Shown: in pieces, positions 1-64,000 of the stretch
How positions within the stretch are numbered: position 1 is the first letter of the stretch
Layout of the letters: each line of letters begins with the position of its first letter
Made by a program: the position numbers and the translations under genes
DNA from: a phage
Direction: 5' to 3' (one strand)
Length of the DNA: 64,000 bases
Assembly: GCA_025823825.1 (NCBI GenBank)
Contig: GCA_025823825.1_4720.1
The notes under the pieces: generated by a model
Databases searched by the model: none
The model's input: the letters and a program-made list of their open reading frames with translations, nothing else
What the model was told of the DNA's origin: nothing

Positions 1-13
1 GCATATTAACCTC

Positions 14-50
14 CCTTCCTTCCCCGGCCTTGACGGCTAGGGAAGGAAGG
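14..50. repeat. copy of the CCTTCC…GGAAGG hairpin element (terminator-like)
   Basis: CCTTCCTTCC-ccggccttgacggctag-GGAAGGAAGG; core ccttccccggccttgacggctagggaagg identical to 49892-49920. Confidence 0.6.
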
Positions 51-62
51 TTTATGGTTTAT

Positions 63-602
63 TTACTGTGTGTTCTTAGCTTCACGAATGAAAATAACAT
101 CAGGATATTCTTGGGATTCAATGAATTCAGGATTACGATAACGACGAATATGACGCATCGTTGTACAAGCAAGTTTGTAAAGATGTTCCTCCTCACGTTG
201 TGTTAATAACATCAGTTGCGCGTCTGGAATCACGAATGGGAGTCTTTCATTCACGTATTCCCGAAGGTCGTCGAGATCATCGTGATGAATGCCCTCTGAG
301 AGCTTATATAACGCTTCCAGCAATTCTAATCCACCGAACTGGTAACTTCCTATTGTCGTCTTAAACAATGCGCCAGAACGCGTGGCGGATGCTCTATCGG
401 CGACATCGTATTGTTCTAACATATATCCGTAGACCATGCTACGTCGATCCAGCGTATCCGTAACGAGATTACGCCACCGTTCCAATCTTTCGAGCGCCTT
501 GTCGATAGAGTAAACGATCATGCCATGTTCATCCAACTCTTCCGCAATACCCAATAGTTCATTGTTGTTAGGTTTTGCTGCACCGATAAGAAAAACACTC
601 AT
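63..602 (-). CDS. hypothetical protein (179 aa)
   Basis: Long ORF in a tightly packed minus-strand gene array; stop/start coupled with the next ORF at 602. No recognisable motif. Confidence 0.5.
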   Translation of the reverse strand: MSVFLIGAAKPNNNELLGIAEELDEHGMIVYSIDKALERLERWRNLVTDTLDRRSMVYGYMLEQYDVADRASATRSGALFKTTIGSYQFGGLELLEALYKLSEGIHHDDLDDLREYVNERLPFVIPDAQLMLLTQREEEHLYKLACTTMRHIRRYRNPEFIESQEYPDVIFIREAKNTQ

Positions 603-1015
603 TACTCAAACTCCTTATTCCAAAACTCGATTAATGAATCGAGCTGTTCCTTACTGGTTATCTCACCTCCCCTAACAAAATGAAATCGTTCTTGAATGGC
701 GATCTTTTCAAGGATATCGGTAAGCAAATGACGGTGACAGAAATTTCCTGCAGGACAATAACACCCTAACACCACAACCGGATGGGAGAATAAAGCCAAC
801 CATTCCGGCGTATGATCAACAAAGCTTTTGCGCATAAGCGTGTAATAGCCTGCGGTATATTCATCCTCGGTTAACGTTTTTGATTTGATTCCTGTAACAA
901 GTTCCCATGAAGGTGCGAAGAGTGGGTTACCTGTTTTCACCGTCGTGTCCAGTAGAAACGCTCGTGTGTCTGAAAGCCAACGATATTTGGCTAATTGAAG
1001 GGTGTATAAAAACAC
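602..1015 (-). CDS. hypothetical protein (137 aa)
   Basis: ORF in the same co-directional array; no recognisable motif. Confidence 0.45.
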   Translation of the reverse strand: MFLYTLQLAKYRWLSDTRAFLLDTTVKTGNPLFAPSWELVTGIKSKTLTEDEYTAGYYTLMRKSFVDHTPEWLALFSHPVVVLGCYCPAGNFCHRHLLTDILEKIAIQERFHFVRGGEITSKEQLDSLIEFWNKEFE

Positions 1016-1118
1016 AGCGCTAACCCCAAAGGATAAAAATAAAACCTTGACATAACCACCACCGCAACCCCATACAGGGCTACGGTGGGGTCATACAGAG
1101 AGACGTGTTAAGTTACAA

Positions 1119-1598
1119 TCAGTCTTTCAGCAGCTCAGCTGCATACGCACTGATGTTGTCGCGAATATGCTTAACCTGAGTTGTTGGGAAAGATTTCTTA
1201 TACGCGGTGGTCAGGCGTCCGTAAACCTGTTTCTTCTCGTTAGAGCCGAAACCAACTTCAGCGCTACGTTGAACCGTTGCGGACACAACGTCTTTGCCTA
1301 GCGGCAGGGTTACAGAAACAACGTCAACCTGCTTGTTATCCGCCATGAACTGCGCGCCAACGCGACCTACCGCCAGACCATGAGCCAGACCGATATCGGT
1401 GGTCAGTTTCTGTGCTTTTTCCAGGATTTCTTTTTCTTCCGGCGTTACCAGAGTACCCAGGAAATCACTGCCTAACTTCTGGCTACCAGATTCGTCCAGT
1501 TTAATACCAGCGGCGATTTTATCAGAAAGAGCCTGAACTTCCGGACGTACGTTAGAAGTGGTTTCAGTCGCTACGGTGGTTTCTACAGCTTCAGACAT
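1119..1598 (-). CDS. hypothetical protein (159 aa), probably highly expressed
   Basis: Strongly biased codon use (ctg, cgt, ggt, gaa); promoter-like motif CTATATTAC upstream at 1722-1730 on the minus strand. Confidence 0.6.
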   Translation of the reverse strand: MSEAVETTVATETTSNVRPEVQALSDKIAAGIKLDESGSQKLGSDFLGTLVTPEEKEILEKAQKLTTDIGLAHGLAVGRVGAQFMADNKQVDVVSVTLPLGKDVVSATVQRSAEVGFGSNEKKQVYGRLTTAYKKSFPTTQVKHIRDNISAYAAELLKD

Positions 1599-1733
1599 GT
1601 TAATACTCCAATTAGTTTTTTCGATCGATCAAAAGGATAAAATCAGAAGATTCTTTCTTCATAGGGAAAACACAAGTCGGTTAAGGTTTACTTCTTAAAC
1701 TCCTTGCGTTCTATCAGTTAGGTAATATAGACC

Positions 1734-2534
1734 TCAACTTTTTTCCAATAATGCTGCAACGTTCCGCGCGAAACGAATTACCTTGTAATTGCGGGTCTGT
1801 TTGATATCTTCTTCCCCATCATTGTCACCTTCAGACGGATCTTCCCACATGAAGTCTTGTTCGTCCGCTTTCTGTAAGTAGCGGTATAACTGCACCATGC
1901 TGCGTGCAGTCGGAGAGATAGCGCGAAGCTCATCCAATTCTTCATCCGTGAGCAGAACATGCGGTGAACGCAGTGGTTCCATTGTTGTATTACACAACAG
2001 ACGAATCAGCAGATCGACGCACGGAATAACCGAACCTGGTGAGGCGATTTCTGGGTGTAATGTATAACCCCAATATACGGTGTTAAAATACGTCAAAACA
2101 GCAGGTAGTGACGGATGTTCCATCGCACGACCAATTTGCTGTCTTACGATAGATGCACGATCGTTCAATACATCGAAAGTAATCTGCTGCGGTTCCATAA
2201 CCGCAAGTGAAATACCGTATGCGTCAGCCACACCCAGGATTTCATGAAGGACCGAACGTTCTTCTTCGGTGGATATTGTCCCGATTGCCTTACGCCCTGC
2301 AAGGTCAATCAGCATCGGTGAAACAGCTTCTTTAACCGCATTAAAAGAAGCCTGGTAAGCGTGTTTGTGAATATACAGTGTCCACGCTAATGCGCGCTCA
2401 GCCGCATGAAGCAGATCGACATAAGACAGTTCTTGATGGCATGGGCCATACACACTCACAGCAAGCTTGGTGGCTTTCTCAGAGGCTTGCATAATAACAT
2501 CTGGTGATTTAGGCATATCGCGTTCTTCTTGCAT
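1734..2534 (-). CDS. hypothetical protein (266 aa)
   Basis: Long ORF, no overlapping competitor; function not recognisable. Confidence 0.55.
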   Translation of the reverse strand: MQEERDMPKSPDVIMQASEKATKLAVSVYGPCHQELSYVDLLHAAERALAWTLYIHKHAYQASFNAVKEAVSPMLIDLAGRKAIGTISTEEERSVLHEILGVADAYGISLAVMEPQQITFDVLNDRASIVRQQIGRAMEHPSLPAVLTYFNTVYWGYTLHPEIASPGSVIPCVDLLIRLLCNTTMEPLRSPHVLLTDEELDELRAISPTARSMVQLYRYLQKADEQDFMWEDPSEGDNDGEEDIKQTRNYKVIRFARNVAALLEKS

Positions 2535-2816
2535 CTTTTAAATTCCTACTTAACAATAAAGTTCATATACGGCGTATGTATCCGTAGAATAATGGGTTCT
2601 GGTAAGATCTTACATTAAAATGACGGCATAAAAAGTACCCCCTTACCCACATGGGTAAGGAGGTTCGTCCATCACGACGAAAGGACGTTATGTGACGCGG
2701 TGTCCATAACGGCCCTGGTAGCAGGCATTAAAGATAACAAAAAGGATGTAAGTTGAGCTAAACCACCTAAATACGGTAACGATTACTTCCGTACACAATA
2801 TAACGCAACATCTTTT

Positions 2817-3626
2817 TTACCAATGATTAAAGCTGCCCGCTTTAACGACGTCACAGCGCAGATGGTTACGTAACTGATCCAGGAAGACAACCGGACTGTC
2901 ACCAGACAACATAGCCAGCGCGTGTTGGCCACCGGAACGAACAACAAGCTCATCAACCATTGGTGCTGTAATCGGGAGATCATACGCATCCATGATTGCC
3001 TTGGCTTCCTGTTCTACGTCTTTCTGGAACCCTTCCATCGTCGGAGAGTCATATTTGGTTGCAAACTCGATCCCAGGCAAGTTAACGTAATCGTAAGTCA
3101 TGACACGGGTCATAACACGACGGCGCTCACGTTGCCAGATCTGAGGATCGGTTAACGCGCGAACCGAAAAACACACGTTCACCAACGGCGTTTCAAAATC
3201 TTTACGTAATGGATCACCGTACGGCCCGCAAGGAATAACATCCCCCATCACCATCACGACAGGACGACCACGACGATCGCGTCCCGCTTCTTCTAACCAA
3301 ATCTTAGAAAAGCAATGGCTTACCTTCGTTTCTTCGATTCGTAACGCTCGCTGCAAAAAGCTGGTTGCATCCTGACCGATCTCTGGTTTAGGGTGACCGT
3401 ATTCACCTTTCAACGAACGATTGCGTGCGTTTGTTTGCAGTAAGCTGTTTTCCAGAAACAGCGGTTTCGAACGCTCAAGTTCGTAATATTCTTCGGTATT
3501 GTTAAAACAGTTAAATCCGCCGATAACACAGGTGTAGGCACCGTCAGCATTAGGACGGATAATACCTTTCTTATTCACACCAAGATAACTGGTGCAAACA
3601 AGATTACTAATTGGTGGTTGCATCAT
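2817..3626 (-). CDS. hypothetical protein (269 aa)
   Basis: Long ORF; no confident motif. Confidence 0.55.
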   Translation of the reverse strand: MMQPPISNLVCTSYLGVNKKGIIRPNADGAYTCVIGGFNCFNNTEEYYELERSKPLFLENSLLQTNARNRSLKGEYGHPKPEIGQDATSFLQRALRIEETKVSHCFSKIWLEEAGRDRRGRPVVMVMGDVIPCGPYGDPLRKDFETPLVNVCFSVRALTDPQIWQRERRRVMTRVMTYDYVNLPGIEFATKYDSPTMEGFQKDVEQEAKAIMDAYDLPITAPMVDELVVRSGGQHALAMLSGDSPVVFLDQLRNHLRCDVVKAGSFNHW

Positions 3627-3704
3627 AACCCCTTTATAAGCAACTGAATGAAAAAAGCGTTACATTCCCGCTTTTACGTCAGAAGGTGACGCGTAAGCGT
3701 TATA

Positions 3705-4436
3705 TCACCATTCATACGATCCGGCGCACTGATGCCCCAATAGTACCAACGCGTCGTCTTTGGCAGCTAGGTATTTCTCTAACGTTATCCGTGAAACAGA
3801 CACATTAGAGAAATCCATCACACCTAAGCGATGATCGTAATGGTTAATTTGCATCCGGTAATAACCTTTCTTTACCACCAGAAACTCACCTTGACGCAAC
3901 CATAGCGGAACGTTATCAACCTCCGCATGGATATAAAACACCGGACATTCTGTCGTAACGGAGTTTTCCTTCCCATCACTATCTGTAATTTTCCCTTTGG
4001 GAACAGCCGCGATAAAACATTCTCCGATACGCTCGGTTTGGTACCCGTTCGGATAGCGCGGATCGTGAAATAACCAATGCTCATCGCTAATATCAACATC
4101 GGATAATAACGTACGATGTGGACGTAAGGCGATATCAAACGGAACACGATAGATAACGTACCCGCCTAACCAATGGGCTAAGTGACCGCCAGAAAAATAC
4201 TGCTTGATTGCGGTACTGTAGCCGTATATACAACCCATCAAACTGCTGGACACACAGATCCTTGGAAACGACCCGTCTTCCATACGCAAGGTACGTTGAG
4301 GGATACGTGGCATCATCGTTTTCAGTTCGGTATCGGTGCTAATATGCAATAAACCGAAAGGAAGCGTTTTGCTCGGCACCCACGCACAACGTTCCATAAT
4401 CGCTCTTGGGACAATAGTCTCGATAGACGATAACAT
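3705..4436 (-). CDS. hypothetical protein (243 aa)
   Basis: Long ORF in array; function unknown. Confidence 0.5.
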   Translation of the reverse strand: MLSSIETIVPRAIMERCAWVPSKTLPFGLLHISTDTELKTMMPRIPQRTLRMEDGSFPRICVSSSLMGCIYGYSTAIKQYFSGGHLAHWLGGYVIYRVPFDIALRPHRTLLSDVDISDEHWLFHDPRYPNGYQTERIGECFIAAVPKGKITDSDGKENSVTTECPVFYIHAEVDNVPLWLRQGEFLVVKKGYYRMQINHYDHRLGVMDFSNVSVSRITLEKYLAAKDDALVLLGHQCAGSYEW

Positions 4437-4437
4437 A

Positions 4438-5148
4438 TCACCCCCTCAGAATCGCTTCTGTTTCGCTGATCGTATCCGCAGGATAAACCAAACTACTATC
4501 GATTGCGTTATTCACGTAACCACCCATTAAGTTGGTGATGGTGTTTGTACCACTATCGATAATGTTTCGTAATCCGATATCGATGGCTTTTAACGTGCTG
4601 CGTTCCTCATCCGAAAGCAAACGCCATGCTCGACGACGATCGTTGGGGTCACGTGTGGTGATAGAAGCCAGAACAGAATAGATGCTGCTATCCGCATTCA
4701 GTTTAACGCCTGCCAATTTCGCTGACGTGTAGAGCAGCTGATATTTTTCTTTCTCAGTGTACCACCATGGCACTTTACCGAGCGTATAGATCTCGTTATA
4801 CATCAGCCATGGGAAAGAGTTTCGCATCACGACATCGGTTGACACCAACACCGTGTCACCGGGAAGAAACACAAACTCATAAAACGGCTGGCCATCCATG
4901 GTAATTTCACGGATGTCAGACGGGTCGATATGGAGCTGGGTCAATGCGTGGCTGACACCATACTGACCATCGGGAAGAATAATCGGGCAGCACGCACAAA
5001 CCCGGTTCTCACTCCCGATGATAGATAAACCCAATCCCTCGTAACGGACGGGTGTCAGAATCGAACACCCGCCACGAGTAACAACAGATTTATCTTCTTG
5101 TATGTCCCAGTCCGCAAGCACCGCAGCACCGTTGCGGACAAGCGCCAT
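4438..5148 (-). CDS. hypothetical protein (236 aa)
   Basis: Long ORF, immediately adjacent to neighbours (operon-like spacing). Confidence 0.5.
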   Translation of the reverse strand: MALVRNGAAVLADWDIQEDKSVVTRGGCSILTPVRYEGLGLSIIGSENRVCACCPIILPDGQYGVSHALTQLHIDPSDIREITMDGQPFYEFVFLPGDTVLVSTDVVMRNSFPWLMYNEIYTLGKVPWWYTEKEKYQLLYTSAKLAGVKLNADSSIYSVLASITTRDPNDRRRAWRLLSDEERSTLKAIDIGLRNIIDSGTNTITNLMGGYVNNAIDSSLVYPADTISETEAILRG

Positions 5149-6672
5149 TTACACCTCGCTAATCTGGATAACGTAAAGCTGCTGGGCCACGTAATCGGTG
5201 GTCAGATGCATCGTTGCGATGGTCGCTGCTTCGAACACCGTGAGTTCAGGACGTTCACGCATAATCAAATCGATCTCATCGATGAGACGGTTAACGCCTT
5301 GAGCGTCTTCGTGATGCATGGTTTTCACGTACAGCGTACGGAAATACTGCTGGAAGTTAGCTACGTCGGTATCGGTAAGGGCAGCAACTTCACCACGTAC
5401 GATTTCCATAACCTTCTTACGGGTATCTTCATCAAGGTCCACTGTAATCAGATCGGCGAACACACCCTGCAGCGCCAGCGCGTATGCACGTAAGCGGTTT
5501 GCGGCTTGCTGGCTGGCTTTCATGTTGATGTAGTTACGGTAATGCTGCATGAAGCCTGCACCGTTAGCCAGCAGCTCATCTTTACTGATGAGTTCACGCT
5601 CTAACAGGACAGCTGCGGTTAGTGCTTCCGGTGAACCGCCTTCTTGCAGATAACCCATGTAGACATCTGCGTTAACGAAAATCGTCATCGTTGACGCATC
5701 TTCAGCACGTTGAATCTGTGAAGCTGACGGTGCAGAAAGAATCAGTTCACCACGCTCCATACGCAGAATACGATCACGACCGACGCGTGCCATCCCGTTG
5801 ATCGCCGCAGCGCGAGCTTGTTGCATTTTAGCGCGGTAGTTTTCAAGCATCATGTCGTTGCCGTCCTGGATATCTTCCAGCAGGTTAACGGCCCACATAT
5901 AGCAGAGGAACGCGGGAGTTGCCGCAGCGCGGGAACCGTGGAACGCAACGTTATCGCTATCCGGATATGTAATCAGATAAGCGGTGTTGTTCGAAGAAGG
6001 AGCGGAGCCACGGAAGAAATAGTTGTAGATGTCTTCCAGTGCCTGATCGCTCATCCCTTCCGTTGCTTGCTGTACAAAACGATCCAGGTTTTCATTACCG
6101 GTATACAGCAACGTACGCAGCTTGTCACCAGTGATAAACGCAAGCTTTTCGGTTGGGGTGAAATCGTTATTAATCGAAATCAAGCCGTTGAGATCATAAT
6201 CGCTAACTAATGCCTGATACTCTTCGGAGTTATAAAACTCAGGATAGTAACTCAGACTTACTGTCGGGATCAGTTTCGGTGCCAGGATGATCGAATCGAT
6301 ACGTTTTTCCAGTTCCGGGTACAGCGCACGGCATTTCGGCAGGATGGTATTACGCGCCAACTCTTTGGCATACACCACTTTTTCCACCACGTCTTGAACT
6401 GCAGTCTGTAAAACTTCATCGTGGATATAAACCTCGCGTTCGCTGGCAGGTGCTACAGCGCCATCTTCGGTTTCATCAAGTGTTTCAGCAACAACCATAC
6501 GTTCAGCACTAAGCTGTACCAACGCATCCGCGTCTTCCGGTGGCTGGTTCCAATGCATGGTTTCACAAACCGCGGCTAACGGGGTACCTGGAATCGCAGC
6601 GACGATTTGGTTACGTTTGATAAACCCTTCGACAATAGGCTCAACAGCATAAACGGTTTTATTGGTGATCAT
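5149..6672 (-). CDS. hypothetical protein (507 aa)
   Basis: Long uninterrupted ORF; no catalytic motif recognised. Confidence 0.6.
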   Translation of the reverse strand: MITNKTVYAVEPIVEGFIKRNQIVAAIPGTPLAAVCETMHWNQPPEDADALVQLSAERMVVAETLDETEDGAVAPASEREVYIHDEVLQTAVQDVVEKVVYAKELARNTILPKCRALYPELEKRIDSIILAPKLIPTVSLSYYPEFYNSEEYQALVSDYDLNGLISINNDFTPTEKLAFITGDKLRTLLYTGNENLDRFVQQATEGMSDQALEDIYNYFFRGSAPSSNNTAYLITYPDSDNVAFHGSRAAATPAFLCYMWAVNLLEDIQDGNDMMLENYRAKMQQARAAAINGMARVGRDRILRMERGELILSAPSASQIQRAEDASTMTIFVNADVYMGYLQEGGSPEALTAAVLLERELISKDELLANGAGFMQHYRNYINMKASQQAANRLRAYALALQGVFADLITVDLDEDTRKKVMEIVRGEVAALTDTDVANFQQYFRTLYVKTMHHEDAQGVNRLIDEIDLIMRERPELTVFEAATIATMHLTTDYVAQQLYVIQISEV

Positions 6673-6905
6673 TACTGCGCTCCCTCCAACGCATTACTAC
6701 CTACGGGTTCTTTGGTTTCCAGACGGCTGTTTAAGCGCGCAGCAACCGCATCTTCCAATCCCAACGGCATAACCTTTTTGTTCACGTCAGGATCGGCGGC
6801 ATCATTACCAACGGTTTGCCGTACGACCTCAGCAACCAACGTTACCGCGTTCGTCAGCGCAACAAAGCTCGCTGCCCGAGCCGTGTTAAGTTGTTCTTGG
6901 TTCAT
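6672..6905 (-). CDS. small hypothetical protein (77 aa)
   Basis: Short ORF start/stop-coupled to the 507-aa ORF; weak support. Confidence 0.35.
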   Translation of the reverse strand: MNQEQLNTARAASFVALTNAVTLVAEVVRQTVGNDAADPDVNKKVMPLGLEDAVAARLNSRLETKEPVGSNALEGAQ

Positions 6906-6981
6906 TCACTTTTCCTTTTTAATGTCAGAGCATCGCATTCTTGACGTACGTCAAGAAGGTACTGCGTTCAGCGAAATAAAC

Positions 6982-7007
6982 GAGCAGGGGCATGAAGCCC
7001 CCTGCTC
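6982..7007 (-). terminator. intrinsic terminator-like hairpin after the beta-like gene
   Basis: GAGCAGGGGGC-atgaa-GCCCCCTGCTC stem-loop directly 3' of the stop at 7008, followed on the minus strand by a T-rich stretch (tcgtttatttcg). Confidence 0.6.
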
Positions 7008-8135
7008 TTATTTGGCGTCGTTAAAATAAATATCAACAGCTCGTTCCGTTGCGTAGAGGAGACCAAGATTCACAGTCCCAACCACTTCCGGTGAACCGAT
7101 GATACGGTTAGCGATACTGGTGCCACTGAAGATAGCATCAAGGGTGTGCCCGTCTTCGGTTTTGTTCACACCATGACCCACGGAAGAGACAACGGATTTC
7201 GCTTGTGCTGCGAAGGTACCTTTATCACCCATCCCCGCACCAAGGTCGTAACGCATGAAAATACGGATAGCGATCTGGTTCTCGCCTAACGGATTACCGT
7301 CTATTCTCACGTTACTGTTATTGATACGCCCCGTTGTTGCTTCGTTGAGTTTCAGTTCCTTAACGCGTTTAGCTCGCGCTTTATCCGCTTCACCGACGAG
7401 CGCCGCCATGGTTTCACTCATATCCTCAATCTGAGCACGGTACAATACATCGATCTGTACAACTTCACCATGAACGTCAGCACGTGGGTTATACTGACTC
7501 ATACGACGTAATGCTTCAACGGCTTCCTGGCTCTCATCGCTCAGATCAGTTGCAATCGGTTCTTCCAGTGTTGCAAGAATCGTTCGAGGTTCAACATGAT
7601 CACCGATTTTCACGAGACCACGAATGTTGAGATGAGCGTCAACAATGAGTGTACGACTTTTAATCGATGGTGTTACGAGGCGATCAGCAAGATTGTCGAA
7701 GATATACGAGCTATCCTCGTGCGTCTCTGGAATATCCAGAATACCAACAAGAGACAGAACACCTGCACGCCAAACAACCTGACCTGGGTTCCACCAATCG
7801 CGTTTAAAATAAAGACGATGGAAAACCACCACATCCTGATCCTTAACGCGATCCCCGACTTTATAATCGGTAATGAGATCGTGAGGATAATACTTACCTG
7901 GTCCTTTCCCGATTATCGTACCGAGCTGGAAAACCTCTTCCCCTAACTCTGGATCGTCGTATTGTATCGTAAGCGCAGTTTTGGTGACCTTCTTAACAAC
8001 ACCATCGCCTTGGGCAGCTGCTGCGAAGAGTTTACCAACACGATGCGCGATGACAGTCTCGCCACCAGTACGCCACGGTTGTACATCGTAACCTTCAGCA
8101 GCAATCATGCGGTTGTGCTGTATACCTATAAATAC
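7008..8135 (-). CDS. multisubunit RNA polymerase beta-like subunit, 3' exon
   Basis: Translation aligns by eye to bacterial beta: VFIGIQHNRMIAAEGYDV ~ VVTDEIHYLSAIEEGNYV; ETHEDSSYIF ~ GYNFEDSILV; IRIFMRYDLGAGMGDKGTFAAQAKSVVSSV ~ [30 protein letters not shown]. Frame is open upstream of the annotated TTG back to a stop at about 8153-8155; joins to the exon ending at 9833. Confidence 0.75.
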   Translation of the reverse strand, partial: VFIGIQHNRMIAAEGYDVQPWRTGGETVIAHRVGKLFAAAAQGDGVVKKVTKTALTIQYDDPELGEEVFQLGTIIGKGPGKYYPHDLITDYKVGDRVKDQDVVVFHRLYFKRDWWNPGQVVWRAGVLSLVGILDIPETHEDSSYIFDNLADRLVTPSIKSRTLIVDAHLNIRGLVKIGDHVEPRTILATLEEPIATDLSDESQEAVEALRRMSQYNPRADVHGEVVQIDVLYRAQIEDMSETMAALVGEADKARAKRVKELKLNEATTGRINNSNVRIDGNPLGENQIAIRIFMRYDLGAGMGDKGTFAAQAKSVVSSVGHGVNKTEDGHTLDAIFSGTSIANRIIGSPEVVGTVNLGLLYATERAVDIYFNDAK

Positions 8136-8481
8136 CAATCTCTTGGGCGAATTTAGTTCTTATTCAACATAATCATACTATTACCAGAATAAGACTGAGA
8201 TTAGATTGTTCAGATAAGGTCGTTAATCTTATCCCGGAGGCGACGATAGGCACATCACCTCCCGCTTACGTTCTCACGCAAGAGCAGACTATATCACATC
8301 TCGTCTTAGGCTTGTTTTCACAAGTCAAACGGTGCTTCTTCAGCACCTCAACGAGAGTTCACTTCTTCCCAGCGCATCCAGCGCCATTCTCTTATCCAAG
8401 GAGAATGCCTCACTCGAGGGGTACCGGGGGATGAATCCCTTAGTCGTTGAACCGTCACCCTAGAACGTTTCACAACGATCC

Positions 8482-9693
8482 TTAGGCGATTGGCTGCGGA
8501 TTACCCTTAGCCTGCGGACCACGAACTTTTAACGTGGTCAACTCTTCATTTTTAAAGCCCGCATCACGAGTTAATCGTCTCGCTTCTTGCACGTCTAACG
8601 TTTCCGTTTCCGCTTTGGCTGAAGGCAGCATTGGGCGTCCCCGCAATTCAATGAATCTCGTCCATACGTCACCGTATAAACGGACCCGCTCTTTGTAAAC
8701 AGAATAGTAAATATATCGCTTTCCATCAGGGAATTTCTTCATTCCTTCCGACTTCAAACGGTAATCTAACAATGTAGGACTGATCCCCATTTCTTTTGCG
8801 CATTCTACACCGGAGAGATACAACTTCGGTACGTCGTCTTCAGGAATAACCACAACGGCACGTTTGTTGTTTGTTTTCTCCAGTTCGATAATGCTATCAT
8901 CCACTTCACGCCATGGTGTTTGATCGGTTGCCCATTTCGCTTGGAGGAAACCATTAACGACCGGCTGATCTGGATCGTTAACATATTCCGATGCGGTGGG
9001 AAGCTTAACACCGATATGGTTGGCGAAATCCGTTAACGAATTAAAAATCTGGATTTCTTTCGTTAACGTGGATCTGGTAATAACACCTTTACTGGAGTCT
9101 TCAGATAGCGTAGCAATCTCGTATTCCGTCGGGATGTACCATGGGTCATCGCCGCGATATTTACGGTATTGCAACCTTTCGGTAAACGGACGTTCTTCAC
9201 CACGGTAAACACGATGATGAATGAAATCAATATTCACACCAAGTTTACGTGCTGCTTCCGTCATAGACGCATAATCCGTAACTTCTCCGGTATCGATATT
9301 GCGAACCTGAATGGGTTTGCCGTAAGCTTCGATGGCTTTTCGACGCATGGTCATGATGCGTGCGTGTTCGTTGTTCTCTTTTGCCGTCACCCATTCGAGA
9401 TTATCATTCTCCGTGTTACCGTCTGGATCAAGGTAATTATTAAGTTTATTACCGTCCTTATGGTTCACGTGGAGTTCGTATGCATCATCGATGTTACGAT
9501 ATGTCAACATCAATAAACGATGCATCGAACGATATGTGACAGTACCGTCGTGGCTACGAAACGCGTATCGCCAATACCCACCCATTATAACTGGCTTATA
9601 AATAAAACCAGTTTCTTTGTTACGCAATGTCCCATCAATGGCAATTTCAAGAAACGGGAATTCCTCTACTGTTTTGTACGTCAATTTTCTCAT
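8482..9693 (-). CDS. intron-encoded HNH homing endonuclease (403 aa)
   Basis: HNH_3-type motif HVNHKDGNKLNN…NLEWVTAKENNEHA; NUMOD-like DNA-binding motif TDYASMTEAARKLGVN; lies wholly inside the intron with its own promoter-like motif at 9739-9747. Confidence 0.8.
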   Translation of the reverse strand: MRKLTYKTVEEFPFLEIAIDGTLRNKETGFIYKPVIMGGYWRYAFRSHDGTVTYRSMHRLLMLTYRNIDDAYELHVNHKDGNKLNNYLDPDGNTENDNLEWVTAKENNEHARIMTMRRKAIEAYGKPIQVRNIDTGEVTDYASMTEAARKLGVNIDFIHHRVYRGEERPFTERLQYRKYRGDDPWYIPTEYEIATLSEDSSKGVITRSTLTKEIQIFNSLTDFANHIGVKLPTASEYVNDPDQPVVNGFLQAKWATDQTPWREVDDSIIELEKTNNKRAVVVIPEDDVPKLYLSGVECAKEMGISPTLLDYRLKSEGMKKFPDGKRYIYYSVYKERVRLYGDVWTRFIELRGRPMLPSAKAETETLDVQEARRLTRDAGFKNEELTTLKVRGPQAKGNPQPIA

Positions 9694-9738
9694 TGGCTAC
9701 ATTCCTTAAATCCTGCAGTGAACTTATCCTGCACTTTC

Positions 9739-9747
9739 GTAATATAG
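9739..9747 (-). promoter_or_regulatory. promoter-like motif CTATATTAC (minus strand) inside intron 1, upstream of the HNH ORF
   Basis: Same 9-mer and orientation as four other sites (1722, 28099, 41221, 53755), each upstream of a minus-strand gene start. Confidence 0.45.
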
Positions 9748-9832
9748 CCTTAATTCTGTTTACATTGAAGCCTTAATCATCTCTATCAGCAGCAGGTACT
9801 GCAAGTGCTGATGTACTCATTATTGACGAGCT

Positions 9833-12800
9833 ACCGTCCGTTTTCTCGTCGTAGGGTTTCGTTTCACCGTATACAGACACAATGTTTGCGTTAGGTGCGA
9901 GGTAAGCAGAAATACCTACATCCCCACTATCCTTCGTACCTTCGGATACAACACCAATGTCCGACTTGTCGTATTCACGATCGCGTGCGCGTCGAAGCGA
10001 TGTCTTTGAACGACCCCCGATACCGGTCATCGTTGCTTCTTCACCCTGCTTGATATCCAACATCGGGTTGGTTTCATCGATCACGATGGACGCGCTGTCG
10101 TCGAGAATTTGGTTCCAGACGCTTACCGGACTGATTGAGATTTTCTGACGATTTCCTTGACTGCTGTTCTCATTCTGGCGAATAGCGCCAACCAGGTCCT
10201 TATACACCAATTCAGCGAACTTATCGTACGTTTTAAAACGTTGGTAGTTCACATCGTTCGTGTTAGGTGCCCAGTCATCCAGAAGCAGTTCAACAGCACG
10301 CAGTAGCAACATGGCGAAATCGGTAGGTTCTCCCATGTTCTGTAATAGCGTACGGCTTACCGGATCAACGAAAAGACGCTCCATGAGTTCAAGTTCGCGT
10401 AAATGGCGAACCTTAAGTCCAGCACCATCGACAACGTTAAAATAGATATCTCGATTGTCGAAAGCACCGCGAGCGTAACCGATGTAGTTACGGTACTCGT
10501 TAAACCCACCCAACAACAACGTCGTCATGCGATCGTCTTTACTGAAGATCAAACTTTCGTCGTCAAAGCTCACCGCGAATTCATCTGGCGCTAACCCCAT
10601 ACGAGAACCACGAGGTACCGTACGATAGTTTGCTTTAAGATGTTCTAATAACGGGGTAAGTCCACCCAGATAACTTAGAACAACGCCAACCGGAATACGT
10701 ACACCCATGAATTCAAGATCGGCAGCTTCGATCGGCATCTTAGCCGCATTGATACCGAAGAAATCAGGGAACGTCCCTACAGGTGTTGGTGTTTGTCCTG
10801 ACTGACAGATATAGAGCTGATTGCGTTCATCGATCGCTAGGAATTCACCCGATGTGTTACGTGCGAACGTCAGGAGTCCTTCGGCTAACTGTTCGTTGAA
10901 CCGATCTTCCCCAATGAACTCCGGTAGCGTTTTTATATCGAGACGTATATCCCAATCAGCAAATTGGATTTGGGTATAATTGCGCGCAAGCACTGCAAAG
11001 TAGTACGGGACTTTGACAGCCGGATCAAAGACGTTACCACGTTTTAACGTGGTTAAGGGTGAGGACTTATCGTAATACATCGCTGTAAGTTGGCGTGTTA
11101 ACCAACGACCGGCGTTATTAACGACACGCTCTGAACGTTTAACAAACACCTTACCATAGGCGGTACTCAACGCAACTTCGGATGATGATACCTTTCTAAT
11201 AGGTTTATCAACACGTTGTTTACGCATCCGGTACTTGATGCCGTTAACGACATAAATGCCATCCTTACGAACCTTCGGCAACATCACCGGGAACGTGGTT
11301 GGGACACCGCCTACAGGAGCCAGTTTAATCGTGATGACTTGATAATCCCCCATCACGTCAACAACATCTTCAACTTTATATCCCGTAACAGGGTAACCAG
11401 CTTGCTGTACCGCAACAACGGCAGCTGCGATGTCCTTTTGCATTACATGTTCAACGTAATGTTTATCCCACACCGCAAGCGTCGATTTACATAGGCTCTT
11501 GTCGACGATAACGTCCGCTTCCGGCATAACCTTTGCGGGAGCTAATTTTGCGGCTTTTGGTTTAACTTCAACATACTCGGCAAGCGTTAATCCAGAACCG
11601 TCAGGTGCTTCGATTTCATGAATAGCGTCGGCATTACGCATCGCTGCTTTATATTGGACACCACTTAACTGACCCGCATCCGCCAGATCGCTCGCGCGCA
11701 CCAACACCGCATCCGATAACGACTGAATATATTCACCGTGCGTTTTTGGTAACGTTGCCGCGTCAAAGACATCAACCTTTTCTTCTTCGGTATCGTCGGT
11801 AACGACTTCGAAGAGATCGTCGGTAATGTCCTGATCTTCATCGGGCTGGAAATCCGGCTGTACTTCTACCCCGGGTACTTCACGGACATCTTCGAACGAG
11901 CGTTCTACAATGGCGTTCCACGCATCAGCGTCATCGTCTTCATCCGAACCACCGACCAACTCCGCTTCTAACTCGTCGGGATCAAGAACGGTAGCGAGAT
12001 CTTCACCGTTAGGAAGCATGACATCGCGATCATCGTACTCCGCATCCGGGCTGTCCGCAAGAATATCTCGCTCTTGACGAAGAACCTGTTCCTCTTCTTG
12101 TTTCTGTTCTTCTTCATTCGCGCTCTGCGACCACAGACGTGTTACCGCCATCATCCAACGACGCTGGAAGGTTTCAAGTGTCGTTTTATCGAGTTCTTCC
12201 CCTTCCTTTACAAGTCCGGTACGCCATTCTTCCAGCAGGCCAAGATTCAGCGTAAAGAAGTACACACCGTCTGTAAATACAACGTTAAGCTTATCCAGCG
12301 TGGCTCTGTCTAACGAAGCCATTGTGCTGTTCTCACGATCGGTTCCCAACCAGCGGAAGAAGTCAAAGAACGACAGCTCCTCCGGCGTAGCGAAATTCAT
12401 GAGGTTGTTACGGGTCGGTGCCTGTTGCGTGGTACGCATCAACGAAATCTTCGGCAATGTTGACGGTATACGGAACAACAGAAAGTGTTGACGATCGTTT
12501 TGTTGTGCGATTTCGTTGGCTTTCGACCAAATCGTTTTACGTACGTTGAACCATTCATCATACCAACGGGTGAGCGTTGGACGATAGATGTACATGTGGT
12601 TAAGATGTGCGTAGTTAGCAACGATCTGAGCGTTGATGTTTTTCTCCACCGCGCTTAGATCGGTAACCAAACGAAAACGACGATGCGATGCACGATAATC
12701 CAATTTCGCTCGTGGGAGTTGGAATCGTTGATCGCGTCGAGGCGCACCCTGTTTGGTTGCGAGATCATCAGCAAACGAAATCCATAGTTGAGCACTTTCT

Positions 12801-12982
12801 TTACTCAGCATGTATTCGTTTTCTGGAGGACCTATCAATGATGGATCCGTTGCGGTGTAATGATAGACAGCATAACGCGGCAGCTGCAATAGCTGCACTA
12901 AACGTAATCTCGGCGACAATAGCTCTTGGTAGCGTCGGACACCAAACTGTCGGTAGTAATCAAGGTATTTAAGTTTTGCCAT
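9833..12982 (-). CDS. multisubunit RNA polymerase beta-like subunit, 5' exon
   Basis: ATG at 12982 with GGAG ribosome-binding site. C-terminal region matches beta motifs: SEGTKDSGDVGISAYLAPNANIVSVYGETKPYDEKTDG ~ [36 protein letters not shown]. The last 20 codons of the annotated 1069-aa ORF (SSSIMSTSALAVPAADRDD) are intron read-through. Confidence 0.75.
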
Positions 12983-12985
12983 GGG

Positions 12986-13165
12986 TTAGGCTCCACGAGG
13001 TCCCGTTAAGTTGCGTAATAGGAACGCAACCGTATCGTAACCAATATCGATGTTGAATTTATTTTTACCACTTACCCAGAAAGCTCGCTTCTTGTGCGAG
13101 TTGGTAATTTCGTCAATGGCTTCCATGGAATAAAGAACGTTAACCGAGACCGTATCACCATCGAA
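12986..13165 (-). CDS. multisubunit RNA polymerase beta'-like N-terminal subunit, 3' exon (57 codons + stop)
   Basis: In-frame translation FDGDTVSVNVLYSMEAIDE… matches beta' catalytic region [22 protein letters not shown]; ends at TAA 12986-12988, three nt before the beta-like gene ATG. Missed by the ORF track because it has no start codon. Confidence 0.7.
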   Translation of the reverse strand, partial: FDGDTVSVNVLYSMEAIDEITNSHKKRAFWVSGKNKFNIDIGYDTVAFLLRNLTGPRGA

Positions 13166-15220
13166 CCTTGTCTTCGCCTCAGTTCGCTACGCTGAGACCG
13201 CCTGCATGGATACGTACATCACAGGCTGCTTGCACTTTCATGCAAGAGGAGACTATATCAAACCGTCAGCTTCACCTTCTCGATCGTATCGAGAATGCGG
13301 CGCTGAAGAATACTTCAGCAGCACCTGTTACGGTAACCTACACTTCGAAGACGCTTGTCCTCTACAGGGTGGTAAATCCCTTAGTCGTTGAACCTGCGTT
13401 GTTTCACATTTTTGCAAACAAGAATGCCGTATTGCTACGCAACAACCAGGCTGCTGATTGCCCATTGTTTCGCACCTTAGCACCGCTTACGCGGCTTTTC
13501 TTTCAGCCTAAGCCTCTTACGGAGGTAGTGCATCTCAACTTTTGTTTCTGCCTTTCGGCACCTCATGGGTCGTTGAGCTTTAGGGGTTCCCAGCAATTCG
13601 TAGGTTTTTCAAGCACTCCCTTTCGGGAATACCGGACCTTTACCCTTTAGCTAATTTATTTAAGTATCTGAAATCCCACTTATCTTTACGTCGTTTATCG
13701 CACTTAATGTCAGGATGATTAACACGATGTCTGATGGTCGTCGCTGACAGCTGACTGAGATTCTCAGCAGATCGTGCGCCAAGAACAACGAGTTTTGTGT
13801 CGTCTGGACGCGTAACTTCTACTGCCCGATAATGCTTACGTAACACATCACGCCAATATTCACGACGTTCTGGTTCAGCATACTCAAGCATGTAACCGTT
13901 AACATCTACTAAACCGTAGCTTTCGTTTAATCGAGAGGTAGCGGCTGGTTTACTAATACCGATTGCTTTAGCCGCATCGACCACGGTTTTATACGGGGTC
14001 TCATTACCGTCTCTATCTACAACCATAATGAAATCTGGACGTGAATCGAGTAGCTGCTGTCTGCGTTCGACGGCTTGTTGATGAAGTACCATGTTAACGT
14101 GTTCGAACCCGTAACCTTCTGGGCCACGCCATCCTGGATTGTTGTTCGCTCGATAAAGTATCGTCGATGATTTCACTCCAGTCTGACGCGATGCCTCGTT
14201 TGCGCTATGAACAACCGTGGTAGAGCCGTCAGGATGATATATCCGTATCTGGTTCATTATACCGGAACCAATGAAGTTACCGTCGGCTGATTTAATGTCC
14301 GGCCATGGTTGCGGGTCATCTTTGAATTTAACCACCCAGCGGTTGTTAAACAGCTTAACTTTTCGAACATGTTTGCCTAATGTCGTATCCGTAACACCTG
14401 CGATCACTGATGCTTGTGTGATGCTCAGGTACTCAGTAACGGTATCGTTCCAAGTATCCCAAAGCAGAACCGGTTTATTGTCGTCGCGTAAACCATGTTC
14501 GATAGCATGTAGGACATTACGACTTCTGGTCGCCCATTCCAGGTTATCGAGAGAATAGTTCCACTTATCAGCATCAAGATGATTAACGTCCAGACTATCG
14601 ACATTTGCTGGATATTCCCGCCACGCCAACATCAAGCAACGGTGTAATCCCTTATTACCAGCCTTCTGGCGACAATCATGTTTCAAGCAGACAGTAACGT
14701 AACGGTTCGTTTCGAAACGTGGATGATAGATACTCCCGTCCTTTCTGTCTCTGATTTCACCTGCTTCGTTTATTACGTATCTCGTCATTCCTGGAATAAC
14801 ACGATAACCGGGGTACTTAGCGATCTCATAAGCAGGCTCGAAACGATAGGACAAATTATCAACATCCCAATTAGATTCGTTACCGTCAACAAACATCGCT
14901 TTGACGTACTTCTGTGTTTCAATATCAACCAGGATGTTTTTGTGTGCGATACAAATCAATGCTGGGATATTGAATTCGCGACCGACTAAATTAACTGTGT
15001 CGCCGTTTCTCGGTATCTCGACGTGGGTATCGCGATACCGTAAGTTTCCATAGCCGTCTATTTCAATCCAGCTCAGAAACGGAATAGATATAAATTCTTT
15101 TTCAGATACACGCCATTTAAACATATAAACCTCTGTATAACCTTACTATCACACTAAGAGGTTTATCTGTAAATTCTTACAAAACGGCGTAAATTACTAA
15201 AAAGGTCGATCACCGCCTAA
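13166..15220 (-). mobile_element. group I intron (about 2.05 kb) inside the beta'-like RNAP gene, carrying an HNH homing endonuclease ORF
   Basis: On the minus strand: Q-like AATCAGCAGC (about 13456-13465), R-like GUUCAACGACUAAGGGAUU (about 13377-13396), S-like GAUAUAGUCUCC (about 13250-13261), then the 3' splice site after a G. 5' exon ends in U (…gcc ggt). Spliced junction gives …YLAG|FDGD…, rebuilding a YNADFDGD-like catalytic motif. Confidence 0.75.
13640..15124 (-). CDS. intron-encoded HNH homing endonuclease (494 aa)
   Basis: HNH_3-type motif VNHLDADKWNYSLDNLEWATRSRNVLHA; NUMOD-like motif SITQASVIAGVTDTTLGKHV; own ribosome-binding site (agagg) before ATG at 15124. Confidence 0.8.
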   Translation of the reverse strand: MFKWRVSEKEFISIPFLSWIEIDGYGNLRYRDTHVEIPRNGDTVNLVGREFNIPALICIAHKNILVDIETQKYVKAMFVDGNESNWDVDNLSYRFEPAYEIAKYPGYRVIPGMTRYVINEAGEIRDRKDGSIYHPRFETNRYVTVCLKHDCRQKAGNKGLHRCLMLAWREYPANVDSLDVNHLDADKWNYSLDNLEWATRSRNVLHAIEHGLRDDNKPVLLWDTWNDTVTEYLSITQASVIAGVTDTTLGKHVRKVKLFNNRWVVKFKDDPQPWPDIKSADGNFIGSGIMNQIRIYHPDGSTTVVHSANEASRQTGVKSSTILYRANNNPGWRGPEGYGFEHVNMVLHQQAVERRQQLLDSRPDFIMVVDRDGNETPYKTVVDAAKAIGISKPAATSRLNESYGLVDVNGYMLEYAEPERREYWRDVLRKHYRAVEVTRPDDTKLVVLGARSAENLSQLSATTIRHRVNHPDIKCDKRRKDKWDFRYLNKLAKG

Positions 15221-16717
15221 ACCGGCGAGGTATGGGGCTGGGACAATAGTCGTTTCTACGAATGAAGCATTAGGTAACCAGTCGGGGTATTCCCATGCGA
15301 TAAATCGTTCATCCGTTATTGGTTCCCAGTTACTATCCAGTTCGGTTTTCGGTTTTGCGGCGACGGTTGTACGTGCGTAACAGGTTAACGGGATAACGGA
15401 TTGCATACCTGATACCGGATAACGTGTTACCATTGCAGCCAGGTTATTCCAGTACTTATATCCGGCAATATAGATAAGCTCGGTGTAAGTAATGGGGTGA
15501 ACATCCGCGCCAGGTTTATTCAACATCTCCGGGGGTAATTCACTCATGCCACGGAATAACCGAAACGAATCGTTGTTCACATAGACGAGGCAAAGATATC
15601 GTCCATTGACCATGATAGGCTCGTTACGCACGCCAGGATCGCTTAAGGTGTTCAGTAAACGTTCTATTCCGTCCCATGTTGTAAAGTCATCGATGGTGTC
15701 TGGATCAAGCGTGACGCGCTCACGTTCCATCGTTTCGGTATCAATAAGTTCAACTTCTGTAACATCACGGACAAATATTTCCTGCAAAATACCGGTACGT
15801 AACGCATGTTGCGTTACTGGGAGAGCGGCTTTACTCATCTGGTATAACCCTAACTGAACCGCGGTACAGGAAGGCTGGTTAGGCGACCCTAATACCTCCG
15901 TTGTGGGGTTAATTGCCGAAATAACGTTACGGGTTGAGTTCCAAACACGACGTGAGCCGAACTTACCTTGGAAGATCCCTTTCTTACCTTGGAACATATC
16001 CAACAACAAAGCGTAGATATCGTTAAATGTTCTCTGTAAGCTCCAGCGCTGGCCGTCGTAAACGGGATCAGAATAATCTTTTAATCCATCAGGGACGGTG
16101 TTAGAAATTGCAAGGAAACGACGATACAACTCTGTGATTTCTTGCTCGCTTTCATACCCGCCTTCTTTTACTTCTATTTCACGTAAGCCTGCAGGTAAAA
16201 CCAGTAAGTGACGGGTCATCGCTTTGAACATGTTCTCTTCGACGACTTTAATACGTAGCTCTCGTTGAGCTGAACCCGTTGAAACGAACTTAATATCAGC
16301 GACGTGTTGTGCGAAGAACCCGTATCCTGTTTGTCCTGTTAATGCATCAGACGCAACGAAGTCGCGTTGTTCTGGATCCCAACGCGCGTACGCCTTTCCT
16401 GACATGATATCACCATAGAGGTGTTTTAGTCGAATGAGGCGATCGTAAATGACAGGATGCAGGATTTCAACTTTGCATTCAATCACCGCAAATCGACGGT
16501 CTCGGTCTTCACTGCCCGCACTACCAAAGATGGTGTAAGAATAGAAACCGTCATCATGGAAATTACCGGTGCTTGGGTCACGAATGCTCATGCTCGTGAT
16601 CTTGGGGAGAAAACGTAACTGCTGTTTATCGAGGTGTAAAATACTAATGTTAAACGGCTCTCTGACTTTAGCCATGGAGACACTCCTCTTTACCACCACC
16701 GGCTGCGGCGGTATCAT
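15221..16717 (-). CDS. multisubunit RNA polymerase beta'-like N-terminal subunit, 5' exon
   Basis: beta' homology: GKKGIFQGKFGSRRVWNSTRNVISAINP ~ [35 protein letters not shown] ~ LPPDLRP; YRRFLAISN ~ YRRVINRNN. Likely true start is the ATG of MAKVREPF (about 16674) preceded by AGAGGAG. The annotated stop at 15197 lies in the intron. Confidence 0.75.
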
Positions 16718-16827
16718 CTGAACACACGAGAGACGTAATGGGTGATGGCGTCACCCATCGCTTCCTTGCTTGAGGCGAGGAAGTTATTAGGTTACGTACC
16801 TGCCTGATTTTATCAGGTGGGCGATGT

Positions 16828-19800
16828 GTGAAGTTACGCTTCAACATTATCAATGCCGAAGGTAAACTTCGTGCATCACGTTCCAACGTAACATGGGAAC
16901 GTATCGAACTGGAGGTATACATGGTAGATAAAACCCGTGTTGAGGGTGATGATAATTGGGATAACTGGGATGAAGACTTCTCCCTGGATCTCGATTTTAA
17001 CGAACCCAAAGACGATCGTAAACCGATAACACGCTTTGCGATAGGAGCGGTTAAAGGTGCTGCTGAGGATCTTACTTCCTACGAAAGAATGAAGGAGATC
17101 GCCAGAAACGCATTGCCTAAGGGCTACAGCGACGGTATGGATCTTATCGATTCCGCCGTCGGATCCACGAAGGAACTATACAATGAAGCCGTTCGTGACG
17201 TTCTTCCTAAGGTCCAAAGCTCAAAACGGTTAGCTGCACAACTAACCAAGAAATACCGTGCGAGCATGCCCGATTTCTCGAAGAAAATTCTTGAGCAATG
17301 GGAGCGAGAAGCCAAGGAAGAAGACGAACGTAAACAAGCTGAAGAAACCCTTCGTCAACGCATGGCGAGCGCGGGGGACGATGAGATCGCCCGCAAGGTT
17401 GCCGAGGCATTAGGCGAATCAGCAAACCAAAGCGCGGATCAGTTCGCTGAACAGCAAGCGAAAGAGAGTATCCGTGACGATATCGCTGACAAACGGTACG
17501 CTGTAACCAACAAACAAATGAGTGCGATGCAAGAAGGCGTCGCCAAGATGGTTGGTTTCAACAATGAATTCGCTGCGCGCTACATGCGTAAAAGCCTGGA
17601 ACTGAAATATCGTTCCTTAGCGATTCAGCGTGCAAGTTTTGATCAGCATAAAAAGTTAGCCGAAGTCTATATCGGTTTATTACAAAACATCCAGAAGAAT
17701 ACGGCTTTACCTGATGCAGCTAAAGCGAAGATGTCGGAAGAATTCCGTCGTAGTGCATACCAACGTTTCTTTGGTAATGCGTTAGATGCGATGGGTTCTT
17801 TCGAGAACCGTTTCTTTGCCGATGTTAAGAAGAACCTCGCCACCAACGCATTAGGTGCTTTAAAAGGCGTCGTGTCTGGCGCAAACGATGCGTTATACGG
17901 TTTAAACGAAGCACGTGACTCGATGTCCATGATGGACGGGATGGGGTCAGAAGGCGATATTAAGGAAATGCAAGGAAGGATGTTGGGTCAGTTCATTGGC
18001 TCAACTGTCGCGCCGTGGATGGCTAATAAAGGCAGGATGGCGTTACGCGATTTAGCAAAACGTCACCCCAATGCTAAATTCGCTAGCGCGTTAAAAGCCG
18101 TGGATCAAGGTGGTGAGGCTGCCGCTTACACGACGCGTAATCTCGGTAAACTGCTCCAGGAAGATATTCGTAAAAACGAATTCAATCTTAACGATCCGTT
18201 TTACAAGCAGTTGTTGCGTGGTGCAGGGCGTTGGGCGTTCAACATGGACAGCGGACGTAACTTCCGCGTGATGAACGACACCGCTGAAACACTGGCGGAG
18301 CAAACGTCTTTCGACGGTTTAACTTACCGCAGTATCAATGAAGTTATTCCTGGTTTTCTTGCACGCATTCTGAAAAGCAGTGAAGGTATCCGCACCGGAA
18401 ACAGCGATCCTGACTACGAGGTCTATGACGGCATCAGCGGACAATTCGTGTCTCAGCGCACGCGTGAGCAAAGCGTCAACGACACGCTGTTTAACAAACG
18501 TACATTTGGTTATTACGCCAGCCGTTTCAATGAGGTTATCTCGGTCATCGATCCCGATAAACAATTATCGGATAACGCAAGAAAAGGATTAGCAAAACAG
18601 CTAGCTCGTGACAGCGACGCAAACATTGCATTCGACCCGGCTCGTTTTACGGATGAAAGCAACTTCGATCGTAGTATCGACCGCGACGCTATTAAGGAAC
18701 TTTCTAATTACTTCCGTAACCGTTACGGTATCGACTACGTACCCGATGAAAAAGGACAACACCATCAGGTCATTGGAAACCGCGGGCAATATTACACGGA
18801 ACGTAACCGAGCTGACCTTCGCTACGGTAATTTGAAATCGTTACAACCGGATATCCAGCGTAACCTTAACCTACTGAAACGTACTGGTGACGTCCAATAT
18901 CTGGAACGTATCGGTATTGTGACGAGAAATAGCGACGGAAGCTACTCAGTTAATCACGATCGGTATTTCTCTGAAATCGATCAATACATCGACCGACCGG
19001 AGTACGCTGACCGCGGCGATGTTAATACGCGATTAACCGCTCAGGAAACAAGAGCTCTGGCGTTGGGTTATCGTGACGCAAAACCATCAGTTGATGACGT
19101 CCAAAATGCGGGTCTGCCGAACATCGAACGTAAGGCTGCTGGAACAGTAACCGTTGATGAAAACATCGGCTACGATAAATGGTGGAACGACACAGGTGTT
19201 ATCACCACATCGCTTGAAGAACAGAATCGAGCATGGCAAGAGCTTTATCTCGAAGCGTTGTCTGAAGCATCCGAACAACGTGTTGAAATGCTTGCGTTGC
19301 TGAAAGCCATTTCTGAGAAAGACTGGTCTAATAATGTTTCACTGGATGGCGAAGACGTACCTGAAGGCGCAGCGCCTATTTCATTTATTGATCGCGCCAA
19401 ACAAAAACTCGGCGGACGCAACCTCTTTAAAGGCGGCCGTAATCTCCTCTGGAAAGGAATTAAAAATACCGCACGATTGGGTGTTAAAGGTGCGCGCTGG
19501 GGAGCAGAACGTACATTAGGTAGTTTGGTAAATTCCGGTCGACGTATTATCAATTTCAACCGCTTCGTGTTCGGTGCGTTATCCAAAGTCGATCAGGTTC
19601 CGTTTGACATTTACGTTAAAGGGGAATCCCAACCACGCATATTGGCTGCCAAACTTCGTCAGGGGTTATACTTCGACGAGGCGACAGGAAAAGCCGTCAA
19701 ACGGATGAAGGATATCAAAGGTCCACTCGTTGATGCAGATGGAAACATCGTAATCAGCAACGAGGATATCGAGAAAGGGTTGGTCACTCGCGCTGGTCGT

Positions 19801-22800
19801 GCCTTTGAGAATTCAGGACTTAAGGCGTGGGCACGTGAAGGTCTTAATGGAATAACGACGGTATTAAGTCTGCCACGGATGTTAAAACGCGGCGCGGTTG
19901 AGATCTACAAACAGCTTGACAGAACACCCGACGTTTACGTCAAGGGAGAATCAACGCCTCGTCTATTGTCCATGGTGTTGGCGGCAGGTGGGTATTTCCG
20001 TCGGTCGGACGGACAAGTCATCAAAAATCTTGAAGACATCGATGGTGATGTTGTTGATGCACAAGGTAACGTCGTACTTACGCTTGCCGACATGCAGAAA
20101 GGACTTGTCGATAAATACGGTAAAGCGATTCGTCGCTTAAAAGAAAAGCTCATCAACTTCGGTGTAAAAGCTTTTACGTTACCGTTAACCTTACTACGCA
20201 AGACAAAGGACATCCTTAAAGCCCTTCCAGGTAAAACCGTTAACGGTCTACGGCGGATGGGATTAAATTTCCAATCACCTGACGCATTACTGGTGGGAAC
20301 AACGTCGAGTATGGTAGATCGTCTCGATGCGATTTATAAGCTCCTCGACCAGCGTATGCCGGGAGGTGACAAGGATTACCGCGATTGGAATGGCGATGGT
20401 GTTCGAGAAGGATCGTTGGAAGACCTGAAACGTAAGCGTGAAGCCAAGGAAAACGGTAAGGATGACACCGGCAAAGATTCCAATAAAGGGGAAGAAAAGG
20501 AGAAGAAACGAGGATTACTCGGAAGCCTTTTCGATATGCTCGGCGATACCGCATTAGGTAAACGCCTCATGGCGAGTCCGCTTGGAAAAATTCTAGGTGG
20601 TCTTGGGGCGGTGTTAAGCGGCGGTGCATCGTTAACCGGGTTGTTGGGCAAAGGTCTCATTAGAGGAACCGGCGCGCTGGTCAAGGGAGGACTAAGTGCG
20701 GCAGGATGGTTAGGGCGTGGTGCGTTAATGGCGGGTGGAGCTGCATTGAACGCCGTTGGTGGGTTATCGGGATTAGGTGCATTCCTCATCTCACCTGTTG
20801 GGCTTGCTATCGCTGGCGGTGCGTTGGCTGCTTATGCTGGATGGAAGATCTATCAGCATTTCGCCGAGAAGCCTGACCCGATGCAGAAGCTCCGTCTTAT
20901 TGCATACGGTGCAAAAGGGGACGATAAAGACTTCAATAAGAAGCTGCTTGCGACAGAAACATACCTCACCGACCATGTGGTTATGACCGGGGATACCATC
21001 GGATTCGATCCGAAAGCCGATTCTGAAAAGATTCTCGAAATCTGGGAATTGTCTCTGGAAGATTCCGACCGAATGAACGAATGGAAACGCTGGTATCTGC
21101 ATCGTTTTATTCCTGTTTTCGCTCGTGCATACAAACTCTGGAAAGAGCATATGCCGGACGAGAAGAAATACATGGAAATGGATAAATATCCGAACGGTGA
21201 GAACAAAGTGAAATGGTCGGAAGCGTTTATCTGGCCTTCCGATAGTCCTGATGGTCCGTATTACGTCGAAGCTAACCCGTTGGGTTCTTCTGGTGCGACG
21301 CGTTATATTGCTGGTCAAGACGTCAAAACCTTGATGCTGAAACAACTCGAAGCCATCAAGAAAGAGTACCAGAATCAGATTAAGCAATACACTCATGATG
21401 AGGCTATTGCTGATTGGTCACGGATGTCTGACACACAACGTAAATCCGTTGCGCCTAACGCATTACGTGGTCAGAAAGCGTCATTACGTTTTAACGATAA
21501 ACGTTACAACAGCGCTGGTGCTAAAGGACGACAGAAACTGGATGCAACCGCGGTTATTGAAAGCGTAGACCGCCGTGGTAGGAAATGGGTTGCCGGTGGA
21601 TACATCGATGAACTCACCAGTCTTCGTGTTCGTGCGTACGGTATTAAGGTTCCGTTGTTAAGTCAGATAAAAGTGCTGATGGAACTTGAAGACGCTGTAG
21701 AACCTGGCGTTGTCGCTGAAGGTAAAGGTGTTAAATACGGTGGCGGTCTTGTCGCGCTCTACAAGAAATTCGCGACGAAGTTCGGAAGAGACGTTAACAG
21801 CAAGCATGATCAGGATATCTGGTTTGCTTGGATGAACAACCGTTTCCTGCCCGTCTTTTTAACCTATTACCAACAAGTTAGCGACATGGGCGGTCAAGGA
21901 CTTCTGTCCGACGTGGTACAGAACCTGAAAGACAGCCAACGCTGGGAAATCGGTGAAGCACTTGTCGCAACGCAATACCGTGATGAGAAAGGTACACTGC
22001 AGCCTGTATGGTCCTGGAATAGTTGTGGTTTCTCCGGTACTGAAGCTAACACCACCAGCAGTTCAACAAAGAGCCAACTCGATCTGTTAAAAGAATATGC
22101 GGATAAAGAGAAGGTTCGTGAGAAGAACGCGGAAGCATCGCAAGAGGATACCGATAAATTATCGAAGATCCAAGAGCTGATGATGAAGCAGGCTGGGTAC
22201 GAGAAGAAAGACGGTGTCTGGCAGAAGAAATCTCGCATTACCGGCGGGATGAGTAACTCCGAAGCGAATTACAACCCCAATAGGAATAAGGTCGGTGAAA
22301 GCAGCTTTACGGCTTCGGCTACTTCCAATGCGGGATTAGGGTCAACCGGCGATCTTACCGGATTGCCTAACATGGGCTTACAGAAACCTGCAATGGGACC
22401 AGGTCCTGAAGCTGGACGTCGTGCGCTTGTTAAATCCGCTGTAAAACGCGGCATTACCGATCCGATGGAAATGGCGATGTTCCTTGCGAACATCGAACAT
22501 GAATCGGGGAACTACACTCACGTACGTGAGGGGAACTATAAGACACCAGAGCATCTTAAACAGGTCTTCCCTTACAAATTCCGTGATGTGCAGGATGCCG
22601 CACAGACGATCAGCATGGGGCCGGAAGCGGTATTCGAACGTGTGTATGGTAATCGTAAAGATCTCGGGAACACACAGAAAGGGGACGGGGCGAAGTATTT
22701 AGGACGTGGTTTCATTCAGGTTACCGGTAAAGCTAACTACGCTCGTCTGTCTAAGACCTTGAATAAGGATCTTGTCAGCGATCCGACATACCTGGAAACG

Positions 22801-23586
22801 CCGGAAGGTGCGGCGGAAGGTAGTGTTGCATGGTGGCTCAACCGAGGTAACGTATTACGCGATCCCGCAAAACGGGGTGATGTGCGCCAAGTTCGTTATC
22901 TGGTTAACGGCGGCTATAACGGATTACGTGATGTTGAACAACGTTCAGCTTATTGGATTCAGGCGGCTAAGAATGGCACCCTGAAGAAAATGATGGACGA
23001 GTTATCAGGGTCAACATCAGACGATCAAGCTGAAGGACCGACCACTGCCGAACAGGTGAAGAACGAAGCAGCACAAGAGGCAAACGGAACACCTGCTGTA
23101 AGCAACGATCCGCAAGCCCCAGTATCTTCTACTACCCCTGAAGCTAAACCGTCTGCGGCTGCCGGGACGGCCCCAGCACCTGGAGAAGCATCACCAACGC
23201 CTGGAAGTTTCGAAACAGCAAAAGCCGCGGCAGGACAACCGACATCAACTCCAGCACCTAGCGATTTGCCGTCAAACCCGGGCGCAAATCGAGGGATATC
23301 GGTTCCGAATACGCCTGCACAGGTTGCGCAGTCTGCGACACAAACATCGGCTGCGAGTGAGAACTTCTACGGTAGTGCAGGTGAAATTCTCCGACAGCAG
23401 CTGACCACACAGCAGAACATCGAGAAGAACACCGGTAGAACGAATGAACTTATTTCGGAATTAATCCAAGCCGTTAAGGGTTCTTCTATCGGTAAGGGTT
23501 CTGCAAGTCCTTCTCAACAACAGGCGATGTCGCTACCTAATCGTCCGCAAGGAATCTCTCCAACACGGACAAGGTACGCACAGTAG
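16828..23586 (+). CDS. giant virion-associated protein (2252 aa) with C-terminal GH19-like peptidoglycan hydrolase domain
   Basis: Single 6.76-kb ORF, GTG start. Two tandem ~90-aa repeats (nt about 19590-20150). Gly-rich hydrophobic segment (nt about 20560-20860). GH19-like motifs FLANIEHESG, GRGFIQVTGKANY, AWWLNRG (nt about 22420-22960). Pro/Thr/Ala-rich tail (nt about 22990-23580). Confidence 0.85.
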   Translation: MKLRFNIINAEGKLRASRSNVTWERIELEVYMVDKTRVEGDDNWDNWDEDFSLDLDFNEPKDDRKPITRFAIGAVKGAAEDLTSYERMKEIARNALPKGYSDGMDLIDSAVGSTKELYNEAVRDVLPKVQSSKRLAAQLTKKYRASMPDFSKKILEQWEREAKEEDERKQAEETLRQRMASAGDDEIARKVAEALGESANQSADQFAEQQAKESIRDDIADKRYAVTNKQMSAMQEGVAKMVGFNNEFAARYMRKSLELKYRSLAIQRASFDQHKKLAEVYIGLLQNIQKNTALPDAAKAKMSEEFRRSAYQRFFGNALDAMGSFENRFFADVKKNLATNALGALKGVVSGANDALYGLNEARDSMSMMDGMGSEGDIKEMQGRMLGQFIGSTVAPWMANKGRMALRDLAKRHPNAKFASALKAVDQGGEAAAYTTRNLGKLLQEDIRKNEFNLNDPFYKQLLRGAGRWAFNMDSGRNFRVMNDTAETLAEQTSFDGLTYRSINEVIPGFLARILKSSEGIRTGNSDPDYEVYDGISGQFVSQRTREQSVNDTLFNKRTFGYYASRFNEVISVIDPDKQLSDNARKGLAKQLARDSDANIAFDPARFTDESNFDRSIDRDAIKELSNYFRNRYGIDYVPDEKGQHHQVIGNRGQYYTERNRADLRYGNLKSLQPDIQRNLNLLKRTGDVQYLERIGIVTRNSDGSYSVNHDRYFSEIDQYIDRPEYADRGDVNTRLTAQETRALALGYRDAKPSVDDVQNAGLPNIERKAAGTVTVDENIGYDKWWNDTGVITTSLEEQNRAWQELYLEALSEASEQRVEMLALLKAISEKDWSNNVSLDGEDVPEGAAPISFIDRAKQKLGGRNLFKGGRNLLWKGIKNTARLGVKGARWGAERTLGSLVNSGRRIINFNRFVFGALSKVDQVPFDIYVKGESQPRILAAKLRQGLYFDEATGKAVKRMKDIKGPLVDADGNIVISNEDIEKGLVTRAGRAFENSGLKAWAREGLNGITTVLSLPRMLKRGAVEIYKQLDRTPDVYVKGESTPRLLSMVLAAGGYFRRSDGQVIKNLEDIDGDVVDAQGNVVLTLADMQKGLVDKYGKAIRRLKEKLINFGVKAFTLPLTLLRKTKDILKALPGKTVNGLRRMGLNFQSPDALLVGTTSSMVDRLDAIYKLLDQRMPGGDKDYRDWNGDGVREGSLEDLKRKREAKENGKDDTGKDSNKGEEKEKKRGLLGSLFDMLGDTALGKRLMASPLGKILGGLGAVLSGGASLTGLLGKGLIRGTGALVKGGLSAAGWLGRGALMAGGAALNAVGGLSGLGAFLISPVGLAIAGGALAAYAGWKIYQHFAEKPDPMQKLRLIAYGAKGDDKDFNKKLLATETYLTDHVVMTGDTIGFDPKADSEKILEIWELSLEDSDRMNEWKRWYLHRFIPVFARAYKLWKEHMPDEKKYMEMDKYPNGENKVKWSEAFIWPSDSPDGPYYVEANPLGSSGATRYIAGQDVKTLMLKQLEAIKKEYQNQIKQYTHDEAIADWSRMSDTQRKSVAPNALRGQKASLRFNDKRYNSAGAKGRQKLDATAVIESVDRRGRKWVAGGYIDELTSLRVRAYGIKVPLLSQIKVLMELEDAVEPGVVAEGKGVKYGGGLVALYKKFATKFGRDVNSKHDQDIWFAWMNNRFLPVFLTYYQQVSDMGGQGLLSDVVQNLKDSQRWEIGEALVATQYRDEKGTLQPVWSWNSCGFSGTEANTTSSSTKSQLDLLKEYADKEKVREKNAEASQEDTDKLSKIQELMMKQAGYEKKDGVWQKKSRITGGMSNSEANYNPNRNKVGESSFTASATSNAGLGSTGDLTGLPNMGLQKPAMGPGPEAGRRALVKSAVKRGITDPMEMAMFLANIEHESGNYTHVREGNYKTPEHLKQVFPYKFRDVQDAAQTISMGPEAVFERVYGNRKDLGNTQKGDGAKYLGRGFIQVTGKANYARLSKTLNKDLVSDPTYLETPEGAAEGSVAWWLNRGNVLRDPAKRGDVRQVRYLVNGGYNGLRDVEQRSAYWIQAAKNGTLKKMMDELSGSTSDDQAEGPTTAEQVKNEAAQEANGTPAVSNDPQAPVSSTTPEAKPSAAAGTAPAPGEASPTPGSFETAKAAAGQPTSTPAPSDLPSNPGANRGISVPNTPAQVAQSATQTSAASENFYGSAGEILRQQLTTQQNIEKNTGRTNELISELIQAVKGSSIGKGSASPSQQQAMSLPNRPQGISPTRTRYAQ

Positions 23587-23596
23587 TCATTAGTTA

Positions 23597-23617
23597 AGGG
23601 CGGGAGATTCCCGCCCT
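23597..23617 (+). terminator. terminator-like hairpin after the giant gene
   Basis: AGGGCGGGA-gatt-CCCGCCCT stem-loop 10 nt after the stop, followed by cttcttg. Confidence 0.55.
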
Positions 23618-23635
23618 CTTCTTGAGGAATGTTAC

Positions 23636-25777
23636 ATGGGTATTCTTGTTCAAAACGCCCTAATCACCAAACAGGCATTTTTATTACCGGGCGATAGCAG
23701 CACGCTTAGTGCCGACATGATTAAAGCGAGACATACACCGTATTCCTACGATAACGTCGATGATACCACCTTAGGTGGGAACTGGGTGCTTAACCCACCA
23801 CCGCAATATACAAAATTTGCTGATATCAAAGAACGACGGCGTGCGGTTATGCCGGGATCAACGGGCATGGGCCGAGGCTATAGTGAAAGCATTAACAGCT
23901 TTAAAGAAGTCGTTACGTTACGATTCGGTAAACCTCGCTTTACGGGCGCAAGTATCTTCTTTACCGATTTCTACGATGCGGATGTTGCCGTAACGGTTAA
24001 AACCGGTCGCGATCCCGGTATTCTTTATTACGCAGCCAAAGCGTATACCACCGTTCTTTCTTACCTCACACCTCTACCCTACTTGTATATGGTTGGACGT
24101 ATTGGTCGATATTTCCTGGGTAAGCCTACCAGTCAATATTACTATCAAGTACCAACCATGCATGTGTATTGGGCGTCTTTCCAGACGCTGGTAAACCAAA
24201 CAGCGATAAACATGGGTCTTATCGCCGGTGCTGGTAAAGATAAAGGCTACGTGGAAGAAGGAGGTACCGTACTTCACCAATATTCAATCGGTGGTCAGAA
24301 CGTTGAAGAATTCATCAACTACGCCTCTAAGACGCTACCAGGGATTTATAAGAAAGGTGGTGGGATCGATATCTATCAGATCGCAACACGCCGTCAGCGT
24401 ATACAGAACGCATGGGTACGTCGTATTCAATCCATGATGGAAAACGACTACTCGTCTTACGAGGAGTTCTGGAACGATCTTGATAAACGACTTGATAGCG
24501 GGGCGTTTCCATCGGATGTAACCGGTCGTACGCTAACGCAGTATCTCGCCGACACACAGAAGTCTGCTGTTTACAGTGCGACAGCTGGTGATAATAAACA
24601 AACGATGGACGACCTTTTATTTGGAAGAGCCTCGTACACCAATAAAGATGCTGACGCCAACTTCAATGTCTCAGCGGCTACCTCCGACGGAGGTACGTCA
24701 ACACAGAGTCAGGGTACAACAGCCAATGTCGGTAATTCGACATCAGGGACAACACAAGCTTCAACAGCAGCATCGACGGCTGGAGGCGCGAACGTACAGA
24801 GCAAAGGAATCGGGCAAACGAACGCAGCCGAGGAGGCTACGTTTCTTGATCTGATGGATGCTGAACTGGCCGATGGTGCCCAGTTTATCAGTTTTCGAGT
24901 CGACTCTGTCACCAGTGTAACCGAAACGTTTTCAAACAGCGCTTCAGAAAGTTCTATCGCGCAGACGATGAATAGCCGTGCGCAAGCGAACATCGAACGT
25001 CGTTTCACCCTCTCCGGTGGTAATACAGGTTGGGCTGTACTAGACGAAGCCATCAAAGCCGGTTCCGATCTCGTTAATGGCGCTATTTCCGGGATGGGTC
25101 TGGATGGTATTTTTGGTGCCTTCATGGGTTCCGGATTCGCAGACATTCCGAAATTCTATTCTGGATCATCGGTAAGTCTTCCGCGTGCAGATCTGACGAT
25201 GGAATTACGTTCCTGGAGTGGAGATCGCTGGTCGATCTTTACAAACCTCATGGTACCTCTTTTAGCTATCCTTGCAGGTGGTTTGCCTCAGGCTACCGGT
25301 AAATCGTCCTACGGGATGCCGTTCATGTGTGAGTGTTATATTCCCGGTAAAGTCCAGATTAAAATGGGCCTTATCGACAACATCACTGTGACGCGTCATG
25401 TTGGAAACGTGCCGTCAACACGTGAGCGATTACCGTTAGGCATCGATGTCAGCTTCAGTGTTTATGATCTGTCGTCCATCGTCGCAATGCCGATCACAAC
25501 GACAGCCGCATCGATCGCAAAATTAGATCCTCGTGGCTTCTTAAGTGATCTTCTTGCTGACGATACTCCACTCAACAACTATCTTGCTGTGTTATCGGCA
25601 TTGACGCTTACGGAACAAGTTTACATGATTCCGGATTTAAGTCGTCGCATGCATAAAACCATGGCCGATATCGATAGTTTCTGGAGCAAAGGTAATTTTG
25701 CTAGCTGGTTGTCTGACACCATGCCTGGCAGGATAGCATCAGGGCTGTTATGGAAACGTACAGAACGACCGTTCTGA
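23636..25777 (+). CDS. hypothetical protein (713 aa), possible virion protein
   Basis: Long ORF directly downstream of the giant gene on the same strand; Ser/Thr/Gly-rich central region. Function not recognisable. Confidence 0.6.
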   Translation: MGILVQNALITKQAFLLPGDSSTLSADMIKARHTPYSYDNVDDTTLGGNWVLNPPPQYTKFADIKERRRAVMPGSTGMGRGYSESINSFKEVVTLRFGKPRFTGASIFFTDFYDADVAVTVKTGRDPGILYYAAKAYTTVLSYLTPLPYLYMVGRIGRYFLGKPTSQYYYQVPTMHVYWASFQTLVNQTAINMGLIAGAGKDKGYVEEGGTVLHQYSIGGQNVEEFINYASKTLPGIYKKGGGIDIYQIATRRQRIQNAWVRRIQSMMENDYSSYEEFWNDLDKRLDSGAFPSDVTGRTLTQYLADTQKSAVYSATAGDNKQTMDDLLFGRASYTNKDADANFNVSAATSDGGTSTQSQGTTANVGNSTSGTTQASTAASTAGGANVQSKGIGQTNAAEEATFLDLMDAELADGAQFISFRVDSVTSVTETFSNSASESSIAQTMNSRAQANIERRFTLSGGNTGWAVLDEAIKAGSDLVNGAISGMGLDGIFGAFMGSGFADIPKFYSGSSVSLPRADLTMELRSWSGDRWSIFTNLMVPLLAILAGGLPQATGKSSYGMPFMCECYIPGKVQIKMGLIDNITVTRHVGNVPSTRERLPLGIDVSFSVYDLSSIVAMPITTTAASIAKLDPRGFLSDLLADDTPLNNYLAVLSALTLTEQVYMIPDLSRRMHKTMADIDSFWSKGNFASWLSDTMPGRIASGLLWKRTERPF

Positions 25778-25794
25778 TATTCACCGCATAAACC

Positions 25795-25826
25795 CCCTCT
25801 CCCTTCCCTGATGGGTTGGGAGAGGG
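25795..25826. terminator. bidirectional terminator-like hairpin between convergent genes
   Basis: CCCTCTCCC-ttccctgatgggtt-GGGAGAGGG between the stop of 23636..25777 (+) and the stop of 25833..26951 (-). Confidence 0.55.
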
Positions 25827-25832
25827 ATTATG

Positions 25833-26951
25833 TTAACCTAACGACACCGTCGGTAAATCAGGATAAAGTTTCTTCAAGCCTGCCATCGTGGTGGTAGTTG
25901 TATAATTCTTACCCATCGCAGCAAGAGATGCGTATTTCCTACTGCGGGAGAAAAGAGAATAGAACCCACTGGATGTTTCCATCCACATCGTGAGGAGTTC
26001 TGCATCGTTACCGTGATAGTTCGTTTTACCCCATCCAGGTTTAAACGCATCGGCAAAATCAATTAAACGCGAGGCTTCAGCGTCGTATTCTTTAAGGGTA
26101 ATGTACGATGGAATGCGGTAGTTACGAAACAGTAACGTAATGAGTTCGGGGACAACGCTACGGGCACGTTCGGCAGTAATGAGTTCGGTGATCACAGCAG
26201 CTGTACGGAAATCGCCGTTAAGACCAACGCTGCTTAACGATTCCGCTAAAGTGGTCGCCATCGCCACTTTATCCTCCGCCGACCCAGAGTCATACAGACT
26301 ACGTACATCGATGTAGTTGCCTGCTAATGCGGCTTGACGAATCAACGATGTGACAACCGTCCGGTTCGTCTTATAGTCGTTGTAACTGAATTCGGTTCGC
26401 GTTTTCCCTTGATAGTCGAGATACCGATCAACAATCGTCGACAGTTTATAATACTCATCGCCCGACATCAGACTATCGAGAAGCTTAACGTTTCCATCTT
26501 TATCAATAAGCTTCCCTAACGCACCATTGGATTGCTGGTTAATGGTACTGTAAATCTGGTCTTTTACTTGCGATAAGATGTTATCGGTTGACGATATATT
26601 CAGGCCAGTAACATCTTTGATCTTATTCATCAATGCGTTTTCATTCAGGGAGATTTTGCCTCCGCTGATATCGATGAAAGAGTTAAGATCGCTTATGGAA
26701 ATCAAGTTTCCCGTTAACGCCGATAATGTACTATTGATACTGTTCGTAATACTGCTACGAAAACTGGTTAACGCATCCGCCGCTGAAACAGCGGTACCGC
26801 TAACCGCTTTAAGGAGCGTATCTCGCCCTGTCGAAAAATCGCTGGTGATGGTTTTGATCTTGGACGTATCTATACTCGGCAGTTTGTCGTAAAGACTCAT
26901 CACGTCCTCCTGAAAAAGAAAAAAGAAATACGGCATAAAGCCTACCCACAC
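25833..26951 (-). CDS. hypothetical protein (372 aa)
   Basis: Long ORF; Ser/Thr/Asn-rich; no motif recognised. Confidence 0.55.
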   Translation of the reverse strand: MWVGFMPYFFFLFQEDVMSLYDKLPSIDTSKIKTITSDFSTGRDTLLKAVSGTAVSAADALTSFRSSITNSINSTLSALTGNLISISDLNSFIDISGGKISLNENALMNKIKDVTGLNISSTDNILSQVKDQIYSTINQQSNGALGKLIDKDGNVKLLDSLMSGDEYYKLSTIVDRYLDYQGKTRTEFSYNDYKTNRTVVTSLIRQAALAGNYIDVRSLYDSGSAEDKVAMATTLAESLSSVGLNGDFRTAAVITELITAERARSVVPELITLLFRNYRIPSYITLKEYDAEASRLIDFADAFKPGWGKTNYHGNDAELLTMWMETSSGFYSLFSRSRKYASLAAMGKNYTTTTTMAGLKKLYPDLPTVSLG

Positions 26952-26982
26952 AATGGTGGGTAGGCTAAGATCAACATCGATG

Positions 26983-27540
26983 TTAAACTTCTTCGTTTTC
27001 TGAACCTAACGATTCAGCATCTGGATCGTCAACAGGAATTGTTGCATCAAAATACCGTTTCGTATGCGTGGTTGTATATCCTACGCTATCGGTGATGGAA
27101 ATCGTAAACGTGACTTCCCTTGCACGGATTAAGCGTAGTTTATTCATGAAGTTACGGAACGGCATCGATCCCCGATTCAACTCCTTAATGACGTTTCCCC
27201 GAATACTGGAAATGTCTTTATTCGTTTTATCAGGGTGTCGTTTCTTCACATCACGCATATGTCGGGTAATATACGAATTGAGCTGATTTGCGCCGATCCC
27301 TCTCTCCGTATAAATCTGCAACAGGAACTCCGTAAGGAAATCCTGTCTACCCGTAGGCGTCCAGAAATTGTTACCGTGATTGTAGTTAGTCGCTCGTCCT
27401 CGATTGCTTTGAGGATTTTCATCATCGCTTTCATCACGACGCTTAAGCGGATTAATGCGTGCGCGGAAAGAGACTTCATTATATTTATTTGTCATAATAC
27501 ACCAGTGTACTGACTGAGTGCGAAGGTTAGGAGTTCGCAA
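26983..27540 (-). CDS. hypothetical protein (185 aa)
   Basis: ORF preceded by hairpin 26941-26970; basic, Arg-rich. Confidence 0.5.
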   Translation of the reverse strand: MRTPNLRTQSVHWCIMTNKYNEVSFRARINPLKRRDESDDENPQSNRGRATNYNHGNNFWTPTGRQDFLTEFLLQIYTERGIGANQLNSYITRHMRDVKKRHPDKTNKDISSIRGNVIKELNRGSMPFRNFMNKLRLIRAREVTFTISITDSVGYTTTHTKRYFDATIPVDDPDAESLGSENEEV

Positions 27541-28007
27541 CAGTCTCTCGCTAGTTTCCTTGTTTTGCGTAATCCATAAGCCGCATCCAAATCGTCACGT
27601 TCCGCCAGCGCGTCTAACCACGTCGCAAGTATGCGTCCATACTCGATAACGTCACGCATGAGAACGTCGAACTGGATAACACGACCATCGGCATCAGCAA
27701 GCCAACGATTGAATGTGATTTGTGGTGCTAGTATTGCATATGTTCTCTCCTCTAATGCGATTATGTTTATGTTGCCTTCGTTATCGAACGCTTGATGCCA
27801 ACGGCGAAGGTCAAGCATCAACGACTCAGCGTCCATATACCACAACGGTAAATACGTTTTACGTGCAACGCGTATATCGTAGATGTTGTGAACCCAGGAC
27901 GTTGTTTTATAAAGCAACAAGAGTTCGTTTAACCGTTGCCTATCATCTTGAAACGTCTTCCTTTTATAACGTTGGAACGCACGCCTCAAGAAAAAGCGAT
28001 GTAACAT
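27492..28007 (-). CDS. hypothetical protein (171 aa)
   Basis: ORF with promoter-like motif at 28099-28107 about 90 nt upstream. Confidence 0.5.
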   Translation of the reverse strand: MLHRFFLRRAFQRYKRKTFQDDRQRLNELLLLYKTTSWVHNIYDIRVARKTYLPLWYMDAESLMLDLRRWHQAFDNEGNINIIALEERTYAILAPQITFNRWLADADGRVIQFDVLMRDVIEYGRILATWLDALAERDDLDAAYGLRKTRKLARDCCELLTFALSQYTGVL

Positions 28008-28098
28008 GGCATCACCTATGTATCATTCTTGCAGGCATCAATGAAGCCATCACAAGAAGGTAACGTTATACGTCGCCTTCATGACTGTCATCATGAAG

Positions 28099-28107
28099 GT
28101 AATATAG
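28099..28107 (-). promoter_or_regulatory. promoter-like motif CTATATTAC (minus strand)
   Basis: Extended match catcatgaaggtaatatag shared over 19 nt with the site at 53745-53763. Confidence 0.5.
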
Positions 28108-28140
28108 TCCTGTTATTTTTTTCAATACGGAGAATGTAAA

Positions 28141-28770
28141 ATGAGCGAATATGGTGTTGCCCCCGTAGATGATGAACCGCAAGAAGCACCTGATAAATTC
28201 GAGGTCCGTCTTGACGAAACCCGTAATATCCGCCAACGATTTATTCAACGCCTTGAAATGCTGTTAGATAGCGAATTCAAAGATTTCGAGCTTAATCCTG
28301 GCGCTGATAACAAAGCCATGGTCGACGTCGAAAACGTCGACCGAATAGGTAAGCTGTTGTTGAAATCGTTGGGCGATAACGACAAAGTCGACTTAACGTT
28401 GAAACGTATCAGTGCCGACCAGGCCATGAACGACAGCGCACTGAAAACAGCACAAGCCCTAACCGAAACCATGCTGCGCCGCTTAGGTCAGATGGATCAA
28501 CATCCTCTCGCAGCAGGGGCTGTTTATGAAGGCGAAGTCGTGAAGCCGGTCACACCTGAAGAACGTGATCGTCGACTTGGTTTTGCGTCATTGGAAGAGT
28601 TCGATAGCAAGGAGTTTTCACCAGGCGTTCTCATCCAGGGACGTGTCGAAGAAACCAGTGATGCTTTCTACGCTAGAATGGCTCAACTGACGGCGTCGGT
28701 TCGTGAGGAGGTATCTCAGAAGATGGTTGCAGACCATCAGTCTTCGGAGGCGTCACACGAGGAGGAATAA
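28141..28770 (+). CDS. acidic hypothetical protein (209 aa)
   Basis: ORF with ribosome-binding site (ggagaatg); Asp/Glu-rich product. Confidence 0.5.
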   Translation: MSEYGVAPVDDEPQEAPDKFEVRLDETRNIRQRFIQRLEMLLDSEFKDFELNPGADNKAMVDVENVDRIGKLLLKSLGDNDKVDLTLKRISADQAMNDSALKTAQALTETMLRRLGQMDQHPLAAGAVYEGEVVKPVTPEERDRRLGFASLEEFDSKEFSPGVLIQGRVEETSDAFYARMAQLTASVREEVSQKMVADHQSSEASHEEE

Positions 28771-29461
28771 AATAACTGAACCATTTTATTCCAAAGAACC
28801 GCATGAACATCACAGGTGCGTTAGAAAGTTCGATTGCTTCGTAAAGTTTGTCGTAAGCCAGATCGGAATCAGGGATGGTTTCGCTGATTCGTCTGGCTAC
28901 AACCAATACGTTACAAATCGGATTGTCTTCTAACAGCATCTGATTGGGGAGGTGCCAGCGTTTGAAATCGTAAAAGAACATCGCATTATACGTCTTACGG
29001 ATTTCTGACGGATGCAGTGTGGCCGGATGACGGTAAATAATCTCAACGCTATCTTGCGCGCCGAGGTATTGCTGGATGCCTTCTTTTAACGCCGTCGCTG
29101 CATCTCCCACAAATTCAAACGGGTACGTATTCACATGAACCGAAAAATCCGGTGCGGCAATCCCTGTCAAGCGGTCTTTCATGTAGTCCGCAACCACGTA
29201 ACATAATCGCCACATCAACTCCGTCGGAATGCATTTATCAAGAATGGTTTCATCGATATTTGCCAACGCACCCTTAAACTCTTCGTAAGTGTAAGTAACA
29301 CCCGCCTGCTTCTCCGGCTCCAGGTTATAGGGTCGGTAATGCCATTTCTTCCCCCACTTTCTGATAGCCTCCGGATCCAACGTTGTTGCTACCGCCATTT
29401 CGATATCAAGCAGCGCCTCGAGTTCTACGTACACCGTCACTAACGCCGCATTTCCAGTCAT
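28673..29461 (-). CDS. hypothetical protein (262 aa)
   Basis: Long ORF; 3' end overlaps the convergent ORF 28141..28770 by about 98 nt. Confidence 0.5.
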   Translation of the reverse strand: MTGNAALVTVYVELEALLDIEMAVATTLDPEAIRKWGKKWHYRPYNLEPEKQAGVTYTYEEFKGALANIDETILDKCIPTELMWRLCYVVADYMKDRLTGIAAPDFSVHVNTYPFEFVGDAATALKEGIQQYLGAQDSVEIIYRHPATLHPSEIRKTYNAMFFYDFKRWHLPNQMLLEDNPICNVLVVARRISETIPDSDLAYDKLYEAIELSNAPVMFMRFFGIKWFSYFIPPRVTPPKTDGLQPSSEIPPHEPTPSVEPF

Positions 29462-30165
29462 CGTTGCTCTCCAGCTTCACCGGTTAACATCTGCATATCG
29501 GGAGACGTTTTAATTTTCTTCTCGTACTCTTTTGTTTGTTTGAATACCAACTCACCGATTTCTTCCAATTCTTCAACGGTGACGGTATGCAAATAAAGCA
29601 ACGGAATAATCCAGGTATTCGCACGAAGCATATCCCGAATATCATCAACGGTGGGTAATTCCGTAAAGAACTGTTCGTCTACCGCGAATAAATCCCGGGC
29701 GATACCATCCACCAGTTTATGATTGCTTTCATGGATCCATGCAAAACTTCCAGCAAGATGATCGATAAGCATATCGATGTCATCGACCGTTGAGAACACT
29801 GTACGGCGAACATGCGTTGTGAGGTCCATCGTAAAACCCATTAACGAAGGGGTTTCCTCAGAACGGAGTTCACGCCAAAGACGGATCATGTTTTCAGGGA
29901 TAAACAAATCATGGATGAACGTCACACTGAATTTCGTAACCCAGTCACGAATTGTTGCACCTTTGGAATATTGTTGCGGTGGGGAATACAGATACACCCA
30001 ACGTTTTGTGTACGCGATAACTTCCTTTCGCATCGCCGCATCTAAAACAAGCACATAACGATCGGAAGCAAGCTCTTCTAATAAAAGCTCGAACGCAGTA
30101 TCACTCTCTGGGGAGAACGATCGTTTTATTTCTGCGATACGTCGTGATAACCGACCACGTAACAT
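29458..30165 (-). CDS. hypothetical protein (235 aa)
   Basis: ORF with 4-nt start/stop overlap with the downstream gene. Confidence 0.5.
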   Translation of the reverse strand: MLRGRLSRRIAEIKRSFSPESDTAFELLLEELASDRYVLVLDAAMRKEVIAYTKRWVYLYSPPQQYSKGATIRDWVTKFSVTFIHDLFIPENMIRLWRELRSEETPSLMGFTMDLTTHVRRTVFSTVDDIDMLIDHLAGSFAWIHESNHKLVDGIARDLFAVDEQFFTELPTVDDIRDMLRANTWIIPLLYLHTVTVEELEEIGELVFKQTKEYEKKIKTSPDMQMLTGEAGEQR

Positions 30166-30167
30166 AA

Positions 30168-30842
30168 TTAGCCCTCATCAAGGTTATTCTGGAGATGCAT
30201 CGCGGTGAGGATAACGCCAACCGCCGAAACCGATTTTGCCTTGCTGTCTTCAGGGAGCTGCTCCAAGCTTACGGTACCTGTTTCTAACAGCATGCGGTTC
30301 ATCGCGTTGAACTTCTTATCGTCACCACCACGAGCCTGCATCAGCTCTCGGTTCACGTTCGGCATCGACCGTCCTAACGTCGCTTGCATTTCCGGCTGGC
30401 TCCAAGTGGAACCCTTACTTTCACCCGTCGGCTGATTGGTGAGCTGGTCCTTGGTGTTGTTGTTTTTCGGAATCGAAATTTTAGCACTCAACGTTTCGGC
30501 TTGTCGGCGGTTTGGAATCAGGTACAATCTGGTTGGGCGGTCACGAAGCACCAGTTGTCCTGTTTTCTGGTCGGTGAGGTAAATACGCTGGAAGAAAGGG
30601 AAACCGTATTTCTTACCGACTTCCAACGCACGTTTTATCGTCACCTCGTTTTTGTTCATGTTGGGTACCCAGATGGGTAGAATCTCTTTCTTATCCCGAC
30701 ATAAACGCATATAGGCATCAAACGTCTCATCATCGATTTCAGCAAAACGTTTTTTGTAAATAGCGTAAGTCGGGCTCGATTCACCCACCAGGTCTTTGAT
30801 ATACCCAAGAATGAATTTTTCTGCTGCAGCGCGGTTGGACAT
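30168..30842 (-). CDS. hypothetical protein (224 aa)
   Basis: ORF in operon-like array. Confidence 0.5.
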   Translation of the reverse strand: MSNRAAAEKFILGYIKDLVGESSPTYAIYKKRFAEIDDETFDAYMRLCRDKKEILPIWVPNMNKNEVTIKRALEVGKKYGFPFFQRIYLTDQKTGQLVLRDRPTRLYLIPNRRQAETLSAKISIPKNNNTKDQLTNQPTGESKGSTWSQPEMQATLGRSMPNVNRELMQARGGDDKKFNAMNRMLLETGTVSLEQLPEDSKAKSVSAVGVILTAMHLQNNLDEG

Positions 30843-30851
30843 AAACGTCTC

Positions 30852-31193
30852 CTATTGTCGTGTCTGTTGCGGAAATACCCGAAACACCTGGACAATGATG
30901 TTCTTGTCCTCGCGGTTGGCGATGTCGATCATGTGTTTTGTTCCAGGACTTTTGAAATCCCAGAACGCAATTAAATGCGTAATGACATCACCCATCCACT
31001 CATTGCGTCTGAATCCAGCACCTTTACGATAAGGACCATCCCAATCGGCAGGAAACGTGGTGTATTTGAACCCGTAATCCTTCGCATAGCGGCGCACATG
31101 CAAATCAGCACCTGAACGCGCACCGCCAGCAATGAGATGAACTTTGTCGTGAGGAAGGTTATGTAACATCTGGTTCATACGCTTTTCGAACAA
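30852..31193 (-). CDS. hypothetical protein (113 aa), possible nucleotide-binding SLOG/DUF2493-like fold
   Basis: Motif LIAGGARSGADLHVRRYAKDYG…FPADWDGPYRKGAGFRRNEWM resembles Rossmann-like SLOG-family proteins; assignment is tentative. Confidence 0.4.
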   Translation of the reverse strand: MFEKRMNQMLHNLPHDKVHLIAGGARSGADLHVRRYAKDYGFKYTTFPADWDGPYRKGAGFRRNEWMGDVITHLIAFWDFKSPGTKHMIDIANREDKNIIVQVFRVFPQQTRQ

Positions 31194-31246
31194 GGGATAA
31201 TCATCCCAGTAGCGTGATCCTGATACCCCTACACGATAGGGTTCGC

Positions 31247-31567
31247 TTATCTTCCACCGCGCAATGACTTTACGTTGCGTGCGATAAAGGGTGCAACGTA
31301 ATCACGGAAATTATGGATCCATCCTTTAATGGGTTGGTTGTCTAGTAAGCACTCACGTACCGAAAACGTACTTACTTCTAATACACCAAACTGTAGTCGC
31401 CAATAGCGATTGATTTCAGCTTGGGTATGTTCTAATGTCATGTACTCAGGAACACGAGCCAATAGGTCGTGTTTAAATTGCTCAGCAATCGCTGGTTGAT
31501 GTGACGCAATTGTCTGCGTGATAACATCAATCAGTTCATGTGCATGCTTGATAGCAGGTGCGGTCAT
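31247..31567 (-). CDS. hypothetical protein (106 aa)
   Basis: Short ORF in array. Confidence 0.4.
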   Translation of the reverse strand: MTAPAIKHAHELIDVITQTIASHQPAIAEQFKHDLLARVPEYMTLEHTQAEINRYWRLQFGVLEVSTFSVRECLLDNQPIKGWIHNFRDYVAPFIARNVKSLRGGR

Positions 31568-31579
31568 TTATTTAGCCTT

Positions 31580-33070
31580 TTATTTTTTACTCGGACGATT
31601 CAATGCGGGTACCGGGTTCTTTGGTTGCTTTGTCTTTTCATCCATCCAGTACGGGAAGTACTCACCAGTACGCATACGCAATAAGTCCATTGTGGACAGG
31701 AACGGCAGTGGGTTAGGATCGTCCAAATACGTCCAGTAACCACGCGTGTTTAACAATACATCCCAATCGAAACCTTTTGCTTTAAGATCGTCGTACAGTT
31801 CCTGTGGGGTGCAATACAGCTGTGGGTTTTCGTAAACCTCTTGACGCCAGAGATTATGCATCTGACACAGCTCCGACGTAATTTCCAGAGCACGCTGTAA
31901 ATACTCATCCTCTTCGCAGAGAGAACGAATGGTCGTACGCTGCAACGCAACATCCGGATAAATATCCAAATATACCGTTGAAGCACCATCAGCTGACTTA
32001 CCACCTGACGCATGCATACCCCAACCACGCATCCAATCTTTATCACGCAGGTAGTGGTATTCCGTTAATGATGGTTTAACCCCTTCGCTCTGACTAACCA
32101 CAATCGGGAACGGTAAGCCGGTGGGTCCGTTTTTAGCGCGCATGTTAAAGACTTGAATCAACTGCAGATCGGTATCCCCGATAAGGTTGTCACCAGGCCC
32201 ACGCGGATAAAGGACGCGTTTATCCGCGTTCTGAAGAATCGTCAGTTTATCGATTTTCCAGAGGTTATTCGTATAAAACGTGAAGCGTTCCGGGACGTTC
32301 TTAAACTTCTCATCGCCCTTAAACCCTTTCAGTTTTCGTACCGGTTGCTGTCCCGGCATACCACCAACGTTTACACCGTCACCAAGGTGGGCGGTCATGG
32401 TAATGTAGATACCCGCCGACGCTGTGAGTACTGGCATCTGTGATAGAATCTGGCTTTTCGCAGCTGCTGAACGCATCGCTTCAGCATTCAGTTTTGCGCC
32501 ACCCGCGGTTTCTTTATCGAACAGTGCATCAACGGCATCGATTGGTAATCCAGAGAAACTGTCGATGAGTACAACGGTCGGCAACCACCAGGTATAGTTC
32601 TCACCATGTTTATTAATAAACGGAACGGCTTTGCGTTGAGATTTATCTTTGACCTTGTCGTCACGGAATTTCTTAATCGCATCAAACCAAATGTTACCGC
32701 TCATCTGAACAGCATCGGTGATAAACACACGTTCTTCTTCGAAAAGATCGACACCGGCGATATTAGACATGTTCATCGCAAGCGTTAAGATACGTGTTGT
32801 CGTTAACGACATTTCTGTGTCGTAAACGCTACTATTGCTGTTTGCGTAACGATCGATAACGCGTAACAAGCGAAACATTATGAACGTGGTTTTGTTCATG
32901 TTGCCGCGAGCGCCTGCGCCCTCAACAAGCATCATACCGCCGTTACAAATGCTTTCACCGTGTTTACCGACATAGTACCGACCACCAGATGTGGGAATAT
33001 CCATTAAGCAACCAATGTTGAGATTAAAACGCATCTCTTCACCAGGAGAAAGGTACTTATTAAGATTCAT
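31580..33070 (-). CDS. RecA/UvsX-like recombinase-family ATPase (496 aa)
   Basis: RecA-core-like order of motifs: VLIDSFSGL (Walker B-like), AMRSAAAKSQILSQ (cf. ARLMSQALRKL), GFKGDEKFKNVPERFTFY (cf. GNPETTTGGNALKFY). The Walker A region (EGAGARGNMNKTT) is non-canonical. Confidence 0.45.
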   Translation of the reverse strand: MNLNKYLSPGEEMRFNLNIGCLMDIPTSGGRYYVGKHGESICNGGMMLVEGAGARGNMNKTTFIMFRLLRVIDRYANSNSSVYDTEMSLTTTRILTLAMNMSNIAGVDLFEEERVFITDAVQMSGNIWFDAIKKFRDDKVKDKSQRKAVPFINKHGENYTWWLPTVVLIDSFSGLPIDAVDALFDKETAGGAKLNAEAMRSAAAKSQILSQMPVLTASAGIYITMTAHLGDGVNVGGMPGQQPVRKLKGFKGDEKFKNVPERFTFYTNNLWKIDKLTILQNADKRVLYPRGPGDNLIGDTDLQLIQVFNMRAKNGPTGLPFPIVVSQSEGVKPSLTEYHYLRDKDWMRGWGMHASGGKSADGASTVYLDIYPDVALQRTTIRSLCEEDEYLQRALEITSELCQMHNLWRQEVYENPQLYCTPQELYDDLKAKGFDWDVLLNTRGYWTYLDDPNPLPFLSTMDLLRMRTGEYFPYWMDEKTKQPKNPVPALNRPSKK

Positions 33071-33168
33071 TGGGTAAAGACTCCTTCGATTCTTCGACTA
33101 ATTCTTAGTGTTCAGAGAATAACTATTTTTAGTTAAGACTGACAACCGCTATTTCCACGAGGACAATC

Positions 33169-34011
33169 ATGCATAAATTTACCATTCCTGAAGACCCGAT
33201 TACACTGCAGACCCTTTGGGATTCACATCGTGCTTTATCAATGGAAGGCTTTGCGCAAGACTTCGCTTCACTTACCGCAGTAACGAACCTTCGTAGTATG
33301 TTTACCAACGGTAAGAAGTTTGTTACCGATTGGCTTAAGAAACGTGATGTGACGGTTTATCCTAAAGTCTTCGATGACCTCGACACCATCTTTAGCAACA
33401 ACGCTTACAGCGAGCTCATTGGGTATCGCGCTTTTATTCCGAATGGTTTAAATGCGCCGATGTCAGATTATGTTGTTGCTTTAACCCAGAGCCTGGATAG
33501 CGTGATCGGTACCATCCTACCTGATTTGGATAAGTTGACCGTAACGTGCGCTAAAGCCGTCAACGACGTTAACTTCCGTCGTAGTAGTGGTATGGCTCAA
33601 ACGCTACCTAAAAACGATCCAGAGAACGTTCTAGAGACGTTACGTGCGATGTTCAAACAAGGGACGGTAACACAGACCACTGTAGGCCGTGCATATAAGA
33701 ACGAAGACGATATTCGTCAGATCGGAAAAGATCTGGATGCTTCCCGTATCCGTGCGCTTGACGTTAATCCTAAAGACGTGAAGAAGGCAATCGAACGTTT
33801 CATGGAGGTAGCTGACCGTTTAACCGAAATCCTGGTTCAAGACTACAATGAAGGTGCGGTGAGCAACGCGATGATTCGCGATATTAGTGACGCTATCTAC
33901 CAAACAGCCAAGCAGGCTGAACTGTATGCGTTTCTCGTGAACGCTTTGGCTGAGGCGATCATCGCATATAACGACACTTGGGACGCTGTTAAAAAGAACG
34001 CGAAAAAATAA
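33169..34011 (+). CDS. hypothetical protein (280 aa)
   Basis: ORF followed by hairpin 34027-34059. Confidence 0.5.
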   Translation: MHKFTIPEDPITLQTLWDSHRALSMEGFAQDFASLTAVTNLRSMFTNGKKFVTDWLKKRDVTVYPKVFDDLDTIFSNNAYSELIGYRAFIPNGLNAPMSDYVVALTQSLDSVIGTILPDLDKLTVTCAKAVNDVNFRRSSGMAQTLPKNDPENVLETLRAMFKQGTVTQTTVGRAYKNEDDIRQIGKDLDASRIRALDVNPKDVKKAIERFMEVADRLTEILVQDYNEGAVSNAMIRDISDAIYQTAKQAELYAFLVNALAEAIIAYNDTWDAVKKNAKK

Positions 34012-34062
34012 CATAATAACCCACCCTACTACCCCGTTAAGGGCGGTAGGGTGGGATAAGGT

Positions 34063-34494
34063 TTATTTGCCGTATAGTTGTACCACTCGTTGTGTCGTAG
34101 GAACGCAGACTCTTACCAGAAGCTTTTTAATCTCCTGACGAATCGTTGCTTTATCATCATAATAAAGCCATGGTGGAACGCGTTGCATTATGCACTGCAC
34201 GGCTTCATCGTAGTTCGTCGTCTCATTAAGTAACGTCTCACTATCCAGATCTTTCCATGCAGTAATACCAAGTCGCGCAGCAAACATCAACGCTGAAACC
34301 GACTCAGCTATCTCCAATCGCTCATTCATATCCGCAAGACCTTTCAGCATGATGTAATTATCGTCATGCTGGTGCAGGGTACCATACAAACTTCCGAAGA
34401 GAAGTATGCGTTTAGCTTTTGCGGTTAAGAGGAATGACAGGAGAGCGTATTTCAACGGTTGTTTCTCACGTTCTACCTGTTCGACCATCACCAT
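34063..34494 (-). CDS. hypothetical protein (143 aa)
   Basis: ORF in array. Confidence 0.45.
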   Translation of the reverse strand: MVMVEQVEREKQPLKYALLSFLLTAKAKRILLFGSLYGTLHQHDDNYIMLKGLADMNERLEIAESVSALMFAARLGITAWKDLDSETLLNETTNYDEAVQCIMQRVPPWLYYDDKATIRQEIKKLLVRVCVPTTQRVVQLYGK

Positions 34495-34497
34495 TGA

Positions 34498-36036
34498 TTA
34501 CTCCAACACATAACGTGGGTTACTGTATATGTTAGCCCATATACCAACGTCGTCGCCTGATTCAATAATCACAGCGAAACGAAACGCAACATCAGACTCA
34601 CGATAGGTTACCGCGTACGCTTTCGTTTCTGGCGATGCTAAATAGCTCAAGTTCAGACGTTGAGGCAGGTCTAACCCCAAGGACATGGTACAAGACGTAA
34701 CGCCCTGCTTATCGGGGTTCAGTCTGTAATTCACATCCACCTTCAGGCTTTTCGTAACCTGCGTAATCGCACTATGCACTTTGGTAACCGTTTTGCCTTT
34801 CTTATCCTTTTCTGTTTCGAAAAGAACGTCGGTAATTTCGGTTACAACCAGGCGCGGTGTGGATTCGCGGTTAGCGTCAAGCCATTCATCCAGTAACGTC
34901 TTTAAGAAGTTCAAAGAATCAATCGCGCGCCAAGCAAGGTTAGGTGGATTGCACGCTTCCATTAGAATGGCTGTGTTGGATCCACCTAGCGGAAGATGCA
35001 CGCTCTTACCGAGGCCCGTCGGACGCATCGTAAGATCGCACTCGCCCTCAAGAATATCGCGATGATATTGACGATGATGAAGGTTATCCGTGTATGCGAT
35101 ATACACTGACTCCGTTGTCCCATGCTCTAATACCCGAGATGCATGCGTACGCATAATCTCAACAGCGTCATCCGGCTTGCTTAAATAGATAACACTATAC
35201 GCACTATCGCTAATCCTTTTCCCTAACTCAAGACGTCCCTTGTTGTCTTTATCAGTGTTACCACCGAAATAGATGTAGCGGCCATCTTTCGCACGCTCTT
35301 GCTGCTGGTTGGTGGTAAAGTAGCAGCGTGAGAACGTAAAGAACGGGCTTATTTCCGGTTCGGGGCTCCAATACCCCTTAGCCGGAAGTTCGCGGCGTAT
35401 TTGGGTTCTTACAGCCCAGTCCTGGTTTTGTGACAGATATGTTCCACGCGTCGCCAGCATATCCGCACGTTCGTTACCTACATTGCCCTCATGTCCAGGA
35501 ACGTAGCGCAGCGAAATATCGATAGCGTCGCGCTTCGCATCCCTTATCGCGCTATCGAGTTTCCGCCACCGTTCCGCATTCATTAACGGTTTATTGTCGG
35601 ATTTAACCCAGTTGTTCTCTCGCCAATTAGCAAGATGGTTGGTGGCACCTACAACAACATATTGGCTGTCCGACAACAGCTGGATCCGTTTTGCCCCCTT
35701 TGCTTTTCCAAGTTCAATCGCACGTATTGCGGCATCCAACTCAGCCTGATTGTTCGTTACGTTGAAACCCAAAGCCTCTAACTCATCCACGTATTCCTTG
35801 GGTTCGACCAGCACAGCGTCTTTAGGAAAGTCGAGTTTAGGGTCAACATAACCGTATTGCGTTGGTTTGGGCTTCCCACTTTTTGAGGGTTCCAAGGTGC
35901 CTTTTATTTCTTTCACCATATCGTAGGTGTAGCCATGCACGCCGTAGCCACCATACCCACTCGATGTTGGACGGGATCCTCCATCGCAGTAGAAAACGGC
36001 ACCAAGCTCAGTATTTCCTGCCATTGTAAACCTCAT
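34498..36036 (-). CDS. RNase H-domain protein with about 300-aa C-terminal extension (512 aa)
   Basis: N-terminal RNase HI signature: FYCDGGSRP…, NNQAELDAAIRAIE, LLSDSQYVV, PGHEGNVGNERADMLA. C-terminal half has no recognisable motif. Confidence 0.65.
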   Translation of the reverse strand: MRFTMAGNTELGAVFYCDGGSRPTSSGYGGYGVHGYTYDMVKEIKGTLEPSKSGKPKPTQYGYVDPKLDFPKDAVLVEPKEYVDELEALGFNVTNNQAELDAAIRAIELGKAKGAKRIQLLSDSQYVVVGATNHLANWRENNWVKSDNKPLMNAERWRKLDSAIRDAKRDAIDISLRYVPGHEGNVGNERADMLATRGTYLSQNQDWAVRTQIRRELPAKGYWSPEPEISPFFTFSRCYFTTNQQQERAKDGRYIYFGGNTDKDNKGRLELGKRISDSAYSVIYLSKPDDAVEIMRTHASRVLEHGTTESVYIAYTDNLHHRQYHRDILEGECDLTMRPTGLGKSVHLPLGGSNTAILMEACNPPNLAWRAIDSLNFLKTLLDEWLDANRESTPRLVVTEITDVLFETEKDKKGKTVTKVHSAITQVTKSLKVDVNYRLNPDKQGVTSCTMSLGLDLPQRLNLSYLASPETKAYAVTYRESDVAFRFAVIIESGDDVGIWANIYSNPRYVLE

Positions 36037-36074
36037 TAATCATTGTCCGTATGATAGCCCAAAGTTGTACGGTA

Positions 36075-36632
36075 TTACCGATTACCGTCGGTTGACGTTG
36101 GTTGATTGCGATTGACTTTCATTGACCGCAGTTTTCCGCCGTTAATTACGCATTGATTGCGTTGTTCGACGGAGGTCAGACTATTACAAACATAATAGGT
36201 ATCGATAAAACGATCAACGCGTTCTTGAAACTTCCTCTCGTCAACTTGCTCTTTTTCAAAAGTTCGTAACGCTCGATCAACCTCACCCTGGAGAATCCGG
36301 TTCTGTTCAACCATACTGTCGATTAAACGGCCTCGTACTTCGTTCGATGTGTAGAGTTGACGAATCAGTTCTCGGTTGGTGTCTCGCGCATAACGCAATG
36401 TTGTATTTTCCTGACGTAAACTATTCACATCAGCCATCAAGGTAATGATTTTTTCGCCAGCAAATAACGTCACGATACCCAATACGATGAAAAAACCCGT
36501 AATCAAGAATATCGAGGACTGTCGAGCTCCATCTCGACGAGAACGTGTAGGCGGTCGCTTACTTCGCCGAAACAACTCGCGAAGAAAAGGGAAAAGCCAG
36601 GGCAACGCCTTGAGTGTAGTAAACATGCGTGT
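36075..36632 (-). CDS. membrane-anchored coiled-coil protein (about 185 aa)
   Basis: Start corrected to the ATG at 36632 (MFTTLKALPW…); the annotated 231-aa ORF extends further upstream. Hydrophobic segment IFLITGFFIVLGIVTLFAG followed by predicted coiled coil. Confidence 0.5.
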   Translation of the reverse strand, partial: TRMFTTLKALPWLFPFLRELFRRSKRPPTRSRRDGARQSSIFLITGFFIVLGIVTLFAGEKIITLMADVNSLRQENTTLRYARDTNRELIRQLYTSNEVRGRLIDSMVEQNRILQGEVDRALRTFEKEQVDERKFQERVDRFIDTYYVCNSLTSVEQRNQCVINGGKLRSMKVNRNQPTSTDGNR

Positions 36633-36680
36633 GTCCTTGATAGTATGAAATTTCCAATACAACTTAACCGAGGACGTCGA

Positions 36681-38021
36681 ATGATTAGTATTTTTGGTTT
36701 TTATACGTACAAAGGGTACGCTAATAACCACCCAAAAACCACGGCGAAATTCGGTGAGTTCAGTCAGCACAGTGCTACGTTCAGTCGCGAGATCGGCATC
36801 TATACCAACACGGCGTACGCACGTACGACCTTATTAGTGTTGAATGCAGAAAACGAAGCTGGTGAGGCACAAACGCTGGATGACGACACCGCAGGCCGCA
36901 TTCTTCAGGTTGGTCAATGGTTGCTGGAAAAAGCCTCATCGGGCGAAATCCAGGAAGACCGAGACCAAGTTATCAGCTACCTAAAAGACGACTTCACAAC
37001 GTATCTGGATTCTATCGACATCCCAACACCCACCACCGATGGGAAAGTCTATCTACCGGCGTGGATCAGTTTCAAGATAACAGCCACCGGCGATGTTGTC
37101 AAGATTTGGTTGTCTGATAGCGTATTCCAAAGTCAATATCCAAAATACGAATATGAAGTCGTTCCTCCTGTTCCTAAGGATCAGTTAGATACCTTCTTCG
37201 AAGATCTGGCAACATTGAAGAAACTGGTTGACAGTCGAAGCAGCGAGAAACTGACCGAAGAAATCAACGAGGTGCGCGACCAATTCCCAGACACACAATT
37301 GTGGACGAAAACCTATAAAGCGTACGATTACACCGACGATTCGAAATACATTAATACCGATTGGACGGTGATTATCTACGGTGCAGCAGGTAACAACATT
37401 GATAATATCAAGGAGTTCCTGCAAAACTGGATTCTTAGCAATAGCACGCACGGACGTCCAGACTGGGAAATCGTTCTGCCGGATCTTTTTATTCCGACAG
37501 AACACATCTTCATCCCAATCTGGAACCGCCACAGTGCGCCAGAGATGACCAATCAGGCACGTATCTATAGCCCTATCTTCGATGATTCGTTGATGGATAC
37601 CTACCTGAAAAACTTTGCTGATGGTTACGGCGAAACCGCCGAAGTCCGTAAAACGCTTCAAGCGGTGCCGACGTTGTGGCGTTCGATCGGTTTCTTAAGC
37701 GTTGGTAACTCACGTAACCGTGACGGTAAACTTAAGTTCTACGATCGTTGGCCGCAATACGCGCTCATCAGCACAACCAGCATCGACATTAACCGTATCG
37801 ACGATGCGACACGTGAATTCATCACGTTCACTTACGAAATGCTGAAACTGGCAGAATCGCTCACCGAAGACGACCCGGTACCGTTGGGTTATAGTCGTGT
37901 TACGCGCGGTAGCAATAGCTTCTTAGCGAAAAGCCACAACGATGTTCAGTATCTCTTCTTAACAAAAGAAGCGTTCCTGAAGAAAATGCCGGATGAAGCC
38001 GACACGCCTGTTGGAGGTTGA
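36681..38021 (+). CDS. hypothetical protein (about 446 aa)
   Basis: Start corrected to ATG at 36681 (MISIFGFY…) with ribosome-binding site gaggacg; the annotated start at 36645 overlaps the divergent gene. Confidence 0.55.
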   Translation: MISIFGFYTYKGYANNHPKTTAKFGEFSQHSATFSREIGIYTNTAYARTTLLVLNAENEAGEAQTLDDDTAGRILQVGQWLLEKASSGEIQEDRDQVISYLKDDFTTYLDSIDIPTPTTDGKVYLPAWISFKITATGDVVKIWLSDSVFQSQYPKYEYEVVPPVPKDQLDTFFEDLATLKKLVDSRSSEKLTEEINEVRDQFPDTQLWTKTYKAYDYTDDSKYINTDWTVIIYGAAGNNIDNIKEFLQNWILSNSTHGRPDWEIVLPDLFIPTEHIFIPIWNRHSAPEMTNQARIYSPIFDDSLMDTYLKNFADGYGETAEVRKTLQAVPTLWRSIGFLSVGNSRNRDGKLKFYDRWPQYALISTTSIDINRIDDATREFITFTYEMLKLAESLTEDDPVPLGYSRVTRGSNSFLAKSHNDVQYLFLTKEAFLKKMPDEADTPVGG

Positions 38022-38650
38022 TTATGGCTGTAACACGCATGACGCCAAGTCCCGGTGCGGTCGGGGTATTCACAGTATCAGCGCCGTTCTCCGTTGGTGC
38101 GTCAACGCTATATACTGTTACAGCGTTGCGAAGATTCAGCGAAGTCATCGGTAGTGGAATCGATCTATTTACGGAACTGTACGAACCGTTATCAATAGAC
38201 AAATCCACTTTCGAAGCGCATCTCGAAGCGAATGCTTATCTCGTCACGTTGCAACCGGATTACGGTGCACCCGTACTGGTACCTGATACGTATATCACGT
38301 CGTACCCAAAGAACGATTCCTTGCGGTATCGTCGCATTATTCTGGGTATCGATTTCGGGCCTCTTCCTCCCGGTCTTGACCTTTCGTATTTAACAACGAT
38401 ATTGAAAGGTAAGGCTAGTGATATTCTTGGTGTCGAACCTGAAGTTAAAACGATGGAAATCACTCTCGATGATACCGTTACTCAGGAACAGCATCAGATA
38501 AACGAAGCCCGTCGTCAGGCTGCGATAAAAGAGCGAGATACCATTTACGCACGCTGTGAAACGCAAGAGAAGCAGATAACGGCTTTACTTGCAACCCAAA
38601 AGCAACTTATCAAATTGCTTCAAGACGCCGGTATCAATCCGACACCTTAA
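38018..38650 (+). CDS. hypothetical protein (210 aa)
   Basis: ORF 4-nt coupled to the upstream gene; followed by hairpin 38658-38688. Confidence 0.5.
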   Translation: MIMAVTRMTPSPGAVGVFTVSAPFSVGASTLYTVTALRRFSEVIGSGIDLFTELYEPLSIDKSTFEAHLEANAYLVTLQPDYGAPVLVPDTYITSYPKNDSLRYRRIILGIDFGPLPPGLDLSYLTTILKGKASDILGVEPEVKTMEITLDDTVTQEQHQINEARRQAAIKERDTIYARCETQEKQITALLATQKQLIKLLQDAGINPTP

Positions 38651-38657
38651 CATATTC

Positions 38658-38688
38658 CCTCCTCCTTCCCTGACGGGTTGGAGGAGGG
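38658..38688. terminator. terminator-like hairpin of the CCTCC/GGAGG family
   Basis: CCCTCCTCC-ttccctgacgggtt-GGAGGAGGG; same family as the hairpins at 25795, 42811, 54461 and 56286. Confidence 0.5.
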
Positions 38689-38700
38689 TTATGCCGTCAA

Positions 38701-38755
38701 GCAAAAAAAAAAAAAAATGATAGTCACAGGCCCTCCAATGAAGGAGAGCCGTGAC
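38701..38755 (-). terminator. intrinsic terminator for the minus-strand gene ending at 38763 (hairpin plus U15 tract)
   Basis: On the minus strand, an imperfect hairpin (plus 38722-38755) is followed by a 15-nt T run (plus A15 at 38701-38715). Confidence 0.55.
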
Positions 38756-38762
38756 CGTCAGT

Positions 38763-39482
38763 TTAGGATGCGGATAATCTAGCGTACTTCTGTCGAATAT
38801 AGTTCTTACGGCGAACTTCGTCATCCTCGTCACGCCATTCGAGATAAGCAACGAAACGGCGTAACTGTGCCGCAGTCATCGTTGACGATCGGTCTTTTAC
38901 ATCTAGAACGACGTAACGAACGTCATCAACGCCGTCGCAACCAACATAACGGAATACCAAAAGACCGTTATCGTATTCAATGATGATAACTTCGAATCGT
39001 TTCTCGAACAAATAAAACAGTTCTGATTCAATGATCATCGGAACTACGCATTTATCATCATGATCGATGATTTTCATCATCACCCGTAACGCGCGAGGAG
39101 TATGACGAGCGAACTGACCGTCGAAACGTTGTTTCATCGTTTGTTCCACGTCGTCTGTTTTTGTTCCAGGCCAAGGACGCACTACAGATTTCGGTGGTGT
39201 AAGACGGCAGCGGTACGCTTGTATAAACAACAGAATATCAGCAACATTAGGAAATTCATCCTGGTCTTTGTATAGCTTACGGATAATATCCGGGATCGTA
39301 GTCAACAAATATTTCTTATCGCCTCCCACTTTCTCGAGATTAGCGATATGTCCTTCTACCACAGGCTGGTAAACAAAATTATACCAGTGGTGGTATTTTG
39401 CAACGTGTTGGTATTTCGGGATGAGATTAAGAACAGTATTTACTGCGCGTTTTAATGGGTTCATCAGAAGAATCCTTCTCAT
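38763..39482 (-). CDS. hypothetical protein (239 aa)
   Basis: ORF with terminator downstream. Confidence 0.5.
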   Translation of the reverse strand: MRRILLMNPLKRAVNTVLNLIPKYQHVAKYHHWYNFVYQPVVEGHIANLEKVGGDKKYLLTTIPDIIRKLYKDQDEFPNVADILLFIQAYRCRLTPPKSVVRPWPGTKTDDVEQTMKQRFDGQFARHTPRALRVMMKIIDHDDKCVVPMIIESELFYLFEKRFEVIIIEYDNGLLVFRYVGCDGVDDVRYVVLDVKDRSSTMTAAQLRRFVAYLEWRDEDDEVRRKNYIRQKYARLSAS

Positions 39483-39913
39483 GTTTTAATATGCACATCG
39501 TCAATCCCCTCGGTAATCCAGCCGATGGGAAGGACAATCGTTGTTATCGTGTTATGTGTGTAAGGATTAAGAAAATGGAAATAGTAATTTGTGTTGGATT
39601 GTTCGATACGTAGGTCGAGCTGTGCGTCTTCAGGTAACCGTAACCAAGCACCGTACAGTTCATTAAACTTACGCTGAATTTTACCGGGGTTCATTGGAAC
39701 CCCACGACCACGTTGATGCAGCTGACGTAATGATTCAATCAAACACTCAGAGATACCCGTTGTCGTTCCGTTATCGCTCGTATCAACAACGATGAACTCT
39801 CGTGACCCACGACCAAGATAAAAACCAGCAACAAAAGCTGCAGCAACAAAAAATATCGTACCGATACCAATATACCAGTAGTAAGCATCCATAACGGCCT
39901 CACTTATACCCAA
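39479..39913 (-). CDS. small membrane protein (144 aa)
   Basis: N-terminal hydrophobic helix YWYIGIGTIFFVAAAFVAGFYLG. Confidence 0.45.
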   Translation of the reverse strand: MGISEAVMDAYYWYIGIGTIFFVAAAFVAGFYLGRGSREFIVVDTSDNGTTTGISECLIESLRQLHQRGRGVPMNPGKIQRKFNELYGAWLRLPEDAQLDLRIEQSNTNYYFHFLNPYTHNTITTIVLPIGWITEGIDDVHIKT

Positions 39914-40437
39914 TAGTCGGCAAGCGGTTTCACCTTATTAATGGGCAACTGTACTTTACCGATGTTCTCTACATCCGCATCCGCATAGAGAACAATTTTA
40001 TCATCGTCTCTTTCCCAACGAATAATGAATCGACCAGGAAGAAGATTACCCTGTTCAAGAGACGCAGTAACCTGTTGTGTTAAAACAGACAACCAAGCAG
40101 GCATCAGTGTTGCGATGTCTAAGTCATTTGACCACTCAGCGCGTTGCTCCACTGGACGTAACATACGTTCGACGGTGCGTTGAACTGTTGCGGTGATATA
40201 GCCTTTATCTTCGTCACTGATTGGATCAGGGCGAGACACAAAACGTTCAGCAGGCTTGTGGGTAATATACTCATGCAAATCGATGAGTGGTGTTGTCATA
40301 GTACTCGCTCCATCAGAATGTAATTGGGTAACCCGTAGGGTTGTCTGCATGCTATTCAGCAGCGCAAAAGCGCCATAAACAACAATGATACTAAGTACGA
40401 CCAAAACAGAAATCATTAATGTGTATTGCATTGCCAT
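39904..40437 (-). CDS. membrane protein (177 aa)
   Basis: N-terminal hydrophobic helix LMISVLVVLSIIVVYGAFALL. Confidence 0.45.
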   Translation of the reverse strand: MAMQYTLMISVLVVLSIIVVYGAFALLNSMQTTLRVTQLHSDGASTMTTPLIDLHEYITHKPAERFVSRPDPISDEDKGYITATVQRTVERMLRPVEQRAEWSNDLDIATLMPAWLSVLTQQVTASLEQGNLLPGRFIIRWERDDDKIVLYADADVENIGKVQLPINKVKPLADYWV

Positions 40438-40532
40438 CTCCTACTCACACGTATCTTGAAGATTAGTTAAAATCAACAAAAGAAAAAACGATATAAAGCA
40501 AGGTCCTCTGATATCAGAGGACCTTGGATCAA

Positions 40533-41189
40533 TTAGCTTGCAGCTTCTTCATTTGTATCAGGTTTGCTTCCCCCTAACAAACCGTCAAACAGACCCGTAT
40601 GTTTCAGGTAGAAGAGAGCGATAGCACCCATTGCCGCTGCGCTCGTCGCCGTTAACGCAACCCCAGCACGATACTGCCATTTACGGTCAGGCTTTTGATC
40701 AAGCGCCATACGACGCATGTATTCAGCCTCTGCTTCATTCCGATGAATTTCGGATTCAGCCAAGCGGGCTAAGGTATCGCGGTCAAGGTTATCATAACGT
40801 ACGTTCATGGTGGTTTCCTCTTGTTTGGAAGTTGATTGCTTAGTGGATTCTTGGTCAACAGTCGTTTCAGATGGTTCAAACGGCTGGTTGTTCATTTTCT
40901 TATCTTTATCGGACATGATGGACTCCTTCGATTTTTGAGATGAAATTGATTTAAACCATCGTGGATGGCGGTATTCTGTTTTACATGTACAGTTAAGTTT
41001 CTCGTGCAGGAAAGCGTAAAAACGTTTTGCGCCTACACGTAAGGCTTTCAGCATTACCCATCCACGAGCACTCAAACGGTGTAGCTGTTGCGGTATGTCT
41101 AGTTTCCTAGCCAAGCGAAAGTATCTTTCAATCACTTCGATAGGAAACCATTGTTGTTCCACATCGGTGAGACTGAAAGTCTTATCCAT
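40533..41189 (-). CDS. tail-anchored membrane protein (218 aa or shorter)
   Basis: C-terminal hydrophobic helix GVALTATSAAAMGAIALFYL; promoter-like motif at 41221-41229 about 30 nt upstream. Confidence 0.45.
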   Translation of the reverse strand: MDKTFSLTDVEQQWFPIEVIERYFRLARKLDIPQQLHRLSARGWVMLKALRVGAKRFYAFLHEKLNCTCKTEYRHPRWFKSISSQKSKESIMSDKDKKMNNQPFEPSETTVDQESTKQSTSKQEETTMNVRYDNLDRDTLARLAESEIHRNEAEAEYMRRMALDQKPDRKWQYRAGVALTATSAAAMGAIALFYLKHTGLFDGLLGGSKPDTNEEAAS

Positions 41190-41220
41190 GAATGAAATCT
41201 CGCTGGCTTACTTCACCTAA

Positions 41221-41229
41221 GTAATATAG
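41221..41229 (-). promoter_or_regulatory. promoter-like motif CTATATTAC (minus strand)
   Basis: Shares gtaatatagccgtgaaa with the site at 53755. Confidence 0.5.
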
Positions 41230-41321
41230 CCGTGAAAAATGTTGGATTAAGTTAAATACTGCAACCGTAACTGATTTTATGGGCTTTTAGCCTAAACCAA
41301 TCATCTTCGGAATCATCATCT

Positions 41322-42161
41322 TTGAAACAGGAATCTATCATGGAAAAAGTATTTGTTTGTAAGTTGTTTACCAACGGCAATAGCCAACCAATGTATCTGA
41401 CCGATCCTGTTCTAGGTAATCGGAACAGTACCGTATTCAAAGAAGCTTTCGAATACGCTAAAAATAAAGCCGTGAGAACACTGACGTCTGATGACTGTAT
41501 CAACGGTATCACGTGGGCAGAGTTATTCGGTGATGCTGTTAGACACTTCGTTCAGGACGCAAGAAAACAGGAAATCAGTCTCACGACTATCGTTGTGCGC
41601 GAAAACGCAGAAATTTTATCAAACGTTTTGGTTGATTTTAATGACGTTTGCGTGTTTAATCCAGAGAACACGTTTGAACAATATCTTACTGCCCTGAACA
41701 ACCAGCTCGGTAAAGATATTCATCCCGAATTCGCCAAGTTAACGTATCAAGTGCTTTTTAACGACGTCGATCCAAACACAAAGATCAACACCAGCTTATC
41801 GCCCCTGGTAAAGAAATACGGATCGGTTCTTGCTACGGCAACACCCACCACCGATGGCGGTTACGATATCGAATTGGATGGTCCATTAAAAGAACAAGAG
41901 CCTACTGGGGTTCGGGCGGTACATCACAACCTCGTCGTTAAATCTGATGGATGCGATGAACATTACGCTATGATGAACGATGAAAACAATTACCGTTTAA
42001 GTCAAGCGATTGGTGTTCTACGCTATACCGAACCCACTGTTGTAGACGATTATACATCGACAACAACACACACCACATGTTTCATTTTCATCTACCCCAA
42101 TGAAAGTGTGTACATTACTGACTGCTACGGCAACACTGTAGATAGCTTACGTCGTTACTAA
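41322..42161 (+). CDS. hypothetical protein (279 aa)
   Basis: ORF followed by hairpin and T-run at 42168-42195 (GCCTGTCC-ttcg-GGGCAGGC-ttttatg). Confidence 0.5.
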   Translation: MKQESIMEKVFVCKLFTNGNSQPMYLTDPVLGNRNSTVFKEAFEYAKNKAVRTLTSDDCINGITWAELFGDAVRHFVQDARKQEISLTTIVVRENAEILSNVLVDFNDVCVFNPENTFEQYLTALNNQLGKDIHPEFAKLTYQVLFNDVDPNTKINTSLSPLVKKYGSVLATATPTTDGGYDIELDGPLKEQEPTGVRAVHHNLVVKSDGCDEHYAMMNDENNYRLSQAIGVLRYTEPTVVDDYTSTTTHTTCFIFIYPNESVYITDCYGNTVDSLRRY

Positions 42162-42495
42162 TCGTCGAGCCTGTCCTTCGGGGCAGGCTTTTATGCTGTT
42201 AAATATCAGGAATAAGAATTAACAAAATAGGAAAATGGTGTGTATATAACACAAAGGAGGGAGATGATTATGTTACTCATTCTAATGGAGAGAGCATTGC
42301 TGGCGGGTATCTGCGCATTCTCTGTTAAACACGCTGTTGCTATCATGGCTGAAGAAAGGCGTAATACGCATAATGTATTACGCTGAAAACACTGTGTGCA
42401 TTAGTGTATGACGAGAAATCGTCGAGGCCCCCGTCTTCACGAGGGCCAACACCTATGCATGATTATCCATCGTCTGTTAAACAAAGGTTATAAAT

Positions 42496-42804
42496 ATGAG
42501 CAATTTGAACGTTGAATTTACTTCAACAACGCCTGTCATGAATGGTGTTGGCACTGAAACCAAAATCGTATTAGAACCCATTCCAGGGTTACGTGATCTC
42601 GGTGATTTTTATCAACTGATGCCGCGTATACGGAAGGCCTTAAACAGCATCGATCTTGATTCCAATAAAGATTTCCAACACGATACAGAAAATACTGATC
42701 ATGTATTGCTACCATCGGGGATCGCAAAATTCACCTACACGCAAACATTGAAAGCCTCCGATGGTGAAATCCGTCGTTTTATCGTTGAAGTAGAAAGCGC
42801 ATAA
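42496..42804 (+). CDS. hypothetical protein (102 aa)
   Basis: ORF with ribosome-binding site (aaggttataaatatg); hairpin 42811-42835 downstream. Confidence 0.45.
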   Translation: MSNLNVEFTSTTPVMNGVGTETKIVLEPIPGLRDLGDFYQLMPRIRKALNSIDLDSNKDFQHDTENTDHVLLPSGIAKFTYTQTLKASDGEIRRFIVEVESA

Positions 42805-42857
42805 AAACCATCCTCCCAACCCGTAAGGGAAGGGAGGATGAAATATGCCGTTAAACG

Positions 42858-43499
42858 TTATTCAACAAACCCTGCGTTCAACAGATTGTCGTAAACACGA
42901 TTAGCGACATCAACAGGAGAATGTGTGTTACTGGTGTCTATACACAACGTTTTCGCGTCGCCGAGATAGTCCATAAAATCCATGTAACGATAACGTCGTT
43001 TATTGAATGTCGCTTCATCGATGTTATCAAACATCTGATGTTTAGCGTGACGAACACGGAACCGTCTTAAATACGTAGGATAGTCGATATCCAGATAAAC
43101 ATAGTAAGACGGCATGATAATCGACGGTAGGTTCGGCAACAATGCGTCAAACAACTTAACGTTGGCATCATTAACCTGATAAACATACGTCGAAGCAATC
43201 GAACGATCGCTAAGCACAGTCTTCCCTTCGTTAAGGGCTGGATGAATCACCTTGTTGAAGAGATGATTGCGTTGCGACATCATCGCCAATAGCTCAGTTT
43301 CTGGATCGAATCTGTTCGTTGGCGTCTGATCTTCCAGGATAAGTTTACGAATGGCTTCTCCGTAGAGTGTACCGCCGGGTTCGCGTACGACACAAACATT
43401 GTTTAAACGACTGTGTAAAGACGAGATAACCGAACTCTTTCCTGAATAATCCAGGCCTTCAATAACGATATATTTATTACGAGACATTCCCCGCTCCAA
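42858..43499 (-). CDS. tmk: thymidylate kinase (dTMP kinase)
   Basis: P-loop YIVIEGLDYSGKSS, REPGGT motif, and overall collinearity with bacterial Tmk (lid and dTMP-binding regions). True start probably the Met of MSRNKY. Confidence 0.85.
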   Translation of the reverse strand: MERGMSRNKYIVIEGLDYSGKSSVISSLHSRLNNVCVVREPGGTLYGEAIRKLILEDQTPTNRFDPETELLAMMSQRNHLFNKVIHPALNEGKTVLSDRSIASTYVYQVNDANVKLFDALLPNLPSIIMPSYYVYLDIDYPTYLRRFRVRHAKHQMFDNIDEATFNKRRYRYMDFMDYLGDAKTLCIDTSNTHSPVDVANRVYDNLLNAGFVE

Positions 43500-43503
43500 T
43501 TAA

Positions 43504-44727
43504 CTACTTCGTTTTCGCCGTTATCGGCTGCGATACTGTAATCTCGACACGATTTTCATCGGTACGTTTAACGATGATAAGGTTGCGTTCATCACCGAAC
43601 GGTTCTGAGATCTTACAAGCCTCTTTAAGATTTTCGAGAATCTTGCCATGGGGTTCAAACACCGCAAAACCGGAACTAGCGTCTATTCTTATTAGACTTA
43701 CACGCGTGCCGTTTACGGTAATAACATCTTCCGTCTTGAATTCACAACAGGAGGGTAGACGGAACTGGCCGGGAATACCGGCTACGTATGCCTCACCACC
43801 GAACATTTCTATTAATGTCACCGGTTTGAATGTTTTCTCTGGGAAAGCATTATTGAGGATATCGTTTCCATTCACAAACCAGATCGTTACTTTATCTTCA
43901 GAATACGCTAGTCGGTACGGTTGGGTTGCGGACGCTTGCGCTTTATGCTGGTTAAATAACTTTGATTTTGTCGCAATCACGGCACGACCTTCGGCGTCGA
44001 AGTACAGAACTTCATATCCAACACATCCGATAAACACGCGACGGTTATTAAGTTCCGGAATTCTGACTACTAACGCATTACCATCTTCCGTCGGTGTAAT
44101 ACCACGTAGGATGATAGATTCATTGTTCAATGTTGAGTTGCTCACGATGACGCTTCGCATTACCGCTGGCGACACTATTTTATCTGCTGCAGGTTCAAGT
44201 TGCTCCGCTGTTACAGTCATGGATCTGTCTTCGTTTTCAACTGGCCGGTTGAAAAGGATTGTTTTATTAAGACAAACAATTGGGGTAATTTCGCCGATAC
44301 TCCGTATCTTGACTGAGGGGCAATTGCACACATACGGAACAAAAACATCAATATCGTTGGTCGCTTCTTCAAGCATGCTAGCATACGCCATTGCTTCGGG
44401 ACGATCGGTGAGATGAATAACAGCATAGACGATATCGTCTTTTAACCACGCACGTTTCACTCGTCCTATAACACGATTGATGTCTACAATAACTCTCTGA
44501 GCTTTCATCTCCCATTTTACTGCATCAGTACCACCCGCAACCACGTTTGGTTTATCCGTGTTTACACGATGAAGGAAACTATTGATTATTTCCTCATTGA
44601 TCTGGATATCCTTTCTCGCAAAATTCAACAACGGAATAACGAACTCATTGTTACCGCACTTCTCTGCTCCGCGAATGATAGGAGTACACTTCTTGTTCTC
44701 ATCTGATCCCCAGATAACTTTAGTCAT
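43504..44727 (-). CDS. hypothetical protein (407 aa)
   Basis: Long ORF tightly coupled to tmk; no motif recognised. Confidence 0.5.
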   Translation of the reverse strand: MTKVIWGSDENKKCTPIIRGAEKCGNNEFVIPLLNFARKDIQINEEIINSFLHRVNTDKPNVVAGGTDAVKWEMKAQRVIVDINRVIGRVKRAWLKDDIVYAVIHLTDRPEAMAYASMLEEATNDIDVFVPYVCNCPSVKIRSIGEITPIVCLNKTILFNRPVENEDRSMTVTAEQLEPAADKIVSPAVMRSVIVSNSTLNNESIILRGITPTEDGNALVVRIPELNNRRVFIGCVGYEVLYFDAEGRAVIATKSKLFNQHKAQASATQPYRLAYSEDKVTIWFVNGNDILNNAFPEKTFKPVTLIEMFGGEAYVAGIPGQFRLPSCCEFKTEDVITVNGTRVSLIRIDASSGFAVFEPHGKILENLKEACKISEPFGDERNLIIVKRTDENRVEITVSQPITAKTK

Positions 44728-44760
44728 TTTCTGTTTCCTTCTTGGGTTTTGTACATGTTG

Positions 44761-45402
44761 CTAACGGCGTTTTGTACCGACCTTCCCATTTCGATGGTCA
44801 TCAAGAATACGCCATTCTTCGAACAGGAGTTCGGCTGCGAAATAACCTACAGCGATGCTGTCTATCGCATGCTCATCAAGATTCGCTAACACAACACCGT
44901 TTCTGGGTGTGATGTTCATGAGGTTCAACACTTTCTGGCGAACATCGTCCTTACCGACACGGGACGTCATGATCCCAACAGCGCGTTTTGCGCTTCGGTT
45001 ATCAACTCCTAAGAAAGACACCGTAGGGTCAAAATCGATAACCGTTGTCTGAATCGCTGAAAACAGCTCGCTGAGCGCCATACCGCTTTGCTTGAAACGA
45101 CCGATGAACGGTGTCTCACAAGCAACCGCTTGCGGCTGGTACTCTTGTAATAACGATGTCAGCGAACGACGGTGTTCTTGGATACGTGCGGCACGATTAC
45201 CGTATCCAAGCGCAATATCGCCATCAGGATCATATCGACGCGAAGCGTGCCATGTCCCCGCATACAGCAGTTCAATATCTTCGACACGCACGTCCAAACG
45301 TAGTAACGACGCACCGAGTGTATCGGTGCCAGGGTCGATTGCCAGAATATCGTAAGCGTATTCTGGTGGGATCATGGTGTTACAACAGCCTCTACTGACC
45401 AT
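44761..45402 (-). CDS. RuvC-like Holliday junction resolvase (213 aa)
   Basis: N-terminal ILAIDPGTDTLGASLL (cf. RuvC ILGIDPGSRVTGYGV), conserved acidic Glu in VACETPF, C-terminal DEHAIDSIAVGYF (cf. DAADALAIAITH). Confidence 0.6.
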   Translation of the reverse strand: MVSRGCCNTMIPPEYAYDILAIDPGTDTLGASLLRLDVRVEDIELLYAGTWHASRRYDPDGDIALGYGNRAARIQEHRRSLTSLLQEYQPQAVACETPFIGRFKQSGMALSELFSAIQTTVIDFDPTVSFLGVDNRSAKRAVGIMTSRVGKDDVRQKVLNLMNITPRNGVVLANLDEHAIDSIAVGYFAAELLFEEWRILDDHRNGKVGTKRR

Positions 45403-46187
45403 GGGAAGGTTTTCGCAACAACACCTTCCAGGAAGCGTTCAACTTCCGATTGCTCATACACCGAAAGCTTTTCGAACGGCGTTTGGTCTTCGGTTAAACC
45501 TACCGAATGAATAGGACCCAGGTCTTTAACCAGGGTAACTTCGCCTTTAACGCCTTCGCGCTTAACGATGATCGCATGATCATTAACCTTGGGATCGTAC
45601 AGCACGCGCATCATGGTTACTGCATCATCCGGTTCATAACCGAAATCGATGGCAACACGAGCATTCGTCCCTTCATCGTCCAGAAGCTTGCTTAGCGCTT
45701 TACAACGGTCTTCAATCCAATCCAACGCGACCACGGTTTCTTGGCGTAGCTGAACCTCAACCTCTTTTCCTTGTTCGTCGATACGTTTCACGGTAACAAA
45801 ATCGTGTAATAAACGGTCAGGAAGGAGAGAAGCAATAAGCTCAACGTCGGGTTCAGGTTTTTCGTTTTCCAGAATGATGGTCGCTTGTGCGTCCAGATGT
45901 TCTTTAAAACGGATATAGCGTGTTAATCGCAGAACTTCGTCTTGGGATTTTGCGTCTTCGGGAATAATCTCCGTCATGACGTTATAAATCTTTTCAGCGA
46001 ACGTCGGAATTACGGTGATTGTAATTCGTGCTGGTGTACCACGCTCCTGGTACTCATCGGCTAACTTCTTCGCCATCCCGTTAAAGTAGGTCTGGAGAAA
46101 CGGTTGCTGCGTTAAAAACATTTTCTCCAGATCGGAATAGCGATGCTTGCGTGCATGGCCTAGCTTCTTCATGGGTTTTTTCATCAA
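45372..46187 (-). CDS. hypothetical protein (271 aa)
   Basis: ORF downstream of the Rad50-like gene; lacks Mre11 phosphoesterase motifs. Confidence 0.5.
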   Translation of the reverse strand: MMKKPMKKLGHARKHRYSDLEKMFLTQQPFLQTYFNGMAKKLADEYQERGTPARITITVIPTFAEKIYNVMTEIIPEDAKSQDEVLRLTRYIRFKEHLDAQATIILENEKPEPDVELIASLLPDRLLHDFVTVKRIDEQGKEVEVQLRQETVVALDWIEDRCKALSKLLDDEGTNARVAIDFGYEPDDAVTMMRVLYDPKVNDHAIIVKREGVKGEVTLVKDLGPIHSVGLTEDQTPFEKLSVYEQSEVERFLEGVVAKTFPWSVEAVVTP

Positions 46188-46205
46188 CAGAAATCCTTAT
46201 TTGTC

Positions 46206-48725
46206 TTAAATAATCGTGACGTGTTCGTTATATGTTTCAGGGAGAATGATGTTCGTTTTATCAAGAACCATACACTCGGCTTTACGGAATGATGCATGGT
46301 TGATCACGTAGTGACTGATGAACCACACCTGGCTTACGCGGTGACCATCAACCAGACGACGAACAAAATCCATGGCATTAGATTGGTGCTGCGGATCAAA
46401 TGTTGATGCGAATTCATCTAACATCAACGGATAATCCGTAAACCCCTTGTAATGCATCATCGCGATGATGAACGCGATATTGATAATTTCCTTTTGTCCC
46501 TTACTCCCATAAACAATATCTTTTCGCGGTGTCGGATACTTCTCAGTTAAAAGCGGAAAACGATAGTTCAATCCTTGCGCGTCGATAGCACACGGGAGTA
46601 TCTGAAGTTGGTATTCCCAAATACTCGCAATGATACCATTCATGTATTCGACGAACGCGTTGATGGGACCCGCAATTGTTTCGGCAATCAGTCCGTTGGA
46701 TGGACTCAACTCATCCAGAACAAGTTGTGCGTAACTGAGCTGTTCTTCCACCTCTTTTTGTGTCGTTTCCAACTGAGCCAGAAGCTGCTGGTCGGTTTTA
46801 GCTTCCTGTAGTTGCTGTTCGACATGACTTATTCGGCGAACTGTATCAGACATCGCAGCACGTAACGATTTCGTGTAGAGGTGTTGCAGATACTCTAACC
46901 ACAGTTGCGTTAACGCTTTATCGCTGTTATCAGAACGCACCTGATCTTCCATAACCGCCGTAATGGTTTCCAATCTACCTTCCGTAGCTGTGATGGCTTG
47001 TGTTAACCGCTCAACGGTTGTTAACAACTCTGTCCTGTTCTTATAAAGCAATTCTCGACGTTGCTGTAACGGTTCAACATCAACCGCTTGTACCCGTTCG
47101 AGCATGCCTTGAAGATGCTTCCGTTCCTGTTCGGCTTGTGTGTAACGCGCAAGTTTCTCAAACGCAAGCAACCAATCGTTAATGATGCCAATGCTGCGGA
47201 ATCCTAAACCGTTTTTGCGGCCTTCTTCCAGCAGATTATCCCACATGGGTTTAATAGCGTAATAATCTTTCGTCCAACGTGTTAACTGACGATGTTGTTC
47301 CATCCAAAGCGTATAGCGCTGCACCTTCTCACTAAGCTCAGCTAACGATTTCTCCTGTTCTTCAACCCAGGCATGGCCCTTCTGAATACGTTGTTCAATA
47401 CCCGCTTTGCTGGTCTTTTCTGTCTCACCAACATGAAAGCGATAATTGCATTTTGGACAGCTGGTCTGGGGTTGATGGTTAAGGTGGTCGAGATGCGCTT
47501 CCAAATCGGCTAACGCATGTTTCGCGTTACGCAAACGCATTCTTGCCGCCTCTTCCTCCTTGATGTAAGCTTCAGCATCGTAAACATGATAGGTGTTGTC
47601 GGTATCAATCCATTCTTGGAGTAATTCCGTTAACGGAGCCTGAACTTGCGTGAGCTGTTGTAAACAAACCGCAGCGTCCAGATTCATCGTTAAAAGCTCG
47701 CCTGGATGATCTTGCTGAAGTTGTTCGTCCAAACGTGCGAGGCGGGCTTTAATCTGATCGATATCACCTTCACCAGACTGTTTCAACTGGTCAAGGATAT
47801 TATCGATACCCAACAGCTCGTCAACCTGACTTTCGAGTTTCGCATTCGCATTCGCGAGTTGCTCTCTTAGTTCAGCCAGATTCTGCTGTTCTTGTTGCGA
47901 TGTTCCTCCTTGGTAACGAACAACCGCATGAAGAAGCTCGCGATTAAAATGATGAGCACGTTGTGCGGATTCCAGAAGCTGTCGTTGATCAACATCACTA
48001 TCGAATAACGGCAATCCCATCATCGCTTCGAGCGCTGAGCGTTGCTGCTTTAACTCCGCTTCCAATCCCTGGTGGTCGGTTCCGGTGTATTTCGCTTCAA
48101 TGCGCTGTGATGTTTCAACCAACTTATTCAATGTATGCTCATTCACCGCTTTCAGTGAACGTACTTGTTGCTTAACAACCTGAAACAACTCGAGCGCATA
48201 ATCGACGTTAACCGGGCATATCTGCGTTAATCGTTCGCGACGTTTCATCGGTCCCATTTCGGTGAACTGGTAAGCTGTTTCGTAACCTAACAACAAACGA
48301 ATGGTGTCGTCATTAAGTTCGAAATGTTCTTCGATCAGTTTCCACTGGGCCGGTTGTGTGCCACCACCATTCAGGTTCTCGCTATCGTTAACGTAGAACT
48401 CATGCTTAAACCCTTTTTCTAAACGACTGATAAGACGGTATTGCTTATTACGGTGTTCGCAGCGGTACTCGTAATACCCGTCTTTATCAAAATCGGCACG
48501 CTCAGGAACGGTCGGATACAGCAAAGGCAATAGACTACTCTTACCCGAACCATTACTGCCTAAAATGAGTTGTACGGGATTATCTGGCCGGATGACCAGC
48601 TCCCGAATCATCCCGGTATCAAAACGATTGAATCCACGTAAGTGGAGATAGGTGCATCGCATGCTATGATAATCCTTCTTCGATACCTTCTGAACCCGTG
48701 GTTCAGAATGCGAAGCTGAAGCCAT
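46206..48725 (-). CDS. Rad50/SbcC-like SMC-family ATPase (839 aa)
   Basis: N-terminal Walker A LILGSNGSGKSSLL; long central coiled coil with CPKC zinc-hook-like motif; C-terminal Walker B/D-loop LMLDEFASTFD. Confidence 0.8.
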   Translation of the reverse strand: MASASHSEPRVQKVSKKDYHSMRCTYLHLRGFNRFDTGMIRELVIRPDNPVQLILGSNGSGKSSLLPLLYPTVPERADFDKDGYYEYRCEHRNKQYRLISRLEKGFKHEFYVNDSENLNGGGTQPAQWKLIEEHFELNDDTIRLLLGYETAYQFTEMGPMKRRERLTQICPVNVDYALELFQVVKQQVRSLKAVNEHTLNKLVETSQRIEAKYTGTDHQGLEAELKQQRSALEAMMGLPLFDSDVDQRQLLESAQRAHHFNRELLHAVVRYQGGTSQQEQQNLAELREQLANANAKLESQVDELLGIDNILDQLKQSGEGDIDQIKARLARLDEQLQQDHPGELLTMNLDAAVCLQQLTQVQAPLTELLQEWIDTDNTYHVYDAEAYIKEEEAARMRLRNAKHALADLEAHLDHLNHQPQTSCPKCNYRFHVGETEKTSKAGIEQRIQKGHAWVEEQEKSLAELSEKVQRYTLWMEQHRQLTRWTKDYYAIKPMWDNLLEEGRKNGLGFRSIGIINDWLLAFEKLARYTQAEQERKHLQGMLERVQAVDVEPLQQRRELLYKNRTELLTTVERLTQAITATEGRLETITAVMEDQVRSDNSDKALTQLWLEYLQHLYTKSLRAAMSDTVRRISHVEQQLQEAKTDQQLLAQLETTQKEVEEQLSYAQLVLDELSPSNGLIAETIAGPINAFVEYMNGIIASIWEYQLQILPCAIDAQGLNYRFPLLTEKYPTPRKDIVYGSKGQKEIINIAFIIAMMHYKGFTDYPLMLDEFASTFDPQHQSNAMDFVRRLVDGHRVSQVWFISHYVINHASFRKAECMVLDKTNIILPETYNEHVTII

Positions 48726-48776
48726 ACTTCAGCGTTATTTTCTATATCGTTATTTAAATCAGTAGGAGATTACAGC

Positions 48777-49865
48777 ATGAGCGATCTGGCAACAGACAAT
48801 CGCACAAAAGGGAGTCAGCTAGCTCCAGACAACAACGTAAGCGTTTTCCGTATCTTTGCCTTGGGTACTGTTGCTGCCGACTTTTCCAATAAAAGTCTGG
48901 AGGAAGATCCTAACCAAACGCTGGAGGTCTTTCTTGATGAGATGATGTCGGGCGCTGATGGGAAAGTTGAAGCGGCGGGAAGCGTTAAAGAAGTCAGTGC
49001 AACAGACGCTCAAGGGAACAGCTATACGGCGAAAGCGGCAACAACAACCAGCGTACAGTGTTACTGGTTACCCTTCGGCAGTAACCGGATGACAGCACCT
49101 AACTTGAGGAAAGGTCAGCGTGTGGTGGTCTGGCGTACCGCCGATGAAGAACAACTCTACTGGCAGCCCAAAGGAGGGGATAGCGAGCTGATGACCATGG
49201 AATCGGTTATCCTCACCGTCAGCGCACGTCCTAGCGCTAAGAAGGACCGTAAATCGATTTCAACGGAAGACTGCTATTACCTAATGGTTGATACCTTCCT
49301 CAAGAAAGCGGTTATCGGTACCAGCGCACAGCTTGGTGAAGTTACCCAAGTTTACATGGAACTTAATCTGGACGAGGGTTACCTACAGGTTGCGGACAGC
49401 GTCCATCAAAATCTGCTGTTACTCCATTTCGTTGAACATATGCTGCGTTATCAAAACCAGGACGACAGCATCATCGACGTGACAAAAAAGAACATCACAT
49501 TCCAGTGCGAGGATACGCTCAAAGCAATTGCTAAGAACGATATCCGAATGAAAGCAAAAAATATTTATACGGAATGTGAGAACTTCGAGCGTACCAGCAA
49601 AACAGAAAGCGTTACGAGTCAGAATGTTTCTTTGAAGTGTGATCGTTACACCGCGCAAGTATCAGGACAGACCACGTTTAAATGTCCGAATACGGTATTC
49701 ACTGGAGCTGTAAGCTTCACAGGTGAAGACGGAAACACGATGACGTTGAATGGGAACTTCATACACGTCGCAGGCTCTTGGCGTTCACCAACCGGAACAA
49801 ACGTATACACCCACGATCACGGTGGTGTAGATCGTGGCAGCGGTCGTACAGACCCATTCCAATAA
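48777..49865 (+). CDS. hypothetical protein (362 aa)
   Basis: ORF with ribosome-binding site (aggagattacagcatg); followed by A11 tract and hairpin. Confidence 0.55.
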   Translation: MSDLATDNRTKGSQLAPDNNVSVFRIFALGTVAADFSNKSLEEDPNQTLEVFLDEMMSGADGKVEAAGSVKEVSATDAQGNSYTAKAATTTSVQCYWLPFGSNRMTAPNLRKGQRVVVWRTADEEQLYWQPKGGDSELMTMESVILTVSARPSAKKDRKSISTEDCYYLMVDTFLKKAVIGTSAQLGEVTQVYMELNLDEGYLQVADSVHQNLLLLHFVEHMLRYQNQDDSIIDVTKKNITFQCEDTLKAIAKNDIRMKAKNIYTECENFERTSKTESVTSQNVSLKCDRYTAQVSGQTTFKCPNTVFTGAVSFTGEDGNTMTLNGNFIHVAGSWRSPTGTNVYTHDHGGVDRGSGRTDPFQ

Positions 49866-49888
49866 AAAAAAAAAGAAATGCTATACAA

Positions 49889-49923
49889 CCTCCTTCCCCG
49901 GCCTTGACGGCTAGGGAAGGAGG
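49889..49923. terminator. bidirectional terminator-like hairpin; 29-nt core identical to the hairpin at 14-50
   Basis: CCTCCTTCC-ccggccttgacggctag-GGAAGGAGG between convergent genes; T-rich on the plus side (tttatttatt) and A11 on the other side (U-run for the minus strand). Confidence 0.6.
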
Positions 49924-49938
49924 ATTATAGTTTATTTA

Positions 49939-50328
49939 TTAACGCGTTGCATTCTGGATGATTTCTTTTCCGATCTTAACCAAAGCGGGTATCTGTACAG
50001 CGGTTGCGCCTCGATGACGAAACGCGGTCGTTAACGCGGTATCGATACTCACCGCACGTCCGTGAAGACGATCGAAATAGACTTGAGTGATTGCAGCAGC
50101 ATAATCCTTTCGCTGTTTCTTGGTTTGGTTCAACAGCGTCGCACTATGACTAACGATGAAGTAAGCGATTAAGAAGAACGCCGCTGAACGCGAACCGGGT
50201 AGAAAACCTTGTCGCTTAGGAAGCATCTCACAATCGCGAACAGAATTATCGTTCGCGAGCTCTTCCATGTCAACACAGCATAATTTTGCATAGGTGTGGA
50301 GATAGTGGGTAAAAGTTGAATTTAACAT
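49939..50328 (-). CDS. hypothetical protein (129 aa)
   Basis: ORF in minus-strand array of small genes. Confidence 0.45.
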   Translation of the reverse strand: MLNSTFTHYLHTYAKLCCVDMEELANDNSVRDCEMLPKRQGFLPGSRSAAFFLIAYFIVSHSATLLNQTKKQRKDYAAAITQVYFDRLHGRAVSIDTALTTAFRHRGATAVQIPALVKIGKEIIQNATR

Positions 50329-50433
50329 TTTCTTTCCTCGATTGCCATGAGTTCAATGTATAGCTTAAACGTCACAGAACGACGTATAACGGTTTGTTTT
50401 AATTTCTAAGGGGTTTCCTTATCTACGATTGAA

Positions 50434-50796
50434 TTAAAGCGTTCTGAAGAGTTCTGTAGCGTTCTCGTCACGTAGACAGGCTTCGTTCAACAATTCAGCT
50501 AACAGCTTCGACCGAACTTCAACAAATGTCCTGAGGCGATGCTCCCATTCTAAACGGATAGTGTACGTATTATCCAGGTTTTTGTAATCAACGACAGATG
50601 TAGAACAACGGGCTTCGCGTTTGTTCACAGCACTCCAAACATCACGGATAACCGTCACGCCTTTCTTGGTACACGTAAACGTTAAAATAAAGCGATTATT
50701 CGCTGCTTCTTCACGGACATGACTAAATTCACTTCGTAACGATGAGACTTTGATCAGTCGGTCAATAGCTAACGATAAACCGATACGTTGTTGCAT
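50434..50796 (-). CDS. hypothetical protein (120 aa)
   Basis: ORF in array. Confidence 0.45.
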   Translation of the reverse strand: MQQRIGLSLAIDRLIKVSSLRSEFSHVREEAANNRFILTFTCTKKGVTVIRDVWSAVNKREARCSTSVVDYKNLDNTYTIRLEWEHRLRTFVEVRSKLLAELLNEACLRDENATELFRTL

Positions 50797-50797
50797 A

Positions 50798-51223
50798 TCA
50801 AATTCCTTCTTTCAAAATCTCATTAAGACCGTCAGTAATCCAGTCGAACTTCGTCTTAATCATGGCTGGGTTCAATCCATATACTTCCCACACAAGCTGG
50901 GGTTTATGTGTTCCATCGTCCAAACAAAGCACATCGATTGAGAGTACCATACCACCCGTCAATTTCATGTTCTCGCAACTACGAAGATATGCGGATTCTA
51001 GCAATACTTTCCCTAACGCAGTGCAAGCAAATGTTAACCGGGAAGAGTACAGGTACGATGACGTTTTACAGTAGGTTGCTGATATCGGTTGAATATGTTT
51101 GCGGAGTTTGGCGTCTTCACGTAAAAGCAATAACGTGTGATGTAACCGCGTATGCTCGGTAACCGATGAGCTATACTCACCGATACACTCTTCGGCGACT
51201 GATTTAGGCCATTTAATTTGCAT
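50798..51223 (-). CDS. hypothetical protein (141 aa)
   Basis: ORF in array, 1-nt spacing to the neighbour. Confidence 0.45.
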   Translation of the reverse strand: MQIKWPKSVAEECIGEYSSSVTEHTRLHHTLLLLREDAKLRKHIQPISATYCKTSSYLYSSRLTFACTALGKVLLESAYLRSCENMKLTGGMVLSIDVLCLDDGTHKPQLVWEVYGLNPAMIKTKFDWITDGLNEILKEGI

Positions 51224-51238
51224 GTTCGATTCCCCTTA

Positions 51239-51682
51239 TTAGCAGTACGTGTCGTTCAACACGCGACTCACGTCTAAATGTTCTAGTTGATGTATAATGC
51301 CATCAGCAATGCGTTGTAGATAGGCTGTCTTATCCAATACCGAATCCGATGAAATCGCCCAGTAGGCTTCTGATACCCGATATTCGCTACCTTCACCGAG
51401 ACTGACCTGATTAACCAGCTTCACATCAGCGTATCTCGTCCCACGTTCAGCGTACCAGTAGATGTTTTCCAGTACGTCCTTTCCCGTTTGTGAAAACACA
51501 AACCAAAGCTTCACGTCTAAGCCGGATACTTCGACATCAACGCAGCGAAGATGATTCTCCAAAGGCGCAAAAGAGGCTAAACGTTCCAGCGCGTTTTGCA
51601 GCGTGGGGTGATTAAGCTTTTCTAGATCTTTAGCGGGTTGTTTAGATGATAGCGCGATCGATTTACAGAATTTGGTTTCCAC
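51239..51682 (-). CDS. hypothetical protein (147 aa)
   Basis: ORF in array. Confidence 0.45.
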   Translation of the reverse strand: METKFCKSIALSSKQPAKDLEKLNHPTLQNALERLASFAPLENHLRCVDVEVSGLDVKLWFVFSQTGKDVLENIYWYAERGTRYADVKLVNQVSLGEGSEYRVSEAYWAISSDSVLDKTAYLQRIADGIIHQLEHLDVSRVLNDTYC

Positions 51683-51790
51683 GGTAGGTTCCTCTTGATA
51701 GATGGTAGTAACGGGGATACCGCGGTATCCCCTAAGTCTTTATAACACATTCCAAGCCATATTGGATACAGGCTCGTTACGTTCGATGAA

Positions 51791-52192
51791 TCACATCAGT
51801 TGTTCTTTAAGTTGGGTTAACTTATTCGCAACGATGGTCTCAACATCGATGATCTTGTTCATGTTGTCGAGGGTATCCTGCCAGATGAAAATATCCACAG
51901 AACGGGTTCCGGCTAACCCGTTCTCAGGACGATGGTCGCGGGTCACGTAGCGTGGTCTCTGCGGGCAGGTTTGTAACTCGATCCAAAGCGCATCTAACGG
52001 ACCACGGTCCGTGACACCTAAGGCGAAGAATTCACCTCGTACGACCAGAACATCATCAGCCGTCCTGACACGGGTTGATCCTTCGTACACCAATTCCATC
52101 TTTGCTCGGCAGGCTGGGTTCTCGTTCCACGCCTGGACGGCATCGGCAAGGGCTATTGACGTTGCGGTGGTGTTCGTTTGATCATGTTGCAT
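51791..52192 (-). CDS. hypothetical protein (133 aa)
   Basis: ORF in array. Confidence 0.45.
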   Translation of the reverse strand: MQHDQTNTTATSIALADAVQAWNENPACRAKMELVYEGSTRVRTADDVLVVRGEFFALGVTDRGPLDALWIELQTCPQRPRYVTRDHRPENGLAGTRSVDIFIWQDTLDNMNKIIDVETIVANKLTQLKEQLM

Positions 52193-52269
52193 TCTAAGCT
52201 CCTGTAACGCTCTCTAAGCGTCGTTTTAAGTTAAGGTATAGTTTCCCTTCTTTGGATTCGTTTATTGCG

Positions 52270-52545
52270 TTATACGGCTTTTCTGTGCGCGTAGAACGCC
52301 TTCGTTCCGTTGTTGATTGCTTCAACCACATCCCGGGTTAACACAACGGCGTTATCGCTTCGAGACGACGGTGCGTAATACCCTTCACCGTTCTCGGTAA
52401 TCAGGCGATAACGGACTAAGCCTATGCTCGGTTCAACACGTAGCACCTTTTCAAGTTTGTATTTGATGATCTTCGTCAGGCTGACTGTGTCTGACGCGTA
52501 GATTGCTTTATAAACCTTGTTCTTTGCTGTCGGTTTCATCAACAT
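52270..52545 (-). CDS. hypothetical protein (91 aa)
   Basis: Short ORF in array. Confidence 0.4.
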   Translation of the reverse strand: MLMKPTAKNKVYKAIYASDTVSLTKIIKYKLEKVLRVEPSIGLVRYRLITENGEGYYAPSSRSDNAVVLTRDVVEAINNGTKAFYAHRKAV

Positions 52546-52585
52546 GATTTCTGTTGTACTTTCCTTTTCGCTTGTTGGTGTTGGA

Positions 52586-52939
52586 TTAAGGTTTAGGTTC
52601 CGTTTTGTGTTGTGTGAGTAGTGTGTTGATCTGCTCCCGTTGTTCTTTTAAGTATGCGGGAAGCTGGTCTTCCCATACCGTTCCGATTTCCAACGTGATG
52701 TACCAGCGTTGTTCGGAAGCCAGCCATTGAAAACCGCTCTGTAAACGAAGGATGCTAGGATCACGTACCTTGCTTGCGCTGTAACGGTTGAACCAATCCA
52801 GGTATTCTGCTTTCCCTTCATCGTCGGCAACGTAACGCTGCACGCTGTTCTTCCCTTTGTTCTCGTATCCCGTTGCACGTATCATGCGAGCGTTGCTCCC
52901 GTATCGTGTTGCGTATGGCGTAGCATGGTAGCATCCCAT
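52586..52939 (-). CDS. hypothetical protein (117 aa)
   Basis: ORF in array; overlaps the upstream ORF's 3' end. Confidence 0.4.
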   Translation of the reverse strand: MGCYHATPYATRYGSNARMIRATGYENKGKNSVQRYVADDEGKAEYLDWFNRYSASKVRDPSILRLQSGFQWLASEQRWYITLEIGTVWEDQLPAYLKEQREQINTLLTQHKTEPKP

Positions 52940-53664
52940 TGTACGATCCGGCTCCGGCTTACCCGCATCATGATGGATTCGTCATCAAGCCCTGGTTGCA
53001 CAACCGGCAACCAACGTTCGTTAAGCACCTTCGCTTCAACGCGTTTCTTGCGGGGATTGTAACGCACCTCGCTAACCCAAGCGAATCCAAGTGGATGCAC
53101 AACCCGTGGATAATACATGCGGAGCAATTGATGCATCCGATCTGTCACCTCCAGGTTAACATCCACCATGTAAGGTTTCACCATGGTAAGCTTTTTGGTG
53201 TAATACGTTCCAACGGTATGGTTACGCCAGCATGGCAAGGCATGATCCCCTTCTCTCAGTTTGCTATCCGGGTTCATCGGCCAGAACTGCTGTTCACCGC
53301 CCAGCATCGCGTGCCGCCGATCAACGCAACGAACCTGATCGGCGAACAATGGATCCAGGATATCATCCACCGCGCCCTTATTGCGATAACCGTGATGTAC
53401 CACCAACCTGCTTGCGCTCATCCGTTGCGGATGCTGGCTCTTATGCGCATACAGTCCTCCATCACCGCGCGTGTCGTAAAGATAGCCGCATGCGCCACGC
53501 CATATCACCTTGCCTACGGTTCTCTCGTTTTCAAGCAGCATCGTCGGCCCATCAAGCAAATTGGTGAACCACTGCACCTTCACGCATTCCGCTTGGACAT
53601 GCTCAGGTAATGCCTGATACTCTTTTTGGGTGTATAAGGTATCAAAAATGATTTCATCGTTCAT
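52882..53664 (-). CDS. hypothetical protein (260 aa)
   Basis: First gene of the array; promoter-like motif at 53755-53763 about 90 nt upstream. Confidence 0.5.
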   Translation of the reverse strand: MNDEIIFDTLYTQKEYQALPEHVQAECVKVQWFTNLLDGPTMLLENERTVGKVIWRGACGYLYDTRGDGGLYAHKSQHPQRMSASRLVVHHGYRNKGAVDDILDPLFADQVRCVDRRHAMLGGEQQFWPMNPDSKLREGDHALPCWRNHTVGTYYTKKLTMVKPYMVDVNLEVTDRMHQLLRMYYPRVVHPLGFAWVSEVRYNPRKKRVEAKVLNERWLPVVQPGLDDESIMMRVSRSRIVQWDATMLRHTQHDTGATLA

Positions 53665-53754
53665 TTAAAAGATCCTCTGTTTTTCACGTTAATTAAACAA
53701 CGTATTGATTTCTATTCGATAGCAATACGAACATCGTACGTATGCATCATGAAG

Positions 53755-53763
53755 GTAATATAG
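53755..53763 (-). promoter_or_regulatory. promoter-like motif CTATATTAC (minus strand)
   Basis: Extended conservation with sites at 28099 and 41221 (TTTCACGGCTATATTACCTTCATGATG on the minus strand). Confidence 0.5.
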
Positions 53764-54507
53764 CCGTGAAAGGATTTGTGTTACAGAAGGGTTTTGTTGT
53801 TTTTAAGAAGGGATGGATTTAGAAGAGGTGTTTCAAGGAAGGTAAACGAGGATAGGTATTTTGATTTAAGTAAGTAAGATGTTATCTGTATTTGTTAAAA
53901 GTGTATTGTTTATCTTAGGTTATGTCTTATTGTTTAATCGTTTAATATTTTTATCTACGTAGGTTTAACTCTATCTTGTTTGTATATTTAAATTAATTTA
54001 AAAGTAAGTCAATAAGCGTATCTTCAAAACAATGGATAACATGTGTTTACTACCTTAACGGTAACACATGTCATCTGTGCATTACACTCCGTTACATGCT
54101 GGTTAAATCGGATAACTCAAAAAAACATTTGTGATACTCTTCTTCACGTTGTTCATCAGAGTATCTCGTCTATACTCATTGCATTCGTATACGACATAAC
54201 CGTTATACGCTAACGCTACGCTTATAGCTTGATAACTCTAAGGATAAAAACATAAACTCGCTTCGCTCGTTTAGTTTTTCTTTTTCTTAGAGTTATCCTG
54301 TTGCTCGTCTCTAAAGGACTTCGCTCCTCCCCCGTCCCCCGAAGGGGCCGAGGTCGTGGAAATTTTACTTTCCAAATACATTTACAACATCTGTAAACTT
54401 TTACTCCAGGTACTTAATCTTATCATTAGAAATTATAAAAGAGAAGAATAAACATAAACATAAACCTTCCTCCAACCCAGCAGGGAAGGAGGAAGGGAGA
54501 GATTAAA

Positions 54508-55401
54508 TTATTCGGAAACGTTATAGCCGAATACTGCTTTACCGTAGGTGTGGGTACCGTCAGCTAACGACACCACTAACACATTGCTGTACGTAGCGTT
54601 AACACCATTGTCGGTAGAACTGGTGGTAGCACCGTTATAGACAAAGGTAGCTGTTTGCAGATTGGTTTTCAGTTCATTGATGATATCATCACTTACGCCG
54701 GTCTGCTCTTTGATCAGGGTGGTCAGGTTACCTGCTAAGCTTGCATCGATCTTGGTGTCGTTACTGGTAATAGCTTGTAAACCTGCAGTGTAGGTGCTGA
54801 AGTCTAACGGATAGGTTAACAGACGCGCTGAGGTCTTGGTACCATCGCCTTCATCAACGTAGGTTAAGTTACCCAGGTTGGTAACCTCGATGATGTTAGC
54901 CAGATCCAGCGTGGTGTTATAAACTTTAACTTGAACAGAGCCATACCACGCCAACGAATCTTCTTTGGCTTCCAGGGTGATCGTCTGGATACCAGACTGA
55001 TCGAAGGTAACCGGAGTAGCTAACGTTTCGGCTTTGATGTCTTTCGCTTTATCCAGGAACTTCTCACCGGAAGGCGTGATCATACCGTAGCGTTGAGCTA
55101 CAAGGTCAACCACATCACCGATGGTGGTGTTCGCCTCAACGTTAACACGTACGGCGATCTTCTGGAACCACTTAGCCAGATCCAGACGATGGTAGGTAAC
55201 ATCGCGGTTATTGAAGTAAGGGGTACCTTCACCAGGACTAAGTGTTAAAGTTGCTTCTGGAGCAGAAGGATTCTTTTCTTTAAGGACGTATTTAAGGTCG
55301 GTATATTTAAAGCTGGCACCAGTGTCAGCGTTAAGCTGGTTGATCTCATCAACGATAAGTTGCCAAGGTGTTTTTAAAGTAAGCGATACTTGAGCAGTCA
55401 T
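54508..55401 (-). CDS. probable abundant structural protein (about 297 aa)
   Basis: Start corrected to ATG at 55401 (MTAQVSLTLK…) with ribosome-binding site aggaag; the annotated N-terminal 91 codons overlap the divergent gene and are rejected. Strong codon bias; Thr/Asn/Ser-rich. Confidence 0.55.
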   Translation of the reverse strand: MTAQVSLTLKTPWQLIVDEINQLNADTGASFKYTDLKYVLKEKNPSAPEATLTLSPGEGTPYFNNRDVTYHRLDLAKWFQKIAVRVNVEANTTIGDVVDLVAQRYGMITPSGEKFLDKAKDIKAETLATPVTFDQSGIQTITLEAKEDSLAWYGSVQVKVYNTTLDLANIIEVTNLGNLTYVDEGDGTKTSARLLTYPLDFSTYTAGLQAITSNDTKIDASLAGNLTTLIKEQTGVSDDIINELKTNLQTATFVYNGATTSSTDNGVNATYSNVLVVSLADGTHTYGKAVFGYNVSE

Positions 55402-55540
55402 TTTCTTCCTCGATAGTTGGTACATCACTCTCAAAAGATGTAAGTGTTTACAGAAATTAATATATTTTATATTAAATGTGAATATTATGGAGAACGACTC
55501 CGAATCTCCTTTTCGACCATCAAAATCAGAGGACACGAAC

Positions 55541-56086
55541 ATGTCTACTTTAGACTTTAACAAAGCAGCGAAATCCCTTCTGCTTGATCTTATTAACACC
55601 AAAGCGACCCGCACATTGGCTGAAGAAGAACTGCAGTTCGGTACTCCGCAGGAATCTTCCGAACATGAAAAGAACACCGTTATTCAGCTGGACGCGGCGG
55701 CTGAAGCAGCTAACCTGCAGGGTACTCAGCAGTTCTACTACGATCGTCTGGCTCTGTCTGACGTTTTCGCTGATGTAACTGGTGATGTTACTTTCGAACT
55801 GCCGCACGGTACTGACAGCATTCAGGCTTCTGAGCTGGTAAGCAAGCTGGTCACCAAATTCGGTCTGGCTTCCCTGAATGGTGAAATCAGAGAAGAAACC
55901 TTCCAGCTGTCTGCCGGTACTGTTGGTGAGGTAATTCTGAATGCGATCGAGGGTGGCCTGGTATACACTGGTACTCTGCGAGTTGCCCTGACCTACGCAC
56001 TGGCACCAAAAGACGAACTGGCAACCGTTCTGGCGAATAACGTAGCTGAAGGTTTCGAGAAACCGACCGTTAGCGTTGTTGGCTAA
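55541..56086 (+). CDS. probable abundant acidic protein (about 181 aa)
   Basis: Start corrected to the ATG of MSTLDFNK (about 55541) with ribosome-binding site gagga; very strong codon bias (ctg, ggt, cgt, gaa); divergent from 54508..55401 across an AT-rich promoter region. Confidence 0.55.
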   Translation: MSTLDFNKAAKSLLLDLINTKATRTLAEEELQFGTPQESSEHEKNTVIQLDAAAEAANLQGTQQFYYDRLALSDVFADVTGDVTFELPHGTDSIQASELVSKLVTKFGLASLNGEIREETFQLSAGTVGEVILNAIEGGLVYTGTLRVALTYALAPKDELATVLANNVAEGFEKPTVSVVG

Positions 56087-56380
56087 TAAGCACATAGAGC
56101 AATAGTATGGGTTTTGTACAGCTCGGCTATTGATCTTCTACAATTTGGTTGTAACAATCTGCGTGGTTGCACGCTTATCTTTCTCATTGAACGCTTCGTA
56201 TGAAGCGTGGTGTTGAAAGGGTTGTGGATCTCCTCAAGCGGCCAGGGACCCAGACCAACCTGAATAAACACAAACACATGTTAAGCCCCTCCTCATCCGT
56301 TATTGGGTGGGGAGGGGTCTTATACGTCTTTATGCGTTCCGTTCGTTCTGGATCGTTTTAGGACGGTTTATGATGGTGTT

Positions 56381-57016
56381 TTACTCAACACTGAACCCGT
56401 TCAAGATGATCGCTTCATAACGCTTACGTTCACGACGTTTGCGTGCCTGCCAACCGTAGATGAATTTCTCATCTTTCTCACGACGTTCCGCTAATTCGAT
56501 GTAATAGGTGCTCTGCATATCCAGCATCGCGTCGATGAGATAATCCTTACCGGTTGCACCACGCTTAGCGATGTAAGCATCAAGAGCTGCCAGTGATTTG
56601 GGACCCATTGCACCATCAGCATCAATATCTTTCCAGTAAGTTTGACGGTTGTTCATGACGTTCAGGTAACGCTGGAGGTTCTTAACTGCGACTGATTTGC
56701 CTGCGTTGATACCCAGGTCAAAGAGACGGTCAGCTAAAAACACAGAACGTTTCATGACTTCATCAAGCTTCATCTTATCCCAGAAGTGGGTCTTGTAGAT
56801 AAAGAACGCCATTTCCGTGGTAAGGTTACGCATGTTACCGTTCCAGCCGAATTTCGTTTTCAGTGTGGTTTTGTATTGATTGGCAAGCGCTTGCGTAATG
56901 CCGTGGTTTGTGATTCCGCCCGAATCATCGGGATCGTCGACGTAACCTGCTTCGATGCTGGTTTTGTCGCGAATGATAAATTCGCACGTAAAATCTTTTT
57001 CAGTAATCTTAGCCAT
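56381..57016 (-). CDS. endolysin candidate: GH108-type lysozyme with C-terminal peptidoglycan-binding domain (211 aa)
   Basis: N-terminal GH108 signature SIEAGYVDDPDDSGGITNHGITQ (catalytic Glu in EAG/EGG context), followed by a PG_binding_3-like region. Confidence 0.65.
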   Translation of the reverse strand: MAKITEKDFTCEFIIRDKTSIEAGYVDDPDDSGGITNHGITQALANQYKTTLKTKFGWNGNMRNLTTEMAFFIYKTHFWDKMKLDEVMKRSVFLADRLFDLGINAGKSVAVKNLQRYLNVMNNRQTYWKDIDADGAMGPKSLAALDAYIAKRGATGKDYLIDAMLDMQSTYYIELAERREKDEKFIYGWQARKRRERKRYEAIILNGFSVE

Positions 57017-57142
57017 TAGAACTCCTCGTTGGAATAACGATTTAGAGGAATAGGAAGGGTCTAGAACGCGATAAACGATTTAATCCAGGCAAACCCCAGG
57101 TTAAACTTTTCTAAGCGTTAGAACGCGTTCTAGAGCGCAATA

Positions 57143-59191
57143 TCAAATACCTTTGGTTCCCTTCACGTGATGTGCGATTTCTTCAACCATTGCACGCAGA
57201 GCACGAAGCTGTTGGTCGTGTTCGTACCAACCGCCTAACAGAACCCCGCTATACACCATGGTGTCAAGACTTAACAGTCCTTTATCTGATACGTTGATCA
57301 TTTCAGGGAACTGTTCTTGAACACGCTGTGCGATAACACCGATCTTCTCTACATCAGGATCGTAGTTGTGGCGGAAACGGGCAAGCCCGCTGCGCGCCAT
57401 TTCGCGTAAACGCTCACTAAGAGACTCTGGGTGGTCTTTCAGATAACGGATGTCGTGTTTACTGCGCTCATCCGAGCGAATGTATGCGTTAGGAACATCG
57501 ATGTTGCTGTTGAAGTACAACGCACTACCACCACCTGCAGAGTTCCCCCAATAGAAGCGTGTGATCTCACCGCCGCCATTCTCCGTGATGATGACATGTT
57601 TACCTAAACGCGTACCACCATTACCATCAACGAAGACCAGTTTGTTTCCGCTGTAAGAACCCCAGAACAAGCGTGTATCGATGATGTGTGTTGCAGCGAG
57701 ACGGGCGTTACGTGGTGTAGAATACACGGTGTTAACATCTTGCTGTGCATGCGCATCGGAAGCGATACCGTAGTTCTGTACGTTACCTAACCCAACCTGC
57801 GCTTTCGTAACAGCATGAGGGTTATCCCGACGGTTAGCGTGAGCGTTAACCAGATCGCCCGCTAATTTCTGAATTGCCCAGTTGGTAGACTGTGGTGTCA
57901 TGTAACGGTTAGTTGCAGAACCACCTTGCGCTTCAGCTTGGTTAGCGGTTGGGTAGTTCTCAACACTTCCTAACCCTACTTGTGCTTTAGACACTTGGTG
58001 TGGGTTATTCTTGTCAGCGATGTGTGCATTAAGCGGAACTAACGCAAAGGTCTCAATGGACGCTTTGGTTGTGTTCGGTGCCATTAATCGGTTAGCTGCA
58101 ACACCGGCACGCGCTTCTTCTTCAGAAGCCATTGGGTAGTCTTGCACATTCCCCAACCCAACCTGCGCTTTGGTTACCCTGTGTGGGTTGTTGTAATCGG
58201 CTTTATGCGCATTAAGTGGGATCAATGCGAACTGTTCAATCGCTGCAGCGGTGCGTAGCGGCGTCATGAAACGGTTGTTCGCTGTTCCGGCTTTCGCCTC
58301 ATCATCCGAAGCGGTCGGGAAGTTATCAACGTTCCCAAGGTTAACCTGCGCTTTCGTAACAGCATGAGGGTTATCCCGACGGTTAGCATGCGCGTCGACT
58401 AGATCGCCTGCCAGTTTAGCAATCGCCCATCCAACCGTCTGTGCCGTCATGTAACGGTCAGGTGCAGTACCGGCTTCTGCCTCCGCCTTGTTTGCGGTAG
58501 GATAGTTCTGTACGTTACCTAGTCCGACTTGGGCTTTTGTTACTTCGTGCGGGTTATCGGTACGGTTAGCGTGAGCGTAATGCAGATCGGTCAGATCTTT
58601 ATCCGCCGCTTGCATGTCTTTGCGTAGCTGATCGATTGCCGCCCAGAGACGGTTATCGGACGCAGCATCACCGATAAGTATTGCGGCCTTCAGTGAGTAG
58701 ATCGCTAAGCAAAGATGTTCGGTACCGTAAATAGCACTAACGTGGTGGATGTGTGGTTCAGGCGGATAGAGTTCCGGTTTGTTCTTGATGTCGTCCCAGT
58801 TGATCGGACGATCGTCAAGTTTGAGTTCTTCGATAGCCTGATATAACGCGTCAATAAGACTTACGTAAACACCACCGATGATACGATAGTCGTTAATTAA
58901 CGTCCCCTCGATATCATCGTTGATGATGGCGATCGCCGCACAGATTTCTTTACCTGCGTAAAGCGTCGCATCCTGATACAAGAAGATGGGTTTATAATCC
59001 ACGCCTCGTACCAGTGTCTTACCGGTAAGCTTTTCAGTGATGACCAGACTTTCGGTAAAGAACGGTCCGCCATCAAGGGCGTAACATTTATTCTCGGTTC
59101 GTGGAACGGTATGCTCTTCACCAACGATGTGGTTGCTGGCGAGTGTACCGGTCCAGTCCTCGGGGTACTTCAGGGTAATTGGTGTCGACAT
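57143..59191 (-). CDS. tail fibre protein with five tandem ~55-aa repeats (682 aa)
   Basis: Repeats of NPHxVTKAQVGLGNVxNYP…A…G…NRYMTP (nt about 57700-58620) are characteristic of phage tail fibre repeats; near-identical ~110-nt DNA repeats at about 57790-57910 and 58340-58460. Confidence 0.8.
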   Translation of the reverse strand: MSTPITLKYPEDWTGTLASNHIVGEEHTVPRTENKCYALDGGPFFTESLVITEKLTGKTLVRGVDYKPIFLYQDATLYAGKEICAAIAIINDDIEGTLINDYRIIGGVYVSLIDALYQAIEELKLDDRPINWDDIKNKPELYPPEPHIHHVSAIYGTEHLCLAIYSLKAAILIGDAASDNRLWAAIDQLRKDMQAADKDLTDLHYAHANRTDNPHEVTKAQVGLGNVQNYPTANKAEAEAGTAPDRYMTAQTVGWAIAKLAGDLVDAHANRRDNPHAVTKAQVNLGNVDNFPTASDDEAKAGTANNRFMTPLRTAAAIEQFALIPLNAHKADYNNPHRVTKAQVGLGNVQDYPMASEEEARAGVAANRLMAPNTTKASIETFALVPLNAHIADKNNPHQVSKAQVGLGSVENYPTANQAEAQGGSATNRYMTPQSTNWAIQKLAGDLVNAHANRRDNPHAVTKAQVGLGNVQNYGIASDAHAQQDVNTVYSTPRNARLAATHIIDTRLFWGSYSGNKLVFVDGNGGTRLGKHVIITENGGGEITRFYWGNSAGGGSALYFNSNIDVPNAYIRSDERSKHDIRYLKDHPESLSERLREMARSGLARFRHNYDPDVEKIGVIAQRVQEQFPEMINVSDKGLLSLDTMVYSGVLLGGWYEHDQQLRALRAMVEEIAHHVKGTKGI

Positions 59192-59204
59192 AACCTGGAG
59201 GTCC

Positions 59205-61802
59205 TTATAACGTGACTGTACCTAATTTGGTTGTCTTATTGAGATTAATGACAGAGATCTGGGTATCGCTGGTCGTAATCGTTCCGATATTAACGCGCTG
59301 TCCTTTATCATCTTCTTGCTTGTAGATGGTTAACTCCAGTTCTAACTGGTCGCCATTAGGAACAACGGAAACGTACCATGTTTTATTACCTGGTGAACTA
59401 TTATAGTCTTTTAGGTTATAATGGCCTTTAGGTAAGGTCATGGCCTTACCGGCAAACAAACATGAAATGTCCTCGTTGATATAAACGTCGAAACCGGAAG
59501 AAGCGATGACTGTTGAGGCCATTATTCGAGACGCGACGATACCACGATTATAGTCGTCGATTGTGGTACCTATGACATTGAATACTTGCCCCCCGTTACC
59601 CATAATGGTCGATTCGCTAGTGTTTACGTAGCCGATACCCCAAGTCGGATGAATGTTCCAGCGGTACCCACTGTTTTGTAAATACGTATACAAGTCTTCA
59701 TAGGCCGCATTCACCCAACTACCATCACTTTTTCGTCCAGCCCTAAATTGGAATGTGTTGCTATTTCCAGATGTTCCTCGGCCAAGAGGGACATGTCCCG
59801 CCACCAACCAACCATCTGTACTTTGCATATACGCGAACGAACCGTACGCTCTGTTATCGGCCCAAATATTCACGGTATCAACACGTTCAACGTAGGCGAT
59901 CACCTTTTGTACGCCGGTTATAGCGATTGAACCCTTGCGTGCCGACACATTAACTTCAGCAATTACGACACCCATTTTCCGCTGGCTGCTGTTAAATCCC
60001 AATACGACCATTAAACACGGTGCGTTTGTTGTTTCTGGAGGAATCGTTATCGATTGTTTCCAGTCGGTGATTCCGCTGAGTTTCGTTCCAGTATATGCGT
60101 TCCAGACGGTTTGTCCAGCCGATTTCAGATTCTGTTCAGAAATAGAAATGGCCTCGCCCTCAGGGATTAACGTGTCGTAATTGAGACCAATGTTGCTGGA
60201 TAGACGAAGGTCGTTTAAGTAAGATCCGCTGAGTGTGACGTTACCGTTACGATAAATTGTCAAGAATGGCGCAGCCAGGGAGTTTAATACCGTAAAGTTA
60301 CTCGATGGCATGAAACCATAGACATCGATGCCATTACCGTGGTAATGGTAGTTTGTCCAACTACCTTGATAACTTACGGTACGTGCATCGTAGTGGCCTT
60401 GTCCAAGACCGCTGCTGGATAACGTGTATATCTTGGTTGCTGATAGAAATGCGAGATATCCATGCGCTGCCAGAGCTCCAACTACCCTGTCTTTTATCTT
60501 TAACCAAGCTGAAGTATATAACGTACTGTCGGGATTCATTTTGGCTATTTCATCGTAAGCCGTGCCTGCGAAGTTTCCGATAGTGTACGTACGTATATCC
60601 GGCTGTCCGTTATTGTCGTTTTGTACAGCAATTACTTGCCCAGAATCATTGATATCGATATTACCGATACAGTTGTGAGCCCCCCACACCCAATATCCAT
60701 CTTTATAATTGGATTCTCCTTGTGTAAATGTCGACGGTCCTCGCCACGCGATGCCGTTCGATTCGGCGTAGTATGTAGCTTGTCCCGATCCTGGATTCAT
60801 GGCGTATCTGTTATTGGTCGGGTCAAAATCGATGTAAAAATGATGCATTCCTTGACGTTGACGGTTGTCCCGATCATTTGTCCACCACGACGAACCGACC
60901 AGAATTCGCGCTTTACCATTTTTTACAGTGGACCATAAACGTATTGCGGCGCGCCAGACGATTTGACCGATCCCGTTGGACGGGAAACTATTCGCACTGA
61001 TGCTGTTGCAGACAACGAGCTCGCTGCTGTTGTTTATTTGAGTCCCTTCAATTGTAACGCCGTTTATGTTAGTAATCAGTGTTGCCGATACGCTACCCCC
61101 TGTAGGGGCGATAGAGGAACGTTGAACGGTGTAAATTTTTAGTGATAATTTATAGCCGCTCCGAATAGCTATACCAATGTAAATAGTTCCGTTAATTTCC
61201 CAACAACAAACATCGGGCATTGTTTCTTTGAAATCGGATAAAGCACCGTCGATATACATCGCAACGTGTTTGCTGGCGTCGAATGTGCCGTCCGTTAACG
61301 CGATGAACATTTTGGCATTATTACCGTTGATATCAGCCGCTAATCCGAGTAGTATGTTGTTCTGATGACAGTAAATGGCTTTAGGCGCTAGATCCAACAT
61401 AGCTGGTTGGTACTGTCGGCTTGTTGGTATTACGCTAGTAACTGCGCCATTTTGATCCGTTTTACAAATAACGTAATATACACCGTGTATGATGCTGTTT
61501 GTCGCTGACCTCAGTAGGACGATCGTCCCGTCAGATTCACGACATATACCGTAATGGCGATAGTCGGTGATTAAACCGATAGCGCCATCGGCCGAACCTT
61601 CGATTGCCAGAGGAAAATAACTTTGGTCCCCAACCTGTTCGATATCGGTTACGCCAATATCGATGTATTTTTCCATCTCGGTGTTGAACTCAGCGGTACT
61701 GTAGGCACCGAGATCGCTCGCCTTTAGTCCCGTTGGGTTGTCACGACTGGCGATACGTGTAGTAACGCTACTCACCAGTTCGCTGAACTTTTTCATTGCC
61801 AT
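59205..61802 (-). CDS. tail fibre or tailspike-like protein (865 aa)
   Basis: Large ORF within the tail fibre cluster; N-terminus (KFSELVSSVTTRIASRDNPTGLKASDL) is paralogous to the N-termini of the two downstream small genes. Confidence 0.6.
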   Translation of the reverse strand: MAMKKFSELVSSVTTRIASRDNPTGLKASDLGAYSTAEFNTEMEKYIDIGVTDIEQVGDQSYFPLAIEGSADGAIGLITDYRHYGICRESDGTIVLLRSATNSIIHGVYYVICKTDQNGAVTSVIPTSRQYQPAMLDLAPKAIYCHQNNILLGLAADINGNNAKMFIALTDGTFDASKHVAMYIDGALSDFKETMPDVCCWEINGTIYIGIAIRSGYKLSLKIYTVQRSSIAPTGGSVSATLITNINGVTIEGTQINNSSELVVCNSISANSFPSNGIGQIVWRAAIRLWSTVKNGKARILVGSSWWTNDRDNRQRQGMHHFYIDFDPTNNRYAMNPGSGQATYYAESNGIAWRGPSTFTQGESNYKDGYWVWGAHNCIGNIDINDSGQVIAVQNDNNGQPDIRTYTIGNFAGTAYDEIAKMNPDSTLYTSAWLKIKDRVVGALAAHGYLAFLSATKIYTLSSSGLGQGHYDARTVSYQGSWTNYHYHGNGIDVYGFMPSSNFTVLNSLAAPFLTIYRNGNVTLSGSYLNDLRLSSNIGLNYDTLIPEGEAISISEQNLKSAGQTVWNAYTGTKLSGITDWKQSITIPPETTNAPCLMVVLGFNSSQRKMGVVIAEVNVSARKGSIAITGVQKVIAYVERVDTVNIWADNRAYGSFAYMQSTDGWLVAGHVPLGRGTSGNSNTFQFRAGRKSDGSWVNAAYEDLYTYLQNSGYRWNIHPTWGIGYVNTSESTIMGNGGQVFNVIGTTIDDYNRGIVASRIMASTVIASSGFDVYINEDISCLFAGKAMTLPKGHYNLKDYNSSPGNKTWYVSVVPNGDQLELELTIYKQEDDKGQRVNIGTITTSDTQISVINLNKTTKLGTVTL

Positions 61803-61814
61803 TATTCACCTCGA

Positions 61815-62300
61815 TTAAATAGGCGAGTCGGGTAGCTGACCATCATCGATCTCGATGGTGGCCACCTTACGTGTTGCAGCAAGATGTGATGTACCCTGGA
61901 TTTTGTTCCAGGTGCCGATACGCATGGCGTTTTTGTAGCTGCTATCGCTATCGTTCAGCGTGTAAACAAAACCGCTATCGGTTACGGCAAGATAGATCCA
62001 GCCTACAGACTCACTGATGCCTGACACGTCCAAAGTTGCTGCTGGCACCGTCCCTACCACCGTGTTGTATTCCGCTGTACCTTGACCAATGCTGATCCGT
62101 CCGTTGCTGTAACTGGCTGCTGGAAGCGTTTTATTTCGACTGAAGAAAAGAAACGGAAGGTAACGCTGGGTAACAAGCGGTGCAAGTTTAGGAGCCACTT
62201 CGGTCTTAACGTAGACATCTGTTTGTGCTGGCGTTACCTCGTGAGGGTTCTTTTGGGTAAGATACGTCCCCCATTCAGAAAGCAGTGTTGATAGCTTCAT
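61815..62300 (-). CDS. tail fibre-associated protein (161 aa)
   Basis: N-terminal motif LSEWGTYLTQKNPHEVTPAQTDV shared with neighbouring fibre genes. Confidence 0.5.
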   Translation of the reverse strand: MKLSTLLSEWGTYLTQKNPHEVTPAQTDVYVKTEVAPKLAPLVTQRYLPFLFFSRNKTLPAASYSNGRISIGQGTAEYNTVVGTVPAATLDVSGISESVGWIYLAVTDSGFVYTLNDSDSSYKNAMRIGTWNKIQGTSHLAATRKVATIEIDDGQLPDSPI

Positions 62301-62304
62301 GCGG

Positions 62305-62820
62305 TTACCCCATGTAACGTTTTTGGCCGAGGATGAAGACTTTGTTAAATACCACCGAAGTGATTCCTGTTGCGTTACAGCTCACCTGCCCGACGCGAAT
62401 TGCTGTTGACGTATCGACCCCAGCACTACTCTGCCAGATCCAATCGATCGATCCGTCTTTCTGACGAATGAAAAGATAACCGGTTTTGTTCGCCCAGTCG
62501 GAAGTAAGTTTTTTGATGTCTAGCGTTCCCTTCGCCAGAATATAGTCGGTACCGGCGATCATGACGGGTATTTCAGGATACGAGATTACCGTACCGCTGG
62601 CAGTAACGTTGCTGATGCGTTCGCTACGAATATCGGTACAGTCACCGAAATACGCTACGGGGAGTATCCCCTTAAGGAGCTTTTTGCCGATTCTCGTATC
62701 GATCGTGTTTTTATCGGGTGCGTCGATTTGCGCTGCGGTGACTTGGTTAGGGTTATCCTTCCTTGCGTACCATGTCGTCATGCGAGCACCCAATTCACTC
62801 ATTTTTGTGCCCATTTTCAC
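62305..62820 (-). CDS. tail fibre-associated protein (171 aa)
   Basis: N-terminal motif MSELGARMTTWYARKDNPNQVTAAQIDA shared with neighbouring fibre genes; hairpin 62848-62868 upstream. Confidence 0.5.
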   Translation of the reverse strand: MKMGTKMSELGARMTTWYARKDNPNQVTAAQIDAPDKNTIDTRIGKKLLKGILPVAYFGDCTDIRSERISNVTASGTVISYPEIPVMIAGTDYILAKGTLDIKKLTSDWANKTGYLFIRQKDGSIDWIWQSSAGVDTSTAIRVGQVSCNATGITSVVFNKVFILGQKRYMG

Positions 62821-62871
62821 ATCCTATCGAAAAATAAAAAGAAGGAAAGGTGGGTAGAACCCACCCATCCG

Positions 62872-64000
62872 TTATAACGTTTCGAAGTCGGTTGCTTTGA
62901 TAACCGCGTTGAAGTTGGCAAGGAATTCCTTAAGCAGTGCTTGGAAGACATCACGAAACGCTGTGTTCGTCTGCAAGCTGGTTAAATAATCGTTCTTAAG
63001 GTAATCGCTCAGCTTACCGATCTTCTGCATCTTCTCGCCGTCTTGGTTCTCTCCAGGTTCTTGGCTGTTGATGTTAACCCATTTGATCCCTTCGAGATCG
63101 CCATCGGCAAGGAAGTTGGCGGGTGTCTCATCGTCGTTCAGGATTTTAATCGTATCACTGGATTCAATGCCACCGTAAGCTTCCAGAAGCTGGTTGACTG
63201 TTAGCTTATTGGTGTTGATTGAACCATTGACACCATCGATACCGATGCCTGCACCTGTGATGGATGTCGCCGAAAGATCGATCGGTCCGGTTAACTTACC
63301 ACCGTTGATCGGTAACGCACCAACTTGCTCAGCGGTGTGTGTGTGGCCAGCTAACGCCGCAAACGCCACGATAGACTTATACGTCGAATACGGCGTCATA
63401 TACGCTGATTGGTTGGTGTTGTCAGCCGCTTCAGTATCGGTAGCAACATTAAAGTTCTGCACGTTGCTGAGACCGACCTGCACCTTCGTTACTTCATGCG
63501 GGTTGCTCTTATTGACAACGTGTGCTGCAAAACCATCACCAGCTAAAGCAGTGATTGCCGCTTTTGTCGCAGCCGGTGTCATATAGCGGTTGGTTGCTTC
63601 ACCCGTTTGCGCCTCTTCGTCGGAAGCAACAGGATAGTTCTCAACGCTTCCCAAACCGACCTGAGATTTTGTTACTTGGTGTGGGTTTTCGGTATTCGCA
63701 ATATGACTACTGAACCCTTGACCCGCCAGTTGCTCGATTGCGTAACGAACAAGTATTGGTGTCATGTACTTGTTGTTAACTTGACCATCGATAGCTTCTT
63801 GGGTGGTGGCAACCCCGAAGTTTTGCACGCTCCCCAACCCAACTTGCGCTTTCGTAACAGCGTGGGGGTTATTGGTGTTACCGATGTGATCGGTAACCGT
63901 TGGGGTGATTAATCCTGCGATAGCGGCTGCCGTGGTCGCAGGGGTCATGTATTTATCGTTAGCAACACCCGCAGCAGCTTCTACGTTAGATGCTACACCG
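62872..64000 (-). CDS. tail fibre protein with NPHxVTKAQVGLG repeats, 5' end beyond the window
   Basis: At least three repeats (NPHAVTKAQVGLGSVQNF, NPHQVTKSQVGLGSVENY, NPHEVTKVQVGLSNVQNF); reading frame stays open from the annotated Met at 63948 to the window edge (…NDKYMTPATT). Confidence 0.75.
   Translation of the reverse strand, partial: GVASNVEAAAGVANDKYMTPATTAAAIAGLITPTVTDHIGNTNNPHAVTKAQVGLGSVQNFGVATTQEAIDGQVNNKYMTPILVRYAIEQLAGQGFSSHIANTENPHQVTKSQVGLGSVENYPVASDEEAQTGEATNRYMTPAATKAAITALAGDGFAAHVVNKSNPHEVTKVQVGLSNVQNFNVATDTEAADNTNQSAYMTPYSTYKSIVAFAALAGHTHTAEQVGALPINGGKLTGPIDLSATSITGAGIGIDGVNGSINTNKLTVNQLLEAYGGIESSDTIKILNDDETPANFLADGDLEGIKWVNINSQEPGENQDGEKMQKIGKLSDYLKNDYLTSLQTNTAFRDVFQALLKEFLANFNAVIKATDFETL

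Follow-up and report, generated by a model that had tools for sequence, protein, structure and literature searches.

The window, by which we mean the whole 64,000 nt stretch of phage DNA analysed here, very probably contains a mobile group I intron of subgroup-IA-like architecture that carries an HNH endonuclease gene. The intron is 2,043 nt long and interrupts a gene for a β′-N-terminal-like subunit of a phiKZ-type virion RNA polymerase within the sequence D/FDGD (a slash marks the splice junction throughout). The source phage is a close relative of the jumbo phage Escherichia phage vB_EcoM_Goslar (MK327938 / NC_048170), to which the window is 92.6% identical. From the sequence we infer splicing, the activity and specificity of the nuclease, and mobility of the element. 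The element is of a familiar kind: the Goslar record already flags the homologous intron, and experimental work exists on group I introns with HNH genes in the RNA polymerase genes of the same phage family (PMC11620839). The features are collected in Table 1.

Table 1. Features of the interrupted polymerase gene, its intron and the second intron in the window. Positions are those of the window.
Feature	Position	Strand	Evidence and remarks
Exon 1, β′-N-terminal-like gene, codons 1-489	15209..16675	(-)	Ends ...LGGD with GAU; last exon nt U15209
Group I intron, 2,043 nt	13166..15208	(-)	First nt C15208, last nt G13166 (omega-G); boundaries from the intron-less L003 allele
Exon 2, 59 codons plus stop, FDGDTVSVNVLYSMEAIDE...TGPRGA, then stop	12986..13165	(-)	In frame, without a start codon of its own
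P1 5′ strand, G(-3) A(-2) U(-1) / C(+1)	15208..15211	(-)	Spans the 5′ splice site; pairs with GGUC 13638..13635
Internal guide sequence GGUC (P1 3′ strand)	13635..13638	(-)	Two nt 3′ of the HNH stop UAA 13642..13640, A13639 between
P1-extension 5′ strand ACCUUUUUAGUAAUUU	15191..15206	(-)	Pairs with 13657..13642
P1-extension 3′ strand AAAUUAGCUAAAGGGU	13642..13657	(-)	Overlaps the last HNH codons and the first base of the stop codon
Hairpin AAACCUCU...AGAGGUUU	15127..15164	(-)	Just upstream of the HNH start; MFE folds
HNH endonuclease ORF, 494 aa	13640..15124	(-)	Inside the intron, in the loop closed by the extended P1
P2 hairpin GGUAUUCCC-GAAA-GGGAGUGCU	13612..13633	(-)	RNAalifold consensus helix with compensatory changes; also read from the sequence
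Core P3-P9, including P4, P5, P6, P7.1, P7.2, P8	13229..13611	(-)	RF00028 and covariation
P3	13606..13600 with 13341..13335	(-)	Part of the core
P7 5′ strand GACUA, inside element R	13382..13386	(-)	Invariant in 8/8 introns; RF00028 P7 columns
P7 3′ strand UAGUC, inside element S	13251..13255	(-)	Invariant in 8/8 introns; RF00028 P7 columns
Second intron with HNH, related	9775..8148		Interrupts the adjacent β-like gene, at the PhiPA3 gp210 intron site

The interrupted gene

The first part of the gene was found in a 506-aa ORF at 15197..16717 on the minus strand, which ends with ...YLAGLGGDRPF, as an earlier note on this DNA had described; RPF alone is intron-encoded read-through. The likely start codon is the ATG at 16675 and not that at 16717. 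It is preceded by the Shine-Dalgarno sequence AAGAGGAG and matches the beginning of three intron-less 548-aa alleles (P0001-P0003), which start with MAKVREPF. The second part is the start-less segment that had also been proposed before to encode the remainder of the motif. It does so, beginning with FDGDTVSVNVLYSMEAIDE, and 3 nt separate its stop codon from the ATG of the following gene (12982). Its protein sequence is identical to the C-terminus of P0001-P0003.

In a PHROG profile search, positions 3-484 of phrog_2986 aligned with residues 17-503 of the ORF starting at 16717 (E=3e-161), and the match to exon 2 (positions 485-538, E=1.5e-10) directly continues that of exon 1. With this profile matching both sides of the insertion at D/FDGD, the proposal that the intron lies within the DFDGD motif of a β′-like gene holds. 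The predicted spliced product (16675..15209 joined to 13165..12986) has 548 aa with an intact ...LGGDFDGDTVS... motif; it differs from P0001-P0003 by one to three residues and is identical to them at the junction. Over residues 1-544 it is 38.6% identical to PhiPA3 gp212, which its record notes to be similar to phiKZ gp180. The PDB sequence matches, to the β′ subunit of phage AR9 and other DNA-directed RNA polymerase β′/γ chains, were weak; the AR9 alignment places SGDYDGD opposite GGDFDGD. Full-length homology to the phiKZ-type β′-N subunit holds and includes DFDGD and a natural C-terminal end ∼55 residues beyond it. A β′ split site after the DPBB domain has been described (PMC7598289). Judged by this homology, the host gene is that of a β′-N-terminal-like subunit of a phiKZ-type virion RNA polymerase. 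The Asp triad of DFDGD is the conserved catalytic motif of β′ subunits; here its first Asp is encoded in exon 1 and the rest in exon 2.

The splice junction

The intron boundaries were taken from an intron-less relative (L003) whose uninterrupted gene has ∼95% DNA identity. The window exons align exactly up to either side of the insertion point, where the codon for the first Asp of DFDGD meets that for Phe, and the protein sequence at the junction is identical. The insertion site in L003 is GGACTTGGCGGGGAC/TTTGATGGTGATACG, and the predicted target sequence of the nuclease there is GGACTTGGCGGGGACTTTGATGGTGATACG. P0001-P0003 (∼100% protein identity) read ...PAPYLAGLGGD/FDGDTVSV, with the contiguous sequence ...PAPYLAGLGGDFDGDTVSVNV... 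across the junction. Only the site pair 15208/13166 gives D-F with U at position -1 and G at the 3′ end, and ligating the exons at 15209/13165 restores the reading frame of the host gene. The predicted ligated junction is GGUGAU/UUCGAU, i.e., ...GGCGGUGAU/UUCGAUGGUGAU..., and the spliced site of the window reads GGTTTAGGCGGTGAT/TTCGATGGTGATACG. The predicted junction-spanning peptide sequence is GLGGDFDGDTVSVNVLYSMEAIDEITNSHK, and the junction tryptic peptide lies within ...YLAGLGGDFDGDTVSVNVLYSMEAIDEITNSHK. The intron-bearing alleles of the window and Goslar read GGU GAU/UUC and the intron-less allele GGG GAC/UUU; the U at -1 in the intron-bearing alleles is what a U-G wobble requires.

The earlier note had placed the intron at 15220..13166, with the 5′ splice site after U15221 and a spliced protein reading ...PAPYLAG/FDGDTVSV.... 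Its 3′ end, G13166/U13165, stood, whereas the 5′ end had to be moved 12 nt further 3′ on the coding (minus) strand, to 15208. This four-codon shift leaves the group I intron reading unchanged. A splice site after U15221 would likewise give U at -1 and G at the 3′ end and keep the frame, but we consider it almost certainly wrong. All full-length homologues keep L-G-(G or A)-D before FDGD, the near-identical intron-less alleles read YLAGLGGDFDGD, and the PHROG profile agrees with them by aligning exon 1 through D503. Splicing at that site would also delete the first Asp of DFDGD, and no pairing with an internal guide sequence (IGS) was found there, whereas the GAU/C pairing with GGUC at the corrected site is conserved.

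The ribozyme core

A covariance-model search had been asked for in the earlier note; it matched Rfam RF00028 to 13229..13721 (minus strand) with 60.8 bits (E=6e-13), above the gathering score of 50 bits. The proposed Q, R and S strings, AATCAGCAGC (13459..13450), GTTCAACGACTAAGGGATT (13393..13375) and GATATAGTCTCC (13259..13248), were all present, and the Rfam alignment places them on the conserved P4/P6 junction and the two P7 strands. RNAalifold analysis of eight related introns predicted P2, P3, P4, P5, P6, P7.1, P7.2 and P8, and pairing is maintained in 36 of the 48 predicted pairs despite changes in both partners. As the P7 strands are invariant in all eight introns, P7 itself offers no covariation. 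Compensatory changes were seen in both P7.1 (alignment columns 271-273/298-300) and P7.2 (304-309/314-319). Two extra hairpins (P7.1 and P7.2), placed after the 5′ strand of P7 and before the 3′ strand of P3, are a hallmark of subgroup IA and typical of phage introns of that subgroup, and the architecture of the intron appears to be subgroup-IA-like. Based on the RF00028 score above the gathering threshold and the compensatory changes in the core helices of the eight introns, we conclude that the element is a group I intron.

Two other kinds of insertion were considered and rejected. An intein does not fit a stop codon three codons past the junction and an insert consisting of a ribozyme and a separate ORF. 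A free-standing endonuclease between naturally split genes does not fit an exon 2 that lacks a start codon and extends the match of exon 1 to one family profile. With regard to folding, the Rfam P1/P2 alignment columns were not accepted as the real P1, since the alignment forced them, with mismatches, onto the 3′-terminal part of the ORF, and a minimum free energy (MFE) fold of an ORF-deleted construct recovered neither P1 nor P7 and was uninformative.

P1 and its extension

P1 is predicted to form between the end of exon 1 and a guide sequence just 3′ of the HNH ORF (Table 1), with U15209 and G13637 as the wobble pair. In this register 32 of 32 cells are paired across 8 related introns, compared with at most 62.5% in shifted registers. 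The pair between position +1 and the IGS is C-G in the window and Goslar and U-A in the other related introns, and a conserved (A/G)GUCC stands directly 5′ of P2 in all related introns examined. P1 comprises only 4 bp, 3 of them with the exon, and its covariation comes from one pair, for which the window and Goslar are not independent; relative to a shuffle control the P1 pairing was not significant (56/500).

A longer helix would extend P1 and hold the HNH gene in its loop. The succession of P1, internal loop and extension helix recurs, with differing sequences, in the five ORF-bearing introns analysed by RNAduplex (window, Goslar and the relatives L004, L005 and L007), with weak z-scores for the duplex energy (-0.5 to -2.2). 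In Goslar both strands of the extension are replaced together, by GAAAGGCUA pairing with UAGCUUUUC. MFE folds also predict a hairpin in front of the HNH gene, the 3′ arm of which contains the likely ribosome-binding site AGAGG. The equivalent hairpin in Goslar, ACCUAUUAAU...AUUAAUAGGU, is unrelated in sequence. We suspect that this hairpin limits translation of the HNH protein.

Other candidates for the guide were discarded. The 5′ 85 nt of the intron, in which the window and Goslar show no sequence relationship, offered nothing that pairs with the end of the exon, and 6-9-nt complements of the exon end across the whole intron were found only inside the ORF or in P4, the P6 region and P8, and were judged spurious. 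The PhiPA3 5′ splice site could not be used in the P1 comparison, as the annotated gp211 reads into the intron and the extracted stretch began 3′ of the true site. For P10, no convincing pairing with the 3′ exon was seen (at most two A-U pairs).

Predicted splicing and conservation of the intron

According to these features, the pre-mRNA would form P1 and its extension, with the catalytic core P2-P9 folding 3′ of the HNH ORF. Free guanosine would attack after U15209, and the released exon would then attack after G13166, yielding a ligated mRNA from which the 548-aa subunit with an intact catalytic motif could be translated. The HNH protein would in turn be expected to cut intron-less alleles (GGGGAC/TTTGATGG) in co-infecting relatives, and repair after the cut would either copy the intron into the cleaved allele (homing) or leave the competitor damaged.

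Alternatively, the insert could be a decayed, non-splicing relic. The gene would then be broken or split, with a 506-aa product that works without DFDGD or not at all and a 59-codon tail that is untranslated. P1 is indeed unusually short, and long-read transcriptomics of phiKZ detected no splicing at the introns predicted there (PMC10914365), so predicted phage introns are not always seen to splice. Yet the exon 2 protein has 100% identity to that of intron-less alleles, despite a DNA identity of only ∼96% between the window and L003 in the exon sequence around the junction, which points to purifying selection on a segment without a start codon of its own. Exon 2 also carries Asp residues of the catalytic motif, and the triad is kept in every full-length homologue seen. 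Furthermore, the window and Goslar have 98% identity in the ribozyme core but have diverged in adjoining parts of the intron, and the core helices show compensatory changes. We therefore find a relic very unlikely and favour an intron that splices.

The HNH endonuclease

An HNH endonuclease ORF had been reported between the two parts of the gene, and this was borne out by matches to Pfam HNH_3 (31.9 bits, residues 177-204; Pfam cut-off 24.8) and phrog_59 (E=9e-27). A NUMOD1 match of 19.3 bits is below the Pfam cut-off of 22.8, and the match to I-HmuI (PDB 1U3E) is weak (E=0.12), with a faint alignment of the second domain. The protein is 84% identical to the corresponding Goslar ORF; with the HNH proteins that other introns carry at this site, identity is 31-33% (L004 and L007) and 25% (L005), and with PhiPA3 gp210 it is 27%. 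By analogy, it is probably a nicking enzyme like I-HmuI and PhiPA3 gp210.

Distribution among relatives

The HNH-carrying element is present in some close relatives and absent from others. The window carries this intron and a second one, Goslar carries only the first, and L003 has neither, with ∼95% DNA identity between the window and each of the two. Among the 120 best public-database homologues listed, about 30 end directly after the same Asp. Three further relatives (L004, L005 and L007) have an HNH ORF and an Rfam-scoring intron at this site (65-83 bits), and another (L009) has an ORF-less intron there (81 bits). No co-conversion tract common to the two intron-bearing genomes (window and Goslar) was seen; synonymous differences are only locally enriched, in the last 60 nt of exon 1, and this holds for all three pairs compared. 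Scans for sigma-70 promoters and terminators gave no enrichment over shuffled sequences; such phages use their own polymerases.

It is possible, though we would not call it probable, that the intron splices and that its HNH protein serves chiefly as a weapon against intron-less co-infecting competitors rather than as a driver of spread; homing would be compatible with such a role. PhiPA3 gp210, which belongs to the same broad HNH family, was shown experimentally to nick phiKZ gp178 and to lower the fitness of the competitor (PMC11620839), and three close relatives with 0, 1 or 2 introns provide a setting where competition could occur. Plain homing would account equally well for the patchy distribution, in which about a quarter of the homologues listed are occupied, and the lack of a detectable common co-conversion tract does not speak for a weapon either.

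The distribution also bears on annotation. The correct gene model would be a 548-aa subunit with an intact DFDGD, but both a plain ORF track of the window and the Goslar record give a truncated 'RNA polymerase beta subunit' (506 and 502 aa, respectively) that misses the catalytic motif and exon 2. The same truncation affects about a quarter of the 120 best homologues listed, so that many gene calls for a core jumbo-phage protein are probably incomplete.

Comparison with known introns

The Goslar intron occupies the same insertion site in a homologous locus. Annotation of the intron in the Goslar record is confined to the Rfam core (429 nt), entered as the ncRNA Intron_gpI; the exons are not joined, exon 2 is unannotated, and the HNH ORF is a 'hypothetical protein' (Goslar_00230), annotated as 'weakly similar to ORF179'. 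The Goslar genome paper does not mention introns.

PhiPA3 gp210 is encoded by a group I intron in the virion RNA polymerase β gene gp211/gp209 (Birkholz et al., 2024, Science; PMC11620839). That intron and the β′ intron of the window share the phage family, the gene cluster (β′-N followed by β) and an HNH gene inserted at invariant residues. The PhiPA3 core aligns with the intron family of the window and has (C)AGUCC at the same position, just 5′ of P2. They differ in location: the PhiPA3 intron follows two conserved Asp residues (DD) in the β subunit, whereas the intron described above lies at D/FDGD of β′. In phiKZ a related endonuclease, gp179, is found in the same gene neighbourhood, between gp180 and gp178. 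Based on the annotation of PhiPA3 gp212 as phiKZ gp180-like, gp179 would be free-standing and not within the gp180-type gene. In phiKZ-like Pseudomonas phages the gene is uninterrupted at the β′ site, a single tblastn match spanning residues 1-544.

Classical phage group I introns with HNH nicking enzymes encode I-HmuI of SPO1, I-BasI of Bastille and I-PfoP3I (PMC12908238). Like them, the intron of the window occupies a conserved site in the gene of an essential nucleic-acid enzyme, encodes an HNH enzyme and has P7.1/P7.2. The classical introns reside in DNA polymerase genes, whereas that of the window is in the β′ gene of a multisubunit RNA polymerase, its ORF is in the loop of the extended P1, 5′ of the whole core, and the pairing between exon and guide is only 3 bp.

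A second intron in the adjacent β-like gene

The counterpart of the PhiPA3 element is not the β′ intron but the second intron of the window (Table 1). It is inserted at the same DD site, with a predicted 3′ splice after G8148 that would give DD/PKRLVF, and its HNH protein is 39% identical to PhiPA3 gp210. This intron is absent from both Goslar and L003.

Goslar is a laboratory model for nucleus-forming phages. With relatives carrying 0, 1 or 2 polymerase introns, the finding from PhiPA3 and phiKZ that an endonuclease can act as a competitive weapon becomes testable in E. coli, and such a phage system would add a second target site, inside the metal-binding motif of the polymerase.

More speculatively, and with less confidence than in a weapon role for the β′-intron enzyme, we suggest that one lineage of introns with an HNH gene in an extended P1 may have colonised at least two active-site positions in neighbouring virion polymerase genes (β′ D/FDGD and β DD/), both ending in a shared short P1 target GAU/N that a conserved (A/G)GUCC guide reads. 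In this view natural genomes of Goslar-like E. coli and Salmonella phages with 0, 1 or 2 of the introns coexist, and the introns could be stacked weapons or homing elements. If so, stacked introns could shape which relatives can co-infect.

A group I intron in a beta′-like polymerase gene

The earlier note had described a beta′-like RNA polymerase gene split by a group I intron carrying an HNH endonuclease. A search against Rfam bears out the intron: RF00028 (group I intron) matches 13229..13721(-) with 60.8 bits against a gathering score of 50 (E=6e-13), and is the sole Rfam family above threshold within the 64-kb window. The Q, R and S core strings picked out from the sequence are present, and the Rfam alignment puts them on the P4/P6 junction and on both P7 strands. 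The 494-aa ORF is likewise an HNH endonuclease, as proposed, matching Pfam HNH_3 (31.9 bits, cut-off 24.8) and PHROG HNH endonuclease families (phrog_59, E=9e-27); NUMOD1 also matches, though below the Pfam cut-off. The element is real, and its first interpretation stands apart from the 5′ splice site, which was four codons off.

Features of the locus and of the adjacent beta-like gene
Feature	Coordinates	Strand	Remarks
ORF, 506 aa	16717..15197	minus	ends ...PAPYLAGLGGDRPF, then stop
Non-coding stretch, ~70 nt		minus	between 506-aa and 494-aa ORFs
ORF, 494 aa	15124..13640	minus	HNH endonuclease
Stretch of ~475 nt without long ORF		minus	3′ of 494-aa ORF, before 13165
Start-less in-frame segment (exon 2)	13165..12986	minus	encodes FDGDTVSVNVLYSMEAIDE...TGPRGA, then stop
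ORF, 1,069 aa	ATG at 12982	minus	3 nt past exon 2 segment
P1 pairs	G15211-C13635, A15210-U13636, U15209-G13637, C15208-G13638	minus	U15209-G13637 is a wobble
P1 extension helix	15206..15191 with 13657..13642	minus	follows small internal loop
Hairpin	15164..15127	minus	over likely HNH ribosome-binding site AGAGG
P7 strand GACUA	13386..13382	minus	Rfam alignment
P7 strand UAGUC	13255..13251	minus	Rfam alignment
Second group I intron	8148..9775	minus	flanking exons 9776..12982, 7008..8147; 3′ end predicted
HNH ORF, 403 aa	9693..8482	minus	3′ of beta-like ORF

Exon 1 matches the profile phrog_2986 (“RNA polymerase beta subunit”) with E=3e-161, and the 59 residues of exon 2 match the same profile with E=1.5e-10. 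A tblastn search of the phage collection with the host protein matched 296 records, mostly phiKZ-like jumbo phages of Pseudomonas, Erwinia, Salmonella, Vibrio and others, among them PhiPA3 gp212, whose record notes similarity to phiKZ gp180. Weak PDB sequence matches were found to the AR9 phage beta′ subunit, whose ...LSGDYDGD aligns with ...LGGDFDGD of the host protein, and to other DNA-directed RNA polymerase beta′/gamma chains. Based on these profile, homologue and PDB matches, we assign the host gene to the N-terminal beta′-like subunit of the virion RNA polymerase, which agrees with the initial reading of the gene. The protein ends ∼55 residues past DFDGD, the same place as the natural split point of beta′-like subunits in such phages (PMC7598289). 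The remainder of beta′ is not encoded by the next gene (9773..12982), whose product is a beta-like subunit (phrog_3148) corresponding to PhiPA3 gp211/209. The ORF as called mechanically begins with ATG 16717. The true start codon is probably ATG 16675, which has a strong ribosome-binding site (AAGAGGAG) 7 nt upstream and agrees with the start of the database alleles (MAKVREPF), giving a protein of 548 aa, not 562.

The splice junction

The 5′ splice site was originally placed after U15221 (...YLAG^FDGD; carets mark splice junctions). Three results put it 12 nt further downstream in the transcript. The PHROG profile runs on unbroken, with positions 3-484 matching exon-1 residues 17-503 (...GGD) and positions 485-538 matching exon-2 residues 1-54. 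Uninterrupted 548-aa alleles (P0001-P0003) occur in the protein database, one of them from a 238-kb contig of a Salmonella Enteritidis assembly, and differ from the predicted spliced protein by 1-3 residues; all read ...TIVPAPYLAGLGGDFDGDTVSVNVLY... and do not agree with the original junction. The intron-less relative L003 carries an allele of this kind (∼95% DNA identity). Aligned to it, the window falls into two blocks that meet at the junction, and the translation across the junction is identical. Only one pair of sites satisfies D-F, a U at -1 and a terminal intron G, namely GGU GAU (U15209) with UUC GAU (U13165). The intron therefore spans 15208..13166 (2,043 nt), and the proposed 3′ boundary is kept, exon 2 beginning at U13165. 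The predicted spliced coding sequence, 16675..15209 joined to 13165..12986, is 1,647 nt, equal in length to the L003 gene. By these alignments the insertion point within DFDGD is after the first Asp, and the RPF and stop at the end of the 506-aa ORF are read-through into the intron.

Guide sequence and architecture

No internal guide sequence was found at its usual place just inside the 5′ end, where the first 85 nt of the window and Goslar introns are unrelated. Scans returned long complements to the exon end, all of them spurious. The guide was located by comparison with six loci from distant phages (L004-L009) in which the exon-1 ORF stops directly past ...G(A/G)D. Three of these (L004, L005, L007) have the order exon 1, HNH ORF and Rfam-scoring core (83.3, 64.8, and 80.9 bits, respectively), and two have ORF-less introns (L009, 81.2 bits; L008, 61.4 bits); the L006 sequence runs off its contig. 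In every intron compared, (A/G)GUCC is conserved directly 5′ of the P2 hairpin, which in ORF-bearing introns is at the ORF end or just 3′ of it, and it pairs with the exon G-A-U and the first intron nucleotide. In this register 32 of 32 cells are paired across eight introns, while shifted registers reach at most 62.5%. At +1, the window and Goslar have C-G, five others have U-A and the second intron of the window has U-G. P1 is short, a shuffle control (56/500) was not significant, and the window and Goslar do not count as independent cases; we consider the pairing consistent rather than proven. The P1 assignment is supported by L008, where the Asp codon is GAC, the intron lies two nt further 3′ (GAC UU^C) and the guide GAGUC sets a U-G wobble exactly at the shifted site.

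Both strands of the P1 extension helix are replaced together in Goslar, and L004, L005 and L007 have their own sequences there. This helix encloses the HNH ORF, so that in the folded model an extended P1 carries the ORF in its loop, with the entire catalytic core 3′ of it. RNAalifold on eight cores predicted P2, P3, P4, P5, P6, P7.1, P7.2, P8 and a terminal hairpin, with pair-keeping changes on both sides in 36 of 48 predicted pairs. With P7.1 and P7.2 lying between P7 and P3′, the layout is that of subgroup IA, as is typical of phage introns. The hairpin at 15164..15127 may limit HNH translation; Goslar forms an equivalent hairpin from different sequence.

The HNH protein of the window is 84% identical to that of Goslar, 25–33% to those of L004, L005 and L007 and 27% to PhiPA3 gp210. 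Judged by identity, the HNH proteins at the D^FDGD site are a loose group. Compared with each other, the introns of the window and Goslar are mosaic. Their ribozyme cores share 98% identity. From the 5′ splice site to the HNH start (15123..15207), the 85 nt are unrelated in sequence but form equivalent helices. Within the HNH ORF, a patch of ∼160 nt just upstream of the HNH motif (14630..14790) is strongly diverged, and the ORF ends differ (494 aa in the window, 490 aa in Goslar).

A second intron in the beta-like gene

The beta-like ORF (12982..9773) stops after ...AVPAADRDD and matches only positions 2-1050 of a 1,424-position profile. Goslar and L003 are missing this intron and have a single beta gene of 1,448 aa, to which the alignment continues in a 376-aa ORF (8138..7008). 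RF00028 scores 49.9 bits at 8265..8707(-), just below the gathering score of 50 (E=3.4e-11 local, 1.1e-9 window-wide). The encoded HNH protein shares 39% identity with PhiPA3 gp210 along almost the entire length (E=3e-58), and the intron is inserted right after the two conserved Asp residues (...DRDD) that also precede the gp210 intron. The layout is that of the first intron, with P1 formed by GAU^U and GGUC (8686..8683) and extended by a perfect 12-bp helix (9764..9753 with 8705..8694); the ORF begins in the P1 loop and continues across the ribozyme, from the guide sequence up to and including P6. The 3′ splice site probably follows G8148 (DD^PKRLVF, compared to DD^GKRLVF in L003), judging from the frame, the terminal G and the similarity to how the PhiPA3 and L009 introns end.

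Known systems and distribution

This kind of element is well known and already flagged in the closest public genome. The Goslar record (NC_048170 / MK327938) carries an “Intron_gpI” ncRNA feature at the homologous locus in both GenBank and RefSeq, and annotates the HNH ORF as a hypothetical protein “weakly similar to ORF179 [phiKZ]”. The exons are unjoined there, exon 1 being annotated as a complete 502-aa “RNA polymerase beta subunit” or hypothetical protein. Exon 2 is unannotated, so the DFDGD motif is absent from the annotated proteome. The Goslar genome paper does not mention introns. HNH-bearing group I introns are established in RNA polymerase genes of the phiKZ-like family: PhiPA3 gp210 lies within an intron that follows two conserved Asp residues in the gene for the beta subunit, and it nicks phiKZ gp178, giving PhiPA3 a competitive advantage (PMC11620839; review PMC12908238). 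For phiKZ gp56, gp72 and gp179, introns were predicted by early genome analysis, but long-read transcriptomics saw no splicing (PMC10914365). In the literature searched, itself incomplete, we found no description of an intron at the beta′ DFDGD site. The main value here is a corrected gene model with predicted splicing; with its putative nuclease, the locus might also allow intron-mediated competition between phages to be studied in E. coli.

Among three close relatives, the window has both introns, Goslar the first only and L003 neither, a pattern of presence and absence that speaks for mobility. Both intron-bearing alleles of the beta′-like gene read GGU GAU^UUC, compared to GGG GAC^UUU in the intron-less allele; the U at -1 is the nucleotide required by P1, and the other synonymous changes could alter the endonuclease target. 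The last 60 nt of exon 1 (15209..15268) hold 5–8 synonymous differences in each pairwise comparison of the three genomes. Most other flanking bins hold ∼0–3 per 60 nt, with one upstream bin at 12–13 in comparisons with Goslar. There was no excess on the exon 2 side, nor any sign of a tract specific to the two genomes with the intron.

Of the best 120 homologues in the public-database listing, about 30 (within P0016-P0120) end directly past the first Asp of DFDGD, and in many of them UAA is the very next codon. Two further ones among the 120 (P0078, P0114) stop directly after DFDGD, possibly a second intron site. In the phage collection, 285 of the 296 records show no interruption over 80% or more of the query. 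From these homologues, the D^FDGD site is a recurrent target, yet one rarely occupied in the phage collection. Further Rfam-scoring group I introns lie downstream in two of the distant phages (L008:9956-10348, 62.8 bits; L009:8180-8569, 58.2 bits), apparently at other positions in the beta-like gene, and the virion polymerase genes of both phages seem intron-rich.

Follow-up and report, generated by a model that had tools for sequence, protein, structure and literature searches.

A conserved, hairpin-rich intergenic block as a candidate non-coding RNA gene of Goslar-like jumbo phages

Introduction

Candidate non-coding RNAs (ncRNAs) have been reported for phiKZ (TU237, an RNA of 141 nt, and 5'UTR_gp40, of 196 nt) and for 201phi2-1 (sRNA005) (PMC10914365, PMC11512511), and the Pseudomonas phage PAK_P3 makes two abundant late RNAs derived from 3' UTRs, ncRNA1 and ncRNA2 (PMC10914365). 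Several classes of transcription signal have also been published: the early promoters of phiKZ (TATATTAC) and 201phi2-1 (PMC7058600, Table 2), a phiKZ middle promoter in which TACT, centred 22 nt ahead of the transcription start site, comes after an A-rich tract (PMC8244752), the late-promoter consensus of the phiKZ non-virion RNA polymerase (nvRNAP), TATG(+1) (PMC7618050, PMC7598289), and a phiKZ terminator motif, BCCYCCCCHWWDGGGRRGGBYTTATKYYGT (PMC10914365). Goslar is the E. coli model of nucleus-forming jumbo phages; no ncRNA of its genus has been described so far, and the literature searched holds no mention of a Goslar transcriptome or ncRNA. Here, we describe an intergenic interval in a relative of this phage that holds a candidate ncRNA gene.

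A composite non-coding island between gp22 and gp21

The window, i.e. the whole stretch of 64,000 nucleotides that was analysed, comes from a Goslar-like E. coli jumbo phage. The preliminary description of this DNA had pointed to a region of ~840 bp without sizeable ORF, and the gene-free gap is real: it covers 843 nt (53665-54507), from the start of a 260-aa minus-strand ORF (52882-53664) to the stop of a gp22 homologue (54508), its longest internal ORFs encode 56 aa (GTG start, plus strand, 54043-54213) and 36 aa (minus strand, 54271-54381), and in a greedy ORF map it is the largest ORF-free interval of the window (the runners-up measure 373, 334 and 283 nt). Its counterpart in Escherichia phage Goslar is an 854-bp interval (14972-15825) between gp021 and gp022, which carries no annotation in the RefSeq record.

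The features first noticed in the gap are all there, at the same positions or a few bases off. They comprise a promoter motif near 53755 (CTATATTACC at 53754-53763, minus strand), the GAGTAT...ATACTC element (54159-54177), a GC hairpin (arms 54465-54478 and 54483-54496) and the inverted repeat ATAACTCTAAG/CTTAGAGTTAT, which is longer than noted (20-nt arms at 54231-54250 and 54278-54297, 85% complementary). What has to be revised is the picture of one AT-rich region, which is apt for 53850-54050 (21-24% GC) but not for 54100-54400 (34-50% GC; window average 42-52%): the gap is a mosaic in which a highly conserved core of moderate GC content stands beside a spacer that is AT-rich and variable. 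As a whole, it forms a composite non-coding island, read on the minus strand like the flanking genes, and its parts are, from gp22 to gp21:

54453-54496, minus strand: predicted intrinsic terminator of gp22, a GC-rich hairpin followed by TTTATGTTTATG
54405-54452, minus strand: T-rich, moderately variable spacer from terminator to core, with a conserved ATAAGATTA(A/G)GTA
54391-54404, minus strand: palindrome GTAAAAGTTTACAG at the 5' edge of the invariant block, candidate promoter or regulatory element
54118-54404, minus strand: conserved core, candidate ncRNA gene by conservation, fold, strand bias and single copy
54013-54117, minus strand: facultative module after a U-run, made of GAGUUAUCC, a 13-16-bp hairpin (arms 54035-54047/54063-54075, absent from the preliminary description) and UUAUCCAUUGUUUUG
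53863-54012, minus strand: hypervariable AT-rich spacer, 21-24% GC
53790-53862, minus strand: conserved CT-rich block, almost G-free, upstream of the early promoter
53754-53771, minus strand: predicted Chimalliviridae early (virion RNA polymerase, vRNAP) promoter TTTCACGGCTATATTACC of the gp21-like operon
53665-53753, minus strand: 5' leader of the gp21-like early gene, with small hairpins (e.g. 53701-53712/53718-53729) and a ribosome-binding site

The suggestion of a regulatory junction is thereby borne out, the terminator of gp22, a late virion gene, and an early-class promoter of the next operon both being present. gp22 is a DUF7941 virion fibre gene whose product is among the most abundant virion proteins (bioRxiv 10.64898/2026.04.21.720040), and the terminator directly after its stop codon is conserved in all relatives. 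The hairpin and TTTATGTTTATG fit the published phiKZ motif, as a phiKZ-type intrinsic terminator would, but the Goslar version comes with a flanking consensus of its own, TTTATGC(C/T)G, and function is here predicted from the motif; the combination of hairpin and TTTATGC(C/T)G recurs in ~10 copies in upstream regions of Goslar. Its tail includes two TATG motifs (G at 54459 and 54453) that match the phiKZ nvRNAP late-promoter consensus. In the adjoining spacer, TAAGATTAAGTA (54411-54422) is part of the ATAAGATTA(A/G)GTA motif, which is unique in the window and has no recurrent match in the intergenic regions of Goslar. ATAAGATTAAGTA was rejected as a shared promoter because it is unique.

At the other end of the island, CTATATTACC with at most one mismatch occurs 12 times in the window versus 2.7 expected, a count reached by 0 of 100 shuffles, and its intergenic copies have a common context, TTTCACGG-CTATATTAC. 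TTTCACGGCTATATTACC contains the phiKZ TATATTAC and resembles the extended motif of 201phi2-1. It has the make-up of an early (vRNAP) promoter, i.e. CTATATTACC preceded by TTTCACGG and located upstream of small hypothetical genes, but TTTCACGG is a flanking consensus peculiar to Goslar early promoters, the function of which is again predicted from the motif. The promoter is duplicated in UViG11560 and directly follows the terminator in a distant relative (L011). The gp21 operon that it would serve evolves fast, and the gp21 leader has a conservation of 0.66-0.94. None of the genes downstream of the promoter, gp21 included, belongs to a Pfam or PHROG family, and the AlphaFold model of gp21 is too poor for a fold search because its pLDDT is 56.5; a link of the core to this neighbour was dropped on both counts.

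The modules between core and early promoter differ between genomes. GAGUUAUCC repeats the 3' arm of hairpin P6 of the core (see below), and the facultative hairpin, in which the stem is kept and the tip varies, is missing together with its block from L005/L027, L018 and L021 (the L025 sequence ends before the block), while some relatives have a perfect hairpin, AACGTTTTGT-GAAG-ACAAAACGTT, inserted in this module. Column identity across 16 genomes is 0.48-0.75 in the AT-rich spacer, with gaps up to 42%, and 0.76-0.93 in the CT-rich block; the spacer is shortened in L026 and entirely absent from L021, where the CT-rich block is kept. The latter includes the anti-Shine-Dalgarno-like CCUUCC and CACCUCUUCU, and has a GC skew of +0.65 to +0.8 on the plus strand.

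A core better conserved than its neighbours

Conservation in related genomes had been named in the preliminary description as a test, and the core passes it, since it is found at the same locus in every Goslar-like genome examined (22 distinct versions, 0 missing). It is 92-100% identical to the window in the 18 relatives used for comparison with gp22 (22 Goslar-like genomes overall), versus 60-89% for gp22 third-codon positions across the same 18 relatives, and the gp21 proteins of Goslar-like genomes are 42-90% identical. Single genomes illustrate the disparity: core and gp22 third-codon positions are, respectively, 100 and 73% identical in L017 and 98.9 and 63.5% in L030, and in L037 the core is 99% identical to the window although the gp21 protein is only 43% identical. 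The core evolves many-fold more slowly than the synonymous sites of its neighbour gene. In the comparison with L017, it is the best-conserved 280-nt window within 12 kb; versus the B clade it ties for this rank, and its conservation is strong but not unique because a coding segment of the tail-fibre gene gp25 is conserved equally well versus that clade.

The core is syntenic and single-copy in Goslar, where nhmmer identified no paralogue, only its own locus and a weak match upstream of chmA. What generally marks an ncRNA gene, conservation far above neutral at a syntenic, non-coding, single-copy locus, is found here. In L021, the U-run at the 3' edge of the core is joined almost directly to the CT-rich block, which makes the core a self-contained unit. 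Homologues were confined to the genus: blastn against phages, E. coli genomes and GTDB genomes, exact-pattern scans of IMG/VR and a protein-guided metagenome scan all returned Goslar-like contigs only. In Cronobacter phage CR5 and Erwinia phages, the nearest other chimalliviruses, only gp22 paralogues in a different context were found, and a sister clade at 50% identity is without the island.

A chain of hairpins that pairs on the minus strand

An RNAalifold consensus model folds the core into seven hairpins, arranged as follows on either side of a less ordered middle region:

54380-54398, minus strand: P2, hairpin, possibly promoter DNA rather than RNA
54357-54374, minus strand: P3, hairpin of the core
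54330-54353, minus strand: P4, hairpin with C(UUCG)G tip
54314-54329, minus strand: P5, hairpin with GCGAAG loop
54232-54296, minus strand: P6, long hairpin with tip CGAGC-GAA-GCGAG
54196-54231, minus strand: middle region, three AGCGU repeats, no stable consensus fold
54168-54195, minus strand: P9, hairpin with tip CGAAU-GCA-AUGAG
54133-54165, minus strand: P10, hairpin, followed by ACAAAUG and a U-run at 54119-54125

The folding z-scores of the central 295 nt versus shuffles are -5.13 on the minus and -4.4 on the plus strand, and hairpins are therefore denser than expected by chance. The strands differ in energy: the consensus reaches -79.5 kcal/mol on the minus versus -62.4 on the plus strand, the single-sequence mean -86.4 versus -71.9, a gap of 15-17 kcal/mol in favour of the minus strand. 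Read on the plus strand, three invariant G.U pairs and every wobble substitution would turn into C.A mismatches. The pairing of the core works on the minus strand only, via G.U wobbles.

In P3-P10, all 1364 of 1364 cells (62 pairs in 22 versions) hold standard pairs. Six of the 62 pairs, located in P4, P6 and P9, vary, and pairing is kept in each: 80-101 (C-G, U.G, U-A), 81-100 (U.G, C-G), 161-177 (A-U, G.U), 243-259 (U-A, U.G), 248-254 (A-U, G-C, G.U) and 249-253 (U-A, C-G). The covariation score is 0.052, versus 0.035 +/- 0.002 for shuffles and 0.006-0.016 when partners are slid, a shuffle control that phylogeny alone exceeds in 5-25% of unconstrained alignments. Because the other 56 pairs never vary, the structural argument comes down to ~6-8 independent substitution events among close, recombining relatives. 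Conserved structure specific to one strand is present in the core, as judged from these few events. In the middle region, two substitutions break predicted pairs. An alternative long hairpin (54168-54231) is slightly disfavoured by substitutions in L023 and L024, and the B-type L013 folds into P9 instead. A long-range helix (21-24/132-135) and P2 are possibilities only, since transcription may start downstream of both. In L021, CGAA, the inverted form, takes the place of the UUCG loop.

The tips of P6 and P9 are copies of one hairpin module, CGA-NN-GNA-NN-GAG, with C-G closure, tandem G.A pairs, a 2-bp stem and a GNA triloop. The predicted single-stranded stretches of the core are invariant as well, which argues for constraints beyond secondary structure.

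Candidate transcription signals of the core

The palindrome GTAAAAGTTTACAG is invariant in 22 genomes and resembles the description of the phiKZ middle promoter. The weak nhmmer match upstream of chmA was what drew attention to it. Five of the eight other sites in Goslar with up to two mismatches are intergenic (binomial P ~4e-4, intergenic DNA being 7.7% of the genome), upstream of gp23, the major head (capsid) protein gene, chmA and gp69. In the gp23 copy, the GTAA/TTTAC arms are kept across clades and the centre varies. This recurrence suggests that GTAAAAGTTTACAG may be the promoter or a regulatory element of the core RNA, an assignment by motif recurrence for which the refined palindrome pattern was built post hoc. 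At its 3' end, the core has the P10 hairpin, a 7-nt spacer (ACAAAUG) and a U-run of 5-9 nt, the length of which differs between genomes. This arrangement does not fit the hairpin-TTAT terminator class of the phage. Scans for sigma-70 promoters and canonical terminators gave nothing above chance.

Interpretation and alternative explanations

Because a hairpin-rich stretch stays 92-100% identical while the neighbour genes diverge far more, the core is most likely an ncRNA. Specifically, we consider it moderately probable that it represents a new structured ncRNA of ~255-290 nt, specific to the genus of Goslar-like phages. Of the roles first proposed for the interval, that of a small-RNA locus very probably applies, on the basis of conservation, structure-preserving substitutions and strand asymmetry. 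The RNA would extend from ~54372-54380 down to ~54119 and would be transcribed by the phage nvRNAP, with a start that may be set by the GTAAAAGTTTACAG element, by a TATG of the terminator tail or by read-through from gp22, and a 3' end that presumably lies at the P10 hairpin and U-run. It is not a known RNA. The proposed check for tRNAs and known families came back empty: ARAGORN found no tRNA or tmRNA in the window, Rfam 15 has no match in the gap at gathering score (the window's only match, a group I intron, is outside the gap), and at E <= 10 the region 53500-54650 gave only a TrxA-thermometer in the gp21 leader (18.5 bits, gathering 58, E = 4.8), a sub-threshold match taken as chance. A search of the Goslar genome for antisense targets returned short matches only; apparent matches of 20/21 and 17/18, in gp147 and gp230, contain gaps, are same-sense and fall within coding sequence. 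If the core is an RNA, a speculative and still tentative possibility is a trans-acting role as scaffold or decoy for proteins, an idea prompted by the repeated P6/P9 tip module and the invariant predicted single-stranded stretches. More doubtful is a stronger version in which the core would be an essential RNA of the nucleus-forming cycle, either a scaffold or decoy co-regulated via GTAAAAGTTTACAG or an origin pre-primer RNA; as a ribonucleoprotein scaffold or decoy it would serve a conserved phage or host machine and be co-regulated with chmA, capsid and fibre genes.

The island could instead act at the DNA level, as a cis element that starts replication (with or without a transcript-primed R-loop) or as a site of packaging or other protein recognition, with hairpins that are extruded or single-stranded DNA structures and an AT-rich spacer that is an unwinding element. 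GC-GNA-GC mini-hairpins are classic stable DNA hairpins too, which makes a single-stranded DNA function of the core possible. A stretch of 21-24% GC indeed adjoins a structured conserved block, the G-runs of GGGGGACGGGGGAGG and the GC-GAA-GC mini-hairpins recall features of transcript-primed or single-strand origins (as in ColE1 RNA II, mitochondrial CSBII and the G4/phiX174 origins), the island is located at a gene-module boundary and where the cumulative GC skew of Goslar changes slope (~16-20 kb), the palindrome at the 5' edge might be a protein operator, and the phage encodes an RNase H-like protein (gp190). However, the slope changes (~16-20 and ~100 kb) are just that: in the complete Goslar genome there is no V-shaped extremum or sign switch at 15-16 kb, the cumulative skew being roughly flat from ~18 to 100 kb and otherwise falling to a minimum at ~214 kb. 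The supposed unwinding element is hypervariable and even absent from L021, the gap has no conserved tandem or dispersed repeat family, and AAGATAA iterons are not enriched (16 versus 9.3 expected in the whole window, a number reached by 6 of 100 shuffles, with one in the gap). Moreover, RNA accounts better than duplex DNA for a UUCG tetraloop and for pairing that is asymmetric (G.U, never C.A), and the sister clade at 50% identity replicates without the island. The earlier proposal of a replication origin is hence not sustained, there being no skew polarity switch in Goslar, no conserved iterons and an AT-rich part that is dispensable in L021, and a DNA-level role as a whole seems unlikely to us. 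Transcript-primed origins such as ColE1 RNA II, T4 ori(uvsY)/ori(34) and the T7 primary origin combine, as this locus may do, a structured or G-rich transcript with an AT-rich stretch at a promoter-rich junction, but differ in that here a natural relative does without the AT-rich part and neither a skew signature nor initiator sites are present.

It is also rather unlikely that the core, instead of being an independent RNA, belongs to a neighbouring mRNA and acts in cis, be it as a long structured 3' UTR of gp22 with a role in stability or processing, or as a leader/attenuator gating late read-through into the gp21 operon, in which P9 would be the anti-antiterminator, the GAGUAU...AUACUC hairpin the antiterminator and P10 with its U-run the terminator. 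The core has the orientation of both neighbours, the 3' side of P9 and the 5' side of P10 can form an alternative hairpin (54159-54177), short RNAs derived from 3' and 5' UTRs are documented in PAK_P3 and phiKZ, and read-through from gp22 could be substantial because its product is so abundant in virions. Yet a strong, class-typical terminator precedes the core, and the core carries its own promoter-like motif. The early promoter of gp21 comes after the core, at a distance that differs by ~350 nt from one relative to another and includes optional hairpins. A functionless core, i.e. a module boundary homogenized by recombination or the remnant of a mobile insertion with incidental hairpins, is distinctly improbable: recombination alone does not stop mutation, substitutions avoid helices or compensate within them, the block is in the same place in all 22 distinct versions examined, and a single-copy core without relatives elsewhere gives no sign of mobility. 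In favour of this reading are the clear mosaicism of the genomes (long identical runs occur elsewhere, and with 299 nt the perfect run at this locus ranks just 14th in length versus Goslar), a core divergence incongruent with that of gp22 and gp21, an early-block gene content downstream that differs between relatives, and hairpin insertions that come and go beside the core. That conservation reflects a small protein is very improbable. The candidate is the 36-aa minus-strand ORF (MYLESKISTTSAPSGDGGGAKSFRDEQQDNSKKKKN), which is intact in all relatives inspected and in which three of four single-base changes are at third codon positions (manual count), but it has no Shine-Dalgarno sequence, its start codon is inside the P2/promoter segment, it spans ~110 of ~290 conserved nt and misses the 3' half of the block, its third positions vary no more than its first and second (in contrast to gp22), its few substitutions include four amino-acid changes, and the peptide is of low complexity. 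Micro-ORFs of the AT-rich part, another early suggestion, shift frame, change length or vanish between relatives, and are not supported either.

Significance and comparison with known systems

If the core is an RNA, it would be a new single-copy player, better conserved than almost all neighbouring genes, with a regulatory motif that it seems to have in common with chmA, the major capsid gene and the gene of the most abundant fibre protein. Should it be inert, the gap would still be explained as terminator, spacer and early promoter. Working definitions also emerge for three Goslar signals that can serve in annotation of the rest of the genome: the early promoter, the hairpin-TTTATGC terminator and the GTAA-N3-TTTAC palindrome.

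Among known systems, GOLLD and ROOL are likewise long, conserved, hairpin-rich and phage-borne non-coding RNAs, but the core has no Rfam match to them even at E <= 10, is not located beside tRNAs and is predicted to be a simple chain of hairpins, whereas theirs are many-way junctions. PAK_P3 ncRNA1 and ncRNA2 also lie downstream of a gene with no obvious canonical promoter, and a comparable read-through route may be available to the core; they belong, however, to another phage family and have no homology to it, and the core differs in having a terminator between itself and gp22 and a promoter-like motif in front. The ncRNAs of phiKZ and 201phi2-1 have no sequence similarity to the core (blastn, nhmmer), are shorter (71-196 nt versus ~255-290 nt) and differ from it in that the core is not in a 5' UTR and is known from sequence alone. 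Nevertheless, they too are short non-coding units in the rare intergenic spaces of Chimalliviridae, structured and conserved within the genus; they are bounded by phage promoters and terminators, as the core may be.

Genomic setting of the gap

Window 53400-54800 has its match in Escherichia phage vB_EcoM_Goslar (NC_048170, ~91% identity), a nucleus-forming jumbo phage of 237 kb. Identity to Goslar is 96-98% across the whole window and drops to 89-92% from 53576 onward. The gap studied here (window 53665-54507) corresponds to Goslar 14972-15825, an unannotated stretch with two minus-strand genes as its neighbours, gp021 (hypothetical) and gp022 (virion structural). The preliminary description of a sizeable, ORF-poor gap is borne out, since its 843 nt form the largest ORF-free interval of the window (the runner-up has 373 nt) and contain no ORF above 56 aa. 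The listed inverted repeats, GC hairpin and motif at 53755 were all found, and the reported AT-richness holds for the central-left part (53850-54050, 21-24% GC) but not for 54100-54400 (34-50% GC).

On the 5' side, gp22 encodes a DUF7941 fibre protein present in ~580 copies per virion (bioRxiv 10.64898/2026.04.21.720040). On the 3' side, the gp21 homologue (window 52882-53664, minus strand) shares 62% protein identity with Goslar gp021, with 42-90% within the Goslar-like set, and the gene content of the early operon that follows (50798-52939) varies among close relatives. No Pfam or PHROG family was found for the proteins of gp21 and this downstream block, which together are a fast-evolving early accessory block; an AlphaFold model of the gp21 family (pLDDT 56.5) gave no functional lead.

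Elsewhere in the window, a 1.65-kb insertion not present in Goslar (8138-9789, minus strand) interrupts the homologue of Goslar gp207, the gene for the RNA polymerase beta subunit, leaving ORFs 9773-12982 and 7008-8138. This insertion, probably an extra mobile intron, carries an ORF (8482-9693) for a 403-aa homing endonuclease of HNH/NUMOD-like type, and its segment 8265-8707 matches a group I intron at 49.9 bits, just short of the Rfam gathering score of 50. Another group I intron (13229-13721, minus strand; RF00028, 60.8 bits) probably corresponds to Goslar Intron_gpI 211817-212245, adjoining an RNA polymerase subunit gene. The second-largest unannotated Goslar gap (82470-83288, ~820 nt, outside the window) follows a NUMOD1/HNH endonuclease gene that adjoins the DNA polymerase gene gp068 and may contain an intron or an unannotated exon.

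Comparative anatomy of the locus

The locus was gathered from 22 distinct Goslar-like genomes, seeded with gp22 and gp21 homologues, in IMG/VR, JGI/ENA metagenomes, Logan assemblies and contigs in Salmonella, Shigella and E. coli assemblies. Alignments revealed a mosaic of conserved and plastic segments, in which the following features stand out (hairpins P2-P10 are numbered 5' to 3' on the minus strand).

54118-54404, minus strand: near-invariant block (the core), GTAAAAGTTTACAG to CACAAATG plus T-run, from alignments
P4, within the core, minus strand: hairpin with tip C(UUCG)G, from RNAalifold
P5, within the core, minus strand: hairpin with loop GCGAAG, from RNAalifold
P6, within the core, minus strand: hairpin of 65 nt, from RNAalifold
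53754-53771, minus strand: promoter of the early vRNAP type, TTTCACGGCTATATTACC

The terminator hairpin upstream of the core is conserved across the aligned relatives. Downstream of the core comes a plastic region with a second hairpin, absent from three genomes, and an AT-rich spacer with many indels; further on, the CT-rich block, the early-promoter motif and the leader of gp21 are again conserved. In the metagenomic contig L021 the T-run is joined almost directly to the CT block, so the core stands as a unit by itself. In two members of a sister clade, whose gp22 is ~50% identical, the terminator is followed only by the early promoter or by small genes, which makes the island a peculiarity of the Goslar lineage.

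The 280-nt core is 92-100% identical to that of the window, as compared with 60-89% at the third codon positions of neighbouring gp22. This is illustrated by two relatives, L017 (100% vs 73%) and L030 (98.9% vs 63.5%), and by L037, where the core is 99% identical although gp21 is only 43% identical. Conservation is thus strong, though not unique: Goslar-like genomes are recombining mosaics in which the 299-nt perfect run to Goslar ranks only 14th longest in the window, and against the most divergent clade a tail-fibre coding segment is as conserved as the core (0.96 vs 0.954; neighbourhood mean 0.84).

Two further observations concern the plastic side. Directly after the core T-run, relatives L019, L023, L024, L025, L012, L030 and L038 have a perfect 10-bp hairpin, AACGTTTTGT-GAAG-ACAAAACGTT, which is without counterpart in the window and missing at the same spot in other relatives; the site looks like a small palindromic insertion/deletion hotspot. 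The CT-rich block (53790-53862, minus strand), conserved and nearly G-free, lies 30-110 nt upstream of the early promoter and carries anti-Shine-Dalgarno-like motifs (CACCUCUUCU, and ACCUCCUU in the divergent B clade); inspection by eye found it not apparent at two other early-promoter copies.

Flanking terminator and promoter

The gp22 GC hairpin and its TTTATG tail (54453-54496) represent a module, hairpin plus TTTATGC(C/T)G, with ~10 occurrences in Goslar upstream regions. This terminator agrees with the published phiKZ motif (PMC10914365), while its tail includes TATG, which with G at +1 is the nvRNAP late-promoter consensus (PMC7618050, PMC7598289). Since it combines both, the module may double as terminator and restart site. 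It is also seen 3' of many Goslar genes (e.g. 55080, 87250, 110470, 140970 and 180590). Copies of the early-promoter motif are over-represented in the window, and other intergenic copies have flanks in common with this one; the motif agrees with phiKZ TATATTAC and with the extended motif of 201phi2-1 (PMC7058600).

Structure and strand of the core

The central 295 nt fold far better than shuffles on both strands (z = -5.1 minus, -4.4 plus). On the minus strand, RNAalifold predicts a chain of hairpins P3, P4, P5, P6, P9 and P10, in which standard pairs occupy 1364/1364 cells (62 pairs, 22 sequences) and all six variable pairs remain paired. P4 varies in its outer stem (C-G/U.G, U.G/C-G, U-A/C-G), P6 by A-U to G.U, and P9 by U-A to U.G and, at its tip, from A-U/U-A to G-C/C-G, A-U/C-G or G.U/C-G. 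The covariation score lies above 500/500 shuffles and every slid control, with the limit that 56 pairs are invariant and substitution events few. On the plus strand, C.A mismatches would stand in place of the wobble changes and of three G.U pairs that never vary, and folding energies are lower for the minus strand (consensus -79.5 vs -62.4 kcal/mol; single-sequence mean -86.4 vs -71.9). Judged from these models, the strand under selection as a single strand is the minus, matching the direction of the genes on either side.

The P6 and P9 tips have a common module, CGA-NN-GNA-NN-GAG (C-G closure, tandem G.A pairs, 2-bp stem, GNA triloop), and are its only minus-strand Goslar instances with complementary NN. 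Segment 54196-54231 contains three AGCGU repeats without a stable consensus fold; the loss of C201 together with A226 hints that a helix forms there.

Ends of the putative RNA

The invariant core opens with a 14-nt palindrome, GTAAAAGTTTACAG (GTAAA/TTTAC). Eight other Goslar sites match it with at most two mismatches, five of them intergenic, against an intergenic share of 7.7% for the genome (P ~4e-4). Intergenic copies lie upstream of gp23 (arms kept across clades, centre not), the major head protein, chmA (16/16 identical, with additional similarity downstream) and gp69. Written as GTAA-N3-TTTAC(A/T), the motif recurs in front of gp23, the major head protein, chmA and other genes, with copies at window 55440-55453 (plus) and 15168-15180 (minus) and at Goslar 45757, 81200, 173098, 176758 and 188961, those at 176758 and 188961 with no obvious gene downstream on their strand. 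The palindrome may serve Goslar-like phages as a middle/late promoter or as an operator. It is similar to what has been described in words for the phiKZ middle promoter, where TACT, centred 22 nt before the TSS, comes after an A-rich tract (PMC8244752). We infer that it serves the core as a promoter or regulatory site. As a promoter, it would place the RNA 5' end near 54372-54380, for a length of ~255-290 nt, and P2 and the long-range helix 21-24/132-135 would therefore be DNA, not RNA. The 3' end, putatively at P10 and the U-run, is uncertain because P10, ACAAAUG and U5-9 depart from the phage's own terminator class.

Nature of the core

On balance, we lean towards the core being a new genus-specific structured non-coding RNA, with a terminator and an early promoter of ordinary kind on its two sides. 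Less probably, it could be a cis-acting UTR or attenuator, as an alternative GAGUAU...AUACUC hairpin could form in competition with P9 and P10. Against this reading, the core has a class-typical terminator upstream and the early promoter downstream, and spacing differs by hundreds of nucleotides. A rival is that the core is a recombination boundary without function, which is consistent with mosaicism but at odds with the pairing-preserving substitutions and the core's universal presence.

Two roles initially proposed are not supported. Conservation due to micro-ORFs would fit the intact 36-aa ORF of the core, yet this lacks a Shine-Dalgarno sequence and leaves the 3' half of the conserved block unexplained, while spacer ORFs vary among relatives. 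A replication origin is difficult to reconcile with the cumulative GC skew of the complete Goslar genome, which has no extremum or sign switch here and only changes slope at ~16-20 kb and ~100 kb, with an AT-rich spacer that is dispensable in nature and with the failure to find conserved iterons; among origin readings, a transcript-primed one keeps a small probability. What stands of the initial proposals is that the gap is a regulatory junction and probable RNA locus. The candidate RNA, for which a role as protein-binding scaffold or decoy would be a working guess, is a clean case that can be tested in an important model phage, but its covariation is thin.

Comparison with known systems

The Rfam search suggested in the preliminary description returned no matching family for the element, and sequence relatives of the core were confined to Goslar-like phages in the collections searched. 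The nearest kind are ncRNA candidates of phiKZ, 201phi2-1 and PAK_P3, which map to intergenic regions or derive from UTRs and are uncharacterised; the Goslar-like element bears no homology to them and exceeds them in size.

Follow-up and report, generated by a model that had tools for sequence, protein, structure and literature searches.

A block of five adjacent genes in a phage genome, two for repeat-bearing fibres and three for related proteins, raises the question of which parts attach to the baseplate, which vary and which might face the host. We analysed this block within a window of 64,000 nucleotides (the whole stretch of DNA under study).

A tail-fibre block of a Goslar-like phage

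The window is about 92-96% identical to the Escherichia coli jumbo phage Goslar, and positions 57143-64000 hold syntenic orthologues of Goslar gp25 to gp29, here called pA to pE, with every gene on the minus strand (Table 1). An earlier note on this DNA had recognized a tail fibre cluster, and the Goslar mass-spectrometry table bears this out: purified virions contained all of the orthologues gp25-gp29, and the label tail fibre is given to gp25 and gp29. Goslar-like chimalliviruses are jumbo phages of E. coli and Salmonella. At the amino acid level, pA is 99.4% identical to gp25, and pE is 99.2% identical to aa 343-717 of gp29. The pE gene is cut by the window end, and its N-terminal domain and first 2.5 repeats lie outside. 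The open reading frame listed for pD begins at a GTG at 62820 (62305-62820, 171 aa); the real start is probably the ATG at 62814. A sigma-70 scan for promoters gave no more sites than shuffled sequences.

We read positions 57143-64000, with a probability of about 0.65, as the tail-fibre and peripheral-baseplate block of a Goslar-like chimallivirus, comprising spacer repeats fixed in number, a trio of paralogues and a swappable propeller in pB. The cluster would be an ordinary tail-fibre module plus a paralogue trio, which is possibly a heterotrimer.

Table 1. Positions of the genes and features of the fibre block within the window.
Feature	Position	Strand	Basis or description
pA (Goslar gp25 orthologue)	57143..59191	(-)	ORF, 682 aa; tail fibre
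Peptidase_S74 intramolecular chaperone, pA aa 573-682 (predicted)	57146..57475	(-)	Pfam PF13884
pA 61-aa repeats (five)	57668..58582: 58400-58582, 58217-58399, 58034-58216, 57851-58033, 57668-57850	(-)	
phiKZ gp131-type N-terminal baseplate-docking domain, pA aa 1-170	58682..59191	(-)	BLASTP
pB (Goslar gp26 orthologue)	59205..61802	(-)	ORF, 865 aa; candidate receptor-binding subunit
pB C-terminal beta domain, aa 766-865, homologous to that of pD	59208..59507	(-)	hhalign, family HMM
Hypervariable cassette (predicted beta-propeller region), pB aa 121-780	59463..61442	(-)	
pB N-module, aa 1-80 (helix, RDNPTGLKASDLGAY half-repeat, helix)	61563..61802	(-)	BLASTP, family HMM
pC (Goslar gp27 orthologue)	61815..62300	(-)	ORF, 161 aa; N-module (KNPHEVTPAQ) and shoulder-type beta domain
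pD (Goslar gp28 orthologue)	62305..62814	(-)	169 aa; N-module (DNPNQVTAAQ) and shoulder-type beta domain
Terminator-like hairpin with T-rich tail	62848..62866	(-)	51-nt pE-pD gap; putative, consensus scan only
pE (Goslar gp29 orthologue)	62872..64000	(-)	C-terminal 375 aa of a 717-aa fibre
pE repeats in the window	63349..63999: 63715-63897, 63532-63714, 63349-63531, and the second half of another, 63898-63999	(-)	

The fibre repeats are diverged and fixed in number

The tandem repeat of about 55 aa that had been described in two fibre genes is real and its copies are in register, but the period is 61 aa (183 nt). There are five copies in pA (aa 204-508), three complete copies plus half of another in the stretch of pE inside the window, and six in full-length gp29. 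Individual copies matched the repeat HMM with E-values of 1e-28 to 1e-34, and the consensus was xxAHxxxxxNPHxVTKAQVGLGNVQNYPxASDxEAxxGxAxNRYMTPxxTxxAIxxLAGxx. No curated family in Pfam or NCBIfam matched the repeat, even at E-values up to 10; its only matches were to PHROG tail and fibre families. Literature searches gave nothing relevant on an 'NPH' fibre motif and, on YomR, the T4 gp34 paper alone.

In-register units share 45-66% of their nucleotides and 33-66% of their amino acids. Tandem Repeats Finder reported no repeat in 56500-64000 because the units are too diverged. Segments of about 110 nt said to be nearly identical proved less so: the pair cited in the earlier note is 79% identical over 127 nt and includes one exact run of 45 nt. 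Copy number was constant, with five copies in the pA type and six in the pE type in the window, in Goslar and in relatives L003-L006 and L011-L013; the same counts were kept even in a Goslar-like genome with no more than 42-59% identity. In the 405-member pA cluster, each of the 15 members listed has a length of 682 aa, and repeat number differed only between distant lineages, where it ranged from 1 to 7.

These results bear on a rather unlikely alternative, in which the repeats are copy-number hot spots that alter host range, and pB, pC and pD are separate homotrimeric receptor-binding proteins held by a common N-terminal anchor in equivalent baseplate sockets. The repeats do recombine, as seen from a short tract of gene conversion between r2 and r5. 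However, the fixed counts of five and six across the lineage, the dN/dS of pA against Goslar (0.022) and the DNA identity of merely 45-66% between units all speak against such hot spots. Contingency-type tandem repeats have adjacent units of high DNA identity and copy numbers that differ among close relatives; neither feature was found among these units or among the Goslar-like genomes examined. The earlier note had named invariant copy number as the outcome that would count against its proposal of repeat-number variation, and this is what we observed. The repeats are old and diverged, their number is fixed and purifying selection on them is strong. As spacers in the shaft they would determine how long the fibre is, and they would not be the variable element.

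A gp131-like domain as the probable anchor of the two fibres

The pA protein consists of a gp131-like N-terminal domain, a neck helix, five repeats and a C-terminal region with an S74 chaperone. BLASTP aligned pA aa 9-164 with aa 9-167 of phiKZ gp131 (E=2e-17) and the pA N-domain with the N-terminus of Goslar gp29 (E=8e-11). The gp131-like N-domain of the pE type is present in Goslar gp29, in the region that for pE falls outside the window; a search for the domain in pB, pC and pD found none. In the phiKZ atlas, gp131-type N-domains sit at the fibre attachment sites and anchor the fibres (PMC13250141). Judged by sequence, the documented baseplate anchor of this phage family is the phiKZ gp131-like N-domain of about 170 aa, carried by pA and pE and not by pB, pC or pD.

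At the other end of pA, PF13884 matched aa 573-631 with 26 bits against a gathering cut-off of 22, and putative S74 residues, Ser573 and Lys578, lie at the expected spacing in SDERSK. Compared with PDB sequences, pA gave weak matches only, to a collar fibre and, for the S74 region, to 6f45. In the arrangement that we propose, pA and pE would dock on the peripheral baseplate through the gp131-type N-domain, followed by the neck helix, the 61-residue repeats (five in pA, six in pE) and a C-terminal domain of each fibre's own, which in pA would finish in the S74 intramolecular chaperone.

Three paralogues share both end modules

The three genes between the fibres had been said to share an N-terminal motif, to have unrelated C-termini and to fit the pattern of a common anchor to one baseplate. 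The motif stood up to pairwise comparison by BLASTP (pC against pD, E=6e-8; pD against the pB N-module, E=4e-5), and the family HMM matched pB aa 6-118 with an iE of 3.3e-12. The C-termini, by contrast, proved related: the homology of pC with pD spans the whole of both proteins (hhalign of pC to the pD family, E=1.1e-11), pD aa 74-166 matched pB aa 767-861 (hhalign probability 94%, E=1.2e-7), and the family HMM found the pB C-terminal domain with an iE of 4.8e-18. Nor is the motif a separate anchor. Aa 6-45 of the pD profile matched each of the fibre proteins 5-7 times, which indicates that the N-module is a repeat copy; the motif common to pB, pC and pD is best described, on these profile matches, as one degenerate copy of the fibre repeat. 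Across pB alleles the N-module is 93-100% conserved.

The predicted structure of the pD-type C-terminal domain is a beta-sandwich of the shoulder type (RBP-shoulder/TssK-N), and the model is similar to the shoulder domain in receptor-binding proteins of lactococcal phages and to the TssK N-domain. Each trio protein begins with one degenerate 'junction' copy of the repeat (helix, DNPxxVTxxQ, helix) and closes with a beta-sandwich of this predicted fold. Only pB carries, between its two modules, a predicted propeller region of about 690 residues of the lectin, sialidase or glycosidase type.

Several of these observations suit the homotrimer alternative raised above. The N-module common to pB, pC and pD is real, the shoulder fold predicted for them is known to act as a trimeric docking domain, and in some genomes the shared modules of the trio are most closely related to one another, as one dock would predict. 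However, pC and pD have nothing beyond the anchor fold and lack a distal binding domain. They are poor candidates for independent receptor-binding proteins. Moreover, their N-modules and that of pB are mutually only about 28-31% identical in Goslar-like phages, yet each is conserved among its orthologues.

A tentative heterotrimer of pB, pC and pD

The trio genes pD, pC and pB sit between the two fibre genes, and their products would be virion proteins. Published mass spectrometry of Goslar virions estimated about 58-136 copies of gp25, 50-118 of gp29, 8.5-20 of gp26 and 9-22 of gp27. The ratio of gp26 to gp27 to gp28 was 1:1.08:1.11, their level was similar to that of 12-copy proteins, and gp25 and gp29 were about 6-fold above these three. 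In one most improbable reading, pC and pD are assembly chaperones or adaptors that act in morphogenesis only and mimic the ends of pB to aid its folding. Both proteins are small, are encoded directly upstream of pB with tight or overlapping spacing and have both end modules in common with it, but Goslar gp27 and gp28 were found in CsCl-purified virions at the level of gp26, with 5-10 peptides each.

We tentatively favour, at somewhat less than even odds, a 1:1:1 heterotrimer of pB, pC and pD with a pseudo-threefold stalk made of one fibre-repeat unit, a shoulder-type knob and a propeller on a single chain. The same rule would apply across related jumbo phages, with big (B) and small (S) members interchangeable (SSB, BSS, SBB). 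The proposal draws on a stoichiometry that lies within the 2-3-fold noise of the mass spectrometry, on counts of the genes and on their close spacing. Shoulder-family genes occur in threes (SSB, BSS or SBB) beside a gene for a gp131-like N-domain in 9 of 10 arrangements. The recurrent count of three is not explained by separate homotrimers, for which 18 copies of each protein (six homotrimers) fall inside the mass-spectrometry error. Against the heterotrimer, one lineage (L008, L023) has only two shoulder-family members. A 363-aa protein after the big paralogue in L008 was considered as a hidden third member and rejected (hhalign probability 0.5%).

A neighbour-joining tree of the shared modules, in which one clade per trio position was sought, had star-like deep nodes, and some trios clustered within their genome; such within-genome clustering fits a common dock as well as a hetero-complex. 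We suggest that pB, pC and pD assemble through their common modules into a trimeric unit, with one chain of each favoured, and that this unit may be attached to a fibre or to the peripheral baseplate with the propeller facing LPS sugars. If the propeller is so presented, the pB cassette would set host range.

The pB propeller cassette as the variable element

From its N-module, pB continues into a predicted beta-propeller insert of about 690 aa and then the C-terminal shoulder-type domain. The protein is mosaic, with alleles at 97, 89, 80, 66, 48 and 33% identity. Its cassette is about 50% identical in amino acids to that of Goslar, with saturated synonymous sites and conserved ends. These comparisons indicate that the cassette is exchanged by recombination between relatives and is the region that differs between them. 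The earlier suggestion that the repeats are substrates for module exchange was thus right that exchange occurs in the cluster, but placed it wrongly: it is located in the central pB propeller cassette, not in the repeats.

The predicted structure of pB contains a beta-propeller; when pB was modelled as a monomer, its termini had low pLDDT. The best fold matches were lectins, sialidases and glycosidases, which are generic matches at 6-10% sequence identity. Searches of pB against Pfam, NCBIfam and PDB sequences gave no match, and no family-specific catalytic or sugar-binding residues were identified in the propeller.

Another explanation, which we consider distinctly improbable, makes pB a structural part of the unmodelled peripheral baseplate ring, with receptor recognition left to the C-terminal domains of pA and pE and the diversity of pB due to drift or recombination hitch-hiking. 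[quoted passage not shown] In addition, the distant relative L005 has a different pA-type C-terminal domain, and the wider family has many C-terminal domain types. However, pB is by far the most divergent protein of the block, at 48% identity against 96% for pA, 91% for pE, 89% for pD and 83% for pC, and its combination of sharp conserved ends with many alleles is typical of host-range determinants. The best fold matches also point away from a purely structural role, given that the Goslar receptor has been assigned to the LPS outer core, a sugar. As LPS binders, the C-terminal domains of pA and pE are as plausible as pB.

Implications

Their resistance to many host defences makes nucleus-forming jumbo phages attractive for therapy. 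Our analysis yields three testable assignments: the baseplate anchor is carried by pA and pE; the equimolar pB, pC and pD are probably one unit; and the pB cassette of about 2 kb (aa 121-780) is a site for retargeting host range, with conserved ends usable as homology arms. It also removes a false lead: conspicuous though they are, the repeats are stable spacers and do not supply the variation. If true, the heterotrimer would make the receptor-binding tip heteromeric, in contrast to the fibres of model phages, which are homotrimers, and would account for some of the peripheral-baseplate and fibre density that is unmodelled in Goslar and phiKZ.

Comparison with known systems

The closest parallel is the set of tail-fibre paralogues placed in the phiKZ atlas, gp131, gp133, gp134 and gp135 (plus gp132) (PMC13250141). 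In pA the N-domain is the same, and the same NPH repeat comes after it. There, too, several paralogues lie in one block, and the Goslar orthologue block adjoins a divergently transcribed gp130-like gene. The repeat runs of gp131, gp133, gp134 and gp135 each finish with an NPHxVTAxQxxxYTK half-repeat, the type that opens pB, pC and pD. The phiKZ proteins have 1-2.5 repeats each, whereas the fibres described here have five and six. The propeller of gp131 shares a chain with that protein's N-domain and repeats, but the predicted propeller described here lies in a protein of its own; a family profile search detected no shoulder-type beta domain in the phiKZ proteins, in contrast to pB, pC and pD. 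The phiKZ atlas models gp133, gp134 and gp135 as one copy each (PMC13250141).

The receptor-binding proteins of lactococcal phages p2 and 1358 and the N-domain of the type VI secretion protein TssK (PDB 2wzp, 4l92, 5m30, 6n38) have no sequence similarity to the trio. In p2 and 1358 the shoulder precedes a neck and head, whereas in this jumbo myovirus the predicted fold stands alone (pC, pD) or carries the insert (pB) and comes after a fibre-repeat unit.

The second half of the repeat, A[ST]xxEAxxGxxxxxYMTPxxxxxAI, resembles the ATxxExxxGTxxxxxxTPxxL motif of T4 gp34 and gp12, in which T-P caps a helix on the three-fold axis (PMC5537660). T4 gp34 (9x3r) was the sole PDB match of the repeat profile, at a non-significant E of 1.8 with a best stretch of 5.6 bits. 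The NPHxVTKAQVGLGNV half is without a T4 counterpart, and the unit is 61 aa long as against about 33-47 aa.

K1F endosialidase and T5 pb1 end in a C-terminal S74 chaperone, as predicted for pA, with unrelated upstream domains. Virion proteins with a common N-terminal module are encoded side by side for the CBA120 tailspikes, for G7C gp63.1 and gp66 and in RaK2-type jumbo phages, as they are here. In those phages each protein has its own full enzymatic domain, whereas two of the three proteins here consist of the common modules only.

Organization of the tail fibre block

Megablast of positions 57143-64000 returned a single match, Escherichia phage vB_EcoM_Goslar, with 94% identity across 79% of the query. 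Goslar is a nucleus-forming jumbo phage (237 kb, genus Goslarvirus), with which the window is collinear at about 92-96% identity over at least 25 kb; besides the pB cassette, blastn similarity to Goslar also drops out at 44208-44734 and 53228-53576. The Goslar stretch is annotated with gp25 (682 aa; virion structural protein, Peptidase_S74), gp26 (867 aa), gp27 (161 aa), gp28 (169 aa) and gp29 (717 aa) on the same strand, with gp30 divergently transcribed beyond gp29, and the window ORFs, here called pA to pE, correspond to gp25-gp29 one to one. The window end truncates pE, leaving its C-terminal 375 residues. All pD homologues begin MGTKM, so the true start of pD is probably the ATG at 62814.

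Features of the block and its surroundings
Feature	Positions	Strand	Description
DUF7941 protein	54508-55677	-	gp22 orthologue
DUF7941 protein	55478-56086	+	gp23 orthologue
Endolysin	56381-57016	-	GH108 and PG_binding_3 domains
pA	57143-59191	-	ORF, gp25 counterpart
pB	59205-61802	-	ORF, gp26 counterpart
pC	61815-62300	-	ORF, gp27 counterpart
pD	62305-62820	-	ORF, gp28 counterpart
Hairpin	62848-62866	-	Terminator-like (8 bp, 5 GC), T-rich tail
pE	62872->64000	-	ORF, gp29 counterpart, runs off window end

According to a proposal in the Goslar preprint, gp22 and gp23 make up a "fibre cloud" anchored to the baseplate; gp23 is one of the most abundant proteins of the virion. Immediately downstream of the fibre genes is the endolysin gene, whose orthologue gp24 is present at about 51-120 copies in purified virions. 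The hairpin in the 51-nt pE-pD gap could reduce read-through into pD-pC-pB, and the Goslar orthologues of these three are about 6-fold below gp29 in virions; gp25, however, whose orthologue pA sits just downstream of pB, is abundant.

The description of this region as a tail fibre cluster in the earlier note was borne out, both by orthology to gp25-gp29 and by the first ~170 residues of pA, which are homologous to the phiKZ gp131 N-domain (E=2e-17) and to the Goslar gp29 N-terminus (E=8e-11); the top phiKZ tblastn match of pA was gp133. Peptidase_S74 scored above the Pfam cut-off at aa 573-631 of pA, with Ser573 and Lys578 in SDERSK. Members of the wider family (1,125 proteins, E<=1e-30) retain the N-domain and repeats and vary in their C-terminal domains; L005, a distant Goslar-like relative, has a pA-type fibre that ends in another C-terminal domain, which lacks S74. 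The L005 gene (5014-6948) sits between pE and pD, not after pB. The Goslar cryo-EM preprint did not resolve the fibres and named gp25, gp29 and gp90 as likely fibre components. The block as a whole has its orthologue in a published phage and is built from known kinds of parts.

The fibre repeats diverge in sequence and keep their number

A DNA repeat search placed the fibre repeat copies in register at 183-nt intervals, a unit of 61 aa at the protein level (consensus xxAHxxxxxNPHxVTKAQVGLGNVQNYPxASDxEAxxGxAxNRYMTPxxTxxAIxxLAGxx; 12 invariant positions). There are five copies in pA (aa 204-508), three complete copies and the second half of a fourth in the pE fragment, and six in full-length Goslar gp29. 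The tandem repeats reported previously are thus real, but they are not near-identical: in-register copies share 33-66% aa and 45-66% nt identity, Tandem Repeats Finder reported no repeats, and the pair cited as near-identical shares 79% over 127 nt, including one 45-nt exact run.

This run (58340-58385 versus 57790-57835) joins repeats 2 and 5 of pA. In this phage, repeat 2 has taken on repeat-5 sequence over about 25 nt, changing Ser to Ala, and five relatives retain a distinct repeat-2 sequence; the run is a short local gene-conversion tract. Just upstream of it, synonymous sites of repeats 2 and 5 co-vary within each genome, and together these observations indicate that the repeats do swap short patches.

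The proposed repeat-number variation did not hold. The window, Goslar and eight further Goslar-like contigs all have five units in pA-type and six in pE-type fibres, including one contig just 42-59% identical in these proteins, and a repeat number constant over many isolates was what the earlier note had named as speaking against its proposal. In the 90% cluster of pA (405 members), all 15 of the 15 members listed are 682 aa long; their assemblies bear the labels E. coli, Salmonella and Shigella. Relative to Goslar, pA has dS 0.15, dN 0.003 and dN/dS 0.02. Repeat number varies between distant lineages only: 4 and 6 in L008, 1 in L009, 4-7 in other IMG/VR contigs and 1-2.5 in phiKZ. As an element of the shaft, the repeats are stable.

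The repeat has no model in Pfam or NCBIfam; it matches >20 PHROG families, most annotated as tail, tail fibre, virion structural protein or unknown function. By tblastn, pA matched 540 phage records; Felix O1-like tail fibres and SPbeta YomR are among the matches confined to the repeat region. Among solved structures, none was matched by the repeat sequence at significance; the sole profile match, T4 gp34, is a lead only, confined to the A[ST]xxEAxxG...TP half (E=1.8, non-significant). In T4, this motif folds into a fibrous unit of mixed alpha-beta structure, in which the T-P caps a helix lying on the three-fold axis (PMC5537660).

Exchange is located in the pB cassette

Protein identity to Goslar is 98-99% for pA, pC, pD and pE and 66% for pB, in which the first ~60 residues are 93-100% identical, the last ~85 97-100%, and the stretch between about 50%. 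Synonymous sites are saturated at pB aa 121-780, the predicted beta-propeller region (pS 0.76-0.87), whereas dS at aa 781-865 is 0.075, similar to adjacent genes, so the middle was replaced by recombination rather than changed by fast point mutation. Public pB alleles (97, 89, 80, about 66, 48 and about 33% identity) are all 864-867 aa long, with a patchy pattern evident in some. In a relative associated with Salmonella, identity is 48% for pB, versus 96% for pA, 91% for pE, 89% for pD and 83% for pC. Module exchange, as predicted earlier, does occur in the cluster, but it lies in the pB cassette, and the repeats are not variable in number.

From the endolysin gene to 64000, dS against Goslar is 0.012 for pE, 0.045 for pD, 0.09 for pC, 0.15 for pA and 0.49 for the endolysin; such widely unequal divergence of adjacent genes marks the block as a recombination mosaic beyond the pB cassette. 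Genetic screens placed the Goslar receptor in the LPS outer core, which fits a putative sugar-binding propeller, although the binder could be another protein.

pB, pC and pD as a possible heterotrimer

The N-terminal motif noticed in pB, pC and pD proved significant (pC-pD, E=6e-8 over about 70 aa; pD-pB, E=4e-5 over 55 aa). Their C-termini, previously called unrelated, are related as well: the pC and pD families can be aligned end to end (hhalign probability 97%, E=1e-11), and pD 74-166 aligns with pB 767-861 (94%, E=1.2e-7), a relation also seen in PHROG 3573 and by family HMM (iE 5e-18). An AlphaFold2 model of pD (56 sequences; pLDDT 87) predicts a helix at 3-19, the DNPNQVTAAQ loop, a helix at 37-47 and a beta domain at 55-170. 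Many distant family members (P0037, P0041, P0050 and L009 proteins) carry a further helix of ~45 aa at the N-terminus, and their C-terminal tail, RLS..G.AIPVS.G.P....W[TS], is conserved; the Goslar-like proteins have neither.

An HMM of repeat residues 1-27, searched against all 698 six-frame segments of the window, had pD (E=0.002) and pC (E=0.007) as best non-self matches. Among 1.84 billion representatives, the pD-family profile had five to seven matches per protein in fibre proteins of 600-750 aa, via pD residues 6-45, and a broader family profile matched every pA and pE repeat (iE 1e-6 to 3e-10) and pB residues 6-118 (iE 3e-12). By these profiles, the N-module is a copy of the fibre repeat.

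Mass spectrometry of Goslar virions gave low/median/high copies of 8.5/12.8/20.1 for gp26, 9.2/13.8/21.6 for gp27 and 9.5/14.3/22.4 for gp28, a ratio of 1:1.08:1.11 near the level of the 12-copy portal (10.8/16.3/25.6), with such estimates scattering 2-3-fold for proteins of established copy number; gp25 was at 58-136 copies and gp29 at 50-118. The trio genes are tightly packed or overlap. Across related contigs, genes of the pB/pC/pD shoulder family come in sets of three adjoining a gene with a gp131-like N-domain. Goslar-like phages and L009 have the order small-small-big, L022, L024 and L025 have small-big-big, and L014-L021 have tandem cassettes in which a short N-domain protein is followed by big, small and small; one lineage (L008, L023) is an exception with small-big only. 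In L014-L021, the fibre appears split, the short proteins (214-330 aa) having little beyond the N-domain before each trio, and the cassette is tandemly duplicated in some cases.

The phiKZ structural atlas describes twelve sites of fibre attachment, each with a six-helix bundle and six such N-domains, modelled as three gp131 and one each of gp133, gp134 and gp135 (PMC13250141). With this one-copy-each precedent, the near-equal copies, gene packing and sets of three lead us to favour a pB-pC-pD heterotrimer, tentatively, at a probability of about 40%. Three separate homotrimers on a common dock are possible, and a tree of the common modules did not tell the two arrangements apart. Within the block, only the three paralogues and the repeated occurrence of sets of three might interest a specialist. 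The N-module itself looks like a junction element from shaft to distal part, since repeat runs in phiKZ fibres close with a half-repeat, NPHxVTAxQxxxYTK, directly before the distal domains, and this is the same variant as the N-module of pB, pC and pD.
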